DNA of 35,716 nt from a virus (Duplodnaviria > Caudoviricetes): positions 1 through 35,716 of the IMG/VR virus record IMGVR_UViG_3300016476_000345; one strand, 5' to 3'. This document shows positions 1-35,716 of this stretch, in pieces. A program made the position numbers and the translations under genes. How positions within the stretch are numbered: position 1 is the first letter of the stretch; each line of letters starts with the position of its first letter. The notes under the pieces were generated by a model, which was not told where the DNA came from, ran no database searches, and saw only the letters and a list, made by a program, of their open reading frames with translations.

Positions 1-197
1 GCAGGACTCGGCGAGCGCGTGAATGGCGGTGCCCGCCATGGCTGCATCGCCGCTGGGCGTGGGCGGGATGTCCTTCGACAAGAGGGCGCTTGCCGGGCAG
101 GCGATCCAGCGCGAGGCGGCAGAGGGGCGTAGTTTTAAGGTCATTTAATCTCCACAGAAACAATCGACGCCACCAGCATCGTTAAACATATCACTTT
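1..197. repeat. Terminal direct repeat, copy 1 (circular assembly overlap)
   Basis: 1-197 matches 35520-35716 except at 76/35595, 163/35682 and 180/35699; contains the 5' end of the DUF2800 gene and the 3' end of the PAPS-reductase-family gene. Confidence 0.95.
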
Positions 198-927
198 GAT
201 CTGAAACAAACTTGTGCATTGAGCCATAACTAGCGCGATCTGAGCGAAAGGTTGCATTGATCGTTTGTTCTTGCGCAGCCCACCATATGGCTCGCTCAGG
301 TTTGTCTTTAATCAGCCCCATAATTTGCTCAGGACCCTTGAGGAAACACAGATCGCAGTTACCCAATGGCGTCACACCATTGCGATACACCAGTCCCAGA
401 TCAAACGGCTGGCTCTTCCAGAATGACTGAACATCAACTTGAGTAACGCCAGCGTCGTGTAGCGGCAGCAGCAGACCCCTAGCCCGCAGCTTTGAGATGC
501 GTCGCGGCTCGTCTGCGCGGACGCCAACCATTACATCCATCTCTGTCCCGGTGAATCGTTCGATGGTTTTTCCCTTAAGCTCCTCAGAGCAAAAACGCTT
601 TACTGGGTTTGGCAAATAGTTTTTCTTGCGAATCAACATTTCAAACGGCTCGCCCTGGCGACTGGCCGTCTTAAACGTTACCACCTCAAACCGCGGCTCG
701 GTCAGTCGATATTCCAGCCAAGTGATTGGCACGCTCCAATGCTCGCCGCAGTCCCTGACAAAGCGCAGCGTTGCCTCATCCTCTTTGCCCGTGTTGGCAA
801 AGCAAACATTTGCCTCTGATGGCAAACCTCCATTCGATTGCAGCACCCGCCACAGCATATAGGCGCTTGTGCGCCCGCCAGAGAAGCTGATGCAAGTCGG
901 GCTGTCAATCTTGAATGGATCACTCAT
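145..927 (-). CDS. PAPS reductase (CysH/DndC-like) family protein
   Basis: PP-loop SFSGGRTS, FANTGKE, RFCSEELK, GVRADE, C-terminal GNCDLCFLK and CFCGD cysteine motifs; stop abuts the ATG of the DUF2800 gene across the junction. Confidence 0.85.
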   Translation of the reverse strand: MSDPFKIDSPTCISFSGGRTSAYMLWRVLQSNGGLPSEANVCFANTGKEDEATLRFVRDCGEHWSVPITWLEYRLTEPRFEVVTFKTASRQGEPFEMLIRKKNYLPNPVKRFCSEELKGKTIERFTGTEMDVMVGVRADEPRRISKLRARGLLLPLHDAGVTQVDVQSFWKSQPFDLGLVYRNGVTPLGNCDLCFLKGPEQIMGLIKDKPERAIWWAAQEQTINATFRSDRASYGSMHKFVSDQSDMFNDAGGVDCFCGD

Positions 928-1121
928 GCGTCGTCTTTCAGGAATTCAATGTTCGGCATCTCCTTGCGCAGCGCGTAATACTCGACCTGCACTTTGGCGG
1001 ACCCAATCATTTTCCCGGCAAGGTTTGCCAGTTCTCCCGCCTCGCCCGGCTTGATCTCGCCAGCGCGGAGCTGGGCGAACACTTCGGACAGTTCGTGGCG
1101 CAATTCATTGACGTTTTTCAT
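924..1121 (-). CDS. Hypothetical phage protein, 65 aa, helical
   Basis: ATGA overlap with the downstream gene; phage-like composition. Confidence 0.75.
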   Translation of the reverse strand: MKNVNELRHELSEVFAQLRAGEIKPGEAGELANLAGKMIGSAKVQVEYYALRKEMPNIEFLKDDA

Positions 1122-1512
1122 TGAGTAGCCTCTTCAGTTTCATTAATTCGCGGTGGGCATCCACCAGTGCCTGGGGCAGTTCGCTGCCCTTGATGCTCAT
1201 GTGCTGCGCCATCACTCGGCGCACATACTCATCTGATAGCGTTTCGGTATTCTTTGCTCCTCTCTTCCTGCAGTACTCAAGACGGGCTGGATCTCCTCGT
1301 TGTTTTTCTCTTGTCTCCGGCTTCGTGTAGTACTTGCGCTGGCTCTCCTTGATGCGGTCTGGGTGACGTTTTGCATAGGCGCGTTTCCTCTCGGCGGCGG
1401 CTTCAGGGTTCGCCAGTTCCCATGCCCGTGACTTAGCAATGATTCGTTCGCGGTTCTTTTGATACCACTGCCGAAAATACGCCCTCTTTCTTTCTCTCTC
1501 CTCTGGCGTCAC
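1105..1512 (-). CDS. Hypothetical basic helical protein, 135 aa
   Basis: R/K/Y/W-rich helical repeats like those at the N-terminus of phage HNH proteins, but no HNH motif visible; 4-nt overlap with the upstream gene. Confidence 0.7.
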   Translation of the reverse strand: MTPEERERKRAYFRQWYQKNRERIIAKSRAWELANPEAAAERKRAYAKRHPDRIKESQRKYYTKPETREKQRGDPARLEYCRKRGAKNTETLSDEYVRRVMAQHMSIKGSELPQALVDAHRELMKLKRLLNEKRQ

Positions 1513-1730
1513 TTCTTATTCTCCTTATCCCGCTCCGCATAAGCCTCTTCGGTAAGGATGCCGTAGGCGAGTTTGCGCACCTCTGGCGTCACCGCGTGGC
1601 CCAGGTCCTCGGGGTCGAGGAGGCGCTGCAGGAGGCGGGTCTTTTGCTTGGAGGCGTGGCGCTCGTTCTCGAGGGCGGTGCCCAGGAAGACGATGTGCTC
1701 GCGCATGGTTTGTCGCTCTGAATCGTTCAT
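1509..1730 (-). CDS. Hypothetical protein, 73 aa
   Basis: Coupled overlaps at both ends; high-GC codon usage. Confidence 0.75.
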   Translation of the reverse strand: MNDSERQTMREHIVFLGTALENERHASKQKTRLLQRLLDPEDLGHAVTPEVRKLAYGILTEEAYAERDKENKK

Positions 1731-1990
1731 TTGGATGGCTTTGCTCTGCTGTAGACGGTGAATTGACGAAAGTCAGTGAGGCGCCTGGCGGTGGCCGAGT
1801 CGCTCAGGCCCGAGATGTGGGAGATGTCCTGGCCTTTCTCGCGCATACGGTCGACGACCTTGGTCTGCGCGATGGACTGCTCGGTTGTTCTCTTGAGGTC
1901 CTGAAAGATGCTGGGCCGGTCATTGAGGTACCAGATAAACGGTGAGAGCGGGTGGCATTGGCAGCCATTAGGGCGTCTGCGATGTGTCAT
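1727..1990 (-). CDS. Hypothetical protein (start re-called at MTHRRRPNGCQCHP)
   Basis: ATG at 1990 overlaps the upstream TGA (ATGA). Confidence 0.65.
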   Translation of the reverse strand: MTHRRRPNGCQCHPLSPFIWYLNDRPSIFQDLKRTTEQSIAQTKVVDRMREKGQDISHISGLSDSATARRLTDFRQFTVYSRAKPSK

Positions 1991-2595
1991 GAGTTTCTCA
2001 GCTTCAGTCGTTCCTCGAGGTCGCGTGCGAATTCTTTGGCGTCGGCCTCGCTCATGTAGCCATCGGTGCTGCTGTGAAAGCCGATCAGCTCCTCGAGGTC
2101 GTTGGGGGGCAGCCCCTGCCACTCGCGGCGCGGTGGGGTGGCAAGATGCTTCTGCCATTCCTGCACTTGTGCATCGTTGATGCTCAGGCTTCGCATCTGT
2201 GCAAAGTCTTTGATTGCGTCAGCCGCTGGCGCGGCATTGTCAGAGCTTGAAAGTACAAGGCGCTCGCGTCGAGTAGTCAGCCAACCCATGAAGTCAAACA
2301 GCGCACCCGCCACGATGGAGTGCGCCACCGGCTCCTGCACCGGCGCATAGTCCAGCCCCAACTCGCGGGCGTTCTCGGCCATGCGGTCGAGGGGGGATTG
2401 CTCCAACTGATCTTGGTAGTCCCAATCCCGGTAGTCAGGTCGCGGTGCTTGTTGCTCCGGCCACGCCAGCCGCTCTCTCAGGGCGGTGACAGCTTTAGCG
2501 TGTTCAGTCCACGCGAAAAGACTTCCGTCCGCATCAGGCAGGCACAACTCCAGCGCCTCCAGCGCCTGCTTGAGAAGGTTGCGGTCACTTTGCAT
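1987..2595 (-). CDS. Mosaic hypothetical phage protein (start re-called at MQSDRNLLK)
   Basis: Modules typical of phage early genes: LKQALEAL, RMAENARELGLDY, PVQEPVA, PRREWQGL. Confidence 0.7.
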   Translation of the reverse strand: MQSDRNLLKQALEALELCLPDADGSLFAWTEHAKAVTALRERLAWPEQQAPRPDYRDWDYQDQLEQSPLDRMAENARELGLDYAPVQEPVAHSIVAGALFDFMGWLTTRRERLVLSSSDNAAPAADAIKDFAQMRSLSINDAQVQEWQKHLATPPRREWQGLPPNDLEELIGFHSSTDGYMSEADAKEFARDLEERLKLRNS

Positions 2596-2737
2596 CTTTG
2601 TTCTCTGCGTTGTTGATAGGGATGTATTTGGTTGGCGGCAGCTTGCCATTGATGACAGCGCAACGGCCGCAACGCAGGAAGTACGCAGGCCAATCTTTCG
2701 GGGCGTTACACGTGGTGCAGTAGTCTGCTCCGGTCAT
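2585..2737 (-). CDS. Small zinc-ribbon-like protein, 50 aa (not in ORF track)
   Basis: Manual translation MTGADYCTTCNAPKDWPAYFLRCGRCAVINGKLPPTKYIPINNAENKDAK; two CxxC; ATGA overlap at 2734-2737. Confidence 0.65.
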   Translation of the reverse strand: MTGADYCTTCNAPKDWPAYFLRCGRCAVINGKLPPTKYIPINNAENKDAK

Positions 2738-2982
2738 TCCATGCTCCTTCCAATCTCAGCCGCAGCGCGGACAATCGGTTTGATCCGGCACGAATGGTGC
2801 AAGGTGGATTCTTTGCCGCTGCTGTCCCGACGGACGGTGTACTTGTAGCCGCCCAAGGCGCTCGGCCCTGCGCTCACCAACTTGAATCGCTCACCAGTAC
2901 GCATCAGGTAGAAGCTCATCCCCACAGGTAGCAGGCGCAGCGTCATCGGCCTGCGGTTCAGGGCTTTGTGGAGGTCAGTCAT
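2734..2982 (-). CDS. Hypothetical protein (start MTDLHKALNRR)
   Basis: ATGA coupling at 2979-2982. Confidence 0.65.
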   Translation of the reverse strand: MTDLHKALNRRPMTLRLLPVGMSFYLMRTGERFKLVSAGPSALGGYKYTVRRDSSGKESTLHHSCRIKPIVRAAAEIGRSME

Positions 2983-3164
2983 TTCAAACACTCCCAGTAC
3001 GTGCCGTTCCACACGGCCCTGCCATTGACTGCTGCACACTCCGCCTGGAATGTTTGTTTCGTTTGTTCCAAGCTATTGCGCAATGTTTTGGTAGACGAAG
3101 CCAGACCCCAAGAAATAAAGATGGCGATGGCTATCCCCGCTCCTACAGAAAATGCAGCCTTCAT
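2979..3164 (-). CDS. Small membrane-anchored protein (start MKAAFSVG)
   Basis: N-terminal hydrophobic helix, C-x-x-x-x-G...W-x-C tail; AGGAG RBS; ATGA coupling. Confidence 0.7.
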   Translation of the reverse strand: MKAAFSVGAGIAIAIFISWGLASSTKTLRNSLEQTKQTFQAECAAVNGRAVWNGTYWECLK

Positions 3165-3391
3165 TTCGTTTCTCCTTCTGCCTTGGCGATGGCGGCGCGG
3201 GCCCATGCTTGGTACTCGTAATCCATTGCGTTCACTGTTGCAATTTTGTTTAGCGCCTTCAGCAGTTCCTGATTCACTTCATGCAGGCGGCGCAGTTCGG
3301 CGGCGGCTTTCACGCACGTTTCCCAAGTCGGTTCGCCTTCGGGGTGCGTAATTGCATCAGCCAGCCGCAGGGCTTCGGGTTGTTCGCTCAT
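3161..3391 (-). CDS. Hypothetical phage protein, 76 aa
   Basis: MSEQPEALRLAD / AAAELRRLH / ARAAIAKAEG modules; RBS and coupling. Confidence 0.75.
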   Translation of the reverse strand: MSEQPEALRLADAITHPEGEPTWETCVKAAAELRRLHEVNQELLKALNKIATVNAMDYEYQAWARAAIAKAEGETK

Positions 3392-3642
3392 TTCGGTTCT
3401 CCTCTTGCGCGGATAGCAGCGGCTAGGTCTGTGTTGTTCTTGGCATAGGCGTCCACCAAATCAAGCACGGCCTCGCGCTCGGCTGCGGCGACAAGAGCGG
3501 CGAAGCGTTCGGCAGAGTCGTGCCAAACCTTAGTGACGATGTCGGCCATTGCTTGTTCTGCCGGGTCGTGAGCGACAGCGGCGGCATCAAAGATCGGAAG
3601 CCCAGCCTCACGCGCCATGCGGATGATGTCGTCCCGGGTCAT
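3388..3642 (-). CDS. Hypothetical protein, MTRDDIIRMAREAG paralog 2
   Basis: Shares the N-terminal 14 aa and RFAALVA with the adjacent gene. Confidence 0.8.
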   Translation of the reverse strand: MTRDDIIRMAREAGLPIFDAAAVAHDPAEQAMADIVTKVWHDSAERFAALVAAAEREAVLDLVDAYAKNNTDLAAAIRARGEPK

Positions 3643-3875
3643 GTGTTTCGCTCCTTAATCTTGTTGGCCGCAACCGCCCAGTAGTTGTGGGAAGTCTTTG
3701 CGCCTTCATGGGCCTCCAGAAACATCACCACCAACTCGTCTCGTTCACGCTGGGCGACAAGAGCGGCGAAGCGGTCAATCATGTTTCCCGTCAAGGCTTC
3801 GGGAGCGTTTGGATCACCAAACAACTTGAACATACCAGCCTCCCGCGCCATGCGGATGATGTCGTCGCGGGTCAT
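3639..3875 (-). CDS. Hypothetical protein, MTRDDIIRMAREAG paralog 1
   Basis: As above; GGAGG RBS. Confidence 0.8.
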   Translation of the reverse strand: MTRDDIIRMAREAGMFKLFGDPNAPEALTGNMIDRFAALVAQRERDELVVMFLEAHEGAKTSHNYWAVAANKIKERNT

Positions 3876-4210
3876 AGCTGCCTCCCATTGTTACTACGAT
3901 TCGCGCAAGGCCACACGTTGCTCAGGGCGGTGAGGGCCAGCGTATCGGCCGTGTGATGGCGTATCTGCGGATTGCTCGTGAGGTACTGTTTGACCACATC
4001 ATTAGCCTGCCCGGCGTTGATCCCACCGCTGCCAGATGGAGCGCAGACACGCACGCCCGTCCAGACGTCAGCAATGCCCACCACGTAGCCCAGCGCGTGC
4101 ATCTGCTCCATGTTGGAGCCGTTGATCAGATTGAGCAGTTGGTTGCCACTGTAGAACTCGGCATGAGCAGTGCCGCCGAGCAGCGCAGCGATGAAGATCA
4201 GGCGTTTCAC
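3872..4210 (-). CDS. Rap1a/Tai-like immunity family protein with signal peptide
   Basis: Signal peptide ending AHA; GNQLL, GYVVGIAD, VCAP, VVKQYLTSNPQIRH, ALSNVWPC pattern characteristic of Rap1a. Confidence 0.75.
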   Translation of the reverse strand: MKRLIFIAALLGGTAHAEFYSGNQLLNLINGSNMEQMHALGYVVGIADVWTGVRVCAPSGSGGINAGQANDVVKQYLTSNPQIRHHTADTLALTALSNVWPCANRSNNGRQL

Positions 4211-4296
4211 AGCAGCGCCTCCTCATATTCAACGGGCGCAGGCGGCTCGTTCGGTTGAATGGGTCTTACGGGGAAGGGCCAGGTTGTCAGTTTCAT
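4207..4296 (-). CDS. 29-aa Pro-rich peptide (not in ORF track)
   Basis: MKLTTWPFPVRPIQPNEPPAPVEYEEALL; ATG overlaps the upstream TGA and its TGA overlaps the Rap1a GTG. Confidence 0.6.
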   Translation of the reverse strand: MKLTTWPFPVRPIQPNEPPAPVEYEEALL

Positions 4297-4754
4297 GCTA
4301 TTTCTCTCGCTCTCTTTGCTCTGATTTCACGGCCCACGAATGCCAGGGCCTTCTCCAGCTGGCCCACGGTGCAAGCATCAAGCTGTGCGTCGTGGACCTC
4401 CATCCCTAGATTCATGGCCTGCATCTCCGGGCCAGTGAATAGGAATCTATTTTTTGCCAAGCCTCTGCGGCTCATGGTGTAGATCGCATCCTGCGCCGCG
4501 GTGATCTCGGCGCGGTACTCGTCGCCCAGCTCGGCGGTGATGGCGAGCGCCTCGGCCACGTTCATCGCCGCGATGAGGATGTCGATGTCGTCGCGGTTGC
4601 CACCGCCTTGAACCATCGAGGCCAAAGCCTGGTGGTTCTTGATCTTCAGCGTGACAGCGCTGTCGGTGTCCTGGACTCGGCGAAAGCCGCCAAGGACGTG
4701 CGAGATCGTGTCTGTTATCACGCCCTTCGGGCGGTAGCGTGAGCGTTTTCGCAT
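4293..4754 (-). CDS. Conserved hypothetical phage protein (start MRKRSRYRPKG)
   Basis: High-GC codon usage, globular helical composition. Confidence 0.75.
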   Translation of the reverse strand: MRKRSRYRPKGVITDTISHVLGGFRRVQDTDSAVTLKIKNHQALASMVQGGGNRDDIDILIAAMNVAEALAITAELGDEYRAEITAAQDAIYTMSRRGLAKNRFLFTGPEMQAMNLGMEVHDAQLDACTVGQLEKALAFVGREIRAKRAREIA

Positions 4755-4765
4755 CTTGTGGTGGA

Positions 4766-4951
4766 TCAGAATCGGCGAAAGGTCATCAGCATCAGGTAGA
4801 CGATGGCAACTGCCGCCGTCGCAGCCATCACTGCAAAGCAAAAAGCAATCAGGCGATCAAACCAGAGATTTTTACGAATCCACGACTCGGCGCCCTTGCG
4901 GGTCGGGCAGTCGCGTCCCTGGTTGCATTCTCCGTCGCAGCATTGGCGCAT
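4766..4951 (-). CDS. Small membrane protein with Cys-rich N-terminus
   Basis: CCDGECNQGRDCP followed by a C-terminal TM helix. Confidence 0.65.
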   Translation of the reverse strand: MRQCCDGECNQGRDCPTRKGAESWIRKNLWFDRLIAFCFAVMAATAAVAIVYLMLMTFRRF

Positions 4952-4967
4952 GGCTGTTCCCCTTCAG

Positions 4968-5213
4968 TTACTTGGTGGCCGCGATCAGCTCCGTCTGCAA
5001 CTCTTTGATCTGGGATCGAAGAGCCTCAATCTCGCGGTTCCAGTGAGCGCGAGCGGTGCGCTCGCCAGCGACCCATCCGGCCATCACGCCGCGAGTGGCG
5101 GCCTTCTTGATGATCTGCTCGACGTCATCGGAGGTGAGCAGCCCGATACTATTGGCGGCGGGCTTCATGTCGGCCACCACCTTGGAGATCTCGGCTTGAA
5201 GCTTGTCGTTCAT
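4968..5213 (-). CDS. Hypothetical protein with C-terminal coiled coil
   Basis: 81 aa, TGATG coupling with the upstream gene. Confidence 0.7.
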   Translation of the reverse strand: MNDKLQAEISKVVADMKPAANSIGLLTSDDVEQIIKKAATRGVMAGWVAGERTARAHWNREIEALRSQIKELQTELIAATK

Positions 5214-5392
5214 CAGATCACCCCGAAAAGGATGCAGGTAAGAACCACCACCAGGCCGATCACGCCGATGGCGACAATGACCTTGTCTTCGGTGTCCATG
5301 TCCGGATAGGGCTCGTGGATCTGGCCGCGATGGCCGGGCCCGAATGCTTCTTCCATGGTGCGGGGGTAGCGTTTGGTGGTTTGCATTTGCAT
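5213..5392 (-). CDS. First gene of leftward operon, small membrane protein (MQMQTTKRYPRTMEEAFG)
   Basis: AAGGAG directly upstream; C-terminal TM helix; the ATG at 5386 is an alternative start. Confidence 0.7.
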   Translation of the reverse strand: MQMQTTKRYPRTMEEAFGPGHRGQIHEPYPDMDTEDKVIVAIGVIGLVVVLTCILFGVI

Positions 5393-5415
5393 CTCCTTGC
5401 GTTGTTGACGATTGA

Positions 5416-5443
5416 ATCCTACAGTCATTGACGATCTTGTCAA
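5416..5443 (-). promoter_or_regulatory. Sigma70-like leftward promoter
   Basis: TTGACA (5443-5438), 16-nt spacer, TAGGAT (5421-5416). Confidence 0.65.
5428..5443. promoter_or_regulatory. Putative operator TTGAC-GATCTT-GTCAA
   Basis: Inverted repeat overlapping the leftward -35; same TGAC-N6-GTCA spacing at 5587-5602. Confidence 0.55.
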
Positions 5444-5482
5444 CTACCCTACAACTTAGTCGGGTATTGTCTCAATAGAATC

Positions 5483-5580
5483 AGCCCCGAGGGCGGTTGT
5501 CAGTTACCCGCCCTCCGGCGCGGCGTCTCCCCGCGACCGTTTCGGCTTGGGGGTGGGGCTGGCGCCTCACCCCCTTTTTT
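5483..5580 (+). ncRNA. Candidate two-hairpin small RNA with intrinsic terminator
   Basis: TAGAAT at 5476-5481; hairpin GAGGGCGG/CCGCCCTC with loop TTGTCAGTTAC; hairpin CGGCGCGG/CCGCG-A-CCG with loop CGTCTCC; terminator stem plus T6; no ORF. Confidence 0.5.
5549..5580 (+). terminator. Rho-independent terminator
   Basis: GGGGGTGGGGC-TGGC-GCCTCACCCCC followed by TTTTTT. Confidence 0.75.
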
Positions 5581-5586
5581 GCCGCG

Positions 5587-5616
5587 TTGACCTTTTCGTC
5601 ATTTCGCGCCTAGAAT
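5587..5616 (+). promoter_or_regulatory. Rightward promoter with overlapping operator; probably leaderless transcript
   Basis: TTGACC, 18-nt spacer, TAGAAT, then ATG 7 nt later with no SD; TTGAC-CTTTTC-GTCAT overlaps the -35. Confidence 0.6.
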
Positions 5617-5623
5617 TCTACGC

Positions 5624-5869
5624 ATGACGACTTACGCACAGCAAGCAATCGCAAGCATTAGGGAGAAGGCTCAGTCCGCAGGCTTTCGTCTGTCTGACGT
5701 CTGCCGCGTGGCCGAGATTGACCAGGCTCAGGTGAGCCGCTGGTCTAACGGGGCCACGGAGCCGCTATACGGGTCCGTGCGGCGCTTGGAAGAGGCAGTT
5801 GATGCGCTCATATCCGCCAGGATGAAGGCGCTCTCTGAGGCGATGGACGAGGCGGTGGGTAAGGCGTGA
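5624..5869 (+). CDS. XRE/Cro-like helix-turn-helix regulator
   Basis: LSDVCRVAEIDQAQVSRWSNGATEP HTH pattern; first gene of the divergent unit. Confidence 0.8.
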   Translation: MTTYAQQAIASIREKAQSAGFRLSDVCRVAEIDQAQVSRWSNGATEPLYGSVRRLEEAVDALISARMKALSEAMDEAVGKA

Positions 5870-6534
5870 GGGTCGAGCAGATCGGCGACGCCACGCTGTA
5901 CCTTGGCGATTGCATGGAGATCCTGCCGACGCTGGAGCGCGTTGACGCAGTGATTACTGATCCGCCGTATGGGATCAATGCTGCGCGCACAAGAAATAGC
6001 GCAAAAGATGGCTGGGTAGATTACGGATGTGATGGCTGGGACAAAGAACGCCCGAGACGGGAAATATTTGATTTGATGCGGAATTGCTCTGACCTGCAGG
6101 TCATTTGGGGTGGAAACTATTTCACAGACTACTTGCCACCTTCGCAGCAATGGTTCTCATGGGACAAAGGACAAGACGGTTTTTCTCTTGCTGATTTTGA
6201 GCTGGCATGGTCTAGCCAAGACAAAGCCTGCAGGCGAATCAACTATCCTCGCGCGCTTGCTTTAAAAGATGGAAAGCAGCATCCAACGCAAAAACCATTG
6301 GCTGTAATGCGATGGTGCATTGAACAAGTTGGAAAGCCTAAGATCATTCTCGACCCCTTTATGGGCAGCGGCACTACCGGCGTCGCGGCTATCCAGATGG
6401 GCCGCAAGTTCATCGGTATTGAGCGCGAGCCCAAGTACTTCGACATTGCCTGCAAGCGCATCGAGCAGGCCGCCGCTCAGGGCTCGCTGCTACCGCCAGA
6501 GCCTAGAAAGCCTGAGCAGGAGCCGCTGCTGTGA
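5866..6534 (+). CDS. DNA methyltransferase, N6/N4 beta class
   Basis: LYLGDC, DPPY, HPTQKP, DPFMGSGTTG, GIERE motifs. Confidence 0.92.
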   Translation: MRVEQIGDATLYLGDCMEILPTLERVDAVITDPPYGINAARTRNSAKDGWVDYGCDGWDKERPRREIFDLMRNCSDLQVIWGGNYFTDYLPPSQQWFSWDKGQDGFSLADFELAWSSQDKACRRINYPRALALKDGKQHPTQKPLAVMRWCIEQVGKPKIILDPFMGSGTTGVAAIQMGRKFIGIEREPKYFDIACKRIEQAAAQGSLLPPEPRKPEQEPLL

Positions 6535-6998
6535 GGGTCCTCGGAATCGACGTCGGCCTCAACGGCGCCATCGCTCTAGTGGAAGACGGCCAACTCCTCG
6601 AGGTCCACGATATGCCGACCGTGAGCTTGGAGCGCAACAACAAGACCAAGCGCATGGTCAATGCGCAGGCCCTGGCCCTCATCATCCGCAGGGCGAAGGC
6701 CGACGCCGCTTACCTCGAGCGGCTTAACGCCATGCCAGGGCAGGGCGTGACGTCCATGTTCAGCATGGGGCAGTCGCTGGGCGTTGTTCTTGGCGTGCTG
6801 GCAGCCTGCGAGGTGCCCACCACGACGATCCCGCCGAGGACTTGGCAGAAGGCGCTTGATGTGCCGCAGGGCAAGGATGGTTCCCGCTACCGGGCGGCGC
6901 AGCTCTTCCCAGAGAGCGCCGACCTGTTTAAGCGGGTGAAGGATGATGGCCGGTCAGATGCCGCACTGATCGCGGCTTATGGGGCGAGGCAGGGTTAG
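6531..6998 (+). CDS. RuvC-like Holliday junction resolvase
   Basis: VLGIDVG, YLE, PRTWQK, RSDAALIA. Confidence 0.85.
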   Translation: MRVLGIDVGLNGAIALVEDGQLLEVHDMPTVSLERNNKTKRMVNAQALALIIRRAKADAAYLERLNAMPGQGVTSMFSMGQSLGVVLGVLAACEVPTTTIPPRTWQKALDVPQGKDGSRYRAAQLFPESADLFKRVKDDGRSDAALIAAYGARQG

Positions 6999-8986
6999 TC
7001 GCCCAGAATTCCTGGCACCGCAGTCCCCGCCGTGGCGGAGTAGCCGGTAGCGCGGACTTGCTGCTGCATCGCCCGGCGCATCAGTTCATCAAGAACCGGC
7101 GTTAGGCTGCGCAAGGTCTCTTGCTGGGCCGCGAAGCTCGGGTCCAAAACGCTTCGCGTGATCTGCTCGGCCACGTTCTCATTGATGCCCTGCATACGCG
7201 GGACAGCCTGGCGCAGAAGGCCAGCACCGCCGCCAAGAACATCGCCGCGAAGCATTTGCGCGCCAGCCGAGATGATCTCAGACGGTGCGGGGCCTTCAAT
7301 CTCAGAGATTTCTTGGCCGATCCTAGCGGTCGGAGAGCCACCTTCGACCATAGAACGAGTGCGAGCCATAGCGCGCTCGCGCTGCAGGTTCTTGATGAAG
7401 TCCTCGTATTCGCCGGTCGAGTTGAAGACCAGTTTGAAACGGTCCTTCATGTTGCGGTCGTTGAGAAACTTGGACGCGACATCCGCGGTTTCACGCATTC
7501 CGTAAATCTCATCGCGCAGAGTCTGCACCGCGCCAAGGCGATACATTTGTTGCTGCCCCTCATCCTTGAGCTGCGACAGCTCGCGCTTAATCTCGGCAGG
7601 CGTCTTACGTAGGAACTTGTCGCGGCCAGCATTGAGCGCATCAAGAAGGGTCGACTCGCCAGAGAACGTGTCCAAAGCCCGGCCATAGACCGGAACCTTC
7701 TCCGTGATGGCATCCCGCAACTGCGTGCGCAGGTTATCCATGTCGCGGAAACGCTCCTTTTCGCCCGAGCGCTTAGCGGCCTCCGCCAGGTCGCCGACGT
7801 ACTTGTATGCCTTGTCCAGCATACGCATATCGTTGTCAGGCAGATCGGCAAACTCGGGCAGGCGGCGAGCGTTTGCAATAGCCTGCTGCACATCTTTCGA
7901 CTTGCGAAGGAGGTTATCCACCGCGAAGGACTCAACCAGACCAGCCTGACGCGCTTGCTCGTAAAAAGGCGTTGCGAGTAGAGACCGGCGGTTAATGATT
8001 TCCGAGGCAACCTCGTCGAGGTCCCTAGCGCCGACTGCGGTCAGGTTGGTGATGTCGCTGATGATTCGAGGGCCTGCGGCCACAGCACGCTCGGCCAGCA
8101 TCTGGCGAGCCTCAGTTTCAGCAGCCTGCGGGATTGCCATTGCGCCGCGAGCAAGGCGTTGCATACCGGGGCCAGCAATATCGGCAAGCGTTTCATCGCG
8201 GGCGCCAAGAGCGCGAACAGTCTCGGCCTGGCGGCGAGCAAGTTGCTCGGGCGTCATGCCTTCCTGAGCGATCTTCCTGGCGATGATCTCCTGCGCCTTT
8301 TGCGTCGCATCAGCGGGACGAGTGATCCGCAGTGCCTCGGCCGCGGGCTGCGCGACTGCGCGAATGGCAGTCGTCGCAACCGGCGTCGCGGCGCCAGTTG
8401 CACCACCAGTCAGGCCGCCAATCAGCCCGCCAGTAACGCGGCTTTCTAGGCCGCCTTCTGCGCCGCCTACGCCAGAGATGGCGCCAGTCGTAGCACCTGC
8501 TGCAGTGCCTCGCTTGACCTGAGACATTAGGCCAGGAACCTTGGCGGCCATCTGCCCAGTCCGAGCGCCAGTTATAGCGGCAGAGGTGCCACCAGTAAAG
8601 GGCGCCAGTGCAATGCCAGCAATGGTCGGGACAGCGCTGCCCAGCACCTCACCGCCAAGAGCGCGACCAGGATAGGCTTCTTCGTATTGCTTGATGCCCT
8701 CGCGCACTCGCGCCAGCTCCTGCTGGTAGGCCGGACCCGACACTGCGCCAGCGCGCAACGCAGCCTCGGCTTCATCCGCCAGATTGAACGTCAATCCTTG
8801 GAGGACAGAACGACCAAAGCCGGCTTCGACCGGAGGCCCGGCAAGTTTGGAGACGCGCTGCACCGCCTGCTCGTAACGAGTCGGCGTGTATCCCTCAGTC
8901 TTGAGGTATTCCGTGATCGTGTCCGCGCCTTGGCCTTGAGCCTGCAGGCGGCGGACGTTTTCCTGGATTCGCTCAATGTTGGTCAT
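6995..8986 (-). CDS. Putative internal virion / DNA ejection protein, 663 aa
   Basis: QGLTFNLADE motif, Gly/Ala-rich hydrophobic segment then long helical region; last gene of the tail module. Confidence 0.65.
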   Translation of the reverse strand: MTNIERIQENVRRLQAQGQGADTITEYLKTEGYTPTRYEQAVQRVSKLAGPPVEAGFGRSVLQGLTFNLADEAEAALRAGAVSGPAYQQELARVREGIKQYEEAYPGRALGGEVLGSAVPTIAGIALAPFTGGTSAAITGARTGQMAAKVPGLMSQVKRGTAAGATTGAISGVGGAEGGLESRVTGGLIGGLTGGATGAATPVATTAIRAVAQPAAEALRITRPADATQKAQEIIARKIAQEGMTPEQLARRQAETVRALGARDETLADIAGPGMQRLARGAMAIPQAAETEARQMLAERAVAAGPRIISDITNLTAVGARDLDEVASEIINRRSLLATPFYEQARQAGLVESFAVDNLLRKSKDVQQAIANARRLPEFADLPDNDMRMLDKAYKYVGDLAEAAKRSGEKERFRDMDNLRTQLRDAITEKVPVYGRALDTFSGESTLLDALNAGRDKFLRKTPAEIKRELSQLKDEGQQQMYRLGAVQTLRDEIYGMRETADVASKFLNDRNMKDRFKLVFNSTGEYEDFIKNLQRERAMARTRSMVEGGSPTARIGQEISEIEGPAPSEIISAGAQMLRGDVLGGGAGLLRQAVPRMQGINENVAEQITRSVLDPSFAAQQETLRSLTPVLDELMRRAMQQQVRATGYSATAGTAVPGILGD

Positions 8987-8994
8987 GTCTGCCC

Positions 8995-10653
8995 TTAACG
9001 CGGGATGAGGTTAAAACGTTCAAAGAACGAGCCACTAGACGGACGCGCAGGCGCCGCGGGTGCTGCTGGAGTTGCGCCGCGAATGATCTCCTCCGGTTTC
9101 TTGACTCGCTTAAACGGGTCAAAAACGATGGCGTCGGGGTTCAGTTTGTACTGACTGGCGAGGTTCTTGTAGCGGTCAATCACATCGTTTGACAGCTCTC
9201 GCTGAGACTCAATCAGATTTCGCGCTTGGCTCAGGAAGTCTGCGCGGACATTCTCGCCAAGACGCTGCCCATTAATGGCGCGGTTGTAAATGTTCCTCAC
9301 CGCATCAGGCACCCCGCCAGCATTAGCCGCCGTGGCGAATTCACCTTCACGGACAACAGAGCCCGGGTCCAAGATCTTCATGTATCCATAAACAAGAGAG
9401 ATATCGCCTGCGCCACTAGGATTCTTGGCGGCACTCTCAATCTTTTGGAACGCTTGGCTCAACTCCACGTAAGGCTTCATCGCAGTCGTGAATTCTGCGC
9501 GCATATCCTTCTCATTCTGGAACACCTTACCAGTGCCCGGAATGATCGGTTGCGGACCAGCAGCAGCCGCCGCCGCTGGCGCCACTGCAGCGGCCCGAGG
9601 CGCAGCCGCGCCGGGCCCAGCCGCTGCAGGCGCAGCCGCCGGTGCTGCGGCAGGTGCAGCACCGCCAGCAGCAGGGGCTGCGCGGCCACCGGCGCCGCCA
9701 ACGACGAAGTAGCCGGACTCTGCGCCGCCAACGACTTGCGGGGCGAGAGTCTTGGCGAGAGCAGATCCAGGACGAACCGCATTCATGTCCACGAATTGGA
9801 TCTGCCCACCAACGTCGACGCGCTCAATCTTGCGGGGCGGTCCAAACTGCTCGACGGTCTGGAAGCTGCCATCGTCATAGCGCTGCACCAAAACCTGCCG
9901 ACCAGTGGCGGCCTCGCTAACCACCTGCGGATCACCAACAGGCTTAGAAGCAGGCTCATACTCTTTCGGCATCGGAATAAACGTACCGGCTTTGGTACGC
10001 ATTACATAGCCGCTCTGAGTCTTGATCGGTTCGCCGACGATCTCGGGACGAGACGGAGCCAGCGACTCGGCAATGTCCATGAATCGCTTGGCTTCCTCGC
10101 CCTTGCCGCTAGCGGCATACACATCAGCGACCTGGCGGTACTGCTGCGCACGCAACTCATTCGGCGACAACTGCGCTGCAGGTGCCGCAGGCGCAGCAGC
10201 TCGCGGCTGGCCAATCAGAGCCGCGCGCTCCACCGTCGGGCCTGCCGCCATGCCGGGAGCAGCAAGCGCCTCCTCGGGCGTCACCTCGCCAGCCGCAGCG
10301 GGCGCAGGCGCCGCCGCGGCAGGACCGCCAGCCAGAATGCGGGCAATGTTGGCCTGCAGCGTTTGGGCGCGTTTGGCTTCATCGAGCTTCTGGCGGGTCA
10401 GCATCTGCGTCAGCGCAGACTCGGTGCCCTTTTGCATTCCAGCCTGACCTGCCGCGAAGGCTGAGCCCAGCGCCTGGCCGAGCGTCGTGCGAGTGGTAGA
10501 AGGCCCAGCGGCCTGAAGCAAAGCTGCAGCGGCCGAGAGGGCGCCCTGCTGGCGAATCGCGGCGCGCTGCTCAGGAGTGAGCAAGTCGTCGAGTGCGTTG
10601 GTGCCGCCAAGGGCAGAGCCGAGCAGGCCGCCAAAGTCGAAGGACGTTGCCAT
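8995..10653 (-). CDS. Putative internal virion / DNA ejection protein, 552 aa
   Basis: Ala/Gly-rich N-terminus, Ala-Pro linkers, C-terminal YMKILDPGSVVREGEF domain. Confidence 0.65.
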   Translation of the reverse strand: MATSFDFGGLLGSALGGTNALDDLLTPEQRAAIRQQGALSAAAALLQAAGPSTTRTTLGQALGSAFAAGQAGMQKGTESALTQMLTRQKLDEAKRAQTLQANIARILAGGPAAAAPAPAAAGEVTPEEALAAPGMAAGPTVERAALIGQPRAAAPAAPAAQLSPNELRAQQYRQVADVYAASGKGEEAKRFMDIAESLAPSRPEIVGEPIKTQSGYVMRTKAGTFIPMPKEYEPASKPVGDPQVVSEAATGRQVLVQRYDDGSFQTVEQFGPPRKIERVDVGGQIQFVDMNAVRPGSALAKTLAPQVVGGAESGYFVVGGAGGRAAPAAGGAAPAAAPAAAPAAAGPGAAAPRAAAVAPAAAAAAGPQPIIPGTGKVFQNEKDMRAEFTTAMKPYVELSQAFQKIESAAKNPSGAGDISLVYGYMKILDPGSVVREGEFATAANAGGVPDAVRNIYNRAINGQRLGENVRADFLSQARNLIESQRELSNDVIDRYKNLASQYKLNPDAIVFDPFKRVKKPEEIIRGATPAAPAAPARPSSGSFFERFNLIPR

Positions 10654-10662
10654 ATTGTTCCC

Positions 10663-11412
10663 TTACAGAAGGCCCAGAATCGCGCCGATGCCAGCCCCGA
10701 TGCCGGTTCCAATGCCGGGCACAACGCTACCAAGCTGCGCACCGGCGAGTGCGCCGCCAAGAGCGCCCGCGCCCTGGTTGCGGTACAGAGGCGTCGACTG
10801 CGTCATGCCCAGATTTGGCAAGCTAGCGCCGAGGCCGGATTGGGCAATGCCCAGGCGCTCGAGGCCGATGTTGCGCAGGGCGTCAAGCTGCTGCTGCGAG
10901 AACTGCTGACGGGCACCGCCAAGGCCCATGACGTCCATCGCACCCTGGCGTTGCAGGGCACGCGCCTGCTGCGCAAGTTGCGCGGCTTGGCCATAGCCCT
11001 GCTGGCGCAGATTGGCGGCAGCCGTTGTCGCCTGGCGCAGAGCCGCCTGATTGGTCAGTGCCTGCTGCACGCCCTGGCGTGAGCCGCCAAAGGCGCGTGC
11101 CGCGGTGGCGCGCTGCGCCTCAGCAATCTGCCCCATGCGCCGCTGGTCTTCGATGTCCTGCAGCGTCTGCTGAACGACTTGCTGCTCGTACGGATTCTGG
11201 AATGCGCTGATCTCTTCGCCCGTAAACGGGGTCAGACTCACGTTAGTGAGTTGACGTTCGCCAGCCTGATACAACGGGTTGAATCCAGCGAACTGACGAG
11301 CCGGAAGCGCAGCCGCCACGCCACGTGCCTGCTGCAGATTCTGCAGATAGGCTTGCTTGATGTCCGGATCAATCTCGGTCCGGGTGGTCTGGGTTCCGCC
11401 GCTACTAGACAT
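10663..11412 (-). CDS. Putative DNA ejection (pilot-like) protein (start MSSSGG)
   Basis: Gln/Ala-rich, NPY and AFGGSRQ motifs, C-terminal glycine zipper. Confidence 0.7.
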   Translation of the reverse strand: MSSSGGTQTTRTEIDPDIKQAYLQNLQQARGVAAALPARQFAGFNPLYQAGERQLTNVSLTPFTGEEISAFQNPYEQQVVQQTLQDIEDQRRMGQIAEAQRATAARAFGGSRQGVQQALTNQAALRQATTAAANLRQQGYGQAAQLAQQARALQRQGAMDVMGLGGARQQFSQQQLDALRNIGLERLGIAQSGLGASLPNLGMTQSTPLYRNQGAGALGGALAGAQLGSVVPGIGTGIGAGIGAILGLL

Positions 11413-12445
11413 TTTGCAGGCTCCGAGTTTGGTTGATCTCACCAATGAGTTTGCACATCTGCAAACCGCGCTTCATCAGGAAGCGGCCAAACCAGCCGCT
11501 CTTAACCTTGACGCCCATCTCTTCGGCCATTGCTACGGACCAAGGTGTGGCGATGGTGTGAACGATACCAACCACAGCTTTGCCGATCCAGTCTTCGCGG
11601 CTCATCCAGCGAACGACGTGGCGGGCCCAGAGGGCATAACCAGCATACGTCTCGGGATGCTGCTTTGCCATCAAGGCGCCGAAGGCTTGGTCCGCAACAA
11701 AGATGTCCTCGGGCATCTTGCCGAGGTGGTAGAGCTTGGTGCAGATCATCTTGCTGCCACCACCGCCGCCGCCGTCTCCACCACCGCCATCGGTAGGGCC
11801 AACGACTTCGCCATAAGAGCCGTATCCGCCGTCAATGGCGTCCGGTGCGGGAGCGGAGGGCGCGACGTTTTCACCGTAAGAGCCAAAGCCGCCAGCGTCG
11901 TAGCCGGTCGTAACCGTTGCGGCCTCAGCGGGCTGGTTCATCGAGCTTTCAAGATAGCCACTCAAAGCCTGGTTGATGTTGGCCTGCTCTTGAGGCGACA
12001 AGCTCACCATGCCGAACGGGTCAATGCCCTTGGCAATCATTTGCTGCTGTTGCACGAAGTTCGGGACCATCGCGTTTTGCAATGCGCCAAGCCCGGTCAT
12101 GCCGAACAGGCCCTGCCCAAGTTGCGTGATATTCGCCATCATCGGATTGGCGGCGTAGTAGGCGGCCTGCTGAGAAGGCGTCAGATTGCCCCAAGCGGAG
12201 TTACCGTCGCCAGGAGATGCGGCGCCGATGCCAGCGTCATACAGCAGGCCAGTGCGCACGGCCTGGGGGATAGCGGCCATCGAGGCAGACGGCGGGTTGT
12301 AGATGCTGGGGTCATAGCCGCCAAGCATCCCAGGAGCGAATGTTCCCATGCCACCAGCCGGAAGCTGCAGATCCTGCGCATACTGAGCCATCAGCCGCGA
12401 ATAGATGTCATCTTCGCCGGTGTAGTAGGGTAGTCGTGTTGCCAT
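11405..12445 (-). CDS. Virion-associated protein with low-complexity N-terminus, Gly linker and KMICT C-terminal domain
   Basis: 346 aa in the ejection-protein block. Confidence 0.65.
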   Translation of the reverse strand: MATRLPYYTGEDDIYSRLMAQYAQDLQLPAGGMGTFAPGMLGGYDPSIYNPPSASMAAIPQAVRTGLLYDAGIGAASPGDGNSAWGNLTPSQQAAYYAANPMMANITQLGQGLFGMTGLGALQNAMVPNFVQQQQMIAKGIDPFGMVSLSPQEQANINQALSGYLESSMNQPAEAATVTTGYDAGGFGSYGENVAPSAPAPDAIDGGYGSYGEVVGPTDGGGGDGGGGGGSKMICTKLYHLGKMPEDIFVADQAFGALMAKQHPETYAGYALWARHVVRWMSREDWIGKAVVGIVHTIATPWSVAMAEEMGVKVKSGWFGRFLMKRGLQMCKLIGEINQTRSLQNV

Positions 12446-12446
12446 C

Positions 12447-12815
12447 TCAAAGCTCCTTGCTCGCTATGAACCATCGCGGCGCATAGCCTTCGTCCTTCAA
12501 AAAGGTACGTTCCCAGCCTCTACGGCCAGCGAACTTAGCCCTCGCGCAACCATGTCGTTTCGCCCAAGCCTCGACGTATGGTCGCATGATCTTGAGTTCA
12601 TCTAGGTCGCCGCCAGCCAAGAAGCAATGAAGCTCTTTCAGTCGCGGATGGACAATGATCTCGGTTATCGCTGCGGCATTGGGCGCGGGCCAAAATTGGT
12701 ATCTGCCCTCGCGTACACCCTCCGCAATGTCCTCGATTTCGTGGGTCCCTCCAGAGTATTCTAGCGCCGCCTCAAGGTATTTGGCGCATCTTTGAAACTC
12801 TGCTTCGTCCATCAC
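12447..12815 (-). CDS. GNAT-fold-like podovirus protein
   Basis: LHCFLAGGDL...AWAKRHGC...GRRGW; position between tail and ejection genes. Confidence 0.6.
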   Translation of the reverse strand: MMDEAEFQRCAKYLEAALEYSGGTHEIEDIAEGVREGRYQFWPAPNAAAITEIIVHPRLKELHCFLAGGDLDELKIMRPYVEAWAKRHGCARAKFAGRRGWERTFLKDEGYAPRWFIASKEL

Positions 12816-14293
12816 CGTTTACCTGCGGCGATAGCTTCCATTCGCGGCACGCCCACCCGCCAGTCCTCTAGGACTGCTCCGGTATAACGAACCTTGACCT
12901 GGCGGCCGGAAAACCGGACATCGGTAGGCTGCGAGGCGGTGTAGGGGCCGAAGGTCGTCTCGGTGGCCATCGGATAGCTGCGGACCTTGAACGAAACCTG
13001 AACCTCGCCTAGAGTCTGCTCATCCGGCACCAGCTGGAGGACCGACATCGTCTGATCGCCGTTGCCCAGCTCAAGCGGCCCGGACTCAGCAAAAGGCACC
13101 GCCGAATCGTAAGCGTAGCCCACCTCGTGCTCGTAAACGTAGCCGTCAGCCGAGACCATCAGCGGGTTAGCGAAAACGCCGCGATCGGTGCCCGCCGTGC
13201 GCGCCAAGTCGCCAATCGCCCAGTGATTCTCGCGGTAGTTGTATACAACATAAGAATCATTTTCGTTGGAGGCGCCAGACGGGTAGAACCACCAGATCTC
13301 GCCGTACTTGCTATTGTTCACAGCGTAGATCTTGCTCGCTTGCGTGTAGTTGATGTCCTGAAAAACGAAGTCCGCCACATCGCAGGCCAAAGACTTGACG
13401 TAGCCGTCATACGTCCAGAATCCAGAGCGCGACATCCAGATCGCCGCCGTCTCAATGGCCGCCACGGCTTGAGAAGAAATCACGCCACAGGCAGACCCAA
13501 CCTTCTCAAACGAGAAGACGTAGGGTAAACCCACGTATGTGGCGGTATGGACGTCGACATCAGTGAAAAGGATGTTCACGCCGCGGACGCGCTTGCCGCA
13601 TTTCAGATCGCCAACAGTCGTCAGCTCGAAGTCGCCCGCCTGGTTATCGGCTGCAGGCGTCCATACAGTATTGTTCTCCTGATCGCACCACTGCACCTTG
13701 CGGGTATTGCCGCCGGCGCCCAGCGCGAGGATGAACCGTTCCGCGGTCGTCATGATCGCTTCATTACCGGTCGGGGCATTGGTGATCGCGGCCGCCAGCG
13801 TCGGGGTGGAGAAGCCCAACTGCCACTCGTAGATTTTGCCATCGGCATTGGAACAGGCCACCAGATACTCGCCCCAGGTATCCATGCTCCAGGTCGTCGC
13901 TGGCGTAGAGCTACCAGTATCGGGCCGCGGCACGCCGTAAGCGTAGGAGCCGTAAGGACCATAACCAAACCCGGTCTTGCTCACCCCATCAGCAGCACCA
14001 GCGGTAAAACCGGTCGGGGTGATGTCCTTGAGCGTACCCGCCTCATTCATGGCGTACAGCTTGGAATGAGTGCCAGCGGCAATCCAGCGGTTCCCGCTGT
14101 TGTCTCGCCAGTTAATGAACCCGCGGCACATCCCGGTGAGCTGCGAGGTGGAGCGTTTACGCCAGCCGCCAACAGGACGCATCGTTCCCTCGAACCATCG
14201 GACTAGGGAGGCGTCATAGTACCGGCCAGCCGACTGATATTCGGTGCCGTTGCGGTACACGCCGGGAGGAATTTGCAGCTTGATGTAGGGCAT
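12812..14293 (-). CDS. Tail tube/stabilisation protein (P22 gp10-like)
   Basis: Beta-propeller-like 493 aa; EIWWFYPS, YNYRENHWAIG, ESGPLELG. Confidence 0.7.
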   Translation of the reverse strand: MPYIKLQIPPGVYRNGTEYQSAGRYYDASLVRWFEGTMRPVGGWRKRSTSQLTGMCRGFINWRDNSGNRWIAAGTHSKLYAMNEAGTLKDITPTGFTAGAADGVSKTGFGYGPYGSYAYGVPRPDTGSSTPATTWSMDTWGEYLVACSNADGKIYEWQLGFSTPTLAAAITNAPTGNEAIMTTAERFILALGAGGNTRKVQWCDQENNTVWTPAADNQAGDFELTTVGDLKCGKRVRGVNILFTDVDVHTATYVGLPYVFSFEKVGSACGVISSQAVAAIETAAIWMSRSGFWTYDGYVKSLACDVADFVFQDINYTQASKIYAVNNSKYGEIWWFYPSGASNENDSYVVYNYRENHWAIGDLARTAGTDRGVFANPLMVSADGYVYEHEVGYAYDSAVPFAESGPLELGNGDQTMSVLQLVPDEQTLGEVQVSFKVRSYPMATETTFGPYTASQPTDVRFSGRQVKVRYTGAVLEDWRVGVPRMEAIAAGKR

Positions 14294-14295
14294 GG

Positions 14296-15180
14296 TCAGG
14301 CCGATCTGTTGGAGACAAACGACACAGTCAGGATGATAGACGGAGTCGCAGGAATTGCGGGAGTCGTGCCACTTGCCGAGACAGCATCGAAATGCTCAAC
14401 GCTTACGCCGGAGTCAGACACGCGCCACATCAGCTCGACGTAATCGTCTTTCTGCATCTCAACGAAAAAGTTCATCGCAGCAATGGTCTGACTAGGCGAC
14501 CCGGTAGACTTTCTCGGTTTCAGGCCGAAAACGCTGTTCGAGTTGGCGATGTCTGTCCCATTCTTGCGGAACCAGATGGATGCGTCCTGCGCGTCGTTTG
14601 TAGTGTTGACAAACTGCGCGCTGAATTGGAAGTTGTAAATGCCGTCTTGGGCGACCTGAATTTTCGATGGCAGATCTCCCGTCATGGCCGTGGAGGTGAC
14701 AATCTGAGACGCAGAGACGGTGTATGTTCCCGCGCCGCCAGTCGTACCAGTTAGCTGGGAGACGATCCTAGTGCCTGCCGTCACGCCAGTGCCGGTGATC
14801 TGCATTGACGGATAAATCGCACCAGCGGAAATGGCGGAGACCGTCAGCGTCGTGGTGACGATTGAGCCAGTGAAGGCGGCAGTGCGCGAGACCAGCGTCA
14901 CACCATTGCTGAAATCGGTCGTGTTGTAGCGGAAGTAATACGCGACCGCGGTAGAGCCGTCGGTCTGGTCCGTCGAGTCCTGGAAGGCGCCATAAGGCGC
15001 ATTGAGGTATTTTCCACCTCGAGGCCCGAAGAGAGCCGCCAATGAATTGAGCAGCCTCGTAAAGAATGTGCGCAGGACGCCATTGGTCTGATCGACATAG
15101 CCGCGGTCGTAGACTTGCGGCGCGGAGCCCAGATCTGGCGGCGCCGGAGTCTGCACTTGTTGGTTGAGGTTCGTCGCCAC
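14296..15180 (-). CDS. Tail/virion protein with C1q/BclA-like C-terminal jelly-roll
   Basis: [25 protein letters not shown]; internal Thr/Gly-rich module. Confidence 0.6.
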
Positions 15181-15183
15181 TTG

Positions 15184-15699
15184 TTAATCCTCCAGACCAG
15201 ACAAGAACAGGGCCTTTTCTGCTTCGCGGCGTTTTACGAGACCCGGCAACACCTTGCCACCGCCCTTGGTCCAGTCCATAAGGGCCTCTGCAGCACCAGC
15301 CCAATCGCCACGATTCGCCTTGATGCGAATTTGGCTGCGCTGCAGGTTGCCTAGCCCAGCATTGAAGGCAAAAGAGACCAGAGCGTCGAAAGCTCCTTGA
15401 CGGCCATGTACCCCGGGAACAAGACGTAGAACACCCCGTTCAAAACTTGCGATGTCAGTTGCGAATAGCTGATTGATCTCTTCCTTGGACCAGACACGGT
15501 TATCTCCTTCCGCCAGTGGATACTCCTTGCGGATCTGCACGCTCTCGCCATCCTTGCGCGTCATCGGAAGACGGATCTGCTGCTGATACAGCACGTGGCC
15601 GTAACCAATCGTCCAGATGTGCGCCGGGCAAAGGTATGGCCTATTCCTGCACCCCTCGTAGCGGTGCATCAACTCGGCGCCAGCGTGGCTTAGCTTCAC
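15184..15699 (-). CDS. Endolysin, GH24 phage lysozyme
   Basis: E-x8-C-x5-T (YEGCRNRPYLCPAHIWTIGYGH), FDALVSFAFNAG, GLVKRREAE. Confidence 0.93.
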   Translation of the reverse strand: MKLSHAGAELMHRYEGCRNRPYLCPAHIWTIGYGHVLYQQQIRLPMTRKDGESVQIRKEYPLAEGDNRVWSKEEINQLFATDIASFERGVLRLVPGVHGRQGAFDALVSFAFNAGLGNLQRSQIRIKANRGDWAGAAEALMDWTKGGGKVLPGLVKRREAEKALFLSGLED

Positions 15700-16199
15700 T
15701 TCTTAAAGCCCCGCGACCCAAACCAAAATCCTAGTATGGATCCAAGCATCGCCATCTCTTCACCGCTGAAAATCATTTCGGCGTACTTGATGACGTCGTC
15801 GATGTTCTTGATGAGTTCAGGGTGATTCCACATATAGATAGCCATGAACGCATTGATCGCCAGCAACTCCAGCACGAACAGGTAAGTGACCGTCGGCCGC
15901 ACCGTGCCGATATAGTTCGCCACCCACTTTGAGGCTGACTTCAGGACCTGCTTGTCATGGTCCAACGCTGCCTGCGTCATCGCCGCCTCGGTCTGCATAG
16001 CGATTTGGTCGCTGCGAATCTCCTCGACCTTGGCCTGGGCCGCGAAGCCCAAAGCAGCAAGCTCCTTCTCGCGCTCCGTCTGGACGCGAGCTAGTTCCAG
16101 CTCGTGCTTGTGGTCCTGCTTAGACTGGAAGTAGTCCAGCAGTTTCGGCAGGCCGCCGAGGAGAATGCCGCCAAGAGTAGAAAGCAAAGAGAGCATCAC
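15696..16199 (-). CDS. Holin-like membrane protein (3TM/GTA-holin-like)
   Basis: TM segments, VRP motif, GFWFGSR end; coupled to the lysozyme. Confidence 0.6.
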   Translation of the reverse strand: MMLSLLSTLGGILLGGLPKLLDYFQSKQDHKHELELARVQTEREKELAALGFAAQAKVEEIRSDQIAMQTEAAMTQAALDHDKQVLKSASKWVANYIGTVRPTVTYLFVLELLAINAFMAIYMWNHPELIKNIDDVIKYAEMIFSGEEMAMLGSILGFWFGSRGFKK

Positions 16200-16675
16200 A
16201 TCACCATTGCGTTAAAGAGAAGGACAAAGCCGAAGATGCCAACAACAACGCTAGCGTAGAGCAGCGGCATCATGACGGCCAGGATCGCGGCACTGGACAG
16301 GACGATAGCGAGCTGCAGTGCCATGCCCGCATACGAGAACCACGGGCTGCGGTTCTTGGCGACATCGCGCTCAAACTCAGCTGCCTTTGCTTTCTCGCTG
16401 ATCTCGTCCATATCCTTCTTCTGCTTGGCGGCCTTGTCCGCTTTGCCGGCCTCCTCGTAGATGACCGAGCGAATATTCTTGGCCTGATACCAGGCCCAGA
16501 GGTTATTGGCCTCGATGGTTTTGCCCAGCACTCGGCTGGAATTGCTTCCGCCAAAGTAACCGTTGATCGCCAGCAGCAGGGCGAAGATGGAAATGGTGAT
16601 CGCAGCCCACGCCTTCACGTAAGCCTCACGCTCGGAGCGGCTGGCGGTGGCTGACGGTTTGGCGGGGAAGTTCAT
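16196..16675 (-). CDS. DUF4337-like membrane protein
   Basis: TM-ANNLWAWYQAKNIR-coiled coil-LQLAIVLSS-TM pattern. Confidence 0.65.
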   Translation of the reverse strand: MNFPAKPSATASRSEREAYVKAWAAITISIFALLLAINGYFGGSNSSRVLGKTIEANNLWAWYQAKNIRSVIYEEAGKADKAAKQKKDMDEISEKAKAAEFERDVAKNRSPWFSYAGMALQLAIVLSSAAILAVMMPLLYASVVVGIFGFVLLFNAMVM

Positions 16676-16842
16676 AGTCCTAGCTTCTTGAAAATGGCTG
16701 CGAAGATTTTGTTTGCGATGTCTGGTGGCAGAGTGATGATGAAATCAAAAGCGTAGTTGGCGAAGATTAGGTAAGCAATGACCCGGATGAACTTGTCCAG
16801 CGCCTTGAAGGCCACTGACGCCGGATCATTGTCATCGTCCAC
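16672..16842 (-). CDS. Small membrane protein, 56 aa (not in ORF track)
   Basis: GTG start; MDDDNDPASVAFKALDKFIRVIAYLIFANYAFDFIITLPPDIANKIFAAIFKKLGL; fills the gap with ATGA coupling. Confidence 0.6.
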   Translation of the reverse strand: MDDDNDPASVAFKALDKFIRVIAYLIFANYAFDFIITLPPDIANKIFAAIFKKLGL

Positions 16843-16843
16843 A

Positions 16844-17323
16844 TCAGAAGCCTCCGGTGATTATTTGAACTACAACCCAGCCCACCGCGCCGACCAGCAC
16901 GGCGCCTACAGCTACCGCTATGCCAAGCTCACGCGCTTCTTTGGCGGCCCTCTTACGGCGGATCTCGGCGAGCTTCTCCTGCTCGGCCTCGGCCTTGTCG
17001 GCCGCGTTCATCTCAGCCTCGCGCTTCTTGATGGCCTGCCAGACGTCCATATTGTTGGACGAGAAGAAGAGACCCTGCACCTCGCGCTCGAAGTCGGCGG
17101 CGGCCTTGAGTGCCATCTCGATCTGCATGGCGGCACCAAGGTTAGATCCGCCTTTCTTCTTCGCCTGGCGAGCCGCCTTGATGGCGGTACTCTTCGCGTC
17201 GAAATAGTTGCCCAGCAGCGGCCCGAGCTGGGCAACATCATTGGCCGTCTGCGAGGCCATCTTGACCATCTTGACCGCCTTCTGTACGGCGGCAAGCGCC
17301 TCCATCGGGTCGATCATTATCAT
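16844..17323 (-). CDS. Coiled-coil protein with C-terminal TM helix
   Basis: MIDP start, helical, C-terminal hydrophobic segment; in the lysis block. Confidence 0.7.
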   Translation of the reverse strand: MIMIDPMEALAAVQKAVKMVKMASQTANDVAQLGPLLGNYFDAKSTAIKAARQAKKKGGSNLGAAMQIEMALKAAADFEREVQGLFFSSNNMDVWQAIKKREAEMNAADKAEAEQEKLAEIRRKRAAKEARELGIAVAVGAVLVGAVGWVVVQIITGGF

Positions 17324-17325
17324 GG

Positions 17326-17535
17326 TCAGCCTTTACCGAAATGACCGGCGATCCAGGTTAGCAGACCACCCGCCATGCTGGCGATAGTCATGCCCATCCA
17401 GAAACCGCCTTTGCCCTTGTTGGCAAGAGCCACCAGCTCCTCAAGCTGGCGCTCCATCTTGTCGATCTTCTTGTCCATCGTCTGGACGCGCTCCCACAGC
17501 ACGCCATACTTGACCAGATCAATCTCTTCCATCAC
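17326..17535 (-). CDS. Small coiled-coil + TM protein (XhlA/holin-like)
   Basis: 69 aa, KGKGGFW then TM. Confidence 0.6.
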   Translation of the reverse strand: MMEEIDLVKYGVLWERVQTMDKKIDKMERQLEELVALANKGKGGFWMGMTIASMAGGLLTWIAGHFGKG

Positions 17536-17546
17536 TCAGCTCCCGC

Positions 17547-17720
17547 TTACTGGCCCTGCTGGGGTTCATTCGGCGGCAAGGGCGTGTTGCCCTCCTCCAG
17601 CCATTTTAGATACTGCTGGTAGTCGATGTTGGCGGGATCAAAGGGGATGAAGGCGTTGTCGAAGAGGCGTTTGACGCAGGTTGCTGCGCCCATTGAGGTG
17701 TTAGGCAGAAGTTGGTACAT
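17547..17720 (-). CDS. Tail fibre assembly chaperone-like protein, 57 aa (not in ORF track)
   Basis: MYQLL...FIPFDPANIDYQQYLKWLEEGNTP motif; GAGG RBS; start lies inside the 3' end of the HNH gene. Confidence 0.75.
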   Translation of the reverse strand: MYQLLPNTSMGAATCVKRLFDNAFIPFDPANIDYQQYLKWLEEGNTPLPPNEPQQGQ

Positions 17721-18159
17721 GATTTACCTCATTCAAATTTGCAAATTCGCCAAACAGTTCTTTGGCTTTTTTGTTGTATGCACGGGCAGCCTCAACGGCT
17801 GAGCCAAACAAGCCAAGATGTATTGTCTTCCCGTTGATTGTGATACGAGCACGCCACTTATTACGGAACTGCATGACACCTTTAAATGGGCTTCGTGCTG
17901 TCGCCTGATGCCGCTGTTTCATAATGTTTTGCTGATGCGTACAGGCTTGCAGGTTTGCTCTGCGGCAGTCCAATGCGTCACCGTTGATATGGTCAATCAC
18001 GCCATCCAAAGATAAACCCATGCGCTCGGCAACCAGCCGATGCAACAACACTTGCTTGCCACCAATAGATGCCTTGGCATATGTGATGTGCTTGGACGCA
18101 AGGCCCGTCCAGTTGTGCTGGAGCAGGTCTTGGTCTTGTGAGTCTAGTTGGATGTTCAT
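17701..18159 (-). CDS. HNH-AP2 endonuclease
   Basis: [25 protein letters not shown]...WRARI...HLGLF...AARAYN; lower GC. Confidence 0.9.
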
Positions 18160-19424
18160 AGTTCTATGCTAAATGTTGCGTAGCCTGCGCCAGAGTTGAT
18201 TGATGAAACAGAACCGTTTGTGGTTGCCGCCGCTAGAATAAGCGCACATTCTGCACTTATTGTATTGACAATTAACCCACTAGTATTGATGTTGCTCATT
18301 GTTGGAAGCGTTGCCGTTGGAGCCGCTCTCATTGGCACGGGCAACGACAAGGTTTGACTAACGCCGCCTCCAGCCAATTGATAACCCTGAACACCAAAAT
18401 TGTTAATTACGCCCCCCATGCGTTGAAAATAGCGCATACACATCATCAACTCACGCCCGTAGTCCCTGCGCTCAAACGGCGTGGCCACAGTGCCAGCTTC
18501 AAGCTGGACGCCGGTGATGTAGAAGGTGGCTCCGTTGGTGCCGACTACGGAGACGGTACCGGTTGGCTGAGCCGCGTTTGCGGTACCCCACGTGTTTGCG
18601 GTGCCCGTGTAGTTGGACCCAGAGCCAAGGCCAAAACGAACCTCAATGCCTATTCCGTTACCCGTTCCCCAAGTTCCAGTTGTATCGCCCGCGATAATGA
18701 CGGTTTTTTGTTCCCATGTATTTGCAGAGCTGATCGTATAGCCGAAGGGGTAGCTTCGATTCGCGGCAGCATTGACTAAAGCCCCACCGAACGAGCCAGT
18801 CAGACTGGACCGCACCCAAAATGACAGAGTGATCGACTGTGCGCTGGCTGAACCAAAATTTAGGTCCGCCGTGTTAAAACCCTCAACCGCTTGTGCAAGA
18901 GTAAAAACATCGGTGGTAAGTACCGAGTAAGCGGAAGACGATGTAATACCGAGATAATTACTGAACCCGGCAGGAGGCGTTACCGACCCCGCATTTTGTT
19001 GAATCGTTAACTTGCTGTTTTGGGTAATGCGCGCAATCCAACGGTCTAAACTGTATCCAGACCCAGTGGTCGGGGAAAAACTCGCCCCGTTATTCCTCTG
19101 GTCAATCCGCATATCGCCGTTGATGATGCGGTTGCGGAAGCCGATAGAAGATGCCGTGCCGACAATTGCATCGACGTAAGCAGTAGAGGCTGCGTTGGTG
19201 CTGTTATCGCCACGGGTCTTGGTGGGGACAGTTGCAGTTCCATCCGCGGCATTAAGAGTCTTGCCACTGCCAACCTTAAGGCCCACCGAAGTCCCGGTGC
19301 CATCACCCTTAAAGACAGCGTCAATGGTGTCCAGGTCGCTGTTGAGCTTGGTGCCCCAGGTATCAGTGGAGGCGCCAACCTCGGGTTTGGTAAGCAGCAG
19401 GTTAGTGGTTGTCGTATCAGCCAT
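18156..19424 (-). CDS. Tail fibre / receptor-binding protein
   Basis: KPEVGAS N-terminus, [37 protein letters not shown]...CMRY motifs. Confidence 0.8.
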
Positions 19425-19432
19425 TTAGCACC

Positions 19433-20194
19433 TCATGCAGCAAGCTGCCAAGTTTCGGAATTCTCAGGAATAGGCGTCCAGTCATCAGGGGTGTCGCTTT
19501 GCGCGGCCCAACTGGTAGAAGCGTCAGAGACCGCAGTCCAGACCTCGCCCTGGTCTGGGATGCTTGTCCATGTCTCTGCCGTATCGGATTCTGGCGTCCA
19601 TTTTAGGACAGCACTTGCCGCCATGCCAGAGGCAGATTCGATCAATATCTGACTCGGCTGCACGCGTACGCCGTTTATGGCGACAGAGGATGCGGCATTG
19701 ATCGTGATCGCCTGATTGACGATGACGCTGGTACTGACCGTCATGTCAGCCCAGGCGTCAATCACGATGCTGATAAACGGGACGCGGATCGCGCTCACCG
19801 TCATGACGCTTTGCCCACTAGAGGCAAACGCGCCAATGGCGTATCTCAGGGCCGAGGCGCTAACGGACGAGGCGCCAGCCGAGGTAAAGGCGCCAATGGC
19901 GTAGCGCACCGCCGAGACACTGACCGTAGAGATGGAATCAGCGGAAAAGGCGCCAATGGCTAAACGCTCGGCAGAAGCCGAAACAGACGAGGAGGCCGAG
20001 ACAATAAAAGAGGCGCTCTTTACGACATTAGCCGCGACAGCGGCGCTCGAGTCCGCCGCGCTCGTAAAGGCGCCAATTGCGTAACGGACAGCCGAGATGG
20101 CCGCCGTTGATGATGCTGAGACCGTTACGGCTGCGAGCGATACCCCGTAGGAGTATTTGCCCTGGCCGTATGGCCCGGAGCCGTAAGCAGCCAT
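19433..20194 (-). CDS. Ser/Ala-rich repeat virion protein
   Basis: 20-aa repeats (SAVRYAIGAF...) and C-terminal 10-aa Trp repeats. Confidence 0.7.
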   Translation of the reverse strand: MAAYGSGPYGQGKYSYGVSLAAVTVSASSTAAISAVRYAIGAFTSAADSSAAVAANVVKSASFIVSASSSVSASAERLAIGAFSADSISTVSVSAVRYAIGAFTSAGASSVSASALRYAIGAFASSGQSVMTVSAIRVPFISIVIDAWADMTVSTSVIVNQAITINAASSVAINGVRVQPSQILIESASGMAASAVLKWTPESDTAETWTSIPDQGEVWTAVSDASTSWAAQSDTPDDWTPIPENSETWQLAA

Positions 20195-20201
20195 TTGCCG
20201 A

Positions 20202-20600
20202 TTACGTCAAGGTGACGTCCAGGTCACCAGCCGGGATACGCAGGACGTCTCCATTATTGATCGTCCGCGAGGTGGTCAGTGCTGCCCAGGCCAGCAGGTT
20301 CCCGCCGCTAGAAGCGTCGAAAATGCCAGCGTGCGTAATCGTGCCCCAGTTACCGCCAGAGGCTGCAGCGAATTCAATCGCAGCAGAGTTCGTGGCATTG
20401 GTGGGCGAGGTGCCAGAGACCGAGATCGTGCCGGTTGCGGCACGGGCGTAACCGTTGCCAGAAACCTCAGTGCCGCCGCCAGTGTCGGACGGGGCAGCGG
20501 TGAACAGACCCACATACCAGGCAGTGGGACGGGTCGCGCTGTTGGTGGTCAGCAGCCAATTGAGAACCAGGTTCTCGGTGTAGTCGGTAAATGAAGACAT
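20202..20600 (-). CDS. Small virion structural protein
   Basis: YVGLFTAAP, EVSGNGYAR, WGTITHAGIFDA, GDLDVTL beta-sandwich pattern. Confidence 0.7.
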   Translation of the reverse strand: MSSFTDYTENLVLNWLLTTNSATRPTAWYVGLFTAAPSDTGGGTEVSGNGYARAATGTISVSGTSPTNATNSAAIEFAAASGGNWGTITHAGIFDASSGGNLLAWAALTTSRTINNGDVLRIPAGDLDVTLT

Positions 20601-20612
20601 CGAAAAAACTCC

Positions 20613-21236
20613 TTATCCGAAGGTCCTGGCTCGCATCATGATAGCGCCGCCAGAGGTTGCGCCGCGGTCATCTGCAATTTGTAGTTCCTCAAGGCCGCGA
20701 GTGTAGATAGCTGCCCACACCGGGATCCGAGAATCATCCTTCAGGTAAGGCGCGGCCTGCATGAGCGAACCATACAAATACACATCAGGGGCTTGAGTTA
20801 ATAGCCAATTTGTCGCGTTGGTCGATGACAACTTAGACAACTTGGCGTAGTAAATCAGCTCGGCGGTGTAGGTGGAATCGGGGACAGGCAGAACCCTGAT
20901 CTGGCCGCCAACAATGGAGAAAAACTGCGGCTTGCCCGTAGAAATGTAGGTCGTGGACTTGAGACTGTCGAGGGCATCGACGGTCTCAAAGGTCAGCGAG
21001 GTGACCGGATTGGTGTTGAGCTTGATCGACTTCGTCTCCAGAAAGTCGGCAGGCACCGCGCTGTATTCAGTGTCAATCGACGCCGTCGCCCGCACAATCA
21101 TCTGGCGGGTGCGTAGCGTGCGCTCAATCTGAGCCTCCGCCAAGGCGATGAAGTCAGGAATGACACTGGTTAGGTCCGTCCGGTTCAGCCAGTCGGCGAC
21201 CGACGCCTTCAGCTCGGTGTAGTTGCTCAACGCCAT
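20613..21236 (-). CDS. Head-tail adaptor-like protein
   Basis: WLNRTDL, FIALAE, NWLL...PDVYLYGSL; position after the capsid genes. Confidence 0.65.
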   Translation of the reverse strand: MALSNYTELKASVADWLNRTDLTSVIPDFIALAEAQIERTLRTRQMIVRATASIDTEYSAVPADFLETKSIKLNTNPVTSLTFETVDALDSLKSTTYISTGKPQFFSIVGGQIRVLPVPDSTYTAELIYYAKLSKLSSTNATNWLLTQAPDVYLYGSLMQAAPYLKDDSRIPVWAAIYTRGLEELQIADDRGATSGGAIMMRARTFG

Positions 21237-21893
21237 TTAGGTCGCCTTTTCCTTCTCTAGGTCCTTGATGACCCAGGTGTGGTCGTGCTTGTACTCGAAG
21301 GTCCCGACGTGCCCGATCTCTTTCGAGACGTCGTGGTCAATCCAGATTTTAAAGCCAGCGGCTCGAGCCTTGTTGCAGAAAAATACGTCCTCGCCGATGT
21401 AGCCGCGCTTATCAGTGCGCCACGGGGTCTCGTACCAGGGCTCGGAAAGCGCCTTGAAGACGTCAGCCTTAATCAGCATCACGCCCATGCCCACGGAGCC
21501 CACCTCCTGCAAGCCGGTGCTATCGGGCATCGTCCAGACCAGTTCGCGCTCGCCGTTTTCCTTGTAGATCTGAGCAGTCGGGCCAGTAGGCATCCGGCGC
21601 CGGGCGCAGTTGGTAGCCACAATGTCCACATCGTGCTTGAGCAGCCGCGAGATCATGTCTTGCGGAAAGCGCATATCCGAGTCAATGAACAGGATGTGCG
21701 AGCAGCCTTCGCGCATGGCGTCCAGCGATAGCTCGGCGCGCTGGTTGGCGATCAGCGTGCCCTCGGAGATCTTGAGGGCTACCGCGTCGTTGGTGTTAAG
21801 GGTGTGGAAGCAAACCATGTTCACCAGGTCATAGGTGAACATGGTATGGACCATGTCGCGGGCGGGGGTACAGACGGCGATGTAGTTGCTCAT
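21237..21893 (-). CDS. Glycosyltransferase, GT-A/GT2-like
   Basis: ILFIDSDM DxD, GMGVMLI, GEDVFFC, WIDHDV..IGH. Confidence 0.8.
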   Translation of the reverse strand: MSNYIAVCTPARDMVHTMFTYDLVNMVCFHTLNTNDAVALKISEGTLIANQRAELSLDAMREGCSHILFIDSDMRFPQDMISRLLKHDVDIVATNCARRRMPTGPTAQIYKENGERELVWTMPDSTGLQEVGSVGMGVMLIKADVFKALSEPWYETPWRTDKRGYIGEDVFFCNKARAAGFKIWIDHDVSKEIGHVGTFEYKHDHTWVIKDLEKEKAT

Positions 21894-22207
21894 TACACCT
21901 TCCCCGGGCGCGTGCGGAAATGACGATTTTCACTATCGTTTAACCAGCGCTTCATGTATTCCTGATCGTCGAGCTTGCCCTCAGCTTTCATCTGGTAATA
22001 CAGACTCAGCGGAATCGACGCCACGCGGGACCACTCTCCCCATCGTGCGCGCTCATCCACAAGATTAAATTCTTGCTTGTTCTCTTCAATGATCGCAGAG
22101 ACGTCCTGCGTCGTCTGGATGGTGGCCTCGTCTTTTTCTGCGTCGTAGTGCCACGTGCGGGTGATCCCGAGTTCGGGATTAACGTCGAACAGTTTTTTAT
22201 CGGTCAT
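21893..22207 (-). CDS. Conserved hypothetical protein downstream of MCP (start MTDKKLF)
   Basis: QDVSAII, VASIP, WLND..N..FRT pattern. Confidence 0.75.
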   Translation of the reverse strand: MTDKKLFDVNPELGITRTWHYDAEKDEATIQTTQDVSAIIEENKQEFNLVDERARWGEWSRVASIPLSLYYQMKAEGKLDDQEYMKRWLNDSENRHFRTRPGKV

Positions 22208-22211
22208 AGTT

Positions 22212-22237
22212 AAAAGGGGCCGGGTTTCCCCGGCCCC
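22212..22237 (-). terminator. Terminator after major capsid gene
   Basis: GGGGCCGGG-GAAA-CCCGGCCCC-TTTT. Confidence 0.75.
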
Positions 22238-22245
22238 GTCGTTAC

Positions 22246-23211
22246 TTAGGAAGTAACCAGGTCTGCGGCCAGACCGTGGGCGTTTTCCGCCAGGACCTTC
22301 AGGCCCCACTCGACGATCAGCATACGCTTCTCAGCGTCGCCGGTCTTGGCGAGTTCGACCTGCTGGTACGGACGCAGCACGACCATCTTGGCGTAATCGG
22401 GGTCGATCACGAAGGCGTCGCGCTCGCGCTGGAAGCGGTTCGGGACCACTTGCACGTTACCGAAGTCAGACACGTAGATGTCAGCAGCACCGATGATGGT
22501 GGCAGGACGCGCACCGCCTTCGATGTTGAAGCGCGAAGAGGCGATACCGGCAAAGCCAGACACGCGCTGTTTGTTGACCGGGCCGGTCATCAGGATCTTC
22601 GGGGTGCCACCAGCGGTCCAGACCTTCTGAATGACGTTCTTCAGGATGGTCTCGGTGAAGGTGCGGACGGTGCCATCGGTGCGGCCCAGGGTCGGCAGAG
22701 TGCTGTAGCTGGGGTTGGCGCCGTTGGTGGTGTCGTAGTCGACGTTGGTCTTAATGAAGGCTTGCAGGGAAGCCGAGGTGCGAGCAGCGGTGGTGCTACC
22801 AGAGGTAGTGCCAGCGTTGTTCAGCATCGCAAATTCCTGGTCACGCTTCAGTTCGGCCGAGCGCTTGGCGATCTGATACGCGACTTCCGAGCGACGACCA
22901 GCCTTGTTCACCACCTCTTCGGTGTTGGACAAAACGATGGTTTTGCGGGAAATCTGCGCATAGTTCTGCAGACGCACAGTGGCGGTAACGGCGTCAAACG
23001 AGGTGACGTCGTCGCCTTCCAGCTGGGCGTTGGCAGCAGCAGCGGCCAGGGTGTCGGTTTGCCACTCGTAAAGAGTGTTGGTCACGTTCTCGCGACCAAT
23101 GTTCGACATAAAGGGAGTCTCTTCGGGAGCAATGTTGGTGATAACGTTGCTCAGGTCTTCACGGATACCCTTTGCAGAGTAAGTGGTGAAGGTATTAGTG
23201 ACGATAGCCAT
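22246..23211 (-). CDS. Major capsid protein (SU10-like/DUF5309)
   Basis: REDLS, PEETPF, YEWQTD, NYAQI, YVSDFG, LAKTGDA; strong codon bias. Confidence 0.9.
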   Translation of the reverse strand: MAIVTNTFTTYSAKGIREDLSNVITNIAPEETPFMSNIGRENVTNTLYEWQTDTLAAAAANAQLEGDDVTSFDAVTATVRLQNYAQISRKTIVLSNTEEVVNKAGRRSEVAYQIAKRSAELKRDQEFAMLNNAGTTSGSTTAARTSASLQAFIKTNVDYDTTNGANPSYSTLPTLGRTDGTVRTFTETILKNVIQKVWTAGGTPKILMTGPVNKQRVSGFAGIASSRFNIEGGARPATIIGAADIYVSDFGNVQVVPNRFQRERDAFVIDPDYAKMVVLRPYQQVELAKTGDAEKRMLIVEWGLKVLAENAHGLAADLVTS

Positions 23212-23215
23212 TTTT

Positions 23216-24214
23216 TTACCTCAAAAGAAGTTCAATTGCGGAGGCCGCGTCATCGACGCGACCAGTCTTTGCAAGACGCTGGTTTGCGCGCACGCTTTCG
23301 CTCATCTGCGAGACCCGACCTGCTGCACCAGGCTTGGCAGGTTTGGGCCCGTTGTTGGTAACGGGCTTGATGCCTTGGCGCTTGGCCTGCATCTGGTCAT
23401 ACAGCGCCGCTTTACGCAACGCCAAGACCACCCGGTGGTCGAAAATGTTTCCAAGTTCTTGAGGCGTGAATCCCATCTTTTGACCGAATTCAACGAGCAT
23501 CGCCTTCTCAGCCTTTGCCTTCGCGGGATCTTTCCACGCAGGCAGGGCCTCGATCAGCTTCTCTGACTCTTTGGCCTTCAGAGCCTGGAGCTGCTGCATC
23601 TGCTCTTGCTGCGAGAGCTGGGCAAGTCGCGCCTGTTCGGCCTGAATAGCCGCGGCTTTTTCCCGGTTCTCTCGCATCACCTCCCGCTGCCGCACATATT
23701 CGATGGGGTCTTCTTGATAAAGACGGTCCCAGTCGATCTGTGGCTCGGCCGCGGTTTTCACTTGCTCACTCAACGCATCCAATAATTGAGCGTATTGCTG
23801 GCGCTCGGCCCGGACCGCCTGCAGCTCTGCCTCGGTTGCTTTACGCATCTCGGCGATCTGCTGCGTCTTCCGGGTGTAATCCTGAGTCCTCGAATAGCCC
23901 TTCTGGAGTTCCTCCAAAGTAACCTCGACCTCCTTACCGTCAACCTTGACGGTGAAGACCTTGGGCTCGGCATCGTCCTGGGTGTCTTCTTCTAACTCAG
24001 ATTGTTCAGCCTCGGACTCTTCGCTGGACTCGTCTTGAGCGTCCAGAGATTCATCCAAAGCCGCCGCGGTCTCTTCCTCTTCAGGTTGAGACCCTTGCGT
24101 CTCGCCGCCGTCCTGTTGTCCTTCTTCAGGCAGTATTGCTGCGAGTGCTTGGACCGCTTGGTCCATATTCATGGGGCCAGATGGGGCACTTGCCTGGGGC
24201 GTAGGTGCATTCAT
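23216..24214 (-). CDS. Capsid scaffolding protein
   Basis: Acidic N-terminus, VKVDGKEVEVTLEEL..GY....DYTRKTQ, coiled coil. Confidence 0.85.
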   Translation of the reverse strand: MNAPTPQASAPSGPMNMDQAVQALAAILPEEGQQDGGETQGSQPEEEETAAALDESLDAQDESSEESEAEQSELEEDTQDDAEPKVFTVKVDGKEVEVTLEELQKGYSRTQDYTRKTQQIAEMRKATEAELQAVRAERQQYAQLLDALSEQVKTAAEPQIDWDRLYQEDPIEYVRQREVMRENREKAAAIQAEQARLAQLSQQEQMQQLQALKAKESEKLIEALPAWKDPAKAKAEKAMLVEFGQKMGFTPQELGNIFDHRVVLALRKAALYDQMQAKRQGIKPVTNNGPKPAKPGAAGRVSQMSESVRANQRLAKTGRVDDAASAIELLLR

Positions 24215-24227
24215 TGGTCAGTATTCC

Positions 24228-24485
24228 TTATTTCTTTTGAACACGCTCGATGGCGCGCTGCGCCACCTTGCCGTTGTCGATCACTTTTACCAACTCAGTC
24301 TTCAGGGCCTCGATGGCCTTGAGCATCGACCAGCATTGCTCGCGCTTTGCCGATTCATCTGCCCGCGAAGACTTGAATAACCAAACTTGATCGTTCTCCA
24401 ATTTGGAAAGCGCCGCAACCAGAGTCTCGTCCTCCAGTATTTGCTGCGCGCGCCTTCCTCGCCTTACCTCTTCCTCTTCCGTCAT
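24228..24485 (-). CDS. Small helical protein between portal and scaffold
   Basis: 85 aa, coupled to portal. Confidence 0.75.
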   Translation of the reverse strand: MTEEEEVRRGRRAQQILEDETLVAALSKLENDQVWLFKSSRADESAKREQCWSMLKAIEALKTELVKVIDNGKVAQRAIERVQKK

Positions 24486-26683
24486 TGAGCCATTCCATTA
24501 AGGTTGATGGGTACAGGCACAACTTGCGGCTGCGCCTGTGCTGCCTGCACCGCAGACTGCACGATGCTCGTCTGCTGGCGCATTGCCTCACGGTCCAGAT
24601 TCTGTGCGGCCATTAGTTCCGCATTGCTGATCTGAGTGCCGTACTTTAATTCCATTTCATATTTTTTCAATAGGAACTCTTGCGCCAGTTGATCGCGGCG
24701 GTAATCGTCGTCGCGCATCATTTGCTCGCGCTTGAGCTCCAGCTCGGCGGCTTTCTTCTGAATATCAGCCTGAATCGACTCGGCCTGCACCGACGCCAAG
24801 ACCTCCTCGGGGCTGGGCTTGGGCGGAGTCTGCGGCACCTTGAAGTCGGCCGGGACCTGCATGAAGTATTGAGACGAGTCCTTGAATCCGGACAGCTCAA
24901 CGATTTTTTGCAGCGTGCGGGTATACATCTGCGGGGTCACGACCGGATTGTCCAGGCCATAGGTGCCCAGAATCTGCTCCTGCTTTTGGGCAATCATCGT
25001 CAGGACAGACAGGCGCTCGTTCGGATCGTTGCCGCCAAGGCCGATATTGACCGAGACGTCCATCGACGCATTCCATGCGCGCGGATCAATCGCCACCCAC
25101 TGGTTGCGCAGACGCACCATGCGAGGCTTGTCTTGGTGGGTAGTGAGCAGATACAGAATGCCCTTGAAGAGCTTTTTCATGCCCTCGGCCATGATGCGAG
25201 CAGTCAGCTCCAGCCGAGATTGAGATGCGCTGATCGTGGCGGCCACCGCAGCCTTGGTGGACGACTGCAGGGCATCAGCATTGAGACCCATCGCGGCCTT
25301 GCTCATGCCGGTGCGGTCTTCCTTGAGCTGGTCCATGTACTCGAGCATTGAGTACCCGGCTTGCCCCACGAAGGGCTGCGCCAGGGGCTGGACCATCCCA
25401 GGGGCACGCATACGAATCACGGCGCCCGTCTCGTTGTTCAAGACATCGTCGATGTTGACCTGGCCCTCGACGACCGCAGTGCGCGGGTGGATCGACTGCG
25501 CCAGAGAATCCAGCGTATTGCGCAGAACCTGAGACTTGATCTCCTGGATGTCGTGCGTGATGTCGAACACGCTCATCGCCTCAATGGGCGAGGTGTGCGG
25601 CTCAGGATCAAACGGGAAGTCAACGAACGGGATGTAAGAGGCCGGGAGATTCCGCACCATCTTGTAGCCAGAGCCCATGCAGCAGATCTTGCGCAGCTCG
25701 GGCAGGCCATCATTGTCGTAATCCACCCGGATATACGCCTCGACGTACAGCAGGCGCCGCTGCATCGGGTTCATGGAATCATTCGACCCCATCGTGGTCG
25801 ATAGCGGCTGGCGGGCCAGGTACTCGTCGTTCGTGTCCAGGTCTGTCGACGAGATATTGGGCTCGATCTCGTCCATGTCATAGCCCATCTGCAGCAGCTC
25901 GCCCACGGTGAGCATCTGGCGGTGGGCGATGATCCCGGCCTCCTCGAAGGAGCGAGCGCGGCGGTCGATAATCAGCTCTTCCGGCGGCACCGCCATGATG
26001 CGGATACGGCCGTCGCGCAGTACGCGCTTGACCTGGACGTCGTGCAGCATCGGAACCGGCGGCGCCTCAATGCCAGCCGCAGCAGCCTGGGCCTGCACAT
26101 CAGCAATCGTCGCCTCGGAGATCGCGGGGTCGGGATACGACATCACGATCTTGACCTCGGCGTCTTCCTGCATCAGGACGTTGACTGTCTGGTCGTCCAG
26201 GCCGCTGTAGTCCTCAATCCGCACTTCGGCGGTTTCCTCCCACCAATACTTAGCAATTCCGCACTTGCGCACCAATGCGTCCTTGAAGATCGCATAGGAC
26301 TGCATGAATCCGTTGTTGTCGGACGTGAAGACGTAATTGGAGTAGTCTGTGGCCTGTTGGGCACCGGCCTCGTCCTCGGGGCCGCGGGGGACAAACTCCA
26401 CCACGTTCTCGGACGAGAAAAACACCTTCATGAGAGAAGGCATCATCGCCGAGACCGTGTCTCGCACCTCCATCGCCACGACCTGCGAGCGACCATCTTC
26501 CTCATTCCCAAACGGGTCGCCACGGTAATACTCGGTGCCCTTGGCGCGAATCGGCGAGATGTCCGAGTCGATGTAGGAAACGGCGTCCTGCAGCTCGCCG
26601 TTAATGATCGACTGCAGCTCGGCGTCGTCCATCGGCTGGGGGGCCACGACGTCCACGGACAGGGGCATATCAATAGGGTTCAT
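24482..26683 (-). CDS. Portal protein (podovirus type)
   Basis: 733 aa; YYRG, GRSQVV, FKDAL, D.QEIKS..LRN.LD, C-terminal coiled coil. Confidence 0.88.
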   Translation of the reverse strand: MNPIDMPLSVDVVAPQPMDDAELQSIINGELQDAVSYIDSDISPIRAKGTEYYRGDPFGNEEDGRSQVVAMEVRDTVSAMMPSLMKVFFSSENVVEFVPRGPEDEAGAQQATDYSNYVFTSDNNGFMQSYAIFKDALVRKCGIAKYWWEETAEVRIEDYSGLDDQTVNVLMQEDAEVKIVMSYPDPAISEATIADVQAQAAAAGIEAPPVPMLHDVQVKRVLRDGRIRIMAVPPEELIIDRRARSFEEAGIIAHRQMLTVGELLQMGYDMDEIEPNISSTDLDTNDEYLARQPLSTTMGSNDSMNPMQRRLLYVEAYIRVDYDNDGLPELRKICCMGSGYKMVRNLPASYIPFVDFPFDPEPHTSPIEAMSVFDITHDIQEIKSQVLRNTLDSLAQSIHPRTAVVEGQVNIDDVLNNETGAVIRMRAPGMVQPLAQPFVGQAGYSMLEYMDQLKEDRTGMSKAAMGLNADALQSSTKAAVAATISASQSRLELTARIMAEGMKKLFKGILYLLTTHQDKPRMVRLRNQWVAIDPRAWNASMDVSVNIGLGGNDPNERLSVLTMIAQKQEQILGTYGLDNPVVTPQMYTRTLQKIVELSGFKDSSQYFMQVPADFKVPQTPPKPSPEEVLASVQAESIQADIQKKAAELELKREQMMRDDDYRRDQLAQEFLLKKYEMELKYGTQISNAELMAAQNLDREAMRQQTSIVQSAVQAAQAQPQVVPVPINLNGMAQ

Positions 26684-26687
26684 ATCC

Positions 26688-26963
26688 TCACCATTTCACT
26701 TTATTTGCCCAGTACGCCGCACTCATCTTGCCCTTGGCAATGTTCTCAGCGTGCCGCGCCTTGAATGATTCGCGCCGAGCTTTGTCGGCTTTGGACTCGC
26801 CTTCGCGCTTGGGCGAGCCGCTTACACCTTGCTGGCCGAAGCGAATCAGCTTCACCTCGTCGCCAGATTTGGCCAGCACCGCATGGCTCTTCGTGGGATG
26901 CGAAGGCGTGCGCTTGGGCTTGTTGTAGCCCGAAAACGTCTCAGATCCGCGCTTGACTGTCAT
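26688..26963 (-). CDS. Small basic conserved phage protein (start MTVKRG)
   Basis: YNKPKRTP, LIRFGQQG, SFKARH, SAAYWANKVKW. Confidence 0.75.
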   Translation of the reverse strand: MTVKRGSETFSGYNKPKRTPSHPTKSHAVLAKSGDEVKLIRFGQQGVSGSPKREGESKADKARRESFKARHAENIAKGKMSAAYWANKVKW

Positions 26964-27661
26964 TGCTGCACCCCAAACCACTCAGCCGCATAAGCCGGAC
27001 GATTGGCCCGAATCCAGGGAACAGACGCCAGAGTCAGCTTCTGCGCGTCCATTCCCGTCGTCTGCGAACCAACGTGATGCACATACGAACGCGAAAGAAA
27101 GTGAGTAAACCCCGCCGCCGTCAGATCCCGGCAATGGACATCGTCCGAATACCAGTTGAGCGGCGGAAACTTCATCACCTCCCACGCATCCCGTGAGATG
27201 TAGCCGAATATAGGTGAGATCTCCTGCATCGGCAAAATGCAGTCCTCCCACGGGAAGCGAAAGAAGTTCAGATCCTGCCCAAACGGATTGCTTCTGACGT
27301 TTTGCATCGGCCGGGCAGCGTCGCACCTTGAGCAAACCCAGCCGACCATATCTCCAAACTCATCGCCCAGCGTCGCCACATCCTCAAGAAGGTCGCTCAC
27401 GCTCGTGGGTGTGAGGACCACATCATCATTCGCCACCAGGACAAACTCGTGGCCATCAGCAAACGCCGCGTCAATGACCTCGTTGTAGTCCTCGCCGAAA
27501 CTGCGCGGGGCGCCACGCAGTTGCTTGTAGACCTCATGGTGCGGCGCATCAATCGGCGTGCGCAAATACACCTTGGCCTGCGGCGCGTACTCGCGGCAGC
27601 TCGCAAGCATGACCGGCAGGCACCGGCCCTTCGTGCTGGCTACCGCGATGGCGATGCTCAT
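26960..27661 (-). CDS. Glycosyltransferase, GT2-like
   Basis: VANDDV, WYSDD, YVHHVGSQT. Confidence 0.7.
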   Translation of the reverse strand: MSIAIAVASTKGRCLPVMLASCREYAPQAKVYLRTPIDAPHHEVYKQLRGAPRSFGEDYNEVIDAAFADGHEFVLVANDDVVLTPTSVSDLLEDVATLGDEFGDMVGWVCSRCDAARPMQNVRSNPFGQDLNFFRFPWEDCILPMQEISPIFGYISRDAWEVMKFPPLNWYSDDVHCRDLTAAGFTHFLSRSYVHHVGSQTTGMDAQKLTLASVPWIRANRPAYAAEWFGVQQ

Positions 27662-27819
27662 TTCTTCGGCTTCTTCGCCGTCTTGGCCGCTTGCTTAAAA
27701 GCCTGGGCCGTGGGGGCACCGGGCGTGCCCGGCTTTCTCATCTTCTCGCCAGAGCCAGCCTTGATGCGCTCCCTCTTGGCCGCGATGTTGGCGTAAAGGC
27801 CAGCAGGTTTAGTCTTCAT
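27658..27819 (-). CDS. Lys-rich 53-aa protein (not in ORF track)
   Basis: MKTKPAGLYANIAAKRERIKAGSGEKMRKPGTPGAPTAQAFKQAAKTAKKPKK; GAGG RBS; ATGA coupling. Confidence 0.75.
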   Translation of the reverse strand: MKTKPAGLYANIAAKRERIKAGSGEKMRKPGTPGAPTAQAFKQAAKTAKKPKK

Positions 27820-28267
27820 AGTCCTCGCCCTCCATCATTGGCTTGCCATACTCTTCTCCGCCTTCTTCGCCATCTTCCTCTTTGGCGATCCAGGCGCGGC
27901 AGGTCCTCGAAGCAGCGCACTTGAAGTCGAAGATCTCGCAGTAACCCAAGTCGCCAGCGTCAATCGTCGCCCAGGGATCGCCCTCCGGGCCCAGACCCTT
28001 GGCGATGCACTGCAGCATTCCCTCCTCGCGGTTGAAGGCGCCGCAGTTGCCGCAGCGCGACATCTTCGCGTCCTCGGGCGAGACATCCCACTCTTTGGCC
28101 AGCTCGCGCCAGTAGCCCGTATTGGGCAGATTCGGATTCTCGGGCCCATACATCGCAGCCTCGATGGCCTTGCCGCGGTTCTTCAGATTCAGCGTAATGT
28201 CCTGCGTCGCAGGCGGGCAGGTCATGCCTTCCATGTCTTCGCCGTTCATTTCATTCATCGGCATCAC
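27809..28267 (-). CDS. Cys-rich acidic protein
   Basis: CPPATQD, CGNC, GYCEIFDFKCAASRTCRAW. Confidence 0.75.
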   Translation of the reverse strand: MMPMNEMNGEDMEGMTCPPATQDITLNLKNRGKAIEAAMYGPENPNLPNTGYWRELAKEWDVSPEDAKMSRCGNCGAFNREEGMLQCIAKGLGPEGDPWATIDAGDLGYCEIFDFKCAASRTCRAWIAKEEDGEEGGEEYGKPMMEGEDYED

Positions 28268-28440
28268 TTACCCCTTTTCATCATCTTGGCGGGCTTGGAC
28301 TTCCCGGCCTCGGAAAGCGCAATGGCAATCGCCTGCTTAGGGTTCCTCACAACCTTGCCGCCGCCACCCGAGTGCAGCTTGCCCGATTTGAACTCGCCCA
28401 TCACCTTCTCAATCTTCTTGGCAGCCTTGTCATACTTCAT
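28264..28440 (-). CDS. Small basic protein, DUF6496-like (start MKYDK)
   Basis: KVMGEFKSGKLHSG...KQAIAIALSEA. Confidence 0.7.
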   Translation of the reverse strand: MKYDKAAKKIEKVMGEFKSGKLHSGGGGKVVRNPKQAIAIALSEAGKSKPAKMMKRGK

Positions 28441-28472
28441 GGCAATCACCCTTTCGTGGAAAGTAACCCAGA

Positions 28473-29909
28473 TTATGCGACCCGAGGGATGTTTCTGCGA
28501 AGAGGCTGAGACCACTTGCTATTCACAGCCGACCCAAACGCCCCCACCACAGCATCGCCCGCGAAGGTAAGACAAAACGCATCAGCACGGTCGGGGGAGG
28601 GCAATCCGCGCTTACGGATCTCATCCTTGCCCTCAATCTGAATCTTGCCGTTGCTCGTGAACGTATAACGCACCGTCGCAAGTTCGGCCACCAGCATCTC
28701 ATCCTTGGGCAGCCAGCAGTCGCGCGCCTCGAGCCACGCCTTGGCCTTGTACCAAAGCTCCGCCTTCAAATTCCGGTACGTCCCGCCCATCGCCGGAGAC
28801 TCCGCCACGTTGATACCGCGGGCAGGCAATCTCAGCTCCCGCAGACGGTCCACCACGCCAGCGCCCAGACCGATGCTGTCGACCAGAATCTCGCTGGGAC
28901 GCTGAGTCGGTAGCAAAGACTCATACTCCGCCACCACGGCGCCCGTGAGCTGCATCAAGTCAAGGTTCTTCCACGTCTTCACCGGCTCCAAGAGCGCATT
29001 GCCCTGGCGCTTGGCGAGCGCGCTTCGGTCACTGCCAAACCGGGCCACGTCCAGACCCCACACCACTGGCGCGTGCGCGCTCGGTGTAACGTCCCGCGCC
29101 ATCGCCATCTCAAGCAATTCCATCGGGATGACGGTGTCGTCATCACTACGCGGAAACTCACCCAAAACACGAATCCGATACGCGTTGCTCTCCTCGCCGT
29201 AACGCGACTTCATCTCCTCGATGTACGCCTTGCTCACCCGCGGCGAGTCCTCGCAGTTGACGCGCATCGTCACCCAGTCACCCGCTAGGCGGTTATGGGT
29301 GTCGTAGAAGAACCCGCTAGAGCGCACCGGGTTGCCCAAAAGCAACGTCACGGCAGCATGACCCGACATCGAGCCCGCCGCGGCCTCGAAGACCTGCTCA
29401 GGAATACCCGACGCCTCATCGGCCACCAGCATGACGTTGTCGCTGTGCACGCCCTGCAGGGCCTCGGGCTGCTCGGCCCGGCTCGTCCTGGCCGATATGA
29501 ACGCCTCGGTGTTGGCGTCCTTGACCTCGATGCGGTCCTGCTTGACCTCAAGCTGGTCCGCGAGCATCGGGGGAAGGACTTTCACCCAGCGCTTCACCTC
29601 CGCGAAGAGCGCGTCATAAAGCTGGCTGGAGGTGGGGGCCGTGACGACGATCTTCACCGGGAAGCGCAGAAACAGATACCACAGCATCGCCCACGCAGCA
29701 GCCGTCGACTTGCCCACGCCGTGGCCACTACGGACACTGATACGCCTGTTGCCTTTGGCAATGTGCGTCAGGAATTCCACCTGCCAGACGTCCGGCGTGG
29801 TGTTTAGCACCTCGCGAACAAACAAGACCGGGTTCATCTTGTAGCGCTTGACGAAGTCCACAAAGGGGTTATTCGCCAAGTCAATCTCAGAATTTTTTTT
29901 CTGGGACAC
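28473..29909 (-). CDS. terL: Terminase large subunit (start uncertain; GTG 29909 chosen)
   Basis: Walker A SGHGVGKS, Walker B VADEASG, GNP, nuclease GLDVARFGSD, SPDRADA. Confidence 0.92.
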   Translation of the reverse strand: MSQKKNSEIDLANNPFVDFVKRYKMNPVLFVREVLNTTPDVWQVEFLTHIAKGNRRISVRSGHGVGKSTAAAWAMLWYLFLRFPVKIVVTAPTSSQLYDALFAEVKRWVKVLPPMLADQLEVKQDRIEVKDANTEAFISARTSRAEQPEALQGVHSDNVMLVADEASGIPEQVFEAAAGSMSGHAAVTLLLGNPVRSSGFFYDTHNRLAGDWVTMRVNCEDSPRVSKAYIEEMKSRYGEESNAYRIRVLGEFPRSDDDTVIPMELLEMAMARDVTPSAHAPVVWGLDVARFGSDRSALAKRQGNALLEPVKTWKNLDLMQLTGAVVAEYESLLPTQRPSEILVDSIGLGAGVVDRLRELRLPARGINVAESPAMGGTYRNLKAELWYKAKAWLEARDCWLPKDEMLVAELATVRYTFTSNGKIQIEGKDEIRKRGLPSPDRADAFCLTFAGDAVVGAFGSAVNSKWSQPLRRNIPRVA

Positions 29910-30096
29910 GTTTTTTTGTGGGGGTGGGTAGGGGGGGTGTGGCGATGTGATTATGTGCGCAAATGAGGGATGCGTCACTTAGGCGATTCGGGGATCGTGG
30001 GATCGGTAGGCGTTCGGCGGCGTCACCGTCGCCCCCGCCGCCGCGCAGACCGGGGGGGGTCCAGCGAGGTCGCCTGGCCAGGTGGCCGCTGGCCAC

Positions 30097-30322
30097 TGTG
30101 GACAAGTCCGCGCCGCGGTCGGTCGGTGCGGCGCGTGGCCTCGTTGCGCTAAGTCATTGATTCTGTTGCTCTCTTGCGCGAAGCTTACAGAATGAATGAT
30201 ATACAACCTCCATTATGTCAAATTGTGCGACGTGCAAATGCGTTGTTTTGCTTAATTCGTCAGCACTCGACCCCGTTTCCACAGGCTTATGTGGACAACT
30301 TTGGCGTGACCTCTGTGGATAT
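30097..30322. promoter_or_regulatory. Cluster of DnaA-box-like 9-mers and an IHF consensus site
   Basis: TGTGGACAA 30097-30105 and 30290-30298, GTTTCCACA 30275-30283, TGTGGATAT 30314-30322; AATCAATGACTTA (minus) 30150-30162 fits WATCAANNNNTTR. Confidence 0.45.
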
Positions 30323-30730
30323 GTCCTCGACGACCTCGACGTGGCGCAGCGCGTTCATGCGCAGGTCCTGGACGTTAATGTTGATTTGCTGCGCCTTTTG
30401 TAGGCCGTAAGTCTTCTGGTCCCACCGCTCGGCGATCCATTGCCGCGTTTTGATGCGGAGCGCCGCCCGCGAGGGATGGTCTTCCTCCAGCTCGTCGGCG
30501 ATCTGGATCGTCTCAACCGCCAACGAATCAGCGGCATGCGTGCGCGCGCGCGTTATTTTAGACGCCAAGTCATTCTCGTCAATGAAGACGTCCAGAGCTC
30601 GCTTGCCGATGCCCAGGCCGATGCAGATGTCCGCGATGGATTTGCCACTCTCGAACATGGCGATGATCGTGTCTTCCCCGATCTTGTTGAGCAGCTCGAG
30701 GTCGGACTTCTTCTTCGGCGTCCCAGCCAT
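30287..30730 (-). CDS. terS: Terminase small subunit
   Basis: N-terminal HTH, AR...AD.LA......AD, LRIKTRQWIA...YG; upstream of terL. Confidence 0.8.
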   Translation of the reverse strand: MAGTPKKKSDLELLNKIGEDTIIAMFESGKSIADICIGLGIGKRALDVFIDENDLASKITRARTHAADSLAVETIQIADELEEDHPSRAALRIKTRQWIAERWDQKTYGLQKAQQININVQDLRMNALRHVEVVEDISTEVTPKLST

Positions 30731-30781
30731 TTAACGGTCCTCCAAACAGTTTTTCAGCATTCAGGCTACCACCCTACGGTC

Positions 30782-31474
30782 TCACCGCTTCTCGCGCTTC
30801 TTAAGCGATTCTGCGGCCTTGGTGTTGAACATTTTAGGGAGATTGTCTGGCTCGTTAAAGTCCAGGTCGTTTTCCATGTCCTCGAACCCGGAAAGACCGC
30901 CAGCCAGTTTCGGGGCATCCTCGACCTTGACCAGCGTAGCCGGAATCCCGAGTTCCGCTTTAAGCCTTGCCACCTCCGAGCCCAGATTGCTTTTCAGCAA
31001 GAGGGCAAGTTCCTGCATTGACCAGATGTGCCGATTCGTCACGTCCGGCCTGGCGCGTTGATACGCAACGGCGTCCTGCTCTGTTCGGACGACTGCCATG
31101 ACGGACCCGTCGTCCATTTCCCATTCGACCGCCTTGACATCCTCCACGGGCGCAATGCCTTCCGCAGTAGCCCAGGCATCTAGGGCCCGGTATGCGCGAA
31201 TCATCCCATCGCAGGCCGCCTTGACCTTCTCCACGCTCTGCGAGTTCCCTGCTGCCCAGACCCTTTCCTGCTGAGTCCAGAATTTAATACGAAACTCCGA
31301 ATCAACCATATTGATTACACGACCCACACCCCAGCGCTTCTCGTGCTCCTGCTTGACGCGATCAAGCTCCACCAGCCTGGACTTCCATGTCCTTGAGAAC
31401 TCCGACTCCGGAAAGTTGAGTTGCTCGGTCGTTGGCAGCTTTCCCGCCACGGGTTTGAGGTTTTTGTTTTTCAT
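30782..31474 (-). CDS. Conserved hypothetical protein (start MKNKNLK)
   Basis: RWGVGR, GMIRAY.ALD; GGAG RBS; between origin and terS. Confidence 0.7.
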   Translation of the reverse strand: MKNKNLKPVAGKLPTTEQLNFPESEFSRTWKSRLVELDRVKQEHEKRWGVGRVINMVDSEFRIKFWTQQERVWAAGNSQSVEKVKAACDGMIRAYRALDAWATAEGIAPVEDVKAVEWEMDDGSVMAVVRTEQDAVAYQRARPDVTNRHIWSMQELALLLKSNLGSEVARLKAELGIPATLVKVEDAPKLAGGLSGFEDMENDLDFNEPDNLPKMFNTKAAESLKKREKR

Positions 31475-31499
31475 CTTTCTGTTCTCCGTCTTCAATCAT

Positions 31500-31766
31500 C
31501 GGTCAAACGACCAGATCGGGCGGTCACATCGGTGCAAGGTATACCCTTGCACCGATTTGACCGGCTTTTGACCGACTTTCTCGCCTGGTCAAATCGGCTC
31601 CATTTGACCGTCCATTTGCCCATTTGACCACTGAAAAAGTATTCTTATTGCTTGTCATTTTGATAGCTGATTTGCCTGTTTTTTAAGCAGCTCATATCGA
31701 CCCCGTAAAAATGAATCAATTGATGTTACTTCGAGGCTGTCAAATCGGTGTTTTACGTGTTTGACC
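31500..31766. repeat. Putative replication origin: TTTGACC repeats, long palindrome, AT-rich tract
   Basis: Seven exact TTTGACC/GGTCAAA copies; 19-bp inverted repeat 31521-31563; AT-rich 31630-31730; directly after primase-helicase. Confidence 0.65.
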
Positions 31767-31769
31767 ATG

Positions 31770-33845
31770 CTAAAAGTTCTCATTTTTAGGATGCTCATCC
31801 TCCTCGATCCAAGCCCAATCGCCTTCAATCCTGACATTGGCGGGACGGCTGGACTCGCTCCTTGCGCGCCGCCATGCTGCTCGGAATGCTTCAATGCCGT
31901 CCTCGTCGGTGCCCATCTTTTGAGCGAAATGCTCCTTCCAGTCGTCCATCCTCACGCATTTCCTGATGCCGACTGACACCTTCCAATGTGTTCCTTTAGC
32001 GTTAATTGCTTGCCTCAGTGATTCGATTGCGACTGTTTGCCGCCTGCCCCTTCCTGAGCGATTTAGATTTACTCTCCTTGACTCATCCATCCTATCTTTG
32101 ACCGCTTCATCGGATGGGTTGACTGCCAAGGACTTGCGCGGCTCATCAAGGCTTAGCGGATTGTTGTCCTTCTCGTCGATCTCGATTTCCACCATCTCGA
32201 ACCCGTATCTCACGCCGTCCTCGCCGTCCTTTTGCTTGCTGACGGTGACCACGCCCCGCGGCTGGTCGTCGAATCTGAGGAGCTCGAGCTCGGTGTCTAC
32301 GGCGCCGAGCAGTGAGGAGTGACCGCGTAGCCCTTTGGCCTGGTCCTTGCCGCTGTGGTGGATGACGAGGAGTGCCGACTCGAAGACCTGCTGCAGGTGC
32401 CCGCAGCTGGTGATGAAGGCGCCCATGTCTTCACTGCTGTTCTCATTGCCCCCGCCGAAGGCCCTTGCCAGCGTATCGATGACGATAAGGTCAATCTTGA
32501 GCTGGCGGGTTTCGGCGAGTTCGGCGACCGCCAGCATGAGGCTGTTGATGTCCTCAGCGCTGGATCGGAGGTTGATCTGGTGACGCAGGATGTAGATGGG
32601 TATGCTCTCGTCTATGCCGTGGTGAATTCGGCAGGCTTTGATGCGCGCTCCGATGCCGCCATGGCCTTCGCCTGCGATGTAGACGACCGCCCCGTTGTCG
32701 CTTGGCGTCGCCTCCTGGCCCATCCACTGCGTGCCGCGGGCAATGGCGGCTGCCAGGTCCAGCGCAATGAAGGACTTGAAGCTGCCGGGCGGTCCGTACA
32801 GCGCCACGAAACCCTTCTTCGGGATAACCCTATTCACGAGCCATTCGACCGGCTCGTCCTTAATCTCGTCCCATGCCTCGAGGACGAGCTGCTTTCTTGG
32901 AGGCTGATTCTGCTGTTGCTGGTTTACGACGTTTGCTTGCTGCGCGTCCGCGGGTGGTGCCGGTGTGGTTTCCGGCGTTTCCACGGGCGGCTTGTCCTTA
33001 AGCCTGGCTGGCGCCTGGACCTCGTTTTCCGAGGTGATGGGCGCTTGCGCCTTCACCAGGTCGGCGAGGTCCTGGCGCGTTTTGCCTTGGCTGTAGATCC
33101 ACTCGTAAGCGTCGTCGCCCTGCTCCTCTCCCCCTAAGTCCACGACCCGGACTGACTTGGCGACCTGGAGGATCTTTGCCGCGGCTTTCTTGGCGTATTT
33201 CCAGCCTGGTGCGTCGTTGTCCGGCAGGATCACGACGTTGGCACCGGCAAAGTATTCCGTGATCGCGTCGGGCCAGGTTCCTGACCCGGCGTGGCTGGAA
33301 GTGGCGACACTGCCCAGCGAAATGATCGCGTCGGCCGCTTTCTCGCCTTCGGTGAGGTAGACGTAACGGCCTTTGCCGATGGCGTCCAGGAGCTCAGGCA
33401 GCTTATACGGAACGATGCGGGCGTCGCCCAGTGTTGCGTGCCTGCGCCCGGCTTCGTCGACCTTGATGAGGCGGTAGTCCTTGCCTTTGGCGTCGTGGGT
33501 CTTGTAGCGTTGCTTGATGAAGAGGGTCACGCCCTCCTCGTCTGTGTAGTGCCATTCCTGCTCAAGCTGGCGGGTGATGGGCTTGATGAGAGCGAGCGGC
33601 TCGACGTTGCGGGTCTCTAGCTCCGGCAGCAACCCGCGTTCGCGGATGACCTGGAAGACGGTCTGCTGGTCGCACCCTCCGTGGCAGTGGAAGAGCGGTT
33701 TCCCGTCCGGGCCTTCGCTGATGGATAGGGACGGGTTCTTGTCTCCGTTTCCTCTGCCGTGGCCTGGAACCGGGCAGCTTGCGAGCCATTGGCCGTTGAC
33801 CTTCTTGGCGTTGCCTAGCTGCTTGGCGATTTCTTCGGCTTGCAT
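31770..33845 (-). CDS. Primase-helicase (Zn finger, Toprim, AAA_25/RepA-like SF4 helicase)
   Basis: CPVPGH...HCHGGC, EGEKAAD, PDND, GPPGSFKS, IVIDT, IHHSGK, RGHSSL. Confidence 0.9.
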   Translation of the reverse strand: MQAEEIAKQLGNAKKVNGQWLASCPVPGHGRGNGDKNPSLSISEGPDGKPLFHCHGGCDQQTVFQVIRERGLLPELETRNVEPLALIKPITRQLEQEWHYTDEEGVTLFIKQRYKTHDAKGKDYRLIKVDEAGRRHATLGDARIVPYKLPELLDAIGKGRYVYLTEGEKAADAIISLGSVATSSHAGSGTWPDAITEYFAGANVVILPDNDAPGWKYAKKAAAKILQVAKSVRVVDLGGEEQGDDAYEWIYSQGKTRQDLADLVKAQAPITSENEVQAPARLKDKPPVETPETTPAPPADAQQANVVNQQQQNQPPRKQLVLEAWDEIKDEPVEWLVNRVIPKKGFVALYGPPGSFKSFIALDLAAAIARGTQWMGQEATPSDNGAVVYIAGEGHGGIGARIKACRIHHGIDESIPIYILRHQINLRSSAEDINSLMLAVAELAETRQLKIDLIVIDTLARAFGGGNENSSEDMGAFITSCGHLQQVFESALLVIHHSGKDQAKGLRGHSSLLGAVDTELELLRFDDQPRGVVTVSKQKDGEDGVRYGFEMVEIEIDEKDNNPLSLDEPRKSLAVNPSDEAVKDRMDESRRVNLNRSGRGRRQTVAIESLRQAINAKGTHWKVSVGIRKCVRMDDWKEHFAQKMGTDEDGIEAFRAAWRRARSESSRPANVRIEGDWAWIEEDEHPKNENF

Positions 33846-33869
33846 TCGTAGCCTTCAGTTTTTAGAGTC

Positions 33870-33896
33870 AAAAAAACCGGGGCCCTCCGCCCCGGT
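33870..33896 (-). terminator. Terminator after SSB-like gene
   Basis: ACCGGGGC-GGAGG-GCCCCGG followed by a T7 run on the minus strand. Confidence 0.75.
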
Positions 33897-33912
33897 GTTG
33901 CTTGGCTGGATG

Positions 33913-34497
33913 TTAGAACATCTCTTCTTCGTCAGCCGCCGCCGCAGGCGCCGCTGCCACAGCCCTAACGGGCGCAGGCGCTGCTGCAGGCGCAGGTGCC
34001 GCATACTCCTCGGCCTCTTGGGGCGCGTCCATACCCGCAGGACGGTCGATCCACTGCACGATGGCGAATTGCGGGATACGGGTGGTGCCCTTGCCGATCT
34101 TCTCCATCTTGGAGCCCTTGTATTCGACCACAGGCAGCTTGCCCGCGTTGGCCTCGCGTTCCGCGGCGCAAGCCGTGTAGAGTTGCTCGAGTCCCATGTT
34201 GGGGCCCACGCCGTTGGAGGACCACGACGCAGTACCGATTTCCTTGTTGTAGAACGTCACCTCGAACCCGCGCTTATGGTCGGGGCTGGGCTGCGCGCCT
34301 TTCTTGCCGAGCTGTTGATCTGGTTGCCAGTCGCGGACACCGACGCCCAGATGCAGCCATCCGGTCTTGACGTTGTCGATGTCGAAGACGACTTTTTTCA
34401 GTTGCACTTCCTCGCCGTTGGAGTTGGTCCAGGCATTGGCCTGGGGAGAGAAGCGCAGGAAGTTGGCGTTGCCGCCGCCAGAAGAGAGGTTAAGCAT
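33913..34497 (-). CDS. Single-stranded DNA-binding-like protein
   Basis: Beta-rich core, Ala/Pro linker, acidic tail ending DEEEMF; between nuclease and primase. Confidence 0.6.
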   Translation of the reverse strand: MLNLSSGGGNANFLRFSPQANAWTNSNGEEVQLKKVVFDIDNVKTGWLHLGVGVRDWQPDQQLGKKGAQPSPDHKRGFEVTFYNKEIGTASWSSNGVGPNMGLEQLYTACAAEREANAGKLPVVEYKGSKMEKIGKGTTRIPQFAIVQWIDRPAGMDAPQEAEEYAAPAPAAAPAPVRAVAAAPAAAADEEEMF

Positions 34498-34556
34498 TTC
34501 GCGTTTCGCTTTCGTGAGTTAAGAGTGTTGTCAGTTATCCCCTTGCGGGGGTTGGA

Positions 34557-35663
34557 TTATTGACGCAGGCTTGCGTCTCTTGCAATGGTGACGCCTGAGC
34601 TTTCCTTAACGGTCAACTCTTCCAGCATCTCCTTTTGCTCTTTGCCCAGCAGCTTCTCTGCTGCTGCTGGCGTAATGAATTCGGTGATGTAGAGTTCTTC
34701 CGCATCAATACCGGCCTCGATCAATGCTTCTTTCGCTTTCTCTTCGTCCGCCCACTTGCGCGTGGCTCGCTTGGGCGCGAGCTGCCAGCCGGGCAGAGTG
34801 CCCCCGCCCTTCATGCGCTCGAGGGCGTGCTTTCTCAGCGTCTCGATGAACGACTCGACGATGGGCGCGCGATTGAGAAGGTCGCTCACCTGCTCGTCAG
34901 TGAGCGTGACCATCACGGCCTTGATGTCCTCTTTGGTCATCGTGGTCACATTGGGCTGGGCCTCGATCACCGCGAATGCCTCCTGCTGCGCCGGGCACGT
35001 GAGCTTGGCCGGGCAGTACTGGCAGGCTTTGTCGGAGGGCTGCGGCTTTTGCGCTGGGTCGATGGCTGCATTGATGGCCGGCTGCAGGACCGTCTTTTCC
35101 CACTTGCGCAGGTCCTTGATGGTCATGACGTGCTTACGCATCTCGCCGTGGCGGGGCTGGATGACGCGAAGCTCGACGTGCTTGACCCAGTCAATGCCCA
35201 GCGTCTCGAGCGCCGCCAGCGCATAGATCTTCATCTGGTCGTTGTCCTCATCGACGTAGCCCGAGCCCGTCTTGAGGTCGGCCACGATGATGGCGTCCTG
35301 GTTAAACCCGAGAACGTCGGCGGTGCCCTTGAGGACAACGTCCGTCGTGTCGCAGTACGTCACGTGCTGCTCGACACGAATGTTTTGATGGCCCACGAGC
35401 TGCTCGATCTTCTTGATCTCGTCGATGTGCTGCTGCGCCATCTCGCAGTGCCAGGTGCCCATGATGACGCCTTCGATCTCCTTGCCGACGCTGTCCAGCG
35501 GGTTGGTGTCGAAGAGGTAGCAGGACTCGGCGAGCGCGTGAATGGCGGTGCCCGCCATGGCTGCATCGCCGCTGGGCGTGGGCGGGATGTCCTTGGACAA
35601 GAGGGCGCTTGCCGGGCAGGCGATCCAGCGCGAGGCGGCAGAGGGGCGTAGTTTTAAGGTCAT
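34557..35663 (-). CDS. DUF2800 / Cas4-like PD-(D/E)XK nuclease
   Basis: PSAASRWIACP, GTAIH, GTAD...DLKTG, QMKIYA, CQYCPAKLTCP. Confidence 0.85.
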   Translation of the reverse strand: MTLKLRPSAASRWIACPASALLSKDIPPTPSGDAAMAGTAIHALAESCYLFDTNPLDSVGKEIEGVIMGTWHCEMAQQHIDEIKKIEQLVGHQNIRVEQHVTYCDTTDVVLKGTADVLGFNQDAIIVADLKTGSGYVDEDNDQMKIYALAALETLGIDWVKHVELRVIQPRHGEMRKHVMTIKDLRKWEKTVLQPAINAAIDPAQKPQPSDKACQYCPAKLTCPAQQEAFAVIEAQPNVTTMTKEDIKAVMVTLTDEQVSDLLNRAPIVESFIETLRKHALERMKGGGTLPGWQLAPKRATRKWADEEKAKEALIEAGIDAEELYITEFITPAAAEKLLGKEQKEMLEELTVKESSGVTIARDASLRQ

Positions 35664-35716
35664 TTAATCTCCACAGAAACAGTCGACGCCACCAGCATAG
35701 TTAAACATATCACTTT
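35520..35716. repeat. Terminal direct repeat, copy 2
   Basis: Matches 1-197 with 3 substitutions. Confidence 0.95.

Follow-up and report, generated by a model that had tools for sequence, protein, structure and literature searches.

A conserved RNA element between the divergent early promoters of freshwater phages, a predicted family of trans-acting small RNAs

Introduction

The interval between the divergent early promoters of the phage analysed here raises the question of whether it encodes a free small RNA and, if so, which mRNAs that RNA would pair with. The window, by which we mean the whole 35,716-nt stretch of virus record IMGVR_UViG_3300016476_000345, is a complete, circularly permuted phage genome (58.6% GC; its start repeats at 35519) with terminase, portal, capsid and tail genes, a DUF2800 exonuclease, a putative SSB and a primase-helicase. 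Its closest DNA match is a freshwater metagenome. As the preliminary description of this DNA had stated, there is no recognisable integrase or CI-type repressor: scanning 49 window proteins gave no such family match, and antirepressor families were likewise absent from these 49 proteins. Phage targets are known for few trans-acting phage sRNAs, and most of those described belong to phages of enterobacteria, Pseudomonas and Vibrio (PMC12197685, in part).

Gene arrangement at the locus

The genes and promoters to which the analysis refers are as follows.

5416..5443, minus strand: leftward early promoter PL (-35 at 5443-5438, -10 at 5421-5416; 10/12 consensus matches)
5386-5213, minus strand: first leftward gene
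5587..5616, plus strand: rightward promoter PR of the HTH gene, with its -35 in a second operator-like repeat, 5587-5602 (by eye)
5624..5869, plus strand: 81-aa XRE/Cro-like HTH gene (profile matches below Pfam cut-offs)
4296-4207, minus strand: 29-aa open reading frame (orf29), coupled to a Rap1a-like gene
34497-33913, minus strand: putative SSB gene, named from context (no family match in profile scans)
33845-31770, minus strand: primase-helicase gene

No gene was called on either strand over 5444-5623, which agrees with the earlier reading of a non-coding segment between divergent promoters and leaves the segment without the overlap with an opposite-strand target that marks a cis-antisense RNA. 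The -35 of PL lies within an inverted repeat (5428-5443, read from the sequence by eye) that may be an HTH operator. The HTH AUG follows the PR -10 by 7 nt, a spacing that was 6-7 nt in 257 loci, and because of this short distance the HTH mRNA probably has a leaderless start.

The leftward early operon also contains a PAPS-reductase-family gene (145-927) and a Rap1a-family gene (Pfam PF18602, 3872-4210). A DNA methyltransferase gene at 5866-6534 is a clean insertion: in runs X1, X2 and X3, the close relatives have 5865 directly followed by 6531. The exonuclease-SSB-primase module is leftward in clade 1 (window 34497-35663 and 31770-33845) and rightward, 3' of the HTH gene, in clades 2-4 (L033-L080), where HTH, exonuclease, SSB and primase share one rightward operon; this strand difference reads as an inversion or relocation of the replication module.

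The RNA element and its relatives

The predicted RNA unit can be divided into the parts listed here.

5456..5468, plus strand: conserved element at the place of a -35 box, seen by eye in most relatives
5476..5481, plus strand: -10 hexamer of the sRNA promoter, in the sequence and kept at the same spacing in relatives
about 5489..5580, plus strand: predicted small RNA of ~92 nt, its start placed by spacing
5489..5515, plus strand: hairpin 1, with a variable U-rich loop 1 (5497-5507) as the predicted specificity seed
5516..5539, plus strand: hairpin 2, with an anti-SD loop 2 at about 5523-5530
5540..5548, plus strand: single-stranded linker, differing from the six-base motif of nearly all relatives
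5549..5580, plus strand: intrinsic terminator (11-bp stem and U-tract)

The -10, the two GC-rich hairpins and the terminator reported earlier are all present at 5476-5580, and the segment folds with a z-score of -3.4 (1 of 200 shuffles was equally good). The RNA, which had been drawn from 5476, probably starts near 5489, as a G 7-8 nt past the -10 opens the first stem in relatives. A canonical -35 is absent, as had been remarked, and the conserved element at about 5456-5468 in its place is a possible activator site or HTH half-site. At the level of sequence the unit has the promoter (-10), the terminator with U-tract and the exposed seed of an Hfq-type sRNA, and this anatomy makes Hfq dependence plausible.

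Loci around HTH relatives were fetched in four partly redundant collections (the best 80 of 149, the best 80 of 97, the best 80 of 282, and 45 of 45). Among the matches listed, which include redundant records, the element was found 5' of the HTH gene in 216/230 loci, and in 259/275 once clade 4 was added. A -10-like hexamer at the same spacing was likewise present in 216 of the 230, and the 14 misses consisted of 10 contig ends, three variant -10 hexamers and one locus without the RNA body. The layout does not vary: the -10 is followed after 7-8 nt by a G with which the stem begins, and one or two hairpins, the six-base motif of the linker and the terminator come next, giving RNA lengths in clades 1-3 of 55-67 nt with one hairpin and 83-97 nt with two.

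Among 18 distinct clade-1 sequences 98% of cells were paired and 8/23 pairs were compensatory, a count exceeding all 500 shuffles and all slid controls; in hairpin 1, four of the six inner stem pairs carried compensatory changes. A model built from clade-1 RNA sequences matched 12/12 other family loci given to it, from clades 1-4, at 18-100 bits. The structural conservation in relatives on which the proposal of a small RNA depended was therefore found, with compensatory stems across more than 200 loci among the matches listed, and the RNA element is real and conserved. It was absent from a more distant phage with a 43%-identical HTH protein. One HTH locus (L424:9850-9970) has the terminator but neither the sRNA -10 nor the hairpin, which may be a natural deletion or an assembly error.

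Searches of Rfam at gathering and E-value thresholds gave nothing credible, the weak matches being to suhB and MmgR (E about 1). Positions 5200-5900 had no blastn match in 50,697 phage records, the exact window hairpin did not occur in IMG/VR, and 185,579 prokaryote genomes contained no relatives of the HTH protein.

Complementarity to phage gene starts

The predicted pairing sites in the window are these.

5625-5632, plus strand: predicted loop-1 target at the HTH start (bases +2 to +9, 8 bp) of a probably leaderless mRNA
34527..34537, minus strand: predicted loop-1 target 40-30 nt 5' of the putative SSB gene, lineage-specific
4282..4292, minus strand: predicted loop-1 target in orf29 codons 2-5, lineage-specific
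5389..5396, minus strand: SD of the first leftward gene, an 8-bp fit to loop 2 (rank 4/59 starts, 28/800 helices)
33833..33842, minus strand: predicted linker target in primase-helicase codons 2-5 (rank 10/800 helices, 3/58 starts)

The preliminary description had named three targets, the SSB leader and orf29 for loop 1 and the first leftward gene for loop 2. Both loop-1 11-mers, 4282-4292 and 34527-34537, match exactly and lie on the plus strand. The argument that they are rare by chance held for the 16-nt loop-1 region, to which at least two same-strand hits arose in 1 of 150 third-order Markov genomes, but the match was ordinary for the whole 105-nt segment, which drew at least six 11-mer hits on both strands in 18% of 150 simulated genomes; the match is thus unusual only once loop 1 is singled out. 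The SSB and orf29 sites were ranks 1 and 2 of 59 window start regions for loop 1. With accessibility included they were ranks 1 and 6 of 800 candidate helices in the window, and SSB, orf29 and primase were ranks 1, 2 and 3 of 58 window start regions, with modest predicted net pairing energies of -6 to -9 kcal/mol.

These sites are shared over a short range. Close relatives that are 96-97% identical keep the SSB site, which in three of four runs (two studies) is lengthened to 12 nt by a substitution at 34526, while the fourth run, about 90% identical, has indels within it; at the orf29 site one relative swaps a G-C pair for a G-U. Loci with the same loop gave no match of 9 nt or more to the two 11-mer targets. 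Both sites were absent from the 94%-complete relative G203, which has the same loop, and the loop 9-mer was confined to the RNA itself in the whole genomes G203 and G204. No true orf29 homologue was found in IMG/VR, where the one match was unrelated. We rejected the two 11-mers as conserved targets because relatives with the same loop lack them. The SSB leader as a universal target was set aside too (strong in only 6/42 pairs; rank 12/28 families in clade 1). This leader had been described as SD-less. It probably has an SD in the purine run 34513-34509, conserved in the clades seen and fuller in clade 4; the reading presumes the 16S tail that we take betaproteobacteria to have. Its position in the loop of a stem that covaries makes it unlikely that the 11-mer is a protein site at the DNA level.

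The 10/13 alignment of loop 2 with 5389-5401 is correct, and the site does cover the SD of the first leftward gene, the homologues of which begin at the second AUG. This gene was rejected as a specific target of loop 2 (median percentile 0.48; a swap-test p of 0.04 was driven by one lineage), and the case for 5389-5396 in that role is weak. For one loop type a 10-nt complementary first-gene leader occurred in 3/3 distinct leaders and in 0/20 others of the same two families. In L003, L005, L017, L019, L023 and L029 the SD of this gene (family 47) lies inside a short inverted repeat, which could hide it and so provide a possible cis translational control. With lineage-specific 11-mers and an average loop-2 fit, there is no support for the three named targets as a logic conserved in the family.

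The predicted target that does recur across clades is the start of the adjacent HTH mRNA, which the preliminary description had not named. Four loops match four HTH N-termini: MTT (8 bp, including the window), MKT (8 bp), MKV (8 bp) and MNY (7-9 bp). In a 5 x 8 matrix of loops by starts, the best start of every loop belonged to its own group. A swap test on 49 distinct loops, one of a set of 14 tests run on loops that are related by descent, gave p=0.005 for HTH, p=0.005 for the exonuclease and p=0.46 for the RuvC control. In a stricter rerun without clade 4 and with other scoring, HTH had p=0.06 and ranked 3/16 families, behind primase (only four distinct starts) and SSB. Only in 89/257 loci did the energy of the helix with the HTH start come to -9.4 kcal/mol or lower, and many loop types had no match. 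Loop/target co-variation between phages, the mark of c4-type RNAs, is by these values partial.

The second recurring candidate is confined to clade 4. There an 11-bp helix joins the loop to exonuclease codons 3-6, rank 1 of about 50 starts by helix energy in 5/5 genomes, and the site is present in 40/40 loci. Among 33 distinct clade-4 sequences the codons for Lys, Leu and Arg in this site never vary, for which the background would give about 0.002 (elsewhere 13/26 two-fold and 1/15 six-fold codons are invariant), with the reservation that gene starts are often constrained for other reasons. A loop change in two clade-4 loci converts a G-U into a G-C pair with this site. One clade-4 member with a changed loop has also lost the exonuclease site; it has kept its HTH start but no longer pairs with it. 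The loop complement occurs in the first eight codons of three to five genes in 6/6 clade-4 genomes, against about 0.15 expected, although one of these genes carries the complement in other clades too.

In the single-hairpin clades the SSB start was rank 1/22 families in a shuffle test, and one single-hairpin lineage would form a 13-bp bulged duplex with it. An accessibility ranking placed SSB, exonuclease or primase in the top four in only 4/12 genomes, replication genes not being at the top in most relatives, and an unbiased scan of gene families returned no conserved target for either loop.

Loop 2 and the linker motif

Loop 2 is an anti-SD seed with a heptamer common to the 5' end of all 24 RF02278 matches listed, and it is kept between clades 1 and 4. 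Among starts with a four-letter SD core in 21 genomes, the SD variant complementary to loop 2 was present in 44/77 early genes vs 12/98 late genes. The same bias exists in genomes whose RNA lacks that loop 2, and it is therefore no proof of targeting by loop 2. Throughout clades 1-3 one SD variant is preferred in early genes and avoided in late ones, whatever the sRNA loop, and a host sRNA or the ribosome may lie behind this preference.

Pairing of the linker with Met-Ala-Thr starts and primase leaders was unconvincing (6-8 bp, median percentile 0.08-0.10). The linker motif with its terminator also stands directly after stop codons in unrelated phages (L304, L340, L358, L360, L392, L343, L356 and L286). 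In L343 (L632:8713) it follows a probable capsid gene, and in the host locus L470, from a Burkholderiales MAG, it occurs once after a probable TonB-dependent receptor gene. Such units may be RNAs derived from 3' UTRs, or a site for a common protein or nuclease. The idea that the motif is a general host 3'-UTR signal was rejected (50 vs 64 for the scrambled control in 201 Burkholderiales genomes). Units of about 50-60 nt made of promoter, linker motif and terminator lie directly 5' of an unannotated gene in two other phages, L341 (L630) and L385 (L631), and they match the phage-RNA model R1 weakly, at 21.5 and 11.5 bits.

Transcription and host

One RNA library, a single run among the 22 listed, contained a 258-nt contig over 5411-5667 (depth 2.1) that spans both promoters and may be DNA; contigs show neither transcript ends nor strand, and a discrete transcript of the small RNA was not seen in this run. 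A clade-4 locus with RNA, HTH and RuvC was located on a 1,358-nt contig (L471) of a MAG labelled Ca. Methylopumilus, which points weakly to a betaproteobacterial host.

Discussion

The reading that we prefer, with moderate confidence, is that of a trans-acting base-pairing sRNA which would lower translation of the HTH regulator and of replication and early genes. Loop 1 would cover codons 1-4 of the leaderless HTH mRNA and so block 70S loading. 70S ribosomes load directly at the terminal AUG of leaderless mRNAs (PMC3177188, in part), and sRNA binding inside the first five codons can repress translation (PMC9486967, in part). Further loop-1 targets, differing between lineages, would be the SSB leader, a small early ORF or the start of the DUF2800 exonuclease. 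Loop 2 would serve as a general anti-SD seed that favours the ribosome sites of early genes, and the linker of the window phage would mask the start of primase. As PL and PR are probably both repressed by the HTH protein, presumably by binding of the repeats at both -35 boxes, the RNA would form the post-transcriptional arm of an early switch in phages without a recognisable integrase or CI. An RNA-based switch of early and replication genes was the original proposal; a conserved stand-alone RNA with loops complementary to early and replication starts agrees with it, but the targets then named are not family-wide.

A host-directed RNA would account for part of these data. Acting mainly on host mRNAs, it would mimic anti-SD sRNAs of the RF02278/S17 type or compete for Hfq and so redirect metabolism, and the phage-gene matches would be secondary, or by-products of an origin by inverted duplication. 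The heptamer at the head of all 24 RF02278 matches listed is present in loop 2 and kept in clades 1 and 4, the linker motif is nearly invariant with no strong phage target, many lineages are without a phage target at all, and host sRNAs of this kind act as repressors at the SDs of genes for transport and catabolism (PMC5688073 and PMC11722255, both in part). However, the phage RNA has only 7/10 bases of the host-family seed, these bases are often missing from single-hairpin clades, and loop 1 varies far beyond expectation for a host seed and tracks phage sequences. We consider a mainly host-directed RNA rather unlikely. The loops and linker could instead be protein sites, the RNA being a protein-binding decoy, a scaffold or a nuclease substrate and its complementarities due to chance; the similar U-rich pattern of loop 1 across clades would fit this, as would the finding that unrelated phages carry linker motif and terminator behind stop codons and within very small promoter units. 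Such a decoy would leave unexplained the invariant synonymous codons at the clade-4 exonuclease site and the diagonal of loops and HTH starts, and motif plus terminator are unenriched in the 201 Burkholderiales genomes (50 vs 64), so that we hold it to be improbable.

A reading without any functional free RNA takes the element as a terminator or insulator that shields the HTH promoter, with the hairpins as a DNA-level or cis site. The absent canonical -35 is compatible with it, and so are the terminator without RNA body in L424, the distant relative (HTH 43% identical) without the element, and the sole RNA-library contig, which spans both promoters and not the RNA alone. It seems very improbable to us, as a -10 at fixed spacing, compensatory stems that tolerate G-U pairs and conserved loops in more than 200 loci among the matches listed fit an RNA, and no other upstream rightward transcript needs termination. 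If the trans-acting sRNA is extended further, loop 1 and the first HTH codons might form a lock and key that diverges by lineage and defines RNA-based immunity groups in a large family of non-integrating freshwater phages. The RNA would then silence the repressor and replication genes of its own phage and of co-infecting kin and allow a carrier state without CI or integrase, an extension that we regard as speculative and unlikely.

If the trans-acting sRNA holds, a small RNA would silence a leaderless repressor mRNA via its first codons and would supply a control logic for phages without integrase and CI. The RNA family is common in lake viromes, and its natural loop/target variants are ready-made compensatory tests. 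No description of this RNA was found among the papers listed by literature searches, and the part of the supplements of Fremin et al. 2023 (PMC10690425) that was searched held no match, although the RNA may be an unnamed candidate within that set.

Among known systems, RF02278 (BdhR/ncS27 of Burkholderia, S17 of Bordetella) resembles the phage RNA as a short double hairpin with a terminator and a C/U-rich anti-SD seed (PMC5688073 and PMC11722255, both in part). The RF02278 model does not match the phage RNA, and the phage-RNA model matches just 2/24 RF02278 host loci, weakly. The host family has an invariant 10-base seed at its free 5' end, whereas the phage RNA shares seven of these bases, in loop 2, and its variable loop 1 is without a counterpart there.

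P22 sar is encoded opposite its target, with which it overlaps. Both P22 sar and lambda OOP are, like the window RNA, small RNAs in a phage control region, and they lower the translation or stability of a regulator mRNA (PMC12197685, in part). OOP is listed in the same source as acting in cis and overlapping an opposite-strand target, while no gene overlaps the window RNA, for which pairings of 8-13 bp are predicted. VpdS of VP882 and PreS of lambda are phage-encoded, Hfq-type trans sRNAs that affect phage replication (PMC12197685, in part); they act largely via host RNAs, and the evidence for the window RNA points to phage mRNAs.

In its action the window RNA would resemble the immunity RNAs P1/P7 c4 (RF01695) and P4 CI, which are also phage trans RNAs, of 77-90 nt, with loops that pair near the ribosome sites of regulator mRNAs; differences between c4 loops and targets underlie the heteroimmunity of P1 and P7 (PMC12197685, in part). 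The window RNA has no match to RF01695 and, in place of an antirepressor, its predicted targets are a leaderless Cro-like repressor and replication genes. c4 and CI RNA are encoded in the leader of their target operon, upstream of the antirepressor or kil gene, and are processed from it, and the CI RNA of P4 pairs through its loops near ribosome sites of the regulator. The window RNA differs in being a stand-alone unit between PL and PR with its own promoter and terminator. Judged from its sequence and predicted targets, it probably represents a new family of c4/CI-like trans-acting phage sRNAs for which Rfam has no model. The c4/CI principle is old, and the advance would lie in a new family and a new type of target.
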